This document shows positions 1 to 64,000 of a DNA stretch of 64,000 nucleotides, piece by piece; within the stretch, counting starts at the first letter, position 1; every line of letters begins with the position of its first letter. The notes beneath the pieces are model-generated. The model was not told the DNA's origin and ran no database searches. It saw only the letters and a program-made list of their open reading frames with translations. Source of the stretch: Raja brachyura (lineage: Eukaryota); NCBI GenBank assembly GCA_963514005.1, contig OY740811.1, forward strand, positions 24,986,001 to 25,050,000. The letters are read 5' to 3'. Made by a program: the position numbers and the translations under genes.

Positions 1-479
1 GATTTCAGAGGATGAGCAATTGTACAACTGGTAACTTTTCATATGCTGTTTCCTGTCCAGTACTTTTAAACTGGTCTGGGGAGGAGGCTGCTGCTTTTGC
101 AAATGCACAGGATCAGCCCATGTCCTTGTGTAAAGTATTGGATGAATGTTGTTATTTTTGATTGAGTATAAAAAATATGATTTATATTGATTTTATTCAT
201 TTAATGTATTTTTATATGATGGTGATTGAGGAGAGAAGTAAAATGTCCAAAGGAGATGTGAATTGAATTTACCTGGTAATTTCTGAATCGTGTTTACAGC
301 TAACCTGCAAAAATGTCTGCTTTATCTATCATTGGTCTGGTAATTTGTGATTGATTGATTGTTCTTGGAAGCTGTACTTTCAAAGTTTATTATGGTTCAG
401 TGTTTTTGGTGGTATTTGTGCTTGTGATGAAACCAAACTTTAGTTTATTGGCGCGTGTACTGAGGTGGCGGAATAACAA

Positions 480-625
480 ACATTTATTATGTTTCAGAGG
501 CATGTAGATAGTATTTGAATAGGCAGAGCACAGAAGGATACAGTTCTAATGTGGGCAAATGGTACCAGTGGCAGAAAGGTCAGCATGGACAAGCTGGGCC
601 AAGGGGCCTGTTTCTGCTGTGTAAC
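480..625 (+). mobile_element. CR1/HER1-like LINE 3' tail fragment
   Basis: Contains the ggtcagcatggacaagctgggccaaggggcctgtttctg tail motif shared with other CR1 copies and SINE tails in this window. Confidence 0.65.
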
Positions 626-1071
626 AATGACTGTGCCTATGTAATTATTTAAATAGTTATGAAGTTGTGCTCTTTTTCTCTCTGTGTATTTTTTTCAGAA
701 TTAATCATAATTTTTAATATTCTACCTCTCATTTTGGATATTCTACCTCTCCCTTGAAACATCATTATTTTAAAATACATTAAATCAATAACATCATTGC
801 ACATTTTATTTTTCAATTTTTGATTATAACAGCATTCATTCAATATGACACGAACAGATTTGAACATTTGCAAAAGCGGCAGCCTTTTCTCCAGACTAAT
901 TTAGTAGAGACAAAATCAGGATTTGATGGCTGGTGAATTTTTGTGTTGATGACCCTTTAGCAAAAACATTTAAAGTCGCAAAGAAAAGGAGGTGCACAAG
1001 GGACAATTATGTGAAATATCCAAACCACCATTTCAGAGAGTACAGTTATATTGGTTTTGTGGATATAGATT

Positions 1072-1685
1072 TACTGTATTTGTTGTTCAAGATGTGGATT
1101 GTTATACATCGGTGAGACCAAATGTAGACTGGCCGATCATTTCGCTGAACACCTTCGCTCAGTCTGCCTGGACGTACCTGATCTCCTGGTTAATAAACAC
1201 TTTAATTCCCCTTGGCATTCCCACACTGACCTTTTTGTCCTAGGCCTCCTCCATTGTCAGAGTGAGGCTAATCACAGATTGGAAGAACAGCATCTTGTAT
1301 TTTGCTTGGGCAGCTTACAACCCAGTGGTAAGAATATTGATTTTTCTAACTTCAAGTAAACCTTGCATTCCCTCTCTCTCCACCCCTCCCCCACCAGTCA
1401 CACCAGGTTCGCACAGGTCGCACCAGGTTCTCATTCTCACCTAGCAAACAGCTAACAATGGCCTGTTTCATCATCGTTACTTTTTTGCATATCTTTCATT
1501 CATTTGTTCTATATCTCTATATCACTGCCTGTATCTCTCGTTTCCCTTTCCCCTGACTAGTCTAAAGAAGGGTCTCAACCCGAATCACCCATTCCTTCTC
1601 TCCAGAGATGCTGCCTGAACCTCTGAGTTACTCCAGCATTTTGTGTCTATCTTCGGTTTAAACCAGCATCTGCAGTTCCTTCCTA
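1072..1685 (+). mobile_element. Penelope-like element 3' fragment: GIY-YIG endonuclease remnant plus pseudo-LTR
   Basis: Translation YCICCSRCGLLYIGETKCRLADHFAEHLRSV...HFNSPWHS...LEEQHLVFCLGSLQPSGKNIDF (ORF 1099-1359, stop at 1240-1242 read through in the track); followed by a pLTR with a decayed hammerhead motif at about 1561-1590. Confidence 0.9.
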
Positions 1686-2519
1686 TTCAAGATCCAATAG
1701 TCTGAGTTCCAGTAAATATCACACAGACTGTAAAATAAATAAATACAGGTTTGGATGTAGATAGACCCCAACATTTAACTGGTCTCATTAGGTCTTGGAA
1801 GTGTACTGCTTCGACCACAGCCAATGACTGAAGGCATTGTGTTACTTTGATTATAAGCAGTTTGGATAAAGGTGTTGCATGGCTGCCATTCAGAGACTGT
1901 CACCATGACAACATTCTTGCCTGTTCCCAGGCTTTGCTTGTCAATTATAGTCATCCTGTAATCAGCCTGTGACATGAGAATCTACTAGGCCTGATTTTAA
2001 AAGCCATTTGAAGTATAAAGAGCCCTTTGGTTGGTTGAGTGGAATCTGGCAAATTCTGTGTCAGTTTAATGTGAATACTACAACTTGTGAAAGGTTTTGC
2101 GCAATCCTTGTTTTGTAAAAAAAAAAATCAAAGCACATCAATTCTGTTGACAGCAAACAAAAATAAAAAAGTTAATGTCTTCTCTGACCATGTGTTGTTT
2201 AAAGTGTTGGAGTAAAAGCAACCAGATGGTGTAAAGAAAGTAAAATGATGTGTTTAGCAAAAGCTGTCCCTAATTAACAGCTTTGTTGTAATAAGCGTAG
2301 CTGTTTTAGGTATATTGGCATATTGCTTTTAAATCTACATCTTAAGCGCTCCTTGAAAAGTGGGGGCAAAAACATTTCTGAAGTGTGAGCCCTTGTCGCA
2401 GAACATAAAGAACACTTGGCAACGATCGTGCATTCCCCCACACGGAGAGAAAAAAACAGAATATGCTGGATCATTGAGGTGCACTCAATGTCCCTCATTG
2501 AGATGAAGGATTACACCTA

Positions 2520-2617
2520 GAAATAGACACAAAAAGCTGGAGTAACTCAACGGGACAGGCAGCATCTCTGGATAGAAGGAATGGGTGACGTTTCGGGTCA
2601 AGACCCTTCTTCAGACC
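2520..2617 (-). mobile_element. Short Penelope pLTR copy
   Basis: Reverse complement matches the pLTR at 1560-1650 and 44750-44835. Confidence 0.85.
2581..2617 (-). ncRNA. Minimal type I hammerhead ribozyme motif (Penelope-associated)
   Basis: Minus strand reads GGU-CUGAAGA-A-GGGUC-UU-GACCC-GAAAC-GUC-ACC: intact core, stem II, palindromic ACGU stem III, 3-bp stem I. Confidence 0.7.
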
Positions 2618-2726
2618 TTGTACCTTGAAACTGAACTTGGCTCTTCTCACTTGATATGATCACGGACATGCTTGGTTTTTCTTTTCCAAGAAAGAAGTTT
2701 GGATTTCGAGTAAAGCTAATAAAAAA

Positions 2727-2925
2727 GTTTATTGTACTGGTACAGTGAAAAGCTTTTTGATACGTATTATCCAGTCAGTGGAATACATGATCACAGTCGA
2801 GCATCCACAGTGTACAGATGCACAATAAACGGGTCAACCATTAGTGCAAGAGAAAGTCCGATTATAGATAGTCCTAGGACCTTCAATGATAGTAGATGAT
2901 AGCTCAGGATCGCTCTCTAGTTATT
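2727..2925 (-). mobile_element. Rex1/Babar-like LINE 3' end fragment
   Basis: Near-identical to 42357-42640 (ggtacagtgaaaagctttt...ccacagtgtacag...); AATAAA on the minus strand. Confidence 0.6.
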
Positions 2926-3344
2926 GTGTGGCTTGGATATACAATGGAAATATGGATGGGTTAAAAACAAAAATGTAATTTGAAACTTTGTAAAATGTGT
3001 TATGAGCACTGTTCATATAAGTAGCACCAGCTTGCAGACCTCTGTGTGCTTCCAGTTTCGTTCCAGTTGCAGTTGTTTGGCCATCAACTGTGAAACGGGA
3101 ATGTTTTTTAAATTGGCAAAGTGGCATCACTTTCTAACATTGAAGGTTTGTTTATTACGACAGGTTATTTATTTAGAGGAGAGCTTTTTGATGAAACATT
3201 TCATTGTTACTATGAAAAATATTTTGTATCATTTTCTTTATGTTAGTTCCATAACAAAAACAATGATATTCCTTTTCTCGTGAAATTAAGTGGAGTGAAA
3301 TAGACTTTTATTTATGAAATATATGCTGTTATTACAAGGAAGAT

Positions 3345-4255
3345 GCAAGAAACTAGAAGACGCAAGATGCTGAATTCTTGAGTAAACAAAACAAAGGGCT
3401 GGAGGAACTCAGTGGGTCAGGCATCATCAGTGGAGGGAAATGGGCAGACAGAATTTTGGGTTGGAATCCTTTTTCAAGATTAGAGTGGAGGGGTGATAGC
3501 TGGTAGAAAAAGGTGATGGGAAAGAGTGGGGCAAGAGCTGGCAAGTCATTGCACGCGATAATCACCAATCATGTGTCCGCCACGGCCAGCTGGAGCTCCC
3601 AGTTGCCCACCACTTCAATTTGCTTTCCCTCACCAATCTGTCTGTCCTCTGCGTGCAAACTGGAAGAACAGCACCTCAGATTCCACTTGTGTAGCCTATA
3701 ACTCAATAGCATGCACATTGAATACTGCCAAGTCCAGGTAACTTCCAATCCCTTTTCTCTCCTGATCTATCCAGGCATCTCATGCACACCTCCACCCATC
3801 ATCGTTCAGCATCCACCCCTGCCCTCTCAGCTCCTCTATTTCTTCTTCCCCCCCCCCCCTATTCCCGTCTACTCACCATGCCTCCCTCTTGTTCTATATT
3901 TCACTTGCAGGAAAGGTTTTCAGTGTACCTGTACCTCACTGTACTTGTGCATCTGACAATAAACTTGACTACCTGATTTTTCTTTCTTATCAAATTCTAC
4001 ATCAACAGCCCTTTAATCTTCTCCATTTATCACCTCTAGCTTTTGTGATGATCTTCACTCTCCTGTTCACTCCCTGACACATCTGCTAATCACCCTTCAC
4101 CTCTTTCTAGCAGCTATCCTATTTGTACTCCAATCTTGAAGAAGGAATCTCACTTGAAATATCGTCCATTTCCTTTCACAGATGTTGCCTGACGCACTGA
4201 GTTTCTCCAGTTTTTTTTTGCACTAGATTCCCAGATCAGCAGTGTCTCGTGTCTC
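3345..4255 (+). mobile_element. Old Penelope-like insertion: inverted pLTR, GIY-YIG C-terminal remnant, pLTR; a LINE tail is inserted at about 3900-3975
   Basis: KLEEQHLRFHLCSL remnant at about 3657-3698; pLTR-like sequence in opposite orientations at 3345-3480 and 4135-4255. Confidence 0.65.
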
Positions 4256-7200
4256 CATTTCACTGCTGAAAATTATTATGTTTTCCTCACCAGTGCCTCT
4301 ATCTCTAAACTATTGGCGGGTGTCCATGCCCTTTCAATGTGACCTTGCCTGGAAATAGAACAGAAGAATTTTCAAACTGGATGCCCGTTGTGTGCTTTGT
4401 ACAGGCCTCCCTTTGCTTCAGATTTGCATGGATTAAGTGCCTTTGCCCATGGGTAATAAAACTGGAAAGAAAAAAAAAAGTAGTTATGTAAAAACATTTG
4501 TAATTAAAACTTGTTTTTCCAGTCTCTTATCATTGTTTATGTACACTGGAGTCTACTCCTTGAAGTCGCATTTTCAGAAGCCTCCTTTTGCAATTAAAGT
4601 AATTGTTCACTGAAGATTTTTATCTGTGTGGTATTGGGGTTTTGTGTGGTGTGGGGTTGTGGATTTGCATAAAGGTTATGTGGAAAAGCTGAACAGAAAA
4701 AACTGGTAGACTGAAGTCCCATACAAACATTACTCAATAAGATTCTGCAAAAATTCTGGTTCTTAATACATCCCAATGACTATGGAGCTAGAAATGCTGC
4801 ATAATGATTATCAAACTTTCCAAAAATGACCTTTTATAACAGTAAAGAACATTTTATTTAGGAATGAAAGTAGAAATTATGCAGTGACTCTCAGTGTACT
4901 AAGGTGCAGTTTATCCCACGGTGGTGTGATCATTCTAAATGAATTCTGTATATTTAATTTCACTTGACAATGTTTCTCCCTCAGTTATACTGTGCTTGTG
5001 TTTAAAATTTGAAATGTTAACCCTGCTGTAGACTTTCTACAATTCAATTTATTTATCTCATGTAAATCCTACTGCACTTTATTACACATACTTTAATTAT
5101 TATCCAGCCTCATTTTAGCAAGATGTTCTAGCAATGGCATACAACTGACACCCTTTAAAGTGCTGTGTCGCCATATTGTGCATTCTGTTGATGAAACAGA
5201 TGGTTTGCCTTCAGCTGGGCCATGTTCTGAACAAGCAGGCATTGGGCAGGAGAAAGAAAGGCAGACGACTTAAAACAGGATAGGTGATAGGAAGGTGTTG
5301 CTTCCACTGCGCAGTCCCACCTGGCTGCCACCTGCTTCTGAAGCTGGAATCGATGCCTGCTCTTGTTTTTCCTTCTGCTGTCTACTTGGCCTCCAACAGG
5401 TATAGGACAAGGGCAAAACAACGATTTATTTGAGCATAAAGGATGCAGAAAGTGGAGTGTTGGCAGGTGATAGTGGAAGTTAAATATTGTACCTATAAGG
5501 AGTACTTGTCTTATAGAAATGACACTGTGTCTGGCAGTACCCCCTTAAAAATAACTTTTAGTCATTTGAGTTCAGGGTTATTTCCTTGATTGTATCTTGA
5601 GGACATGTGAGATCTTAAATCAGAAGAACAGCAGTTTTAGCAATTGATCTAAACATGAAATACATCCTTGAAGTGAACTGTTTTTTACAATGAGCTTCAA
5701 TGTTTCTTTCCACACTTAAGTTTCTCAATTTCTCAATTTATTTTCCCTCCTTTAATTTGTCTCCGCAAAAACCTGCTCCTTTGATCTGTTCCAAAACCCC
5801 CTCAGGTGATTTGGTTTGATAACTTGGTTGCCAGTCTCCTGTGAAATGCCTTGGAATGTTTTGCTTTGTTGGAGGCAATACTTGAATAGATTGTTCTTGT
5901 AGTTAGGTTCCCTTTGAGAGTGTTAACACCCAACATGCAGTCACTGCACATTCATGAGCTGTCCTCTTGAGATGATGTTGGTGAGTGGATTAATCAAGGG
6001 GAGACTATGGGAAAAACGGGAGGTGAAGAGAAGGTAACAGTGCATGCGTCTTGCTAGTGCAACAATGTGGGCTGATTAAAACCCAATGCTACTGTGCCCC
6101 CAAACTTTGCGATCTCCAATCAAGGAAATTGGAGCAGGAATAGGTCACCAAGCCCTTGGAGCATGCCCCACCTTTCGATCTGATTTGTGCTGGCCTCAGT
6201 TCCTATTCTGTTCAGGCTGATGGATCAAGCGGTCAGCTGATCACAGTCTCTTCTGTCCTTGCGGGAGGCGCCTGCCAGCGATTTTGTTCTTGATTAAATT
6301 TTTACCAGACACTTTAATTTTAAACATGTAAAAATGACGTCCCTGGGGAAACATTTTAATTCACGAATATTTCACTGGTTTCAGCCTGATGTATATTGTT
6401 TTCTGGCAAATTGTTTGGGAAGATCATAAGTCATGACCTTTTAATTCCATTTTTGCTGTTGAATAATAAAACAAGATGTCAGCACAAGAGGAAATGTGAT
6501 GAGGAAATGAAAGCACCACAAGGATGAATCGTTACAGGAAGTGGCTGGTCCACATTTTTCAATGAGAACTTCAACAGTAAATGGGTGTAAATGCTTGATA
6601 ATGGGCACAAAACGGTATTCATGTGCAACTTGCATGCAAATGAAGGAACAACTGGGTCCATTTATTTAGGCATATATGAGGGGATTTGTTTTCTCTTAGA
6701 GCAGCTTTCTAATAATTCTAACGAAGTGGTTAGTAGCTACTTGATAAGCAAGCTGTGAAAGGGTGCTGAGGTAGACAGTAATGCAGGGTTGAGGATTTGG
6801 TCACACCAACACTTATCATAATAAATAACAAATATGATGGACTGAATGGCCTAATATATGTATTCACATCGCAAATGCTGCTTGACCCGCTGAATTCCTT
6901 AGCATTCTTTACTTCATACCAAGTTTGCCTCTTGGTGCTCAAGCACATGCAGCAGGAGGCTTAGGCTGGAGAGTTGGTGAGTCTTGTCCAGGCAGGAATT
7001 ACAATGGCATAATTTGGCCTAATTGGGAAGAGAGAATTTGTTTGGATTTCCACTCTTTGTTAATTATTGTTTGAATGCTGGGCCTACATACCAGATCAGG
7101 CTTGGATGTGAGGATCAGAATAGATGAAAATCTATGCTAATGTGTACTGAAGGACCTTATTGTTACCTTTCACCTGGCAAAACTGCTTGATGGTCTCTGG

Positions 7201-7342
7201 TGGTAATTAGGGAGATATCCATTGCATGCCCAGATGCTCAGGTAGGGGTAAGAGTCACATCTACTCACTCTACACAATTGTGTTCATCTCTATACATACA
7301 GTTATATTATAGTGGACTCAAATATTGGGGGCAGGTACAATT

Positions 7343-9130
7343 ACATAGAATAGTATAACACAGGAACAGGCCACTCAGCCCATAATGCCTGTGCTGATCA
7401 CAATGTCGGTTCGAACTAATCTCATCTGCCTGCACATGGGCTGTATCCCTTCATTCCCTGTCTGTCCACGTGCCTATCAAATACTGCTTATTTGCTATTC
7501 TATCTGTTTCTGCCTGCGCTCCTGGCTGTGTATTCCAGGCACTTACACTCTGTGTAAAAAATACATGCCTCATAAATCTCCTTCAAACTTTCCCACTCTC
7601 ACCTTAAGATTTTGCAGAAAATGGTCTCACTTTCATCTAGTACAAGCAACTCGATGAATTTCTCACTTTAATTTTTCATAAAAAGAGGCTGTTGAAATTT
7701 CTAGCATTTATATTACATCCTATTAGGGTTACTAGTCATAAAGCATGGAAACAGGCCCTTCAGCCTAACTTGCCCATACCGACCAAGACGCCCCATTTAC
7801 ACTAGTCTCATCTGCAAGTTTTTGACCCATATCCCTCTAAACCTTTCTGATCCATGTACCTGTCCAAAAGTATTTTAAATGGTGTTAAAATACCTACCTC
7901 AACCTCATCCTCTGGTAGCTCATTCCATATACCTAACATTTAAAAAGTTTCTTTCTCACCTTGAACCTATGTCGTCAGGTTCTTGATTCCCCTGCTCTGG
8001 GTAAAATACTGGATTCACCCTATGTATTCCCCTCATGATCATATAGACCTCAATGAGATCAACCCTCATCCTCCTGTGCTCAAGGAATATAGTCCTTTCC
8101 CTATAGCTCAGGCCCTCAGGTCCTGGCCACATCCTTATAAATCTTCTCTGCACCCTTTCTAGCTTAACAACATCCTTCCTATAGCAGGGTGACTAAAACT
8201 GATCACAATACTCCAAATGTGATCTCACCAACGTCTTGTTCAACTGTAACATAACATCCCAACTTCTATACTCAATCCCCTGTCTGATGAAGGCCAATGT
8301 ACTGAACGCCTTATTGACCACCCCTAACTACATGTGACACCACTTTCAAGAAACTATGTAACTGCACTCCTAGATCCCTCTGCTCTACTACACTCCCCAG
8401 GACCCTGCCATTCACTGTGCAACACCTTGCTCTCATCTGCATTAAACTCAATCAATTAATCATTCCCCAGCACACTTGCCCAAGTGATCAACATCCTGCT
8501 GTAATTTCCAATAACCATCTTGTCTATCTATGATACCACACTCTTTAGTGTCAAGAGTGTTTTATTGTAATATGTCCCAAAACGGAATAATGAAATCTTA
8601 CTTCCAGATACGTAAGCATAGTACTCTGTAATACCCATAATAAACAACCAAAACAAAGTTTGGCATATACAGGTTCACCACTGATTTTCCAGCTTCCTTG
8701 GTTCCAGTGCCTTGTATTTGCAAAAACTTACTATTCAATTCATTCTACATTCTCATCCAAATCATTGATATAAACCACAAGCCGCAATGGGCCCAGCACC
8801 AATCCCTGAGGCACACCACTAGTAACAGACCTCCAGTGCGAAAAACAACCTTCTATCATCACCCTTTGCTTCTTTCAATGAAGCCAATTCTCTATACAGT
8901 CGGCTAGCTTTCCCTGGATCTCATGCAATCTGACAAACCTACCATTCGGAACCTCATCGAAATGCCATGTTGAAGTCCATATAGACAACATCTATGGTTC
9001 TGCCATCGTCAATCTTTTTAGTTACTTCTTCAAGAAGCTTTGAATGATACGATCTCCCACGCACATGACAATGCAGACTCTCCCTAATCAGCCCAGGTCT
9101 ATTCAAGTACATTTATATCTTATCCTTCAG
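7343..9130 (-). mobile_element. Cluster of CR1/HER1-like LINE fragments (about 7343-7610, 7735-8550, 8735-9130) with other repeats inserted at about 8553-8730
   Basis: ORF 7956-8153 QRRFIRMWPGPEGLSYRER...RRMRVDLIEVYMIMRGIHRV matches the CR1 ORF2 C-terminus; 8800-8830 on the minus strand encodes VTSGVPQGLVLGP (RT motif). Confidence 0.9.
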
Positions 9131-10419
9131 ATAAATTATAAAACATTATGAAATTTGCGCTATTTGGAATTATGTTGTTAATCAAGTCAAGGGGCATTAA
9201 GGGATAGATCAGATCATCAATGACTGAGGTTTGTGAGCTCATTGTCAAAACCTGGCAATGTAACCATACCTGGACCCTTATTTTGTTGTATCTTTTCCAA
9301 AAAAATGCAGAATAATGTTATTTTATTTTTGGCACTTTGGATTTCAGCATTTGCAGTATTTTTTTTCTTGTTCCATGATTCAGCTTTTCTGTAGCTCTCT
9401 ACTTTTTGTTAGCACATGGCTTTGTATCATCAACTCAAACAAGAAGAATTCCTAAAATGTTGCTATTTTAACTGTTAGATTAGGAGTGCCGGTGTGACTG
9501 TGCCAAGATTACTGGCTGCAGTGTCATTTGCTAAATTCTACTTGCACAAAGTGTGTTAAGCTGTTACTAAGCACTCTGCCAAGCACATACAATTGAATCT
9601 ATAATGACTAAAGTAGTTCACAGATAAAGAATGATTAATACTCTCAAAGGAATCGTATGACTGCCATTGAGCATAATTATCAATATCAATGTGAAAATTG
9701 TCATTCTAAGAAGAAAGAAAACAAATGAGACAGGAAGGCTCTTCAGAGGGCTGAAACTGAAATTACAGCAAAATTCATGAGAAAAGTATTTTGGCTCAGA
9801 AATTGGATTGCATGGTTCTGGCTATTGCAGCTCTGTTCAACGAATGATGTACTTTCCTTCGGACCATTCCTGAGTTGTCTTACATCAGTTTGGAAATTTT
9901 GCACTAATTGAGATTGTGCTTTTAATGCGATTTCTGCATTAGACCCACATCAAATAACTATTCACTGTTCAAATACTCCTGTGATGGTAGCCAGGGAATT
10001 AAGCCCATATTGACTGAGGAGGAACATTATCGACTTCTTCTGCTTACCCCCGCCCCCCCCCCCCCCCCCCCCTGCGTTCCCCACACACCCCACCACAACA
10101 GTGCCAATATTTATGGCCCAAAATAATCTAATTCCTCCTCCCTTCTCTCTCTTGCCCCTGTGACCAGCCTGGACCCCGGCTCCAATCCTGATCATGGACC
10201 CCATCTAAACTCTTAGACCACCCTACCCACGTGAACAATTTTACTTCTTTTTTTCATCAAACTTGCAATCCAACCTGTGATCCAGACAGAACTTCTGGAG
10301 CATACGAGGAAATGGTGCAATGGAGGTTTGGAACTGGCTGACTCTACTAGCTTGTAGTGCCATTGACCCCTGCCATGCCACCCGTGGATCCTGTACTGCC
10401 GCTGTGCCAGCATAATCTG

Positions 10420-10600
10420 TCTAGACCATTATAACAAGAGTAATGGGCAAGTGGGCTAGCCACTAGCTAATGGAGATTAATGCAGATAAGTGCGAGGTGT
10501 TGCACTTTGGGAAATCAAAACAGGGAAGAACCTTCACAGTGGATGGTAGCATCCTGGGTGATGCCAGATGAGTTGGGTCAAAGGGCCTGTTTCCCTGACT
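10420..10600 (+). mobile_element. CR1-like LINE fragment, internally deleted
   Basis: Encodes MEINADKCEVLHFGKS (CR1 RT C-terminal motif), joined to a gggcctgtttcc tail. Confidence 0.75.
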
Positions 10601-10994
10601 ATGTGAAAAAACTTTTGAGCTTTAAAAAATCTGATCCATCATAGAAAGAGCTCCCAAATTTGATCACGCAACTATCTTTATTTTTGCTTTTAAATTATCA
10701 GATATGCATTCATGTAATTTGTTTGTAAGATGTTCACATGATAAATGGATTTTAAAATCTGCACTGTCTGTTTGTATGTTTCCTTCATAATTGCCTTTAA
10801 ATTGGTGCAAATCCATTTAAATTAAAGTGTCTCAAATACACTTCCTCAAAATCATGTGGAAATGTATTTATTGCAACACTTAATTGCTGGTCTGAATTTC
10901 ATTTGAGTTGCTTAATTGTAGTCTGAAATAATATGTCTGTTTCAGTTCAACCTGGTGAGACATAGATTACCAATAAGGAGGGAAGAAGACAGAG

Positions 10995-11185
10995 ACTAAG
11001 ACTTTTGCCTTCCACCACAGTGAGGAGGTGTTTGGTGAACTCGCTGTGGTGGATGTTAATTTTGTGTTTATTGTGTGGTTTTGTTATTTTTATATATGTA
11101 TGACTGCAGGCACGACATTTCGTTCAGACCGAAAGGTCTGAATGACAATAAAGGCCATTCATTCATTCATTCATTCATTCATTCA
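10995..11185 (+). mobile_element. Non-LTR retroelement 3' UTR with stem-loop, AATAAA and (ATTC)n tail (Rex1-like)
   Basis: cgttcagacc-gaaa-ggtctgaatg hairpin at 11121-11144, then acaataaa and about 7 ATTC units. Confidence 0.7.
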
Positions 11186-12577
11186 CTAAAACACAAATTA
11201 TTCTGAACTAACCCTAAGTTACAAAAAATTGTCTTGTTAGCTGCCTTGATCTGGCTTAATGACAATGGTGGAGCTGAAACCACGGCGGTATAAGGTTGCA
11301 TGTTACACATTGCCTCTGAAGTCTGCAGGCCTTTATTCATCTAAGCATTGAGTTTTGGCTTACAATCAAGATTATCTTACAGTCCATCCCTTTAGCATGC
11401 CAAGAATGTACAAAAAACTCAAAGACAGGAAATGCCTCATCTTTTAACAGCTTTCCCAGCTGCAGAGAGGGGAGGAGGGACCTCGGGGAGGTAAATTCAT
11501 CTTTTGCATGAATGAAAATCAACCCCTGCCAGCGTGGCATTAATATCTTGTGAACTGCTGCTCTGTTTTATTTTCAAATTCTATTCTTGATATTGTCACT
11601 TTCTTGGGCAGTGTTCAGGCCACAGCCAGTTAACCTATTATGTGAACACTGCCCAGTGAATGCCTGCAGACTGTGGGACTACAGGTGGCATTGCTGCCAA
11701 GACTCTTCCAGACTTGTGTGAGCGGAAGCGCGACTGTGTTCTGTACCTTCCTTGCTTCCCTTCGGTCCCATACATGTACAAAAACATTGCCACTGCCCGG
11801 CCCATTTTCATTTCCTAATGATAGATAGTTAGGAACAATAGGGCCCATACTTCAATGTTTTCATACAATGTTGTTAACTACAACTGAAATCTCATCATGT
11901 ATATACCAGCATATCTCATTTGGATACTTGAAAGGATTTCTAGAATAATGTAAATTCCTGACTAGTAAGTTGGGTAAATAGAATTATGGTGCAGATAAGC
12001 CATGATCTAATTAAATAGTGGAATGTATCTTGTTTTATTTCCACATCCTGATCTATTATTTTTAACGTTTTCTCTATGTATTTGCTTCTTCTCATTTTAC
12101 TCTGTGAACAAAGCCAGCCTCCTCTTGTGCTGTCACTGCAATCATACTTGTCTGGTTTGGTTCTTGCCTGCTCGGTTGTGGACTGTAGGTGCTGATAAGT
12201 AACTGGTAGAGTGGAGGGACTATGATGGGTGCAGGATCTTGTTTGAAAGGCAATAATCTTGAGTGTAAACGATGAAATGGGATATTTGAGAAAATGTATT
12301 AAATATTTCAGATACCTAGGCCCCAAACTGACTTTGAACTTGATAAAACACAGTGCACTGATGTGAGTTTAACTGCCGCATATATTTCATTGCAAATAAT
12401 GGTTACAATCTTTGGCAGATACATTTCATGTTGCCTTCTTAGTAGTTATTTGGGGAAAAACAAAGGAACCACCATTATAGATCCAATTAGGAATTGGATG
12501 AATTAGCATCCATTAATAGAAATAATGATTGAACCTTAGCCTGGGTAGTTATTAGGAAATTGAACACGTTCTTTACT

Positions 12578-13444
12578 GCTGATGACACTGATCTCCAAAA
12601 ACAATGAGAAGGCCTACCGGGAGGAGGTGGCTGATCTGGCACTCTGGTGTCAGGACAACAGACTCCTCTTGAATGTCATAAAAACCAAGGAGCTGATTGT
12701 GGACTTTAGAAGGCCACAACATCCGAGGACGTATACGCCCCTGGAGATAAATGGGGTACTGTGGACAGGGTGAGCTGCTTTAAATACCTGGGAGTCCACA
12801 TCACAGAGGATCTGACATGGACATCACACACTGCCGCACTGATGAGTAAGGCAAGGCAGCGCCTTTACTTCCTCAGGCAGCTGAGGAAATTCAGTCTCTC
12901 TGAGGATCCTTCCGTGCTTCTACTCAGGGGCTGTAGAAAGCATCTTGTCGGGCACTTCACAGTCTGGTTTGGGAACTGCTCTGCCCAGGACAAGAAGGCT
13001 TTGCAGAGAGTAGTGCGTTCGGCTGAACGCACTATGGGAACTACATTCGCCGCCCTGCAGGACCTATACACCAGGAGGTGCAGATCCAGAGCCAGCAACA
13101 TAATGAAGGACCCCTACCACCCCAGCAACGGACTGTTCCAGTTGCTACAGTTAGGCAAACACCTTCGCTGCCATGCTGTGAAAACAGAGAGGATGAGACG
13201 GAGTTTCTTCCCACAGGCCATTAGGACTGTAAATTCTTATCTCACAAGGGACTAATTTACTGTACCAATTTACTGTTGTATTGTGCCTTTTTAAAATTGC
13301 TGTTTTTTTCCCTAATATGTAAATACTGATTCTGTTCTATTCTGTTCTGTAGTTTTTTGGCACAATCCGCAGGCATTGCCACTTTCATTTCGCTGCACAT
13401 CTTGTATGTGTATGTGACAAATAAACTTGACTTGACTTGACTTG
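12578..13444 (+). mobile_element. 5'-truncated Rex1/Babar-like LINE (frameshifted RT C-terminus, 3' UTR, (CTTGA)n tail)
   Basis: AYREEVADLALWCQDNRLLLNVIKTKELIVDFRR, FKYLGVHITEDLTWTSHT, KARQRLYFLRQLRK and RMRRSFFPQAIR; ends aataaa(cttga)n. Confidence 0.92.
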
Positions 13445-13544
13445 CACATGATGTTTCCCTGGTGCCAAGGCCGCACATCTCCTGTCATCCCTGTGTATGT
13501 AGTGTTCATTTCCGTTTTTAGCCAAGTGAATTGGAACTCCAACA

Positions 13545-13700
13545 CGTAAAGAGCAAGGTAACCTTTTCACACAGAGGGTGGTGGGTACATGGCACGAGCT
13601 GCCAGGGGGGTTAGCTGAGGCAGGTACTATAACATTTAAAAGGCACATGGACAGATACATGGATAGTAAAGGTTTATACGGATATTGGCGAATAGTACAC
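13545..13700 (+). mobile_element. CR1-like LINE 3' fragment
   Basis: ttcacacagagggtggtgggtacatgg...acatttaaaaggcacatggacag encodes FTQRVVGTW...TFKRHMDR. Confidence 0.75.
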
Positions 13701-13879
13701 CAGAAATAAATGAAACCCAATTTCTAGGTGTGCTAAATATTGATTGGTGTGATCATAGCCTGATTTTAATTTATCTTATGTTGGGGACATCACATTTATC
13801 AGTTGTTTTGGACAATATGAATATAATGTTTTTGAATATTTGGACCTGGCCACCTTGCATTCACACCGTAAAATTAATT

Positions 13880-14003
13880 ATGTGTAAAAAGGAACCGCAG
13901 ATGCTGGTTTAAACCGAAGATAGACTCAAAAAGCTGGAGTAACACAGCGGGACAGGCAGCATCTCTGGAGAGAAGGAATGGGTGACATTTCGGGTCGAGA
14001 CCC
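13880..14003 (-). mobile_element. Short Penelope pLTR copy
   Basis: Reverse complement of the pLTR consensus; truncated within hammerhead stem II. Confidence 0.8.
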
Positions 14004-14704
14004 ATCTATGTTTGTGTGATCAACATGTCCAAGTAATAAGCCTCCACTGAATATCAGATAATAATTTGCAGCACCATGCCAAAATCTTGGTTTAAAGGGA
14101 GTTACAATAGGTTAAAAGATCAACATTTAGTTTTAGTATACATTCTGCCTTCCCAACATATTTGTTGAGAGTGAAACTGGGGTTAGTGCAGAGATTGTCT
14201 GCTATCATCTGAACAAAAGCTCTAATGGCTGACATTCATTGCCAAGTGGAAAGTTTCATCTCCTTTGGGCTCAGGACAATTGTAGGTGTTCTATATTTAG
14301 AGTGTTACCCATAACTCGACACAACTGAACTGTACATAACTTTTGTTATCTGAATGTGTGGACCAGCCCTTGGGTCAATCTGTGTGTGAGGTTAGCCTAT
14401 TGAATGGAAGTGGCTGCCGTATTCCAGAGAGTGAGTTCAGTGTAAAACCGTGACCTTTTATGCTCACATTTGTCTGTAAATGGATTTATTCAAATTAATG
14501 CTATCAGCAATTTAGTTAAAAATCTTTTGGGATCAACCGATTTATAATGGCCAACGTAGATTATGAAAAAGGTAATGTTTTATGGTTAGCTTTATTACAA
14601 ATTAGACAACATTTCAAAGTTTTTTTTCAGAAATCTAAAAATAGATCAGATTGACAATAGAGAACAGTTAAATTATTTTTAGTTTCAAAAGAAAGTTAAT
14701 TTAT

Positions 14705-14820
14705 AGAAACACGGAACTGCGGATGCTGGTTTACACAAAGTGCTAGAATAACGCAGCGAGTCAATCAGCATCTCTGGAGAACATGGATAGGTGACATTTT
14801 GGGTCGGGACCCTTCTTCAG
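14705..14820 (-). mobile_element. Short Penelope pLTR copy with probable 11-bp TSD
   Basis: agttaatttat (14694-14704) and agttaacttat (14819-14829) flank a pLTR with a decayed hammerhead core. Confidence 0.75.
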
Positions 14821-16055
14821 TTAACTTATGTTTGCTTAATAATTTTTTTTTTAATGTTCAATAGATTTCTGTCACTTCAAAGGAAAACAATTTCCATTAG
14901 TACAAACATTTGCTGCAGTCCTTCTTATGCAAGTTTTGTTGATTGTTTAGTGCTAAGAGAATTGTGCAAAAGCAGATTCTGCATTGAGTTTGCACTCTAG
15001 GTATAATGATCAGTGTTGCCGCAGGTGAAGTATAGACCTGTTACAGGAACACATTGATCAGTGTCACACTACTGTAGAAATCTGACTATGTAAAAGGATG
15101 ATAAAATCCTCTAATATTGTGTAATATCGGGCAACTGGGAGGACAATTAATATCATAGTAGCCATGTTTTACTGGAAAATGGTTGGCTGACTTTAGTAGT
15201 TTTCAAAGTATTAGCAGTTTTAAGGGTCTCAGATAGTGTGATGAGCAAGATTCAAGCAGATTGTTAGGATGTTCTGAGTGTTTAATCAAATCTTAGTGCT
15301 GAATTATACTCCATATTAATATCCTTCGTCTAGTGAATATGTAGTTTTGTTTACTAATGTAGTTTATTGGTTTGTATATAACAATTGTAGATCTGGTAAA
15401 TACTGCTTTAAATGAACTGGAGGAGACACCTAGAACGTAAGAACTCTTTATTGAGGGCTAACAGCAATTCCATATGAGTTTATTTCAAATGTACACTTAA
15501 ATAATTACATATTGTGCACACTTTTGCGTGTAAATTTGCTGTTTTGCCTCTGAAAGGAATTTTCAAGCAATATCAGTTCCGCTGGTTGACTGGCTTTCCT
15601 GGAGCTTCATAGCTTTGTTTGGGTTTCTGGTGCTACAGTTGTTTCCTGATCCACAGACGTTGCCACTTTCCAACTTAACTTGCTGTTAATCCATGTCTCC
15701 TCTTCAGTGGCTGCTCTTCTATCTATTTTTGGAATAATCTGTCATCACATATTTCTTCAATATGTCCTGGCATGTCTCTCAAAGCAGCCGGTCAGTCAAA
15801 GTGGACATATCTGACTTTCCCTCCAATGTGAACAAGATATTGTTTAGTGCTGCAGATTTGAATTATCTTGACAACATCCCATTTCTGGGCCTGTGTTTGT
15901 TCAGTGGTCTATATACTTTCACTTTCTCTCATTGCTCCAATTCTTTCTCTTTACCTCTTCCCAACGACTTGTTAGAATCATGCCTTGCCTTGGTTTCAAC
16001 TGCTGTATTCTCAGCGGGGCTGTAGTAAGTTTGAGCTTGTTTGCATCTGCAACAT

Positions 16056-16597
16056 ATCAACAGCTGCTGACGACCTTCTACCGCTGCACCACAGAGAGCA
16101 TACTAATGTATGGCATCTCTGTGTGGTATCTCAGCTGCACGGAGGCGGAGAGGAGAGCTCTTCAGCGCGTTGTCCACAGAGCGCAACAGATTATTGGGAC
16201 ACAGCTACCAGCCTTGGAGGGCATCTACCACACACGGTGCCTCAGGAAGGCCGTCAGCATACATAAGGACTCCTCTCACCCTTGTAATGGACTGTTCGAA
16301 CTACTCCATTCCGGCAGACATTACAAGGCCTTCTACGCCCGCACTACCAGACTCAGGACCAGCTTCATTCCCAGAGCTATAGCGGCTGTGAACCGGCCCT
16401 GCTGAGTACCACCCCCCCCCCCTGCACCCCCATGGACAGTCTCCCCTGGCCTCGCACTTTAGTCTGTGTTGATGTTACTGGTCAAATGTTCGTTTTTACA
16501 AACCTTGTTCTCGAGGGTTGCTAACTGAAATCTCAAAGTTGCAAACCAAATCTCCTTGCACTTATGTGTAATGACAATAAAATATATTATTATTATT
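16056..16597 (+). mobile_element. 5'-truncated Rex1/Babar-like LINE
   Basis: LLTTFYRCTTESILMYGISVWY...RRALQRVVHRAQQIIG...RTTRLRTSFIPRAI; 3' end aatgacaataaa then (TAT)n. Confidence 0.88.
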
Positions 16598-18182
16598 TAG
16601 GGTTCTTAACAGAGCAGATGGACAAAAATAGTATTTATTAATTTTTCTTCCTTCCATGATTCGGAATTAAAAAAATACAGACAAGGTAACAGTCCAAGCA
16701 GACAAAACACCCTCTGTAGTGGCATAGGCCAAAGGATTTATTTTAAGCTGTCTTTTTTATGTTCTCCAAGCTGCCTGAATGCCAGCTGTTCTTGGACTGT
16801 GGGTTTTGTTTCACAGGGTCATTGTTTTTGTTCCATGAAAGGAAAGCTTGCACTCGAGATGCAGAAAATGAGGGATGGGGACCAGTGGATGATCTTAACT
16901 CCTTAGTTACCAGAAAGCATCAAATGTAGGTTTTGGTTAAGAACTATGGAGGGACTTTGTTCCAGTACAACTAAGGTAGCACGCATGTTTTGAAATCCCT
17001 ACTTCAAAATAAAGCTGCATGAGTAAAATTTCAAGTGACAGGGTACCTTTTGCAGTTGAGGGGGTTTGGGGGGGTTACTTTGACAGCCCTGAAATTGGGC
17101 ACAGGAATCCGAGTACAATAAGCCACCGCCCTCATTGAAATGCAGGTGGCCACCAATAGTGTGCTGCCTACTAATTATAATGCTGTAGCATCCAGCCAAT
17201 GTTGAGCTTGATGTTCATTGTCAGGGGAGCCATATTCTGCTGTCTGGTCAATCTGCATTGCTTATAGCTAGCCAGAACAGCTTAAAGGGTTATAAAGGCA
17301 TTATAAAATGGAACAGGTGCTGCCACCACTGAACCTGGCCCAGGAAACTCTCCAGAACAATATAATATGGGAGAGGCTGAAGCTTAGTACACATGTGGAC
17401 CTCCTGCCACTTGACTCCTGGGGGGTGGGGCTTGGTGTCGCCTGTTTGTTAATGTGTAAAATAACCGGTTAAACATATTGCTGTTGGCTTGTTGACATAA
17501 TGTAAGTATTGTAAGGATATGTACTGATGTGCTTGTTATAATGAATTGAGACCTTGCAATATTCTATTGTTGTGTTATAATGCATGTTTCCATAACATGC
17601 ATTGGATATAATGCTATTGATGAATTTGGGAATGCTTTCTGTATTACATGGGCCAAATTGGTAATAACACGATTACGATTGGGAATTAGAGAACCACCAA
17701 ATATTACTTTGGAAATTGACAAGCAGGAAAAAAAAACTTTCTTGGGATGAGGTAGAGGGACGGAGTCTGGGGTAAAGAAACTGTTTCCATGTAACCTTCC
17801 TAAAGTAATCGGACTCCATTATCAACCGATAGTTTCACTACAGGCTGCCAAGGAAATTGATAAGCAATCACTTCTATTGACATGTGTGTAATGATACTCT
17901 ATTAAACAATGTAACAATGACTTCTCCAGAATGATGCTCTAATCTTCGCTCTGCTCCATTTATCACCTTTGTCACACTCTTACCAGCTATCTATGACGGA
18001 ACTAATGTTCAACAATCATTTGCTCCACCGCATCTTCACACCCAGGTCTCACAGCTTGCACCACTGCCTGAATACATATTGCTCTCCTTTTCTGCAGGTC
18101 AAATATGTGCGCAAAGACTTTGTTACTCGGTAGTCACCTCTTAACTTGCTGTGGAGGCTCAATGTAGCTGGCACAAAATTCT

Positions 18183-18610
18183 TCTTTATTATCACATGCA
18201 GAGAAATTCTTTTTTTGCATACAGTTCAGTAAAGTATTGCCCAACCTAAGCACAATCCCCAATTAATACAATGTACACAGAAATAGTCCACTGAAACAGC
18301 ATGCAAGTGTCGTCAGGCTTTGACACTATTTTTCAAAGTCCAGTCCAGGGTCTTCTGGAGAGGTCCTGTTCCAAGCGAGCCCCAGGCTGCTGCAGTGCCT
18401 ATAGACATCGCCTCCATCCAGATCATCCAGCAAACCTTTACCCCTCTCCTCGCCTGGCCGCCTTTAGCCTTTGTGCCCCGGGCATGCCTCCCGCAACTGA
18501 CCTTGAGGACGCAGAAGGTAAGACCCCGGTTCACTGTCTTATCAGACCTTTTGTCGGCTCCCTCCATCCACCTCTCCGGTCCTCAGAGGACGTGCGGGGG
18601 GCTGCTCGAC
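18183..18610 (-). mobile_element. Probable non-autonomous retroelement (GC-rich body with LINE-like tail) inside an older decayed repeat
   Basis: Abrupt GC/CpG-rich block; minus-strand AATAAA tail at about 18186-18191. Confidence 0.45.
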
Positions 18611-19124
18611 AACTTCCCTCTGCAGGAAGTGATTGGCAGCACTTTACTGAATACTGATTTCCACCACTCACTGCCAGCTGAATGTTGAGGCACTGCCAGC
18701 AGAGAATGAGGTTGACGGGCATTCCCTTCAATGGATGTAAGTGCAGTTTGTGGCATTCCAGCATCTTGTGAAGCTTGCAGTCCTCTCTGATTCCCGTGCT
18801 TGCTCTGCTGCTTGCTTGTGGCAAGGAATGATGAAAAGTGGTCAGCTCTCTCTGAATAGAGAGTCTCAGTGATATATTTAAGGGTGGAACATTGGATGCA
18901 GCATTGAGCACCAAAATGGCTTCCTCTGATGGATGATTTGCACACTATGGAAGCTACACGTGAATGATGTTGCTGTGTGCCCTTATTTACATATTTGACA
19001 ATTTTCCACCTGTAACCGTGTAAGCATGTCACAAATACAGTTTAAGACCCTACGTTCATTCCTGGCGCCAAAAAAAATATTGAAGACCAAGTCAGTCTCA
19101 GTTTGACCTGTAGAGCTCTTATAA

Positions 19125-19219
19125 CTGAAGAAGGTCTCTACCTGAAATGTCATCCCTTCCTTCGCTCCAAAGATGCTGCCTGTCCTGCTGAGTTACTCCA
19201 GCATTTTGTGTCTACCTCC
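19125..19219 (+). mobile_element. Short Penelope pLTR copy with 14-bp TSD
   Basis: gagctcttataact at 19113-19126 and 19220-19233; insert begins at the CTGAAGA hammerhead box. Confidence 0.85.
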
Positions 19220-20339
19220 GAGCTCTTATAACTTTTCGGTATCTTAATTCTTGAGTTTTCTTTCCCATTTACGAAAAGCAAATCTGTCAGTTGAAATAAC
19301 ATGTGACCTTTAGGAAAATGAATACAACAAAAGTAAATGTTTTAGAATATATTTGCACAAATGTCATGATGAATGTTTAAAGTTTACGGCGAGTTCCGTG
19401 CTTAAAGCAAGCATATTGTGCAGCTTTACAGTGTGGTGTGATTTTGCAAGCTTCCCTGCGCTGTGTGGAATGAAAGTATGGGCAATTATTACTAACGTGA
19501 CTAATTAAAAGATCTGTTAACTTCCATCCCTTTATCTTAAGGAATGACAATGATGGAACTGTGGTCTCCTTCAGCTATTCGTCTGCAACACTAAATTACA
19601 CTTATCAGAAAAAATGATGTTGGAAAGAATTAATCTTCAATTTCATTTTATTTACTTTTGCCCTAGTTTTTTCAATTATATGGAATGTGATGACATTATT
19701 GTCTGGTGTATTTTAATACTGTCTAGCCCCCTCACAACATTGGGGCTGTGTATATTGTGCATGGCAGTTTCCCGGTGACAACATCACTGCATTGTTTAAA
19801 AACTTAAATATTCTCAACCGCATCGATACAGCAAACTCTTTCACCTGATTGGTCTTTAAATGTTGGCAAGACTCCCTTCCTAAAAGCAGAAAGCTTATTG
19901 TGTGCAGTTGTTTGGTTAGTACAAGCTGGCAGAGATAAATCTCAACAGAAGTAGCATAACATTTTTAACAGGAGTAATCCTTACATACAGTGAGTGCCCT
20001 CCATAATGTTTGGGACAAAGACCCATCATTTATTTATTTGCCTCTGTACTCCACAATTTGAGATTTGTAATAGAAAAAAATCGCATGTGGTTAAAGTGCA
20101 CATTGTCAGATTTTATTAAAAGGTATTTTTATACATTTTGGTTTCAACATGTAGAAATATAGCAGTGTTTATACATAGTTCCCCCGTTTCAGGGCACCAT
20201 AATGTTTGGGACACATAGCTTCACAGGTGTTTGTAATTGCTCAGGTGTGTTTAAATGCCTCCTTAATGCAGGTATAAGAGAGCTCGCAGTAACCTAGTCT
20301 TTCCATCACCGTTGGAAACTTTTATTGCTGTTTATCAAC

Positions 20340-21663
20340 ATGAGGACCAAAGTTGTGCCAATGAAAGTCAAAGAAGCCATTATGAAACTGAGAAACAAGA
20401 ATAAAACTGTCAGAGACATTAGCCAAACCGTAGGCTTACCCAAATCAACTGTTTAGAACATCATTAAGAAGAAAGAGAGCACTGGTGAGCTTACTAATCA
20501 CAAAGGGACTGGCAGGCCAAGGAAGACTTGATGACAGAAGAATTCTCTCTATAATAAAGAAAAATCCCCAAACACCTGTCCGACAGATCAGAAACACTTT
20601 TCAGGAGTCAGGTGTGGATTTGTCAATGACCACTGTCCGCAGAAGACTTCATGAATGGAAACACTGAACGAGCTAATTCAAGAGCTCTCCAGAGTTTAAA
20701 AAAAAACTCGTGGTAAGCACGTAGAATGTACGTTGCGGGTACGTCGGAGCTTGGGACGTCTCTTAGCGGCTCGGAACGCTAATGGCAGGTACTCGCGAAA
20801 CGCGGTAAGCTCATGAAGACTCATGAAGATTTTTCAACATGTTGAATAATGCCCATGGGGGCCTCGAGTATGTACGAGCAGCCATTACCGCAATTCTCCG
20901 AGCTTGAATCAGGGGAAACTCGGGAGAACCCTAGAAATTAGCTCGTACAGTGGGACAGCCCCATGAGGCTTACTGCAAGATGCAAACCACTGGTTAGCTG
21001 CAAAAATAGGATGGCCGGGTTACAGATTGCCAAGAAGTACTTAAAAGAGCAACCACAATTCTGCAAAACGGTCTTGTGGACAGATGAGATGAAGATTAAC
21101 TTATATCAGAGTGATGGCAAGAGCAAAGTATGGCGGAGAGATGGAACTGCCCAAGATACAAAGCATACCACGTCATCTGTGAAACACAGTGGTGGGAGTG
21201 TTATGGTCCGGGCATGTATTGCTGCTGAAGGTACTGGCTCACTTATCTTCATTCATGATACAACTGCTGATGGTAGTAGCATAATGAATTCTGAAGTGTA
21301 TAGACACATCCTATCTGCTCAAGTTCAAACAAATGCCTCAAAACTCATTGGCCAGGAGTTCATTCTACAGCGACAATTATCCCAAACATAGTGCTAAAGC
21401 AACAAAGGAGTTTTTCAAAGCTAAAAAATGATCAATTTTCATTGACCAAGTTAATCGCCCAATCTGAACCCAATTGATCATGCCTTTTATATGCTGAAGA
21501 GAAAACTGAAGAGGACCAGCCCCCAAAACAAGCATAAACTAAAGATGGCTGCAATACAGGCCTGGCAGAGCATCACCAGAGAAGACTACCCGCAAATGGT
21601 GAGGTCCATGAATCCAGACTTCAAGCAGTCATTGCATGCTAAGGATATGCAACAAAATACTAA
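20340..21663 (+). pseudogene. Tc1 DD34E transposase pseudogene (stops, frameshifts, MITE insertion)
   Basis: MRTKVVPMKVKEAIMKLR...GTGRPRK (paired-like HTH, GRPR), TVRRRL, VLWTDE, VKHSGGSVMV, DNYPKH, SPNLNPID. Allowing one frameshift gives 34 residues between the second D and the E position. Confidence 0.93.
20662..20962. mobile_element. MITE nested in the Tc1 transposase (PIF/Harbinger-like by TIR)
   Basis: Left cactgaacgagctaatt and right aattagctcgtacagtgggacagcccc are inverted repeats; CpG-rich; the transposase resumes on either side. Confidence 0.75.
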
Positions 21664-22224
21664 ACATGACTACGTTCATTTACATGACATTGCTGTGTCC
21701 CAAACATTATGGTGCCCTGAAATGGGGGGACTATGTATAAACACTGCTGTAATTTCTACATGGTGAAGCCAAAATGTATAAAAATTGACTTTATTAAAAT
21801 CGGACGATGTGCACTTTAACCACATGTGATTTACTATTACAAATCTCAAATTGTGGAGTACAGAGGTAAAAAAATAAACGATGGGTCTTTGTCCCAAACA
21901 TTATGGAGGGCACTATGTCTACAGTGCAAAGAACTGATGTCCTCTGTTGTGTTGGTCATAAAATATTTAAGCTCTGAGATATGTCTCTTGGAGTTTAAAA
22001 ATAATCCAGGGCAGATGCATTAAATGATTTCTGTAACCAAGTATGTACCTTTAAAATTGCTCCTGCTCAAACATTTATGAGTTGGTGGTGTACAAGGTAA
22101 GCACGTGAGTAGGTGGTTAGGGGAGTGTGCGATGTTGAAATGTGCTAGTGGAAGCTTCTTCATGAGGTGGACTTCTAGTGCATTCACTGGTGATCAAAAA
22201 GGTCCAGAAGTCAAACACTAGATT

Positions 22225-22575
22225 TAAAAAAAACATGCTGGAACTAATCAGCGGGCCAGGCAGCATTTGTGGAGAGAGAGTTAACTTTTCAGGTTAAGAT
22301 CTTGATGTTTTGATCAAGATTTCAGCATCTGCAATTCTTTGTGGCTCCATTTTACAGCTGTGTTTTATATTGTCATGATGATCTGTCATGATTATCTGTC
22401 ATGATCAAGCAAAAAGAAACTGCTGGAGGAAGTCACAGGGTCAAGCAGCATCCGTGGAGGTAGAAAGCACTTTCTTGATGCAGGTCTTGACCTGAAATGT
22501 CAAATGTTCATTTTTCTCCACAGATACTGTCTGACCCATTGAGTTCCTCCAGTTTATTTGTCTTCTGCAGCTTCT
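22225..22575. mobile_element. Two old head-to-head Penelope pLTR pairs flanking a 13-bp x3 tandem repeat (22371-22405)
   Basis: Decayed gctggagga..cagcatc and gttcctccag inverted arms; tgtcatgatNatc repeated. Confidence 0.55.
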
Positions 22576-23149
22576 TGTGACTCCAGAATTAGATATCACG
22601 TCTGTCTTACTCGTGATGAGCAAGCTGAAAATCCACCACTGGAAACAGTTGATTTTGGCTAATCTTAATATGTATAGTCTTTTCTTTGACTTGATGGCAT
22701 GCAAACAAAAGCTTTTTCACTGTACCTTGGTATACATGACAATAATAAACAAACCTAAACTGATGACATTTCTTAACGAATATGACATTATCGGTATTGG
22801 TTTATTATTGTCATGTGTGATAATAGAGAGAGAAAATGTTGGAAGAATACCACACTGCTGGGTTAGCAGTGGCAACGTGCTGGAACCAATTGAGAATATG
22901 CTTCTGTATGAAACTGTACCTCTTTAGACAGTAGTCAGCCCAGGTTCAGTACAACTAAAGATGGGAATGAAGCCCATGTTCAGTTTGCTGTGTGCCCTCC
23001 ATGATAACACAATGCTTGGGGTGATTCCAAAGGGCTGTATGAAGACGATTAGGATGGCTGCACTGTACCACTTTCTGTCCTTGCTCTGGCCTGAGTTGTT
23101 TTGAGATTTCAAGCCTCTGCTTGGCAGAGCCAGCTCACGTGGACATTTT

Positions 23150-23254
23150 GTTTAAGAAGGAACAACAGATGCTTGAAAATCGAAGGTAGACAAAAGTGCC
23201 GAAGAAACTCAGCGGTTGCGGCAGCATCTATGGAGCGAAGGAAATAGGCAACGT
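23150..23254 (-). mobile_element. Short Penelope pLTR copy with 10-bp TSD
   Basis: tggacatttt at 23140-23149 and 23255-23264. Confidence 0.8.
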
Positions 23255-23611
23255 TGGACATTTTATAAGTTTTCCACGACTGTTACAGGCTGTCCGTATA
23301 ACTCTTGGGATCCTAAAACAAAAGAAGATTTTGTGGCCTGGAAGATGATGGATTTAATGAGCTTGTTTTAATTTGCAATGTTAAAATATAATCTCATAGA
23401 AAACTTAAGCAATTCTTGCAGAAAAATGCATTGCTATCGTCAATACATTTCCAATCAAATATGGTACAATTAATGTTCAAAATTTATACCTAGGAGGCTG
23501 TTGGACCTCAGGAATTTGGTTAGATGGAAGTGGCATTGTACAGTATCTTCCGAGCAGGTCTGCATTGTCTTGCCACGCCTATGTAATTCTCCTGAACCTT
23601 GCAATGTATTG

Positions 23612-23823
23612 GGGGTTACACAAAAAGCTGGAGAAACTCAGCGGGTGCAGCAGCATCTAAGGAGCGAAGGAGATAGGCGACGTTTCGGGTCGAGACCCTT
23701 CTTCGAGTCTGAAGAAGGGTCTCGCCTATCTCCTTCGCTCCTTAGATGCTGCTGCACCCGCTGAGTTTCTCCAGCTTTTTGTGTAACCCTCGATTCTCCA
23801 GCATCTGCAGTTCCTTCTTTAAC
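23612..23823 (+). mobile_element. Young mini-Penelope insertion: inverted pLTR plus pLTR, perfect 68-bp arms, 16-bp TSD
   Basis: Arms 23613-23680 and 23722-23789 are exact reverse complements; accttgcaatgtattg at 23596-23611 and 23824-23839. Confidence 0.93.
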
Positions 23824-25039
23824 ACCTTGCAATGTATTGTTGAGAACAAACACCTGGTTACAAATAGTTCATTCTGCTGGAATGACTCTGACAGACTGCA
23901 GAGTCATTTTCACTGAGTGAGTCTTATGGAAGCCGGTGATTCTATACTTCCAGTTTAAAAGTTGAGCAATGACCATCATGCTGTGACCTTGGTTCACAGC
24001 CCTGATGCTAATGGAGCTGCAGACTGTGTTGATGCCTGTGCTACATGCCACACCTCTGCAAAGCTGTTGCCGCCACTCAGAGCAACTACTACTTTCTACT
24101 TTTCCTGGACCTGCATGGAAGGTGCTCTCTCAATCATCAGTCAATTAAGCTACAGGCCAGTTACAAAGCAACTTTGCAATGGGTGCACTCCACCCTTGCA
24201 TGGGTGCTTTCAGTAGGACTGGGATTGTTTCACATCCAAATTAGATTCTTTCCTGGATACAGTGATCGGCACACTAATTTGCAAGCACTGAAGGCAAGCT
24301 GGCCTGTGGCATACAAACATGGGCTTTTTAAAATGGAGATTCTGGATGAGGCTCCAGTTGTTCCTGTACAGGCTCTTTGTACCTGTACAGATGAAACGAC
24401 TCTTCCAAACACCACAAAGCAAGAGGAGTGGCTTCAGTAAATATGCTGCTGAGAGCCAGCCCATAAAGACCCTACCAATGTAACTGGTTTGGAATGACTG
24501 CCTGCTTTATGTCGAAGCCACATAAAATGGTTTAACTGAAGCCTTTTGTTTTACTTAACTATTTCTCTTTAAAAGCATAACTTTATGCAATGTACCCAAA
24601 CATGGTTTGAATGCCCGAGAATGGTTATCTATTTAAACTTGATTGTATACGGGGTTTCTTTTCTTGGGACATGGGATACTGTCTAGCTATATTGCTGTAC
24701 TAAATCTCACTAGGACTTTATTCACCTGGTGTAGTACCATCGTTTAATCACAAGCTGCATTGGCTCCATCTGAGACACAAGCAATTAATGTTTTGCATTA
24801 ATTTCAAAATGCGCAAATACCTTGTTTAAAACAATATTATTTGTGGAGGGGAAATTGGGTTATGGAGATATCAATATTGCAAACAAATTAATTTTCTATT
24901 CTATTTTTTATAATGGCAGTTAAAATGAAATATAAACTTCAGCGTGCCTGATCTACATACTGCACTGTTGCCTACTGCACTGGTGCTGATGTTGGGAGCA
25001 AGAGCTCCCACTGCCACCATTTTCAAATTGGGAAGAAAT

Positions 25040-25077
25040 TGGGTCTGAAGAAGGGTCTCGACCCGAAACGTCACCCA
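25040..25077 (+). ncRNA. Minimal type I hammerhead ribozyme motif, best-preserved copy
   Basis: UGGGU-CUGAAGA-A-GGGUC-UC-GACCC-GAAAC-GUC|ACCCA: 5-bp stem I, stem II, palindromic ACGU stem III, predicted cleavage after C25072. Confidence 0.75.
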
Positions 25078-25897
25078 TTTGTTTTCTCCAGAGATGCTGC
25101 CTGTCCTGCTGAATTATACCAGCATTTTGTGTTTCCAAATGTCAAACTGTCAGGAAATTTCCGCTCTCCTAATTTCAGGTTCCAATCTGGATTTGTGTAT
25201 CCCATGTTTGCAGCCAATCTTTGATTTGAACTTTTCATACATTCAATTAATTTATCCTTTGTACCTCTAGTTTCCCTCTCCCCGACTCTCAGTCCGAAGT
25301 AATCCACCCGAAGCGTCACCTATTTCTTTTCTCCAGAGATGCTGCCTGTCCCGCTGAGTTACTCCAGCACTTTGTGTCACACCTGAGGCAGTTCACAATG
25401 ATTTTACCAGTGAAATGCACTGACATATTGTTGCAACAGAGGAAAATCAGGACTTAATGCATTCCCATCAGAAGATGGCATCTCTATAGACTTCCATAAT
25501 TAAGTGGCATATCATATTTTGATAAATGGATCTGTGGCAGTATTAAAAGAAGGGTTGTGATTATGCTTAAATGGATAGTTTTGACCCAATCATTGCTTCT
25601 TTATGGAATGCTCAGAATCTGCTAGTCACTGGCTCATTTCAGACATGTGAAAACAAATCATAGTGTTGAAATTGGGAACTACAGATTGGCCTTTGGTCCA
25701 ACCGTCTGCCTATCATAAGTTCTCCACACCTATGTTGACCTATTATCTGCCATGCTTCGTCCTGCCTCTCCCCTTTCCAGCTTTCTACTCCCCCTGCTAT
25801 AATCAGTCTGAAGTAGGGTATCGACCCGAAACGTCTCCTATTTATGTTCTCCAGAGATGCTGCCTGCCCTGCTAAGTTACTCCAGCACTTTGTGTTC
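25040..25897 (+). mobile_element. Three same-orientation Penelope pLTR copies (about 25040-25132, 25260-25378, 25700-25897)
   Basis: Each has a hammerhead-like box followed by ctccagagatgctgcctg..ctga.tta..ccagca.tttgtgt. Confidence 0.8.
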
Positions 25898-28800
25898 TTT
25901 TGTGACTATGTACATATACTTGGAATTCATCCTGTCTATGGCTCCCATTGCAAACTGGACTGGCGCCATCATTTTTGCTGTATGATCAGTGGAATTCATC
26001 AGCTGGCAATGGGAGTCGTTATATTTTGGTACTGTCCCACCAATTAGGGATTGGAGTTCATTATAGCTTTTGATAATAATTTTGCTGAAGGTCTTTTTGA
26101 AGTGTTTAAAGTGTTCAACAGATCAGAAAATGGCTCTTTTTACACCAGACTTAGAATTATTTCAGTTAGATTAGCTTTTAGGAGACTTTACAATATCGCA
26201 ATATGTTCTCATGTTAAATACAATTGTGTGGGTATTTCTTCCCCCCCCCCCCCCCTCCTCCCGGAAGGAATGTTTGGCTTAGCCACTGGGAATGATTGTT
26301 AGCAATGGCCTCTTTTTAATATAGACTGGATGAGGGGGAGGGATGGGGAGGTGGTGGGAAGGAATTACAAAAAAGGGTTTGTGTTATTTTTGCAATGCAG
26401 CAGGAGTTCTTTCAGGATTAAAAGAACAAAGTTCTTTTCAAGCTCAGTGAGCTGGCAATCTTAGGGCAGTTCCTTTTATATATTGCTAAAAAAAAAAATC
26501 CCAAATCATCTGCTACTGGGCGATGTGCACTATTTGTCTGGCTACACTTTGGCCCAGACCCACTGTTATGTCGGTTGCTATGGTGAGAAACATTTCAAGT
26601 GCCAGATTAAGAAAGAAACTGAACTGAAATGGGCAGAAATATGATCTGTGTTCGAGGGTGTGAATCAGAACACTACTTCAGGATTGGGTTGGCTGTATTA
26701 AACACTTTCTTTTCACCCCCACCACCACAAAAAGAAAGTATTGACTGACACCTTCCTGTTCCTTTCAACCAGAATTCAGGTTTCAGGCCTTTATAGGGTC
26801 TGTTTACAGATCAGTCAAAAAAGTAGCTGTACATTCAAAGCAGGTTTCATATCGGAATGTGTGTTTTCCTGCCTGCCTGCCGGCCTCAGGCATTGCCAAG
26901 TGTTGGCTGTTACAGTGGTTGTGTTTGCTCAACACATCTCAGACAGGCTGGCAATATGATAGTCTGACACCATGAAAGCATTACACTCAGTTTGACCTAA
27001 TAAGGACGTAAAAGTTTAAGAAGGAAAATAAAAGCTGCTTTCAGTTGGATAGTGTTCTTTCATTTTTAAAGATAGGAAAATAGAAAAGCTCAATTCAAAC
27101 TTAATTTTGAATTTAAAACCGGGCGAGAGGCCGATTTAATAAAACGGTGTGTATCCTGTTGAAGTATTGAACAGTTCTTAATGGCATTGCCAATAACATT
27201 GCAGAGTTTTATTTGGTTACAAACATTTGTGCTATTTAAATATTGCAGTCACATTCTAAATAAGATACATGTTGTAAATTAATGTAATAATGAATTGCAT
27301 TGTATGATTCTAACTGATCACCTACCATTTGGTTTGCAATCTTGACATGTTAGGAAAACACTTGTTTTTATTTCAAGAGAAAATGTCTCTTAAAAAAATA
27401 TTTTCTTGCTTATAGAAGAATATAAATTGCATCTTTCGCGAGGCGTTTGAAATGTTCAGTATTGCTGGAGGTCTGTCTATTAAGCCTTGAAAAGTACTAT
27501 CTCACCCCAAAATAGTTCTGACCCTTTAATCTAGTAACCTTAAGGGGCTTGGATATGTTGTTGGTTGGTGCCAATCACTACTTAATTTAATCCTGATGGC
27601 ATTGAATATTAAATGCAATTGATAAATAATTAAAATAAGGCCAAATGCTGTAAATATTGGAAATTTGAAAAATGTCAGGTTTCTTTTTGACCAGATTAGG
27701 CAGCATCTGAGGGCAGTCTCACTCTATCCTGACTTGGAAATGTTGCTCTCTTCCAGTGAAAGGGTTATACTCATGTGCTGTGTTCAATAAGAACTTCAGT
27801 AATTGGCTGTAGATTTTGTGAAAATAATAAAGATACGTGTGTAAAGATCATTTTACATGAAAAACTAATGGGAATAGCACTGCTAAGAAATGGACAAAGC
27901 GCTATGGTTTATTCACACAGGTCTTTTTTTGATTGTACCTTTTGGCCTCATTCAGTAGAATATTACTACTTGGGGAAGCTCAGCACAAAGTCTTTAAACA
28001 ATTTATTTGAACACTGAAGAATTTCTAAGTTTTTATGTCAGTTTGATGAGGAGGTTGGCAGAATTTAATTCTGTTTTTGCAGAAATTGAATATGCTTGCA
28101 TTCATTAATGTGTGTTCTTAGGCATTAATAATAGATTTGAACACTGGATGAAATACCTCCTGTTGATAACTTTCCTGGGAGAGAAGCCAGCAGTACTGCA
28201 GTCCAGTTTGTGTATCATTATACAAGCAAAAGTGTAACTTTCAATCCCTGAGTTGTGGGAAATTTGCAACCTGCAAAATGTAAGATGTATCTGCATATAT
28301 ATATTCGTTTTTTAAATGGGAAATGATAGTATATAGTCCAAAAAGTCAATCTCAGCTTTGTGATGTACAATGCCTCTGATCTTGACTGTGCTCATGTTTA
28401 TAATGGGTATGTCTCTTGACATTTAGCCATTGAGTGCATTTGAAGTACAGTCACTGCTCACAGGACGCTCTGTCCACAGCAGTATACAGATAAGCTATTG
28501 AGTAATCCTCCTCCCACTCTCTCGGCCCTTTGTGTGACATTAACTGCAGAGTACACGCTTCTTAGTGATTGGATTTTGAAACATGAAAGAACGGAGTAAA
28601 TTTCCTGGAAAGTGAATTCCGTGAATACTGTGACGGTGCCATACTCAGAATTGTTGCTTTCTGAGCGACATAGTTCTCTTTCATGCATTAAGGTAAATAT
28701 GCAGTCCACATTTTTTTTTTTCCTTAGCCAGCAGGCTCCTTCTAATTAACACCTATAATGGGCTGTCTGAAGTTTGACAATGGACATACAGTCTGTCACT

Positions 28801-29166
28801 TAAACCCATAGCTAACAAGTGGAACGTTTTTGTTTGGTTCCAGATATACCCATAAAAACATATTACTCCATCATATCAACCTGAAAATCCGGCATTCTTC
28901 TTTTAATGTGAGAGTTTAGATAGGCATCTGTTAGCCTACTTTCACTGTCTGATTCTTTGTAGCATCTCCTAAAGGTCATTGGGGACCAAGATGGAGTAGG
29001 ATGCTTGATTGGTTCTGCTTCTCTGTGGCTATTAAACCTGTCCATGATACTTCCTTATCAATGAGCCCCACATGTACCATTTTCAGGCAGTGGTGTTCTC
29101 CACATGTGCCCTGCCTGGTACTAACTCTCATTAGAATTTCTCCAGATGTTTCTGTTACTGCTGTAT

Positions 29167-29582
29167 TTTAGTTTAGTTTGCAGATACAGCACGGAAACAG
29201 ATGCCTCACCGAGTCCATGCCGACCAGCGATCGCCGTACATTAGCATTATCTTACACACTTGGGACAATTAAACAATTTTACCGAATCCAATTAACCTAC
29301 CAACCTGGAGTACACAAAATGCTGGAGAAACTCAGCGGGTGCAGCAGCATCTATGGAGCGAAGGAGATAGGTGGTACATATATATAGGTAATAGCCCAAA
29401 GATTAACCTACCAAACTGTACGTCTTTGGAGTGTGGGAGGAAACCGGAGCACCCGGAGAAAAATCACACAGTCACAGGGAGACGATACAAACTCTGTACA
29501 GATAGCACCTATAGTCAGGGTTGAACCTGAGCCCTTGGCACTGTAAGGCAGCAACTTTACCGCTGCGTCACTATGTCGCCCC
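29167..29582 (-). mobile_element. HE1-like tRNA-derived V-SINE interrupted by a Penelope pLTR piece (about 29310-29373)
   Basis: Minus-strand tRNA head, V-domain (ctccgggtgctccggttttcctcccaca) and (CTAAA)n tail; attaacctaccaa duplicated at 29291-29303 and 29402-29414. Confidence 0.85.
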
Positions 29583-32500
29583 TCCAATTTTTTTCCTCCA
29601 ACTCTATCTCGTGTTTGACAGTTCATCCCCAAGAGACAGCATATCAATCTTTGGAGGGGCATTTGCTTCCTGGTTCACCCAATGTTCCCTAAACACAGTA
29701 CACCCAAGCAACTGGTTATGAGACTTATTTCCTTATAATTGACCCAGTCACGTGCAACCCAAAGATCACTATCTTTACTTTCCCATTGCTAATATGCACT
29801 TCTCTCTTAGTTCATCCTTCACTGTATTCTTTGGTTCAGTATTCTAGTGTGTCCTGCGTGCACACTTCCAGGACCACTTCAACTATGCCATTACGACCCA
29901 GCAATTTCCCACAATCACATGCACAGTCCTTGTCACATCAGATGCACAAAGGTGAATTGCATCTAATGTGTCCAATTGAATTTCTGGAGCAGCCTAATCT
30001 TTCTATCTAGAAATGGCGGGAATTCATTCTTCCTCCAGATTTTTAAAAATATGCATAGTGTGGAAGGTAACAATGCTACTCATCCAAATGTTTATGCCAT
30101 GTTGTTTTCTTTTTACCACTTTAGTTGTTCTGTGGTTCTGAACAGTTTCCACAGCCGTGGCAATTTACACTCTATGTTGAACAATTTTCATAGATTTTTA
30201 TTGTTATTTTGGAAGCATTTTAAATTGGAGATGTGTCTTTCGTGGGTTTGAATATTATAATATAGATTTTTTTTTTTTAAAGGCAATGTCACTGTTGAAC
30301 AATTCTGGTGACAAGCAGAGATGGAGCTGTCTAGACTTGTACATTGGCCAAGTTTTGCAAGAGAATGTCTCCCCACATTAGCAGTAGTAACCAGATAGGC
30401 CGAACAATTTAAGTTTTATAGTCGAGTATTGTAAATAGCATGGAAATATTAGTGGGAATTTGGATACATGTGAATCCAATATTCACAGTATTCTCGGTGT
30501 TCGGTTACTAGGAATAAACAAGCCCAGACAACCTCATCTTCAATCTTTGTCATATTAGCTAATCAATTATTACATTGTTGGAGAACATCAATGGGTGCTT
30601 CTAGATTAGAATCAGAACCACTGAACAAATAAATGCACAGTAGTTTTCCTGTATGTGTTAACTGTAGGCCATTTTGCCATTTTTAAATTGCTTCTGATCA
30701 CCGTTTATTGGGTGGGAAGGAAAGTAACACACAATGAGCACAAATGAAACACCTACAAGGCAGAAACTTTCATTACACCATCGAGTGTTGCCAATTCCTA
30801 GCCCCTTCCAATGTAATGGCCAATTTTGCGCCCAATGATTTCAATAATTGCCTTTTAAATGAAACATCTGTGGCATTGAAATTTTAGGAAATGATAAAGT
30901 TCAGTCAGAAATTGGCTGAAGATTTAAGAGCAAAACATGCTAATAACAAAAAATGTCTGCACGTTATCAAATTGATAGGGTAATTTTCTTCTCCATTCTC
31001 TCCCCTCCCCATGGACGGAATCTCATTAGGGTTTGTTTTGTTGATGCTGATTGTGCTTCACCAGCTGGCTTCATTCAACGGTGAACCTTGTCAGTGAGTG
31101 TTGGCAGGCTGTCAGATGTAGGGACATTACAGATGCGTCCAGTTCTGTTAGTTGGTACTGCCTCAATAACAATCAGGAGCCCTGGTCAGCTTTTCTTTTT
31201 CCCTAACCCAAAGCTGTTAATGCAGCAGCTCTGACTAAAATCAGTGAATCAGTACCGACCAACGCTCAGTTCCTGATCTTCAAAGATTTGAGCTGGGAGT
31301 GGGCATAATTTCCTTAAATTAAAAACCAATATTAAGAGCAAAAGCATTTTGTGTAGCGTATTGCTTGCCCCTGTGGAATTTAGTGAAGGTAAGAAAGGAC
31401 AGGCATTTTGTTGCACATTTTAAAGATTTGTAGGTGGGAGGTAAAAGTCTTTAATTTGGCCTGGGAGGACGATGAGTTTGAGCATGAAAACTCCAGTACT
31501 TATCTCTGGGAGAAAGCTATTCCTGCTGAATGTTTATGGGAATTATTTGAGAGCACATGCTGGGAATAACTTAATTCCTATAACCGCTTTTAATAAGGCT
31601 GCATTAAATGGTCAAACTCACTGTTAAACACTGTGCCGGTGTAACACAGGTGGAGTTTGGCTTCTCTACCAAGCTAGAAATATTGCACATTTTCAGAACG
31701 ATTTCCTCTCTGCCTCCATGATACCAAGATCTTTACAATGATTTTAAAATAATTCTTTGTGCAATGTAGATAGAGAAAACTTTCCCAGCTTAGGGTACGT
31801 CTCAAATGAGTGTCTTTAAATTGTCCCTGAAGATTGTATGGGAGGATATGATTTAGCCAGAGGAGTTTCAGTATATGCAGAATAAAATACCAAGAGTTTA
31901 TTATCTAAACAATGTCAGCGACAAAGCTGCAATCCTAGCGCCAGAGTGATGAGTTAGGGGATGAGCCATAAGCAGATGAATATAAGAGATCACATATTTA
32001 TCTAGGATACTACACTGTGCGTTGCATAATTCTGCTCAATGCTTTGCTTATTACAGAGTGCATAACCATTTAATCTAAAGTACTATTGTGGATCCTGCTT
32101 TTGAGAGGAATCATTCTCTGTAACTGGGTGTTAAGGTTGGTTCTGGGTTCAAGCTATTCTTCGGAGTCTGAACCAATGTTGTAGTCTGGCGTTGAATGTG
32201 CATTGCACTCTTGGGTGCAATCTAGAACCTGATCAGAATCTGGAAAAGCACTTTAAACTCATGGTCTCTGACGGGCTTGCTCTTGCAGAATTTTAAAGCT
32301 TGCTAGGTCCAACGGATTCTCAGAACTTTGGTCCACAGAATTGCTGGAGAATATCAAGGACCCAGATTATGGCAGAATGGTAGAGAAGAGGTGCAAGTTT
32401 GGAGGGCTGAGAGCAGGTTGGAATCTTGAGTTGGGTTGGGAAAGAGTGGGGAAGAGAAAAACAGATCATGTCTGCATTCAGTTGCTGGAAGCAGGATGGG

Positions 32501-32870
32501 ATTTGGTTCATCTGCTAACGGTGCATCCCAAACTTTCTGAGGTTGAGGATTTTGGAATTATAATTGAATGGATGGTTGGGGAGGAGTGTAGGTGACATCT
32601 GGGAAAGGGACTATCAAGGCATAAGATTGGTACAAGAGGAATAATGCCCTTAGTGCTGGAAACCAGGGGGAAGCAGCTCTGGCATGTGCTGTGGAGAATT
32701 ACATCTGCAAAAACGGTTTACGCCATACCTGGAAGTGCCGTCCAGGGGTTGAGTGCCATGAGGTGTTACTGTTTGTGCCTGGGAACCTCCATGTTTCAGC
32801 CTGTGAAGAAGGGAAACGGAGAGCTTTGTGATGTAGAAATGTTGTGGTTAGCAATGTCATTTCCAGGCCA

Positions 32871-33090
32871 AAGATAGACACAGAGTGCTGGAGCAACTCA
32901 GTGGGTCAGACAGCATATCTAGTGAAAAGGAACAGGTGACGTTTCAGGTCAGAACTCTTCGTAATCTGAACAAGAGTTCTGACCCTAAATAGCACCTGTT
33001 TCTTTTCTCCAGAGATGCTGCCTGACCCACTGTGTTGCTCCAGCACTTTGTGTCTATCTTCGGCATAAACCCGCATCTGCAGTTCATTTC
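32871..33090 (+). mobile_element. Head-to-head Penelope pLTR pair (older)
   Basis: 32871-32958 is an imperfect reverse complement of 32968-33060. Confidence 0.8.
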
Positions 33091-34004
33091 TATGCATTTG
33101 TGGGAAATGTGTAGGCCACTGTCTTTCAGGTGAAATGTTGAACATGGCCCCTTTTTCTCATTGAATAAAACATTGCTGTTCTATGTCCTGCCCATCATTT
33201 GTGCCCAAGTCTGCATTACTGAAACCATCCCCCCATTTCTCCTGGTGCAATTTAGATTAAATGGCTCTACATAAATTGGAAGCAATGTTTCACCACCTCT
33301 GCAGTTAGCAAATCTCAGCCTGTGAAACAATTTGTGATATTCCGCGGTTGTAAAAGGCACTGAATAAAATTGATACATTTATTTTCTCATTTATTGAGAG
33401 ATGTGTACCAGAATATGGTGCCACTTGAAACATCACAGCTAACTCACATTGTGTTGAAGAGTTCTCTTAAAGTTTTTAACTGTTTTCACAGAGGTTTTCC
33501 AGAGGGAGTATACCAAAGGCATTACAGTATTCAGGCAACTATGACCTATGACCAGTGTAGCTAAAAGAAAATTCAATATTGCTTTATTCAATCTGTTTTA
33601 AATATTCATGATTTTTCTGTCGGAAGGAGAAGTGCCGAGAAATGCAGTTGCTAAACGGTGATCTTTCCTCAACTGTATAGAAAATAGATATTCAACCCCC
33701 TCCCCCCTTCCCCCCCCCCCCAACACCATAACAGTTCCTCAAAAGTGACACGCGATGATAATTACTTCCAGGTGGTGTCACTTCACTTGGTAATTTGTTA
33801 TGGTCCACTATAGGGGAATGCAGACCAAATTGCTCCAGAGTCCGGAGGTGGGTTTGCTTCTTTGGACACAGGTAGGACAGTCTGGTTTCAATTGCAAAGC
33901 ACCAACTTTCATCCTTGGGCACGCAAACCCCAACAATTACTGTCCACTCTTCACTCCTTTACTTTCCTGCCACCATTTGTCTCCTTTTCACCTATAGTTT
34001 TTGT

Positions 34005-34330
34005 CATCCACCCGTTCACACCAGGGAGCAATTTACCGAGGCCAGTAACCTGCATACCTGCAAGTCTTTGGCATGTGGGGAGAAACTTGAGCACCCATAG
34101 GAAACCCATGTGGTCTTGGAGAGAACATGCAAACTCCCCACAGACAGCAACCGAGGCCAGGTTCGAACTCACACCTCTGATGCCGTGAGGAATCTGCTCT
34201 CTAATCTGTCTGAAGAAAGGTCTCATAATCTGTTCATACCCTCTCCAGGTGCTGCCTGACCCGCTGAGTACCTCCAGCACTTAGTATTTTGTTCAAGATT
34301 CCAGTGCCTGAAGTTCCTTGTGTCTCCACA
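34005..34330. mobile_element. Degenerate V-SINE (minus, about 34005-34190) next to a Penelope pLTR (plus, about 34205-34330)
   Basis: gagaacatgcaaactcc V-domain complement; ctgaagaaaggtctc...gctgcctgacccgctgag. Confidence 0.7.
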
Positions 34331-34369
34331 ACTCTCGTTCATCTACTTTGCCTCTATTCCTTATACGGT

Positions 34370-34700
34370 CATGTGTTAGCAGAATGAGGCCATTCGGTCC
34401 AACAAGTTTACTTCGTCATTCAATCGTGGCTGATCTATATCTCATTCCAACCCCATTCTCCTGTCATCTCCCCATAAACACTGACATCTGTTCTAATCAA
34501 GAATCTATCCATCTTTGCCTTAAAATTATCCATTTACAGCCTCCGCAGCCTTCTATGGCAAATAATTCCACAGATTCACCACCCTCTGACAAGTAATTAC
34601 TCATCATCCCCTTCCTAAAGAACTTCTGAGTATGACCTCTAGTCCTAGACTCTCTTACTAGTGGAAATGTCCTCTACCACATCTACTCTATCAATGCCTA
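34370..34700 (-). mobile_element. CR1-like LINE 3' fragment
   Basis: Same subfamily as 43597-43832 (ggccattcggtcc...attccacagattcaccaccctctgac). Confidence 0.75.
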
Positions 34701-35026
34701 TCCACTCTATCCAACTGATTTTCTTACGAAACCCAAAATCTACCTCCCATCCCCATCCTCTGCCCACTTTAAAATTCCAAATGCCGATTCCTTCCAACCA
34801 GACAGGCCTCATGCAAGTCCCATTCTCTTCCCAGTCCCAACTCATCACAAACGCTCCATTGTTTTATTGTGCATTGCCCCCAGGCACCGGCTCGCTCCAG
34901 TGGGCACCAACGGATGGTGTATTTTCTGTGCCAAACATTTGTAACTTAAATTTTGGATGATGGCCAATGACCAACACTTGTCATTGGATGTCCCTCTGCG
35001 CACAAGAATTTCTTGTTAAATGTCTG

Positions 35027-35222
35027 ATAAGTGGTGGATACATGAATCGAGCTGCCAGAGGCATGTGCAATAACAGCATTTAAAAGACATTTGGACAGGT
35101 ACAGGGATAGGAAAGGTTTAAAGGGATACAGGCCAAACACAAATAGGTAGGACTAGTGTGGATAGGGCACCTTGGTTGGCATGAGCAAGTTGGACTGTAG
35201 GGCCTGTTTCTTTGCTCTATGC
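35027..35222 (+). mobile_element. CR1-like LINE 3' end
   Basis: Encodes AFKRHLDRY, then a gggcctgtttc tail. Confidence 0.78.
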
Positions 35223-36348
35223 CTCTTAAGTGATTGGCGTCAGGTAGATTTAGCTTTTCTTCAAGTTTAACAGGCAGATTTAGTTATGAGCCAGTGTTAT
35301 ACTCATTGAAAAGAAGAAGAAAAAACAATCCTTGCAAGTAGATGGAGCTTATTTTCATGCACAATTTTTTTTTAATGTTTAACTTGGCTCTTCCATTCAA
35401 AGCTGTGAATTGTGCACATTTCTATTTTTTTTTCATCTGTCCCAAACAAAGTGTTATTTTCCTTGTTCTTTGAGTACACTCTGACTTGTACAGATTACGG
35501 TACTCGTATTGCAGGTCCCAGGCACTGCCTCACAATAGCAGTGGACGATAATACATAATTCATGGCATTTTGCTGCACCATAAGGCTTTTGTATTGGCGA
35601 CCATAACGAATGAAAGGGTCTGGCTCCAGATGGAAACTTGGCATGATCTTCAATCGCAACCCTTCCCTCCCAATCTGTGCTGTATAGCTATGGAGTACTT
35701 TTTTTTGGAAGCAGGAGAGGAAAGCTGAAGAAACAGAATACTACATTAAAGAACTGGCATTCCTTTTGTAGGCATTCATTGGCTGTACTTAAGGGATCAC
35801 ACAGCAGTTAGTCTATTCTCCCTTTAAGCAAATTGAAATGCTCAGAGGGTGGACATGTTAGACTGCAAATAATAGCAGTATTGATTTTGTCTGAGTGTCC
35901 TCAATTTCAGTTTAAAACAAATGACTCATTAAATAGTTTGTGACAAAAGGATCATCGTCATCTTTTGGTTACTCCCTGACCCCGGCCCCCTGCTCCTTCC
36001 TCCCCACTGTCTTTTATCTATCTCTCTCACTGACTCTTTCTCATTCAAACAATCATCCAGTGTAACCGTACAACTATAATTTTACACCATGATGTCAAAG
36101 CCAGCTACTTTGGCTGGCTGAATGTACTCCCTGATACCTCCTCTGTGCTCATGGGTTGCAGATTGGGTTATCCAGTGTTCTGTGGTATCTTTCTGATGGC
36201 TGCAAAACCATATTGGACGAGTTCATAATTTCCCTTGGGTTCTATTTGTGACCTCTTGTGACTTCTGCTCGGTTTTGCAAATAAGTGCAGGATCCAAAAA
36301 AGCAAGGGGAACAGAGAATGCTGGGGTCACTAAGTTCTAGAATATTAA

Positions 36349-37671
36349 CAAGACTAAGTGGGACCCGTTGGGTTCTTGTCACACAGGAAGCTTGGTCCTC
36401 CAACGCAATATTCCACCACTCACCCATAGCCTCCAACTGCACAGGCTCAACTAATTTCCCCTCATACCTAGCACTCTCTCCCACTCCTCTTCACCCTCTC
36501 TCTTCTTTCCCCTATCCTCCTCTTCTCCCCAATCCTTCACTCACCTCTCCCTCCCTCTCCTTTCCCCTACCCTCAGTCACTCCCTCCCTCCATGTCCTCT
36601 CCCCTCCATACCCCCTCCTATCTCTCTATCCCCCACTCCTCACCTCCCCCTATTCCCCCCCCCCACTATCCATCCTCACCTCCACCACTGCCACCTATTC
36701 CCCACTCTTTACCTCCCCCACTCCCCCCTCCTCTACTTCCCCTCTCCTCTCCCTCTATTCCCCCTCCTCCCCATTCTCCCTCCTCACCTTCTCCCTCTTC
36801 TTTTCCCTCTCCAACCCTCCCTCAATCCCTCGTTCACCTCTCCTTTTCCTTGCCCTCAGTCACTCCCTCCGTCCTTCCATAACTCCTCTCCCCTACTCCC
36901 CTCCTCTTCCTATATCCCCTCTCCTCCCCCACACTCCCTCTTCACCTCCCCAGGATCTCGATGTTGTCCCTCCTCGCCCTCCTTACATTCCCCGGAGGAG
37001 CATCAGCCGTTGGCGCCCTTAGAGCCAGGACTCGGATCTGCTGCTCGGCCAGGAAGCACCAGCAGCTACGGCCACGTCGGCGTGTGGAGGCATGTGTGGG
37101 GGTGGGTGGAGAGCTCGGAGAAAAGACGGGGGGTAGAGCCATGGGGGAGAGGGGGGTATCACGTGCGGAGGGGGGCAGGAGCCAGTGAGGGGGACCAGAG
37201 GAGAAGGGGCTGGAGATGCGGGGCGTGGCGATGGGGGAGCGTTTTGGGACTCACAGTGGGCACTGAATGCTCTCCTCCGGGCTGGGCCGCTTCCAGTCCC
37301 TCCGAACATTGTGTCCAGTTGGAGACCCCTGCCGGCTGCCCGCAGCGTCCCTCAGCTCCAGTAAAGATGCGATGGCGCAGGAAGGGGCGGACCGTCTCGG
37401 TTAGTGACAGGAGAAGAGACCAATCTGCACGGCGTTGACTGGCAGGAGAGGAGATTAATCTGTGCACTTGCGTTTTTTAAGATTTTTAAACCTCGCTGAC
37501 TTTTACAATATACTACCGATCAGAATTAAACTTGTTGCACTCGCAGGACAGGAGAACAGTGAGTGAGCTGACAAAAAATAGTAGCACTATCGCACACCGT
37601 TTATGCACAAATAGAAAAAACGCGCAAACCAGAAGAGCAGAAGATCAGAGTTTTAGTTATGTATAGGTAGA
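36349..37671 (-). mobile_element. Probable non-autonomous Helitron with an internal polypurine/polypyrimidine tract
   Basis: Minus strand begins TCTA..TATACATAACTAAAA and ends with a GC hairpin (plus strand gggaccc-gtt-gggttct, 36360-36376) followed by CTTG (a CTAG variant). It sits between A and T, with no TIR or TSD. Confidence 0.6.
36470..36950 (+). repeat. C/T-rich low-complexity tract
   Basis: About 480 bp almost devoid of G; source of the spurious Pro/Ser/Leu ORFs. Confidence 0.95.
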
Positions 37672-38129
37672 TAGATAGATAATGTTCCTTCTTCTCAGAG
37701 GCTGCCTGACTGGAAAGCCAATCTTCTGTTTATGTTTCAGATTTTCAGCATTTGTGGGTGTTTTCATTTCAATTCCGAAAGTAACTGAGATGCAAGTGAG
37801 CAGAGCGTTCCCTGCTCAAGCTCGAGCAAGTTATGGTTATTCTTGGAATTGGGACCACTTTACCCTGATCCAAGCAGTTTGGTTCGGAAAAACGTAAGGC
37901 CTTAAAATATTTCCAGCCTGCTGGGATTTCCAAAGCCCATTGACTGGCTGCAGGTCAAAGCCCCTTCACACTGCTGGTGCTTCCTGGCCGAGCATGGGTG
38001 GGGTCAGCTACTCATTTTGCACCCCACGTTTGAGTTGGACCAGCATGCAGAAGCTGCCAGACTGGCGCTTTGGCGAAAGGTAGAAACAACCTGACCCAAG
38101 CCCGCCCTGACCCGAATCATCACCTGTGA

Positions 38130-38220
38130 GTTCAAAGAAGGGTCCTGACTCGAAACGTCACCTATCCTTTATCTCCAGAGTTACTGCCTAATCTGCTGAG
38201 TTGCTGCAGCATTTTATGCT
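38130..38220 (+). mobile_element. Short Penelope pLTR copy
   Basis: aagaagggtcctgactcgaaacgtcacc...ctccagag; the CUGA box is lost. Confidence 0.75.
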
Positions 38221-38840
38221 GACTTTGTCTGTTTTGCAAGTGGCTTCTAGTCAGTTTAGAAAAACAAAATTGCACATTGCTATGGAGTATTTGGAGAAAC
38301 AATCCTTTTGAAAGACCTAATGTGCACTGACCTATGGGAAATCCAGATGTTACGCTTGTACCCTTTTCATGGTTTCACTGCGACCCTTCTGTCTGCTGAA
38401 TGTCTGGAAGAGTTTCCCCAGTAGAGATGATCCCAGCAGTGTGGTCTGTTGAAACCACTGCAATAACATCACATGGAATTCAAATTTCCATTGATTGTGG
38501 AGCTTTGAATGGAACTATGAATGGCATTCCTTCATGTTGTGTTCTAGTGCATATGAATCCATTTGTATTAAACTGGATATTAACTGTTTTAAGATGTTAT
38601 GTAGAAAAATATCACAGAGCAAGCGTGCTCAGTATTTGTAAGTGAAGTCTGCTGATCAATATTTCTTCCCTGTCATGCTAAATACTCCAGATAATGCATC
38701 CCTCTGGGGCTAATGCTGACTGGGAAATCTGTTATTGATCATGCTGATCAACCTTGGTAGAAATGTCAATGATAAAATGCAGTGTTACAGAGTGAGTTTC
38801 ATAAAGGCCGAGTTGTATGTCTTGATGGCTACCTGTTGAA

Positions 38841-38912
38841 TTATATATATATATGTGTATAATATATATGTGTAATGTGTGCAATATATATATATTACAC
38901 ACATGCACACAC
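38841..38912. repeat. (TA)/(TG)/(CA) microsatellite mosaic
   Basis: Direct inspection. Confidence 0.85.
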
Positions 38913-39095
38913 TGATTTTATCTCCTTTTATCTAATTTGTGCCATTAATTGATTTCCATTTTATCAATTTAGTTCCAACATTAAAAGTCAGCGAGAGAAA
39001 ATTTGCCCATTCAAATTATTTATAAAACAAACTGTGGATAGTCTCTGTTTTATTTAGGTAGTGTTGTGTTTAAAATGTATTGTAAAACAGGAAAG

Positions 39096-39184
39096 ATACA
39101 ATAATATTGTTCTGATAATATTTTTATCTGCTTCTCTTTCATGTCTCATCACATTTATCTACATTGAACATTTTGCAGGTAAGT
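39096..39184 (+). other. Candidate recursive splice site (3' splice site immediately followed by a consensus 5' splice site)
   Basis: About 80 nt with no AG, pyrimidine-rich, ending ttttgcAG|GTAAGT (AG at 39177-39178). Confidence 0.5.
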
Positions 39185-42100
39185 GTTTTAAAATTTCCAT
39201 GAATGGCTTTGTATCAGATTGAATCTGATTTAAATCAGATTTTCTGTGCTCATACGTCACCTCTATTATAGGAAGGCTTGTTAATGTTGAAAATAACATG
39301 AAAAAGTATTTGAAATGGAGAATTCTGTTTTTGTTGTAATTAGTCACATATCTTGTAACTTTCATGTGAATTTTTAAACAAGCCAGAGAAGTAGATGTAC
39401 TGAAGTATTTTTCTGGGAAACCTAACTAGATTAGGATTTAACAATACTATTTTGTAAAAATAATAATAAATAGTAAAAGATCATTTCTTGTATTGGGCTG
39501 ATGGAGACATCGAGCTTATCAGTTTAAAATTACTGCAAAAAGACTTACACAACGGGTCGGAAGCTGGCATGCTTTGCTTTGTAACTGGCGAGTGGAGATT
39601 TATAATTCTGAAGGGAAATTTGAATAAATATTTAACACAGGAGGCGTTACCGGCTATGGAGGGAGAGCAGAGCAATGCAGTCGGTTTCAGAGTTTTTGTA
39701 TTGCAAGCTTCTGAAGATCGCTGAGGTTTGCTAATGGTCAAGCGATTTTCTTAGCACAAAGTATAAGCAGGTTAATAGTTATAAACATGGTTTCTTAAAT
39801 AAAAACATAAAAAGCTCAAAGAAATTGAATCAGTAGAGGCGAAGGAGATGAAAAGCAGCTGTCTGTAATAAAAGGGAACACTGCTCAATGGGATCTTGGG
39901 AATTTGGAACTGCACAGCACCATGCATGTTACATATGAGCAAGTGTTCTTTGCTGCGTTTAATTGAAATTCTCCTACTGCTATTCCAGACGCGTACAACG
40001 TCGAATGTAAATAATGGAACACTTGGAGTTTAGGTGTTTAAATGTATATGTACATGCTTCTCATTCACTGCCAGCTGCTGCTTAAAGCAGCCAGATTAAC
40101 AAATGCCGACATTTGGCAGTCTGTCTGTTAGTTTTAAATTGAAACAAAATTGCCCAGTTGCACAATTCTGGCTTGCTGCACTGGTAGTTGGTTCAGAATG
40201 AAACTAGTGTTTAGTGCCAATGTATAATTGGGCAAATTATCATTCATTTATATATAAAGAAACACATGCCATTTTAAAAGAAAGATGTGAGCTTTGTACA
40301 CTGCAACCACAGTATCCTGTTTTCTACTCAGTGCACTTATAGTTTAGTGACATTTCTGTAATTATGGATGGGAATGTTTGTATGTCTTGTATTGATCTGT
40401 TTTGATGAAAAGCTGGTGGCAGGCGCCCAGTGTGAATACCCCTTACCCCACCTCTCAAACCTCCTTTTCCCCCTCTCTGCAATGCTGAATGAGTCAGGCC
40501 ATTGGAATGTCTGGTGCATTGAGGAAAAGCAAAGCTTGTCTGGGAAAGTACTGTAATTTCTCTGGGGCATTGGAAAAGTTCTTTACTGTTTCAAACTGTC
40601 CATTAAAATTCAAGGTTGTGGCTTTATTAGTTTGAATTAGTTTTTTGTGTGCAAATTGATGCGTGTGCCTGGGATAGTGGAGGTTACCAGAAGGAAGAGT
40701 GAAGTGCATCTTATTTACTTTTGCTGGTACCATGTGCTGTAACTCAATTTAATTGTGGTGCACAGTGTCAAGTACACAGCAGAATTGTCTTTCTTTAATT
40801 TGATGTAGTCTCCTTCAGGGAAGGACCAAATTCAAATGCATTTTGCAGCTACCCCCTGTCTCTGCAGATGGAGTTTAAATAAGCAATTTTACATTTTTGG
40901 TGGAGCAGCAGAAAACTTTGTTCTGTTTTCTTGTAATATAGAAATTTACAGCACAGGATGAGGCTGTTTGTCCCTTCAAGTCTATGTCATCGGAAAGGCT
41001 GCTCAGACTGTGTATACACATGCTTTTTACTGAACTGTAAGCAAAAAATTAATGTCACTGTACCTAGGTACATGTGACAATAAAGTGCCATTGAACGATT
41101 GCTCTGTAGTCTCGTGGCTCTAGTCCGTTGAGAGCATATCCAGGCTTTAAATGTGGTATGTGTTGACTTGCTTTTCTACCTTTTCTATGCCGCTTTTAAC
41201 AGCAAAATCAATCTTCCTGTCATCTGCTGGTCATGGCACCCATTATTTCCACGTGTTTTTCTCAAAAGTTGCTGAAGCTTTTAATGTTTTTCTTGCAACA
41301 ACTTAGTTAGCAGTGGGGGAATGGAGATGGTGTTGGGGGAATCTTCTGGTATCCTGAAACCTCTGCCCTGGGCGACACTGTTCATACACGCTCCACCATC
41401 TACAAAGATGGGCAACCTGGCTTTTGGCATCGAGGCCCAGCCTGGCAGCGGCAGGGTTGCATGGTGCAAGCAGACCACATGCGGAATTTGACATCCACTG
41501 CCCCTCATTGCCTTGAACCAGGCTCACCGGTCTCCGAAGCTGTGACAGGGTTCCTGAACATGTTGGTGAGCGATCAGGACCAGTAGTGGCTTTTTAATGT
41601 AATAAATAAAAAAAACTATTTTTAAAAAATTGTTATTTTTAAATAGCATTCAACATGCTAAACCGATTCACTAAAAACATTGAAATGTTTAAGTAAAAAA
41701 TAAACAACTGATGACCTCCCAGCAGTGAATGACTTCCGCCGCTGGCACGTGACGAGGTTTACTGAAGGCAGACTTTACAATCTTAGAGCAGGGAGAGCAA
41801 TTGTTCCCTGCCCGCTCCTTTGTTTGCATGCCCGTTACACCCTTGTAAATTATAATTATTTCCCTTAATTTGATTTACCAATATTTTGTCATGCACTTGT
41901 AACTTTTTTGCTTCACCCTGAACATATATATATTCTTGTAGACTTCTTTTGGACAGAAGCTTTTTTCATGCATTATCCCACCAGTCTTTGACATCTAGCT
42001 GATACAAATTTCAAAATCTAATCCATTTTATTAATGAGAATATGTATCTGGAAATTTGCCTAATGTGCTGTATTCATTCCCTTTGCAAGAATGTTGGAGG

Positions 42101-42356
42101 CAGGACACAGAGTACGCATCCAACTACATTAGGTATTGATTGGAACCTACAATGACCCTCCATAAATGACTCCTGTAAACAGGCTTGGGATGAGAAGAGG
42201 TGGTGCGTGAGTGATAGAGTGAATGTTCAAGGCAGTGGATGGGCTGTCCTGGGTGACGTGTTAAAGTTGCAGTCGTGCAGGAAAATGGCACGTATTCCAT
42301 CACATGCTTGTCGAGCACTTCAGAGATGGTGAAAGGCTTTGGGGGTGGGGTGATAG

Positions 42357-42640
42357 TTTAGGTTATTATTGTCACGTTAATCAAGGTACAGTGAAAAGCT
42401 TTTATGTAACATGCTAACCAGTCAATGAAAAGACTTTGCACAATTACAATCAAGCTGTCCACAGTGTACAGGTACAGGATAAAGGGTATATCATTTAGTG
42501 CAAGATAAAGTCTGATTAAAGATGGTTTGAACGTCTCCAATGAGGTAGATGGGTGGTCAGGACTGCACTCTAGCTGGTGAGAGGATGGTTCAGTTGCCTG
42601 ATAACTGCTGGGAAGAAATTGTCCCTGAATCAGATGAGTC
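42357..42640 (-). mobile_element. Rex1/Babar-like LINE 3' end
   Basis: Minus strand encodes FRDNFFPAVIRQLN, followed by a 3' UTR ending gtgacaataataa. Confidence 0.8.
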
Positions 42641-43596
42641 ATTGATCTTTCTATCTACTGATTAAAACATCTTTCAAATATATTTTAAATAATTACCCAT
42701 TACCTAGAACTTTTAAATTCCTTATTTTCAAGTTAATGAAATCCTCTTCTGTCACTGTCCCTTATAATTTGCATTTCAGTTTCCCTCTTATAGTCCTTAG
42801 TGGGTCCAGTGGAGATGTTGCCTCTTATTCTGCACCTCAATTCAACCGATGATCACATCTGATGATTTTTCTGGTTCACACAACAGAAATTATTTCATGA
42901 GCATGAAGTCAGCAGAGGTGAATGAGTTATTCAACAATGTTTTCAGGTCTGAAAATATGCCCCCTCTTCTGATGCAACTTTGGAAACACAGTTCAACACA
43001 AGCTGGCATTTGAACATGGGCCTGTGTTCCTGATATCTTCTCTGCAGTGTTTTGCATGACCTTTGGAAGATCTTAGCTTTCTTGGAATTTACGAGTCTGT
43101 GGAAAGCCATCCGGCCAATTGGTCGATGCCCAACCTATGTTATGAATGAGCTGCATTCCACACTACTTCATCCAACGTTGTGAATGTAACCAGCTCCACT
43201 TCGGTCTGCAGTGGACAACCGTCGATCACTTTAAATACATTTTGGGGGACAATTCATATCTACATTGTTGAGGTTGTAATTGGTGTCTGAGAGTGTGCAT
43301 TTACATCAACACCACATCAGGGTCGACACTAGTTGTCTGAGGTATTTGGGCAGCAGTCTCCCTCCCATGTATAATGCCGGAGGTAAAACTGACCTCGCCC
43401 AGGAAACGTTCACAAGGGTCTTTCCTTGCAGTGTGGTGCAAATTGGGCCCTGTTGTGCCAGCCTTTGGCACCATGAGATCCAGCTTCAGTGAGAGCCATT
43501 TTTAGTGATGTGTCCCCTACACCCAAAGTATGCAAGAGTACTAGATGTACCGATCCTCCTGATGACCTGAGATTAATTTCTCGGCAAGCTGTTTCA

Positions 43597-43832
43597 TAAG
43601 TTCATAAGTTATAGGTGCTGAAATAGGTCATTCGGTCCATCAAGTCCAGTCCGCTATTCTTGGCTCCACAGCCTTCTGTGGCAATGAATTCCACAGATTC
43701 ATCACCCTCTGACTAAAGAAATCCCTCCTCATCTCCTTTCCAAAGTTACATCCTTTTATTCTGAAGCTATAGCCTCTGATCCTGGACTAGCCCACAAGTG
43801 GAAATATCCTCTCCGTCCACTCTATCCAGGTC
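43597..43832 (-). mobile_element. CR1-like LINE 3' fragment
   Basis: Minus strand encodes FFSQRVMNLWNSLPQKAVEP-like sequence; (ACTTATGA)n tail. Confidence 0.82.
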
Positions 43833-44840
43833 TTTCCTCCGTCTACGCTACATCTACGCCCAGGATGAGTTTTTCCATTTCGGGTCATCGGAGATGTCCT
43901 CGTTCTTTAGGAAATGGGGGTTCCCCTCTTCCATTACAGATGAGGTTCTCACTAGGGTCTCCTCGAAATCCTGCAGCTCTGCTCTTGCTCCTCCTCCCCC
44001 CATTCGTAACAAGGACAGAGTCCCCCAGGTCCTCACCTTCTACCCCATCAGCCGTCGCATACAGCATATAATCCAGCAACATTTTTGCCACCTCCAACGG
44101 GATCCCACTACTGGCCACATCTTCCCGTCTTCACCCCTCTCTATTTTCCGCAGAGACCATTCCCTCTGCAACTCCCTCGTCAACTCGCCCCTTCCCACCC
44201 AAACCACCCTCTCCCCAGGTACTTTCCCCTGCAACCGCAGGAGATGCAACATCTGTCCCTTTACCTCCTCCCTCGACTCCATCCAAGGACCCCAACAGTC
44301 TTTTCAGGTGACGCAGAGGTTCACTTGCACCTCCTCCAACCTCATCTACTGTATCCGCTGTTCCAGGAGTCAACTGCTGTACATCAGCAAGACCAAGCGC
44401 ACGCTCGGCGATCGTTTCGCTGAACAACTCCGCTCAGTCCGTCTTAACCTATCAGATCTCCCGGTTGCTCAGCACTTTAACTCCCCCTCCCATTCCCAAT
44501 CTGACCTTTCTGTCCTGGGTCTCCTCCATTGTCAGTGAGGCCCAGCGCAAATTGGAGTGACAAACAGCACGTCATATTTTGCTTGGGTAGCTTACACCCC
44601 AGCAGTATGAACATTCTGATGAACAAGTATGACTTCTCTAACTACAAATAGCCCTCTCTCCCCATCCCCTCCCCCTTCCCAGTTCTCCCACCCCTCTTAC
44701 TGTCTCCGACTGCATTCTATCTCTGTCCCGCCCACTCCCCTGACATCAGTCTGAAGAGGGGTCTCGACCCAAAATGTCACCCATTCCTTCTCTCCAGAGA
44801 TGCTGCCTGTCCCGCTGAGTAGACATTTTGTGTCTACCCA
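43832..44840 (+). mobile_element. Penelope-like element 3' part: RT thumb/linker, GIY-YIG endonuclease pseudogene and pLTR
   Basis: SFLRLRYI...VPQVLTFYP...GTFPCNRRRCNICP...FTCTSSNLIYCIRCSRSQLLYISKTKRTLGDRFAEQLRSV...PVAQHFNSPSHS; hammerhead-like box at 44750-44780. Confidence 0.93.
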
Positions 44841-46003
44841 GGTCTTTCACTTTTTGGTAAATTGCAATGTGGACCCCTCATCCTTATAAACTCAACAAGT
44901 ACAGGTCCAGTGCCGTCAAACGCTTGTTTTTGTGCAGTTGGGACGGGCTCCAACTTGTAAGCCAAGTTGACAGTGAAATCAGCTCGGGGACTTTGAGCCT
45001 CCCAGTTCATTGCCACCTTTGTGCCCACAAACAAACAATGAGAAATTTGTACCCCAGTGTGCACAAAGCATTTGTCTGCTGAGAGGTGAGCAAAGGGTCA
45101 GTCCACACTTGTAATTGCGGTTTTGTTCAATGAAATGCACTGTCTGGTTTTGGACTAACTGACCAGACAGTCTCAATAAACAGTCTGCATTTTATGGTTG
45201 GATGGCAAAGTTCATATTTTGTGACTAAAGATCTTATGGTTGGCGAGTATATTTGCTGCACTGAAGACATACATTGAGGAAATGCTGCAGAGAGGAGACT
45301 GATTTCCTATAAAGGATATTTATATGACACATGTACAGAACCCTGTGCCGGTCCTTGCAACTGGATGATGCATAGGTTACATTTTTGTATAAACTGTCTT
45401 GCTCCAAAAAAAATAACTTTAAAGACCTCTCTTTCTCTCTCCAACTTTCCTTTCAAATAAAATGTATGCAAATGTTTTAATTTATCAGGATCTGTAATTA
45501 AATGAAATTGCATTTTATCTGATCAACCAGAAAAAGTAATGGGGTTTTCAGAGATCTCTGGCATTACAAATGTTATCAGGTCCTTTAAATATCAAAGTTT
45601 GCTTAATTATTAATCACTAATAGTCGTGAAAGGGCAACTGAAAAATATGGAACAATGTGGAATCACAAAAGTGTGATTTTATGTTTGTTTTGTTTTAATG
45701 TTCTTATTCTCCAGGAAGGAGCATTCTTTATGACATATTCTTCACCCATGCGTAGAATCATCAGCACTCATAATTCCTACATTCTTTTCTTGAGTAGTAT
45801 TTCAAAAGAATATACACTTAATATTAATAAAGAGAGAAGGCTTTTCAGTCTCATTCTGCTGACTTATTTTTGTTAAGATCTATGTCAGGATCCACATGGA
45901 CTATTTAAGGCTTATGTTACCTGATTTTTTTTAAGCACCATCCTCGTCAGCCTGCTTGATCATCCTACCCTTTAACACAACCGGTCAAATTCAGGGCAAC
46001 ACA

Positions 46004-46282
46004 ATGCCACACCGCAGCTGGTAGAGCTGCTGCCTCACAGGGCTAGAGACCCAAGTTCGATCCTGACCTTGGGTGCTGTTTGTGTGGAGATTGCACGTTC
46101 TTCCTGTGACACATAGGTTTTCTTAAGAGTGCTCCGGTTTCCTCCCAAACCTCAAAGACGTACGTGTTTGTAAGTTGATTGGCTGCTGCAAATTACCCGG
46201 AGTATTTAGCGACTGGATGCAAAAGTGCGATAACATAGGACTAGTGTGGTCTGCGTGGATTTGGTGGGCCGAATGGCCTGTT
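46004..46282 (+). mobile_element. HE1-like V-SINE
   Basis: B box gttcgatcc, V-domain, and CR1-derived tail gggccgaatggcctgtttcc. Confidence 0.85.
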
Positions 46283-46684
46283 TCCATGCTAAATCCCTAA
46301 AGATTAATAACAAATGGGACACCTCCCCCCCCCCCCCCCTTGTTTCGTACCCATTTATAGTCATGGCAACCCTGGTTCTGGCTTTGCTTCCTTTCACCTC
46401 CAGAGTTTCCCAAAGCTGCCCCTCTGGACTCCGTCCATTCTCTCCCTCATCTGCATGCGGCCCTTCAGTGATGCGTGTTAAGCAGTGTGACAGCATCCAC
46501 ATGTTTGTTAATATTGCTCGCCAGCATCACCACCTCTATTATTGGATAGCTTAGTTGATAGTCTCGGATAAGCCTCCCAACTGAATGATTGGACAACAAT
46601 CCAGGAGCAATTCAGCATCTAAACATGAGAAATGTGATGTGACAAGAATACATATGCAACTGAGATACAAGTTTATTGTGTATA

Positions 46685-46975
46685 GACTTTAAAGATATGG
46701 TGCGGAAATAGGCACTTCACCCCACCGAATCGTCGCAGATCAGCGATCACCCCTTCCTAGCACTAGAAACACTAGGGACAACTTACAATTTTACCGAAGA
46801 CAATTAACCTACAAATCTGCATGTCTTTGGAGTGTGGAAGGAAACCAGAGCACCCAGAGTAAACCCACGCAGTCGCAGGGAGAACATACAAACTCCGTAT
46901 AGACAGCACCTGTAGTCAGGATCAAATCTGGGTTTCTGGAGCCGTAAGGCAGCAACTCTACCGGTGTGCCACGGC
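46685..46975 (-). mobile_element. HE1-like V-SINE
   Basis: Reverse complement of the same SINE. Confidence 0.85.
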
Positions 46976-49900
46976 GTGTTGCTGAATATGTGATATATAC
47001 TCTCAACATGTACAAATTGCAGTTTCATATCTACAAATATATTTTTTTTACTCTCCCATTTACTTCTCTCTGTTGCCTAGTTGACAGCCAAGATTAGACT
47101 AGGTCAGTTTCCCCTCTAGATCACCTAGTTAATTGAAGGAACCACTTTAGCCCTCAGAACAACCTAAGGGAATCCACCAGCGAGTCACCAGCGAAGGCCC
47201 ATCATCTGTGCCTTTGTGTTTATTTAAAACTAAACCAAAATTATGTAAAAACTACCAAGATATTATTGCACTTATTGCATGATCCAAATCTGTTCTACAC
47301 CCAAATTATACTTAAGGTTTACTTGCTCTGAAATCTGTGTCTCCTTATTTACTGCAAGCTTCCATCAGATTGCCTTCAGGAAGGTATTAACCTACTTTTA
47401 CATTTGCATTACCTCTTGTCTTCAGCATGCTGCTAAATCTATTTTTGTTCATCTGGTATTCTGTAAGAGAAGTTTCTGAGGTTTGCTTTTTTACAGAGGT
47501 CAGAACTTGCAACCAAGCAAAACAAAAAATGGAGAGGGGAGTCTTTCCTTTTAGTATCATAGAGTCATTTTCAGGAAAATGTAGGATCCTTGGGTCTAAC
47601 ATGGAGCCTTGTCTACTTGAGGCACTCCTTCGGAAGAATGATCCATTTTGATGGATGGAAAATAGCAGCCTAGACACGCATGTTGTCAGAATAGTTCCAA
47701 TCACTATGAGGTGAGTGGTGAGACAGGCTTTCACTGTACGGTGTCAGAACATACACAAATGGATTAGAGATTCTGCGTTGGGCCAATGGCTGTATCCTCG
47801 TGTCATCTTTCAGGGCAGTGGCGGTTGCTGGGTTGCACATGGAGTGGACCATTGAGGGTTCTATTGCGGCATCAGCACATGATCGCTGTCTCCCACTGCC
47901 ATTCACTGCTGCCTTGGGTTTCTTCGGCCAAGCCGAAGCAGGCCGCTCATTTGCAACGCCGAGCAGCTCCTGCAAGTACCTGCATTGACGGGGGCCAAGG
48001 TTGCATTTGTTACCGGCACTTCTAGCTTAATGCATCATACACACAGAGATCCTGGCAGCAAATTCATGGGCAGCATCTAGCACACTCTCTACTGAAGTTC
48101 CTTCAGCCCACTTTGTCCATGCTGACCACTTTAGCATACTGGGCTTGTCCCATTTGCCTACACATTGGGTATATTTGACATGATAGATATGTTATAGTTG
48201 CAGTGATGTAAGGAGGTTAATCTACTGAACTTGCTTTTAAAATTGCTTCAAGTTGAAAGAAACTTTTAAAACATGTCTTCTATAATTTGCTTTAAAAATA
48301 GCAGAAACAATGGTATTTGTGAAAGGGAGTATATGTGTTAATCTAAATCAACTAAACTAGAAGTCTAAACGTAGGTCTTTGGCACTATGACCTTTGTCAG
48401 ACTCGGCTATTTGATTAGTGTGAAGAAAAAATGATACTGAGTTCATGTAAATCTTTGCAAGCTGCTTGTTGACAAGATTCAAAATGTAGAAAGAGATAAA
48501 GACTTGAATTGTGCAAATGAGATTGAGGTTTGCTGAATTTTGCATTCAGAGATTTCTTTGCAATTATTCTGGCAAGAATAACCAAGAGCAGAAGAGATAA
48601 ATCAGGTGTTTTATGTTTCCAGGCTAATCACTAACTTCAGTGTCTTACGCTCATTGCGTTTTGGGGACTAATTTGTAATTATTTGGAGAATAGATGAATA
48701 ATAATATATGGTTATCAGATCTCACTCAATCACTTGACCAACATAAGGAAAATTTACTAGAAAATCACAGTTTTTTGGCAGAGTTGAAATATTATGCAAT
48801 GAGACATTTTGAAGCAGTCATATAAATCTGTACCCCAGAATTGCTCTGTGAAAATTCACATTAACTTATAGACTGGTAACCTGTTCCCGTTTTAGTTATC
48901 TTTCTTCCTTGGCTTAAAGCTTGGTACTTATTCACTTCCAATACCCTGTCAATAGGCTGTAAACCACATCTGACGGCTCACAGTAAATATTTCTAACCTG
49001 CTTAATTTAGGGGTACAAAACCAGATTCATACCTGTTTTCTACACTCCCATCTCTCCACCCTGGCTTCGAAAAGCTGATCAGAAGTAGGAACCCTTGCAG
49101 CATCTCACCTCCTTGGCCCCTAGCCATGAAGCTGTTACTGTGATCTCACCATTGCATTTGCCGTCGATCAACTAACTTAGGACAATTCTGAGGCCATCTT
49201 TACCCTCTGCTCTCTATCTTCAGATATCAGTCACCAAGATAGATACTGGGGAATTTCTGGTGCAAGATCATTACTGTGAACTAGCTGAGTGCTTGGTTCA
49301 CTGAGCTACATTCAGTGGGTATTGGAAGTGGCTTTGTGGAGGAGAGGTCATTTGTCTGTCACATTTCCGCATTTGCACCATTGCTCGGAGGTGAGCCAGC
49401 CTAGATTGCTGTGATCCATACAATGTTGCGATGGTCTAAAGCAGGTGCCTCTAAGCCACATTCTTTGGTACACTTGGGCAGGCACTGACCAAATGAGGCC
49501 AACTGACAAGATGGACCTCCTCACCTGTGGCTGCTGCCACTGGAAATGTTGGTAAGGACCATGTTACTCAAGTGCTGATGCCTCGCATTCCTTACTCATG
49601 TTCAAGAAGACGAATGGCTCCCTGACAGCCAGAGTTGATCTGACCTCCTGCTGAAAGTATTTCTCCCCTCCTTTTTCCTCCTGCCTAATGCATCAGCTGC
49701 TTCTGTTCTGTGTGCCCAACCTTTGCTCACCCTTTGTGCCGTCTTCCAAGGGGAGGCCTGCTGAGGAAGCGAGTCTGGGAGCTGTTGGCTTGAACAAAGA
49801 CCTTGCAGTCAGCAAAAGATCCTGCGGCACCTGGAGCCATGGGATTGCGGTTTCAAACAGCTACGTAAAGCAGCAGACACAGAATTATAGCAAAGGCCAA

Positions 49901-50118
49901 CAAACAATCAAGCACCAAACCAGCTGGCAGTAGTGGATGGTCCCTTTAAATCGTGCCGTTGGAAGTCCTTCCTGTTGCATGCATTTCCAGTCCGGTGAGG
50001 TTCAGAGCAAACAACAATGGTGTCTAACGTCACGCTTGCATGCGCTACTTAGCATGCATTCTCAATGAAATGAGGTTCAGCATGCCGTTTTTCCACAAGT
50101 GAACAAGTGGATTGCTTT

Positions 50119-50275
50119 GGCAGCACAGTGGTGCAGCAGTAGACTGTACTGCCTCACAGCGCCAGTGACCCGGGTTTGATCCTGACTACGGCTGCTGTCT
50201 GTATGGAGTTTGTGCATTCTCCCTGTGACTGCATGGGTTTTCTCCAGGTGCTCCAGTTTCCTCCAACACCCCAAA
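50119..50275 (+). mobile_element. HE1-like V-SINE 5' half
   Basis: A box gtggtgcagcagtag, B box gtttgatcc, V-domain; abuts an oppositely oriented CR1 tail. Confidence 0.85.
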
Positions 50276-50810
50276 GAACAGTACAGCACGAGAACAGGGC
50301 CTTCAGCCCACAATGATTGTGCCAAACATGATGCCAAGACCATCTCTTATCTACCCTGCACATATCCATATTCCTCCATATCTTATCTGCCTCAAATACC
50401 ATCCCCGGTATCACCTCTTAATCCAGGTAACCTTCTGGTAAACCTTTTCTGCACCCTTTCATAAACCCCCCCAAAGCCTTCCTGTAATGGGGCAACCAGA
50501 ACTGCATGCAACTCTCCAAATGCGGCCTAACCAAAGTTGTGTCAAGCTGCATCATGACTGCCTGACTCTTGTACTCAATGGCCAGACCTATGAAAACAAG
50601 CATACAATATGCCTTCATTACCACTCTACCTAGGTGTTGCCACTTTCAGAGGGATATTGACTTGGACCCCAAGATCCCTTATCAATTATGTTAAGGGTCA
50701 TGCTCTTTTCCCTTTGCATTTAATTTCCCGAAGTGCAGCAGCTCACACTTGCTCGGATTAAGCTCTGCCATTTCTCCACTCTATATCCCGCTGTATACTT
50801 TGACAGTCTT
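50276..50810 (-). mobile_element. CR1-like LINE fragment with internal deletion
   Basis: ORF 50418-50624 KAYCMLVFIGLAIEYKSQAVMMQLDTTLVRPHLESCMQFWLPHYRK matches the CR1 LVRPHLEYCVQFWSPHY motif. Confidence 0.88.
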
Positions 50811-51050
50811 TCTCACAATTGTTTGAACATGAGAGGTAAGGATATTTCTGCACCTTGCAATAAAATCCAATCGTGAATTTTTGGTTCGGATGTTCTCTCT
50901 GGCCTCTGCCAGAGGGTTACTCTGAGATCTGCATGAGAGACATTCAGGTTAATTTTCTCATCAACTTTGAAGATTGGGAGACAACAAGAGCTGAATGTTA
51001 ATTACTGTGTTAATTACAGGTCAGTAAGGGATTTGATCTAACGATTGAAC

Positions 51051-51262
51051 TTAAGGACGCAAAGTGCTGGATAACTCGGCGGATGAATCAGCATCTCTGG
51101 AGAACCTGGGTCGGTTACATTTCGTGTTGGGACCGTTCTTCAGACGAGACCTAAAACATCCCATATCCATGTTGTCCGGGGATGCTGTCTGAACTGCTGA
51201 GTTATTCCAGCACTTTGTGTCCCTTTGTGTAAACCCGCACCTACAGTTCCTTGTTTCTACAC
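51051..51262 (+). mobile_element. Head-to-head Penelope pLTR pair with probable 11-bp TSD
   Basis: aacgattgaac (51040-51050) and aacaattgaac (51263-51273); inverted arms meet at ttcttcagac. Confidence 0.78.
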
Positions 51263-53099
51263 AACAATTGAACAAGTTGTTTTCTTCGTTTGCTGAAAAT
51301 GATCGGTAAAAAACAGGCATTTTCTGTTGATTATTCTGTTTCTCTGACTTAGAAACCTGAAGTAGGGTAACATACATCCTACTGCTATAATTAAAATCAG
51401 GTTGTTTTTAAATATTAATGACTGGAGATTTTGATGGAAACATGTTTTTAATGTTTCAGTGCATATAGATGAGTCATTGAGCAAATATTCATTGAAAATA
51501 TGGACAGGCTAGCATGACTTGTCTAGAGCACATTTCAGAATGAAACAGATGTGCAGTTTTTTTTACCCTTTGCGGAACAGCGCTAACAGATTTGTTAAAT
51601 TAAGCCTACAGAATAGTTTCCTTTCCCATGAGGACATCTTGGAAGCCCGTACCAGTTACTGCAAGGTTGGGTGGTTTAACCATTCAGATTGTACAGAGGA
51701 ATTTAGGAGTTGATATAATAATCTCTAATAAAAGTAAAAATGACCCAGTTAAGATTTGACAGATAAAGCAGGTGATCTAAGCTAAGAAACGCAAGACATT
51801 GAACAGCTGAGCTATCAAGCACATTTACTCTGTTTGCTTGAATTCCTGGGAGATCAATAAGGGACTGTGTAAACCGATGATTTAAAATTGTTCTTAAACC
51901 TGTAAAGAATTTCCTTACGGTGTACTGAAGTTGAGTCGAACAATCATTTTTTTTCATAATGTGCTTCTCTCTACATGGCTGAAAGCAATGATTGCATTAC
52001 TACGCTCTGTCACCACCTAAGACTTAGCACCTCCTCCCCAGCTTGTCAGTTTGACTTGCTGCAGTACCAGACACATGAATCTGCCTGTAATGTTCAAAAC
52101 CTTGCCAGTTTTAACGTGGGAGAAGATGGACAAAAATGATGATCTGGCAGAAGAACTGGAGCATGCATAGATAGTACTAGTTTATCTGAATGTTTAATTA
52201 ATCTTTTTCAAAGGTTGAACCGGTAACCAAGTTCTGTGAGAGGAAGCTGGGAGTCCTGTGCTATAGTGCACTGAAATCTCTCGTAGTGTGTGACGGGTTT
52301 TACTGGTTCTTGGCCCAGCTGCAAGGGGTGTGGTATCCTCTTTCAGAGAACATAAGCACTTCCTCTGTTCCACCCACTTGGAGCAATAAGTCTGCAGCAG
52401 AGTCTGAAATCTCAGGAAAAAAAATAATTTTCATTCCAACCAAAAGAAGAAATTTGTACTTTTTAATGCCTTTGTTAGAAATTAGTAAAAGAGGTGGGAT
52501 AGGTGGAAGCAACACAATGCAACAGAAAATGGTGTTTGGTTCAGAAATCCCTACTTCTCCCCATCAATTAAAAACAAAGCCTCTACTGACCATTTTCCAT
52601 TTGAGGCTCCGCTGATTGCCAAGACATTTTGTTGTTTTTAAAATGGCCTGGCTTTCAGATAACGTTGACAGCCAAAGTTCATGAGCAGTGATTCGAGCAC
52701 AATGTTGAATTCTATTTCCCAGCATGACATAATGTTGCTCTTGTTCAGAATCAAAGATATAGTTGAGGGAGTCTCGGTCTGTTTTGTTCTTGTTATTTGG
52801 TTGACTGTAATTTGTCTTTCGAGATCCTTTTAATCCCAGGTTTTGTCCATGCTGGTCAATCTTTGATAGGTTTCTGTTGCCAAACACAGTGCTGTTCCAA
52901 TCAATTGCTTAATCTCACGTTAGTCCCCAACAGGAGCTTCCTCTAAGGGCAGATGAGACATATTTGCTGACATTGGAAGAAATTGTGCAATGATATATTT
53001 TGTTCTATTTATTGAATTTCATAACTAGGCTACTTGGACAAAGCATTGCACTTGCTTATACATATTAGTACGTTTATTTCTAGATGAGCCCAAGACTTA

Positions 53100-53260
53100 G
53101 TCATCTGTTGCTGGCTCTCATTTGTTCTGGCCTTTCCTATCTCCAGTTCCCTCCCCTCTGCTTTCAGTCTGAACAAGGGTTCAGACACAAAACATAAACC
53201 ACCCTTTTTGTCTAGTTGCTGCCTGATCTGCTGAGTTACTCCAGCACTTTGTGTCCATTT
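53100..53260 (+). mobile_element. Degenerate Penelope pLTR
   Basis: cagtctgaacaagggttcagac...gctgcctgatctgctgagttactccagcactttgtgtc. Confidence 0.7.
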
Positions 53261-54514
53261 TGAGCCCAAGACAACATAGACGGATGAAGACTATGACATC
53301 CAACACCCTCTCCCCCAATTACATTATAATACAATATGATTTTGTTTGTTCATTAGCCTGCCTATCCCATCCAAGAACTAAACTGTTGTCAGGCAGACTG
53401 TGGTAGTTTTGTTATCATTTACATTAACGTAACGTATCTTCTCATCATTCTCCACAATGTACTTGACGTATTGTCAATACCTTTGTGTAGGAAACAACTA
53501 ATAACTCAAACTATCTCTGCAAACATAATACGCCTCTACTCAGATAAATAATTTCAACTAGAACACTGATAGCAAATGCCACCATTGCTTAAGTTCTTAA
53601 TGCATGTACAAGTTATCATGCACAAACAGATTAAAATATTAAACCTGTATGATTGTACGTATACACCCAGTTGATAGATGAAAAAGTGTGCACGCAATAC
53701 GTCAGGGGCTGTCAGCCATAGATGGAATGTATGCATTTTCTGCTGGTATTTATACAATACAAATATAGATTTGTATGTTTTAAAGTAGACTTTTTAGGGA
53801 ATGGACATTTAGAGATTTAATTTGACTAAAGTATTTCCACTGCCATTACACAAATTTATGCTTTTCATATCTCCTAATCATGAAAATAAAAAACATGGCA
53901 TTTAAATTATGATGTACATTTAACTTTCTGAATTTAAACTCTGGCTGACTTAATTTTAGTATTAAAAGTTTTAGGACGTAGCAACATGGAGAATGTTCTG
54001 GAATAGGATCCCAGCACATTATCCGGCTCGTTAAACTTGGTGATGTGACAGTGACTCTCAAGGAGTGGATTTAGGTCCATGGTCACCAAATAGTAATGAA
54101 AATGTGCTCATCTGCATTTACAGTGGGATTGAAAACTCACCCATATTTGCATGGGAGAATTTATTATCTCATGCCTGAGTCAAGATCATAATTGCTGGCT
54201 TGGATTAAGAGGCTTCAAATGGGAAGCCCTGTTACAACAGTTTAAGCAGTACATCCAGCATGAAGAGAATTTGGAAACTGTCAAACATGATCATGCCTGT
54301 CTGGCTCTATATTTAAACCGCTTGAAGACCATCCCTGGAACCTCCACTTTAAGTGAATGAGATAGGCACTATTTGAAAGTATGGTAATGCTGGTTTGGTG
54401 AGTTTTCTGGTCACTGTACTTGGCTAAAACATTAACAACCAAATTAAAGCCACCTGTACAAGGGAAAACTCCTCATACAGGAACAGACAATGGCTTTGCA
54501 TCTACTGTATGTAT

Positions 54515-54762
54515 GTTTAGTTTAGTTTACAAATACAGCGTGGAAGCAGGCTATTCGGCACACAGAATCCGCACCGACCAGCAATCACCTTTACAGTGTC
54601 TAGGTCAATTTTCTAGAAGCCATTTCACTTTACAAACCTACACGTCTTTGGAGTGTGGGAGGAAACCAGAGCACTCGAAGTAAACCCACGTAATCACTGG
54701 GAGAACTTACAAACACTGCACAGTCAGGATCGACCCAGGTTTCTGGCGCTGTAAGGCAGCAA
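54515..54762 (-). mobile_element. HE1-like V-SINE
   Basis: (TTTAG)n tail complement, V-domain complement, B box complement. Confidence 0.82.
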
Positions 54763-57700
54763 CATATCTATGTGAAATGCAGATGCTTTCTAAATTATGT
54801 TGGCAGTGCAAATTTCTTTTTTCTGTTGGTTGCTTGGTGGAAAACTCTTCTGATGTCTCGTAATTTGAAAATAATCCAGTAACCATAGTTGTTTTGAGAA
54901 ATCGAAATAGTCCTGATGCTCAAATGAATTGTACCATTTAGTTGAATTTAATCTCTCTTTATTTCCATTTGATTTGGCAAACTAAATGTAAGGAAATGCA
55001 CAGATATAATCCATCAAGAACGCTGGAGGGAATTTAATTACACCACCCGTTTCAGACTTTTTTCATGTAAGTTAATAGGCGTCTGACCCCAGCCTGCTAA
55101 TTGTAATATCACCCGCAGTGACTGTAATTCTGACAGCGTTACGCATAAATTCACTTTGGTTGAATTAACTGAGCGATGCTCAGATCTGACAAGTCAGTTT
55201 AAAAAATGCTTCCAAAAGGAACTATGAGAGACCTGCAGCCAAATAAAATGGTACATTCATATATTTTAATATTACTTGTGTCAGTTGCTTGTTTAAAAAA
55301 AAATAAAGGTCACCTATATCATTTTCATTTCTGAAGCTGTATTTTTCCAGTGGATCTGCAGCTGTAGTTTTTTTTAATCAAATCGGGCTAAGGTTGGGGT
55401 GATCAGAGATTCTCTAGTAAGGTATGCCAGTCTCAAACTTACTAACTGAACAAAGTTGTAGGTAAGGTCAGTGAAAAATATTTAAAAAAATAAATCCCAA
55501 ATGCAATGCCACGTATTCTATGTCTTTTCCTTCACATTGCTGCTGTGAATTCTATGCAGGCAGGACATTGCACAATTTCAGTCTCATTTTGAGAACAAAT
55601 TAACAATTTTACTGTTTGTTGCGGAGTCATTTAACAGTAGTCTGGGAATAAATTCCTTCACAAACAGGTTAGGGTCCGGTTGTAGTCATGGTCTGGGGTG
55701 TGTTTGTTACTGCCTGTGTTAAGCTGTGTGTGCCTGTGCCATAGCAAAAACCATCCATGGTAATCATTGATATTGAAGGCACCACCTTAAGCTGGCATGC
55801 CAGAAATAATTCCTATGGAAGGCACATTAAGATGTTTGGCTCTGATAAGACCCGACAGAAATGCAGGATTTATTTTGCTACAGAAACACTTTCATGAAAT
55901 TTTTATTTAATAGAAGAATTAGTAGAAGACTCTTAGACATCTATAATGTATTGGGAAGACAAGCTAACGATCTTTGAAATATAGAGTAGTCAGCACAGGC
56001 TGACCAAAACAAGAGTCTATGCCTATGTGCAGCTGCTTCTGGGAAGTAAAAACGCTGGTGGCTGTCGATCCTTCCATTCACTGACGCACTCGCTGCCCTT
56101 GAAAGTACTGACAATGTACTTAGTGCTGCAGAACATTCTTAACAATGTTTTACACCACCCGACAATTAAACTATGATTCGGATTCTTTCACAAGGTGTCC
56201 CTGGATTTTATATAGAATGTTCTGTAAAATGTAATTCAACCTTGCTGCGTATGCCATTTTTTTGTTCTCTGACCAGTTCTCTGTTCCCTGCTGGCTTTTC
56301 ATTTCTCCCTACCATGGCCAAAGCAAGTATTTTTTTTGTCGGAGCATGGAACTACGTGCCTTCTGTTCTTCACGCATCATTCCATCAGTGAATGTTGTCA
56401 ATGAATAAGCTGGTTGTTCCATCACACAGATCTCTGAAATGTCATTGCTAGATGTCCAAGGGCATTTGCAGCATTGTTCACTGAACAGTGTGTTTAGAAG
56501 CATGACACTCCTGCTAGGACAGGAGACTTGCTTAGATATGGCATCTTGATCAGACTGGAAGAGTATGGCTGAAGGGCCTGTTTCCATGGTGTATAAATCT
56601 ATGATAGTCTAGAGTTCAAGGCCAATGAGAGCAATTCATACCACTCAAAAGTGAGTTGACAATGACAGGTGCAGGCAATGAGGCTTACTCACCTCGACCT
56701 TGCATTTGTTTTCCAAGCTGCAGCCAGAATCTGCTGCTGGCCTCTATCTTCCATCCACTAGAAGGTTAGGAAGAGGCAACGTTGAATATGCAACTGAGTA
56801 GCAATTCCTTGAATTCCATCCTGGCAGGTAGCTGCTGACTCCTAAACTTGCTACGGCGAAGCGTGACAATCCAGCTTGCACCCAGTGCACCCTGACAGTG
56901 CTGCTAGGTCAGGTCAGGTGTCCAGTGTGACAAAGCACTTGCATTTGGATTGGGTTTGGCTGTTCCCCAACTCAGCACCATGCATTAGATTTAGGGCTAA
57001 CCATGACCCTAGCGCCTCCAGATTAGAGTGCAACAATCGTGATGTTGATCGGGACAACTCTGGATCAGGTCTTGGGCAGATCTCATATATGAAGTTTACA
57101 ATGGGATCGATGTTTCAGGTGCATTAATCCTGTTGTTCTGCTATCTTAAGTTCCTGTTGGTGCAGATATGCTCTGCTGTCTATACTGTGCTCTGGTTTCT
57201 CTGTGACAGCAGGGGTCTAGATACAAGCCCACTCTACATTGTCAACAATTCTATCCCAGAATAGATAGGGTTAAGCAGAAACTCCTGGGGAAAGAATACA
57301 CGCCTTGGGCTCAGATTTCACCCTCAGCCATATCTGCAATCAATCCATAATTAATATAAGGGTATTGTTAAATCTCACCAATTCATATTTGTGTATTGAT
57401 AATAACAGGAAATTGTTGGAGATGCTCACAGGTCAGGCAGCAACTATTGAAAGGGAAGCAGAGTTGACGTTTCAGGTCCACAGATGTGTCCTGCTGAATA
57501 TTTTCAGCATTTTCTGTTTTTTCCAGACTTTCGGTATTTGCAGTTCTTTGATCTTTGTTTTACTTTGGTTTGTTACTTTATCACGCAGGGAGCCAGTGTA
57601 AGAATGACTGTGCGTCTGTGAATGTGGGTCAGGACGCTGTAGTATGCCTCATCTCCAGGGACAAATGGGTCGGTGTGTCTGTGGGCTACTAATTTAGAGA

Positions 57701-58814
57701 CAGATAATTAATTTTATTAGCTGGATGCAGGAAAGTGCAGTAGGAAATTGTGCTGGGAATTTCAGGGCACCTTTAGTTGGTAGATAGTCCTGGGAGAACA
57801 CATCAGTCAGTTCAGTGAACGCCCATCTCCTGGGTTTATACTGATCTAATTATTGTGTCATACAGCATGAAACAAGGCCCTTCAAGCCTATTCTTAAGAC
57901 TGCATCCGAGCTTTCAAACTCCTGCATCTTCTCTCAGAAGGTAGAAGATAGAAAAGAGTATGGCCAGGGTGCCAGACATCCACAACTATATTTCTGGGCT
58001 GTATTCACCACTCTGCAGGTTCAGATGGTCAAGAGCAGAGCAGTTGCCACACCATGCACCCTATCAGGGTACTATCTGTGGTTTCTGGAATCCAAAATTA
58101 TGGAGGTTTGCTTGAAACAGTGGGAATAGTAGATTGAGTGGTTGAAGAGGTTTAAAGCACTTGCTAGATGACAAATGGCCTTCAGGAAGGATATCCCATT
58201 TCACGCTGGAGGAGAATGGACATTGCTCCAGAATATTAATTTTGTTATTAAAACAAGGTTGGTTGGCACTCTGTCTCTGTAATTGTAAGTCTCATAAAGT
58301 GCAAGATCTGCATTTGTGAGAGTGGAGTACGGGCAAAAAAGTTGTTTGTGCATTCTGTTCAAGTGGAGTGGAGATGGGGGAATGCAAAAGAATTGCACTA
58401 TCAGAAATTTAAATCCATTTCATCCCAGCAACGCTGCACTGCAAATAACATTGTTTTAGATTAGAGCTCCCCAGTGATGTGTTGCAAGTTCTTGCAATTC
58501 TTAGCATGTTACTCAATAGATGTGATTGTTGCAGCCAGCTCTGAAAGGGACAAACCGCAGTGCTAGTTAGGAGGGAGGGTTGCTACAGAATTAAGGGAGG
58601 GTAGTAGGAGAGTGTTCCTTGTTGGTTGCTGAAGTAAATGACCTGCATTGTGAGGAGGTGCTGGCTGAAGTCTACCAGGATAAAACAACTTTAACAGCTG
58701 AACCATACCTTTTTGTGCTGACAAATGTCTTGTTCCATTGGCCAGATACTACACGCAAGGCAACTCGGGTTGTCCAGGTCCTAGATGTAAAGAGGCTGAT
58801 TCCTCAGGACTTGG

Positions 58815-59075
58815 ACGGCACATCGGTAGAGTTATTGTCTTACAGCGCTAGAGACCTAGGTTTGATCCTGTCTATGGGTGCGGTCTGTATGGAGTTTGTA
58901 TGTTCTCCCTGTGTCTGCATGGGTTTCTTCGGGTTTGTAGGTTAATAGTCTTCAGTAAAATGGTAAATTATCCCAAGTGTGTAGGATAGTGCTAGTGTAC
59001 TGGGCGATTACTGGTCAGCACGGACTCGGTTGGCCGAAAGGCATGTTTCCATACTGTATCCTAAAGTCTAAAGTA
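58815..59075 (+). mobile_element. HE1-like V-SINE
   Basis: tRNA head, ggagtttgtatgttctccc V-domain, CR1-like tail, ctaaagt repeats. Confidence 0.82.
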
Positions 59076-60929
59076 AAAGACTGACAGTCCAGAACCTTGG
59101 GAATGGTGTCAGGACTGATTTCACGAGAAATTTCCTAAAGGGTTGTCAATTTATTAAGTTATCTATCGCGGAGATCTGTGAATGCTCAGTTATCGACAAT
59201 GTTGAAGGCAAATCTGATAGATTTTTGGGCACCAATAGAGTAGGGTATGAGGGCCTGTGGGACTTGAAGTAGTGGAACCATTCTGCTACTGGATGGTATC
59301 TTTCAAGATCTCTTTCAAGAGAGAAAATAAAATATTGTGACGCTCAAAGAGAATTGACCTAATCAGTGCTACTTCTAGATCACTCTGTGTAACTCTTTTG
59401 CATCCAACTCGCTAATGACTGGTGTCAGCTAACAGTGACTTTAAATTTTTTTAAATATGCTTCATTATCTCAATAATGAGCTTCATTACTATTGAATCGA
59501 TACAATATGTGTCAGTCTGCCAATAGGAGTGAAATCACTTTTTTTTTTAAAGCCTCAGGTGCCTTCCCTTACTCTTACTCCCCTGCCTTTGCACAAGCAC
59601 CAATGACCAAAGGAAAAAAGAGAGTGAAAACAGTCAAATTACTGCAGCACCCACCCTTCATAGGGTGTTGACGCATCGTCAACAGTGGGTGCTGCAGAAC
59701 ATAAACTCAAATGCACTTCCAAGTGTGCAGGTTAAGATTCCTATTACAATGCGGCACTGACTGATGTTCAACTTCGCCAACCGAATATGTCATCAGTCTC
59801 CCAAAGTGTTGCACCACACAAAACTGTAATTCACTGAAGGGGGTTCCTTCCTTCTGTCATCACTCCAGTTCTGTGGATGAACAGTTTTATCAAATGATTG
59901 AAACTATTTTTAACAAGTTATGAACACAGAAGCAGATTTGCAAAATGAAACACTTCTTTCATTTCCCCCAAAAGAAAACAGAATGTTTGTTTTTTTCAAT
60001 ATCTTAATTTCTTTAACGTGAGAGCAAATAGGTGCAGACAAAACTAATTTTAAATCCTTAATTGGACACTATTAATAGTGGGTCTGTGCAGACATGACAT
60101 GTGAATGTTCAGTCATCCTGCAGTGTGTTCCATACACCCCAGGCAATGAATCAGTCACTTCCCATAGAAAAGACAATCTGTCTTCTCATGTCTCCTCCCA
60201 CCTTTCCCTTTTTTTGCCACTGCTGCTTACAGACAGGGAAATCATTTTTCCTGATGAGATGCAGCAATCTGCTTGGATAGTAGGCTAATGCTGTATACAG
60301 CTGGTGCTGTCTTGTCAAATAAAATTAACTCCAGTCTGCATCGAGGTCTGTGAAAAATAATTCCCCCCTCCCCCCTTTTATTTATCCTTGTTCCCATGAT
60401 TTTTCCAGGCTCCTTGTAGAATGCAGTTTTATTGGTGTAGATATTCATTATTTATGCATAGTCTTGGGCGAAATGGAGTCAGGCGATTGATCTTGGGGGC
60501 ATCACACCTTCTCCCTGCCGTTAACGCACGCACGGACCAGTGTACCCAACAGTGGATACTGTTGGAGGGGTTCAGTTGCATAATGTGGCAAGGAATGATT
60601 TACCATCAGCTTTTATCAAGAATATAACCTAGAAATCAGTACACGGAGTCCGTGTTTTTCAGAGATTATTTGGAGCGACAATTTTCAGCATCAGTTCAGT
60701 TTAGCACCTAACTGGTGTGGGTCATACTGGAGGTGTTTTGGGGGTGAGATCTCACCAGATGCAGGATTACAGTGGACCCAAGTCCTTGCGTTACTGGTGT
60801 TTTTCTGACATCATTATTGACCAATACCCATTTCTGCTTAAACCGACACAAGCTGGAGCAGAAAGCTCCGTGTTACATCTGCTGCACAATGGTCTCAGAA
60901 GAACAATGAGCACGCTGTTGCATTTAAAG

Positions 60930-61080
60930 GGGCACAAAATGCTGGAGTAACTCAGCGGGTCAGGCAGCATCTCCGGAGAAAAGATTCTTTTTTTCCAGAG
61001 ATGATGCTTGACCGGCTGAGTTATTCTAGCTTTTGTGTCTATCTTCGGTGTAAGCCAACATCTGCAGTTCCTTCCTACAC
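60930..61080 (+). mobile_element. Head-to-head Penelope pLTR pair lacking the hammerhead box
   Basis: cacaaaatgctggagtaactcagcgggtcaggcagcatctccggagaaaa is inverted to ttttccagagatgatgcttgaccggctgagttattctagcttttgtg. Confidence 0.8.
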
Positions 61081-61758
61081 TTTCCTGACGCTGGGAGACC
61101 AGACTGGACTGTGTCAGCAGTGCCTGTACACTGCACAAACTTGGCAGATGTGATGCAATTTGCTTCTGTCTTCCCTGCAGGGTTGGACTATTGAATGGTG
61201 TAAATACTGCCTTCACCTAGTGAGGTGGATTAATCCAATTCATGTTGTATTAGCAAATGCGATGTTTAGAAAATAAAAAAAGTGTGTGGTCTCATGCGAC
61301 ATTCTATGAAATGCAGTGATGCAAGCGAAAAAATAAATAAAAGGCACTCTGACTGGAATTACCCTATTTTACAGATTATCGTTTTTGAAAATAAGTTACA
61401 ATTCATAAAATTCTGCAAGTAAAATACAGATTTGTTCTCTCTGAGGTAGATTACGCTATACCATAAGTGGCACGAGTGAGTGGATTGATTTTATCAACTG
61501 AATATTGGTGTAGTGTCCATAACCTGTTCATATTAATATGTGCCAAAACTTTCAAACATGTAGTCAGAGCCATCACCAAGTTTGCTTGAACAAATTCTAT
61601 CATACTGTACTTGAGTAATGAGTCGGTGAGATGTTTTTATTCCCTCTGCACCAACATTTGGATGGGCTTGTTCAGTTCGTGAAGGGGGTTCCTGTGGGAA
61701 CTGGGCCTGGCTTACAGCAGCTCCAGTAAGCAGTTGGGTCACATTGCTTCCACAACCA

Positions 61759-61890
61759 GGGGCGACACAGTGGCGCAGCAGTAGAGTTGCTGCCTTACAG
61801 TGCCAGGGACACAGGTTCGATCCTGACCTTGGGTGCTGTCTGTATGAAGGTTGTACGGTCTCCCTGTGACCGCATGGGTTTTCTCCGGCT
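61759..61890 (+). mobile_element. HE1-like V-SINE 5' part with intact Pol III boxes
   Basis: A box gtggcgcagcagtag and B box ggttcgatcc (61814-61823). Confidence 0.85.
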
Positions 61891-62907
61891 GGCTGAGTCC
61901 CTATGGAACCGGGTGGCGACTGGAGACTCAGAAAGAAAGGGGGGACGTTGCCGTGGTGCGGCAGGTTAAGTACCCGTTTCTTCGGCTTCGATCTGGGAAC
62001 TTTATTTCTGTTTTCATTTACTAATTTCCCAGCCATTCTACTTGAGGAATCAAATTGATTTTGATTGTGTTGGAGGATAATGATCAACCTTGTTTTAATT
62101 CCGCGAAACCAGCCAAGACATAATTCCTGTCAAGAGGCCATGAAAGGCACAAGTTTGTCTGTGCGTTCTGATGAGAAATAAACAGAGAATGAAACCACAT
62201 GTGCCACATTTCCTGGATCTGCTCAAAGCATTAATAAACTTCAATGGACCAATTTTTGAAACTAAAAAAGTGCAGACAACCTTTACTTTCGTTGATCTGT
62301 ATGTTGTAGCCAAATTGAAGCAATTCGATGGGGATTATTCTGTATTTGCTGATCACGTTATGTTCCGTACAATGGTCACCAGGTTACATGTTCATGGGTC
62401 GCGACAAGATCCCCTTCAATGTCACTCCAGTTCCAACAGATTTGTTTTTAAGTTTTCTTTCAACCTTTTCCCCTTCCTGTTGGCTGAGTGCACAGGAGAG
62501 TGGGAGGTGAAATTGATTTCCTGGTTGGTGTTCTATTTAGCTTTCTCCACAAGCATTTGAATTCTTTGATGTGAGTTACAGTATGTTTGGTTAACTCTTC
62601 TATGAGTGTAATGACCGTGTTTCTCTAAAAAGAAAGCATGGAATATTCATGTAGAGCTTTTTAACTTGTAATTCATTAATAGGTTGATGTAATGGTGGCA
62701 AGAGATGGCGGGTGGGGTGTTTAGGATGTTGAAAGGGTGCTGATAAGGCAGGCTGCCTTATCCTATCACTCACAGGATCTGTCTGGGTAATCTTGTACTT
62801 TGTATGCCAACAAAATCTCTTGTGTCACGCTTCTTTGGTGTCTGTGAAGTTGCGCTTATCTACGCAAGTAGACAGTATTTCTTCATGCTTCTCACTGTGC
62901 CTTGCAG

Positions 62908-62925
62908 ATGGTGGAAAGTCGGGAG
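62908..62925 (+). other. Candidate 18-nt microexon of an unidentified host gene
   Basis: tatttcttcatgcttctcactgtgccttgcAG|ATGGTGGAAAGTCGGGAG|GTAAGA; no internal stop in any frame (MVESRE / DGGKSG / WWKVG). Confidence 0.5.
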
Positions 62926-63009
62926 GTAAGATGCAAATAAATGGAAGGTTATTGATGAAACAGTTAAAAATGGTCAGGCCAAGAATCATGTGCTGTGGTA
63001 TTCCTACAG

Positions 63010-63260
63010 GAATGCCCTTTCACTGAAAGAATTGACTTCCAGCAACAGTAATCTTGCTTTGTGGAAGGTTTGGCTCAAAACAGTAGAGGCTTTTTCTCCT
63101 TTATTCCCATTGAATTCAGTTTTATCAAAGCTCCTTGATGCTGAACAAGTTTCAATTTTGGCATGATGTCATGAACAGCCAGTCTCACTTCAAGCCTGGA
63201 ATTCATCTTCCATGTTGCCAGGTAATTGCCATCAAAACTTCTCGTGGAGAGGCAAACCCA
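63010..63260 (-). mobile_element. Ancient CR1/L2-group LINE RT remnant
   Basis: WKMNSRLEVRLAVHDI...VQHQGALIKLNSMGIKEK resembles the RT segment ELNSRGEVRVTALDIKAAFDRVWHQGALAKLKSMGI. Confidence 0.65.
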
Positions 63261-63374
63261 ATTATGGAACATATATATCTTCATCATCACAGCAAGGATT
63301 TGCGTGTCCCAATGAATGCGGCATTGATTGACCTTGGCCCTCTTGTTTTGATAGCCCATAACAAAATTTAAGAA

Positions 63375-63540
63375 ACAAAAAATCTATAGGTTTAAGGTGG
63401 GAAAGAAGGAGATTTGAGGGAATTTTTTTGTTGTTGTACAAAAAGTGGTTGATATCTGGACCTCGCTGCCAGAGGTGGTGGTGTCAGATACAATCAGCAT
63501 GTTTAAGAGTCAGTGTTCGGGCATTTGAAAGATGTTTTTG
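63375..63540 (+). mobile_element. CR1-like LINE 3' fragment
   Basis: aggtttaaggtggg...aaagtggttgatatctggacctcgctgccagag...atgtttaagagtca. Confidence 0.7.
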
Positions 63541-64000
63541 AAGGCTGGCTGTGGTGCGTCAGAGAACCAACAACCTATAAGCCTGATCAGAGCCTGCGCT
63601 GTGGTTGCGGGTTGGAGATGTTTGGATGGGGAGAAGAATTGAATTTAATGGTTGGTCGAGGACCAGGGAGGATTTTCTCGCTTGGAGCCAATGATTCCAG
63701 CTGAGCATGGGTCTGTGATTAGGCTAGTGAAAATTTGAGGGCAGGTTGCAAATTGTGGTCTTTAGTGAGGGTTGAACCTTGGGCCTGATGGTGAAGATTT
63801 AAAGGATTGGATAATTGCGATTGGAGTGGTTGAAAGTCAGAGCTGGGGCCTTGGAGGAATTAAGGTGGAGTTTGGTGGAAGAGTGGCATTACGGTGATTC
63901 CAAAATGATCAGGAAGTTCACAGAGTTATGTTGGGAATCCTATTGCATTTGGGGGCTCAGCTCAAGCTCTTCTGTGGCTCCACATTGACGTCTGTCATCC

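Follow-up and report, generated by a model that had tools for sequence, protein, structure and literature searches.

A minimal type I hammerhead motif in a solo Penelope-like element stub of the Raja brachyura genome

Minimal hammerhead ribozymes in the pLTRs of metazoan Penelope-like elements (PLEs) were described by Cervera and De la Pena 2014 (PMC4209133). As described there, these motifs combine the hammerhead core boxes with an unpaired base between positions 9 and 10.1, a G10.1-C11.1 pair and a palindromic 15.1-16.1 stretch without helix III, and they occur in pLTRs as thousands of dispersed single copies. Stem II is 7-8 bp long in S. mansoni and stem I is 2 bp long in D. virilis. A single minimal motif from S. 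mansoni did not cleave and its dimers were weak (PMC4209133); dimer cleavage of small PLE hammerheads is credited to Lunse et al. (PMC5785218), as cited in PMC6765202. In the Anolis Poseidon element PAc (Frangieh et al. 2024, PMC11167929) the hammerhead lies at the pLTR-ORF junction with the ORF starting within it, two internal reverse transcriptase start sites define the tail and uncut, unprocessed RNA is the main template. PAc was assayed in vitro, where its hammerhead cut once the protein of the element was added; cleavage was reported only with protein, and RNA-seq showed no transcript ends where the hammerhead would cut. The EN+ Neptune PLEs (Craig et al. 2021, PMC8557442) are elements with a reverse transcriptase (RT), a C-terminal GIY-YIG endonuclease and a cysteine linker (CX2-5CxxC), found as partial tandems and inverted 5′-truncated copies with a 30-40 bp tail. 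For Penelope of D. virilis an internal-promoter start inside the pLTR was reported, with an intron between this start and the hammerhead (Schostak et al. 2008, PMC2377424); this intron ends where helix I begins on its 5′ side (PMC4209133). No publication joining hammerhead, Penelope and elasmobranch was found in the literature searched, and the supplementary vertebrate examples of PMC4209133 may include cartilaginous fish.

The sequence analysed here, termed the window, is the whole stretch of 64,000 nucleotides from the genome of R. brachyura. At 25040-25077 its letters read TGGGT (25040-25044), CTGAAGA (25045-25051), an extra A (25052) and GGGTC (25053-25057), followed by a TC loop, GACCC (25060-25064), GAAAC (25065-25069), GTC (25070-25072) and ACCCA (25073-25077). 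A sequence-only reading had taken this stretch for an intact minimal hammerhead in a Penelope pLTR, and every core letter and stem was found as claimed. The boxes CUGANGA, GAAA and NUH are all present in 25045-25072, helix II is closed by G10.1-C11.1 and the unpaired base between 9 and 10.1 is there. Helix III is absent and the palindromic 15.1-16.1 is present as ACGU; this palindrome and the extra base are both as in PMC4209133. Helix I, at 5 bp, lies within the short range of 2-5 bp. Stem II comprises 4-5 bp, shorter than in S. mansoni, and the native stem I of the family is 2 bp as in D. virilis, whereas the 5 bp are specific to this copy. A relaxed core pattern matched 268 times in 1.14 Mb (window and loci) versus 3 times in shuffled sequence, and the motif is therefore no accident. 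The covariance-model search that had been proposed as a check did not recover it: no Rfam hammerhead family matched, with a cut-off of E≤1 for 20000-32000 and of E≤10 for 24990-25140, and only weak miRNA and other chance matches were returned. Its sequence features place the motif among the minimal hammerheads known from the pLTRs of metazoan PLEs, and it is classified as a minimal type I hammerhead of a Neptune-type PLE. The features at and around it are collected in Table 1.

Table 1. Features of the hammerhead-bearing stub and its surroundings, in window positions.
Feature	Position	Strand	Basis or remark
Solo 5′-truncated pLTR stub of a Neptune-type PLE (hammerhead core and 60-nt tail)	25043..25132	+	repeat family D2
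Minimal hammerhead core (CUGAAGA, extra A, stem II, GAAAC-GUC)	25045..25072	+	letters; features as in PMC4209133
Stem I 5′ arm	25040..25044	+	native part GT (25043-25044); upstream letters in native copies YCAGT
Stem II arms	25053-25057 with 25060-25064	+	direct reading of letters
Palindromic ACGU	25068-25071	+	direct reading of letters
Predicted cut	after C25072	+	
Stem I 3′ arm (first letters of the family tail)	25073..25077	+	letters
Candidate left target-site duplication	25020..25028	+	8/9 match to right copy; not significant
Candidate right target-site duplication	25132..25140	+	not significant
Candidate 14-nt filler between target-site duplication and element	25029..25042	+	
Exact 8-nt direct repeat, overlapping the stem I 5′ arm	25025-25032 and 25036-25043	+	P 0.006 in random flanks, post hoc
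Same-strand family neighbour, core broken	25288..25378	+	
Same-strand family neighbour, A9 changed and stem I mismatched	25806..25896	+	

The Penelope setting of the motif was borne out by its longer relatives. At two loci (L202 and L203) the motif follows frames of 967 and 1048 aa with RT and C-terminal GIY-YIG matches (RVT_1, E 1e-4 and 9e-4; GIY-YIG, E 1e-3; both under the cut-offs of Pfam), and the linker between RT and endonuclease reads C-X4-C-X2-C in both aligned proteins, corresponding to the cysteine feature described in PMC8557442. In two further loci (L204 and L205) the motif flanks each of the tandem units, about 3,968 nt long, on either side. It thus lies in the pLTR of a PLE, as do the motifs of PMC4209133, and the first ATG of these units lies about 135 nt beyond the predicted cut, unlike the ORF of PAc. 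Partial tandems, inverted 5′-truncated copies and a 30-40 bp tail were all found in the family. In the window itself, a 5′-truncated PLE at 43780-44820 retains a C-terminal frame, a native pLTR and a mutated hammerhead, the motif lying after the ORF end at 44749. Pfam gave nothing in the frame of this copy (43780-44535), and its placement rests on an identity of 71% over 234 aa to the 967-aa frame. Because RT/GIY-YIG frames precede the motif and tandem units carry it at both ends, the parent, judged by ORF domains and structure, is assigned to the Neptune-type PLEs. The stub differs from the described EN+ Neptune PLEs in being without the coding part.

Relative to the cut site, the start of the stub was called at −30 and its end at +60. 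Against a typical copy it showed 0 changes in the 30 core letters and 7 in the 60 tail letters, the tail being compared by eye. The window holds about two dozen fragments of this family (24 BLAST hits), and an unchanged core in a copy picked among them as the best-looking is not remarkable. Head-to-head inverted pairs of the family were seen at 23608-23794, 32867-33064, 51057-51220 and 60933-61038, the first of which gives false miRNA matches in Rfam. At several places, exact-core copies form pairs in opposite orientation (L226/L261 and similar pairs), spaced by about 477 nt and bordered by identical letters, and these are possibly a secondary element carrying two pLTR ends. In the whole 2.7-Gb genome the 31 letters 25045-25075 occurred exactly in 12,457 copies, with 0 for a reversed-pattern control. 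In 10-kb stretches, mostly centred on young copies, 82 of 276 copies kept every core letter, and 61 of these also the four stem II pairs. An intact core is thus not special to the copy at 25040-25077, which has more than 12,000 equals in the genome. N7 variants numbered 4,673, and the 100 matches listed look like the same family.

Contigs of three organisms, one of which may be the window's own sample, covered the stretch from 24600 to 25064-25066 with 0, 0 and 1 differences, and the 5′ arm and the first 22-24 core letters were identical in them. Since they share both, the insertion and its 5′ arm are inherited. No orthologous empty site was found among the joints and pieces listed, which were saturated by family copies. 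No Pfam match to a host gene was obtained in the window at E≤0.01 for 140 of the 401 unmasked open frames and two others. Elsewhere in the window, inverted repeats at 19993-21914 surround the frames 20942-21391 and 21455-21766, which resemble a Tc1/mariner transposase relic, although Pfam returned nothing for them at E≤0.01. Another family of short dispersed repeats (D6, D7 and D13), presumably SINE-like, occurs at 29402-29571, 34051-34147, 46803-46972 and 54631-54727, with further positions at 46030, 50149, 58835 and 61790.

The starts of the copies were clustered just upstream of the core. When only the tail was used to find copies (identity of 90% or more, core-chosen centres removed), 319 were obtained, of which 94 started at −33 to −29, 45 reached −60 or beyond and 4 started at the cut site; the start profile of 222 more diverged copies, counted apart, was of the same shape. 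Genome-wide, 6,391 exact-core copies started at G−30 and 4,956 at A−31, with non-native letters before. By eye, a G preceded the start in 67 of 100 (G−30) and 55 of 100 (A−31) of the matches listed, where about 30 were expected. A scripted check of the first 30 matches of each listing confirmed this tally (20 of 30 at G−30), and in its unique-flank subset the extra G was found in 16 of 23 and 12 of 24. Target-site duplications with a score of at least 10 accompanied 28% of 123 solo copies versus 0.1% of swapped flanks. The 3′ ends of these copies formed two clusters, one of 78 copies at +60-79 and one of 39 at +90-109, resembling the tail defined by two internal start sites in PAc. The stub fits this profile by its start at G−30, the preceding G and the end at +60, and its own candidate target-site duplication scores 6, which swapped flanks reach in 12% (P 0.12).

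When they reach a cap, reverse transcriptases add one base opposite it. The pile-up of starts together with the extra G suggests that these are copies of the start of a capped, uncut transcript, and TCAGTC at the copy starts resembles an initiator. The RNA of the element would then start at TCAGT just before the core, and the reverse transcriptase would start within this RNA, at a point about 65 or about 100 nt downstream of the cut site, and run off its 5′ end. The cap would template the extra G that makes the third stem I pair, and the fourth and fifth pairs would come from filler or flank. The reading that we favour, and hold to be probable, is that the stub is a PLE end piece copied from such an uncut and probably capped 5′ end, that its stem I was completed by chance and that it is now a passive relic which cuts itself in vivo rarely if at all. 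The internal-promoter start of Penelope in D. virilis offers a precedent for a start inside the pLTR, although the inferred start lies here only 2-3 nt before the core instead of upstream of an intron (PMC2377424), and uncut RNA as the main template is shared with PAc. A start pile-up with an extra G across a family was not encountered in print within the limited literature searched.

Against the favoured reading it may be held that start site and cap are deduced from DNA, and that a pyrimidine tract with CAG, a splice acceptor, sits at the same place. The TCAGT pile-up might instead mark a 3′ splice site or a reverse transcriptase stop, with an upstream exon completing a working stem I. The divergent pLTR subfamilies do each carry, in their long copies, a pyrimidine tract and YCAGT right in front of the core, and the intron end at helix I in D. 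virilis (PMC4209133) is in line with splicing at this point. However, copies starting at TCAGT share no upstream exon, their target-site duplications often lie 0-2 nt from the copy start and the extra G fits a cap, which makes a splice site or stop improbable.

Stem I is where the copy at 25040-25077 departs from its parent. The native YCAGT can form no more than 2 bp with the tail, and full-length elements have a stem I of this length. The number of contiguous stem I pairs was exactly 2 in 139 of the 276 copies, 4 in 10 and 5 in 3. The exact 38-mer with the 5-bp stem I was present in 65 copies genome-wide, as compared to 49 and 20 for control arms mispaired at the fourth position. In the 5′ arm of this copy, G25042 is probably the additional G that many copies show at their start, and TG (25040-25041) is non-element filler or flank. 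In seven of the 42 exact-arm copies examined, a long inversion folds back with its apex at stem I; in 19 another inverted copy lies within 60 nt, and 16 have none; the present copy belongs to the last group. The 5-bp stem I is accordingly non-native, arises near chance and goes back to a fold-back in no more than roughly a sixth of the copies that have it. In one other copy (L031) the letters T, G and G of the arm sit within the target-site duplication. Seven copies with a TTG-GT arm within 370 kb (G000:C24:4887491-5251738) are likely a segmental or tandem duplication.

It had been suggested that the 5′ arm looks like a micro-inverted copy of the downstream pLTR and that this inversion may have supplied the stem. 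In such a course of events, a short fold-back at insertion would have copied the start of the tail to the 5′ side, and the piece would since have decayed. The mechanism does occur in the family, as seen from the seven fold-backs with the apex exactly at stem I and from an inverted piece upstream in 118 of 320 classified copies, and most of the 5 bp are indeed non-native. At the locus itself, the candidate duplication leaves a 14-nt filler whose ends resemble the reverse complement of the tail, and RNAfold lengthens stem I by 7-8 pairs. However, complementarity beyond the 5 bp scores 3 versus 20-28 in the true fold-backs, a value that random flanks reach at P 0.09, or P 0.06 for the best of eight tail variants (total range P 0.04-0.10), and the stem I extension gave P 0.04 against a one-base neighbour but P 0.27 as duplex energy. 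The duplication that would define the filler is not significant, and chance alone yields tens of such arms, as the control arms demonstrate. The exact 8-nt direct repeat, whose partner begins 11 nt upstream of the copy at the stem I arm, explains the arm at least as well. An inversion was thus not established here, and we regard it as a tentative and rather doubtful source of the stem; the 14 nt may possibly be a degraded micro-inversion, a local re-copy or plain flank. Most likely the 5-bp stem I was completed by chance at insertion.

The seven long fold-backs (L033, L037, L038, L046, L055, L057 and L164) have one arm from the predicted cut site and the other from the 5′ edge of the motif. 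Their hammerhead core thus sits on an extended stem I, and they are the best natural candidates for an assay of activity.

Folding of the 38-mer gave stems I and II with −11.1 kcal/mol, a stability not above that of shuffled sequences (z −0.69), and the folding z-scores of the five stretches were not significant. Across five contexts at 25040-25077 stems I and II were predicted, with stem I pair probabilities of 0.5-0.99, as against 0.0 in the native context in two folds of one full-length element copy. Since both stems are predicted here and not natively, the copy may be a better ribozyme than its parent, which counts against a merely passive relic. So do the unchanged core beside a changed tail, and the arm and core start kept identical in the contigs of three organisms. 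The modelled active dimer (−22.1 kcal/mol) gained nothing over two monomer cores (2 × −11.1 kcal/mol). In the dimer mechanism, which is established for type I hammerheads, the core of a second molecule would cut the bond after C25072, and a dispersed single copy would rarely meet such a partner. No intact same-strand partner was present within 800 nt downstream, the cores at 25288 and 25806 being broken, and rescue in cis with the 25288 copy as substrate was dismissed at a probability of 4e-5.

A footprint of cleavage was sought in the copies themselves. Of 438 apparent cut-site starts genome-wide, 30 were inspected and 13 were true 5′ ends, corresponding to about 190 in all; the remaining 17 were rejected, as they still had the core upstream and owed their appearance to an internal deletion or indel. 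The comparison positions had about 176 true 5′ ends at +5 and about 49 at −5, the three patterns differing in length and CpG content. There may be a small excess of 5′ ends at the cut site, which are commoner than at −5, a point against the favoured reading, but not commoner than at +5, and no sharp 5′-end peak was found there. A recurrent internal deletion that runs between the two occurrences of ACCC in the motif (L282, L289, L296, L302, L307, L309 and others) removes the GAAAC-GUC half and mimics a cut-site start. Stem II changes between subfamilies were one-sided wobbles only. Two-sided covariation in stem II amounted to 1 cell in 70 distinct rows, with no excess over shuffles in what is one young family with little power; within this genome the motif may differ in that respect from the minimal hammerheads of PMC4209133, for which compensatory stem changes among the families of one genome are a described feature.

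The sequence-only reading had also proposed that this copy may still cut itself after C25072, and this part of it we judge to be weak. A copy with completed stem I could be a working ribozyme that cuts if transcribed, helped by the element protein or by a second transcript. Every core letter at 25045-25072 is intact, both stems are predicted to form, three organisms retain the insertion with its arm and the Anolis hammerhead does cleave with protein (PMC11167929). The motif has, however, no stem III as a monomer, and to this are added the lack of gain in the modelled dimer, the broken neighbouring cores with the negligible use of the next copy in cis and the absence of two-sided covariation, the last in one young family. 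We consider such activity very unlikely, and the copy probably does not cut itself in the animal. Because the 5-bp stem I was likely completed by chance, the passive relic with little or no cleavage in vivo is the reading retained.

As one of more than 12,000 intact cores in a published class, the single locus matters little. The copy at 25040-25077 is nevertheless a natural test construct, the family core with a longer stem I, and a comparison of the completed with the native 2-bp stem I bears on whether these ribozymes are kept quiet by the length of stem I. What Penelope hammerheads do is a question on which the pile-up of starts with the extra G across the family has a bearing. It is conceivable, and in our estimate extremely unlikely, that the element keeps its hammerhead off by starting the RNA 2-3 bases before the core, and that accidents at insertion (a cap-derived G, host flank or a fold-back inversion) complete stem I and switch single copies on, this copy among them. 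If true, the 65 exact 5-bp copies, about 11 of them long hairpins, would be a pool of new ribozymes cutting host transcripts.
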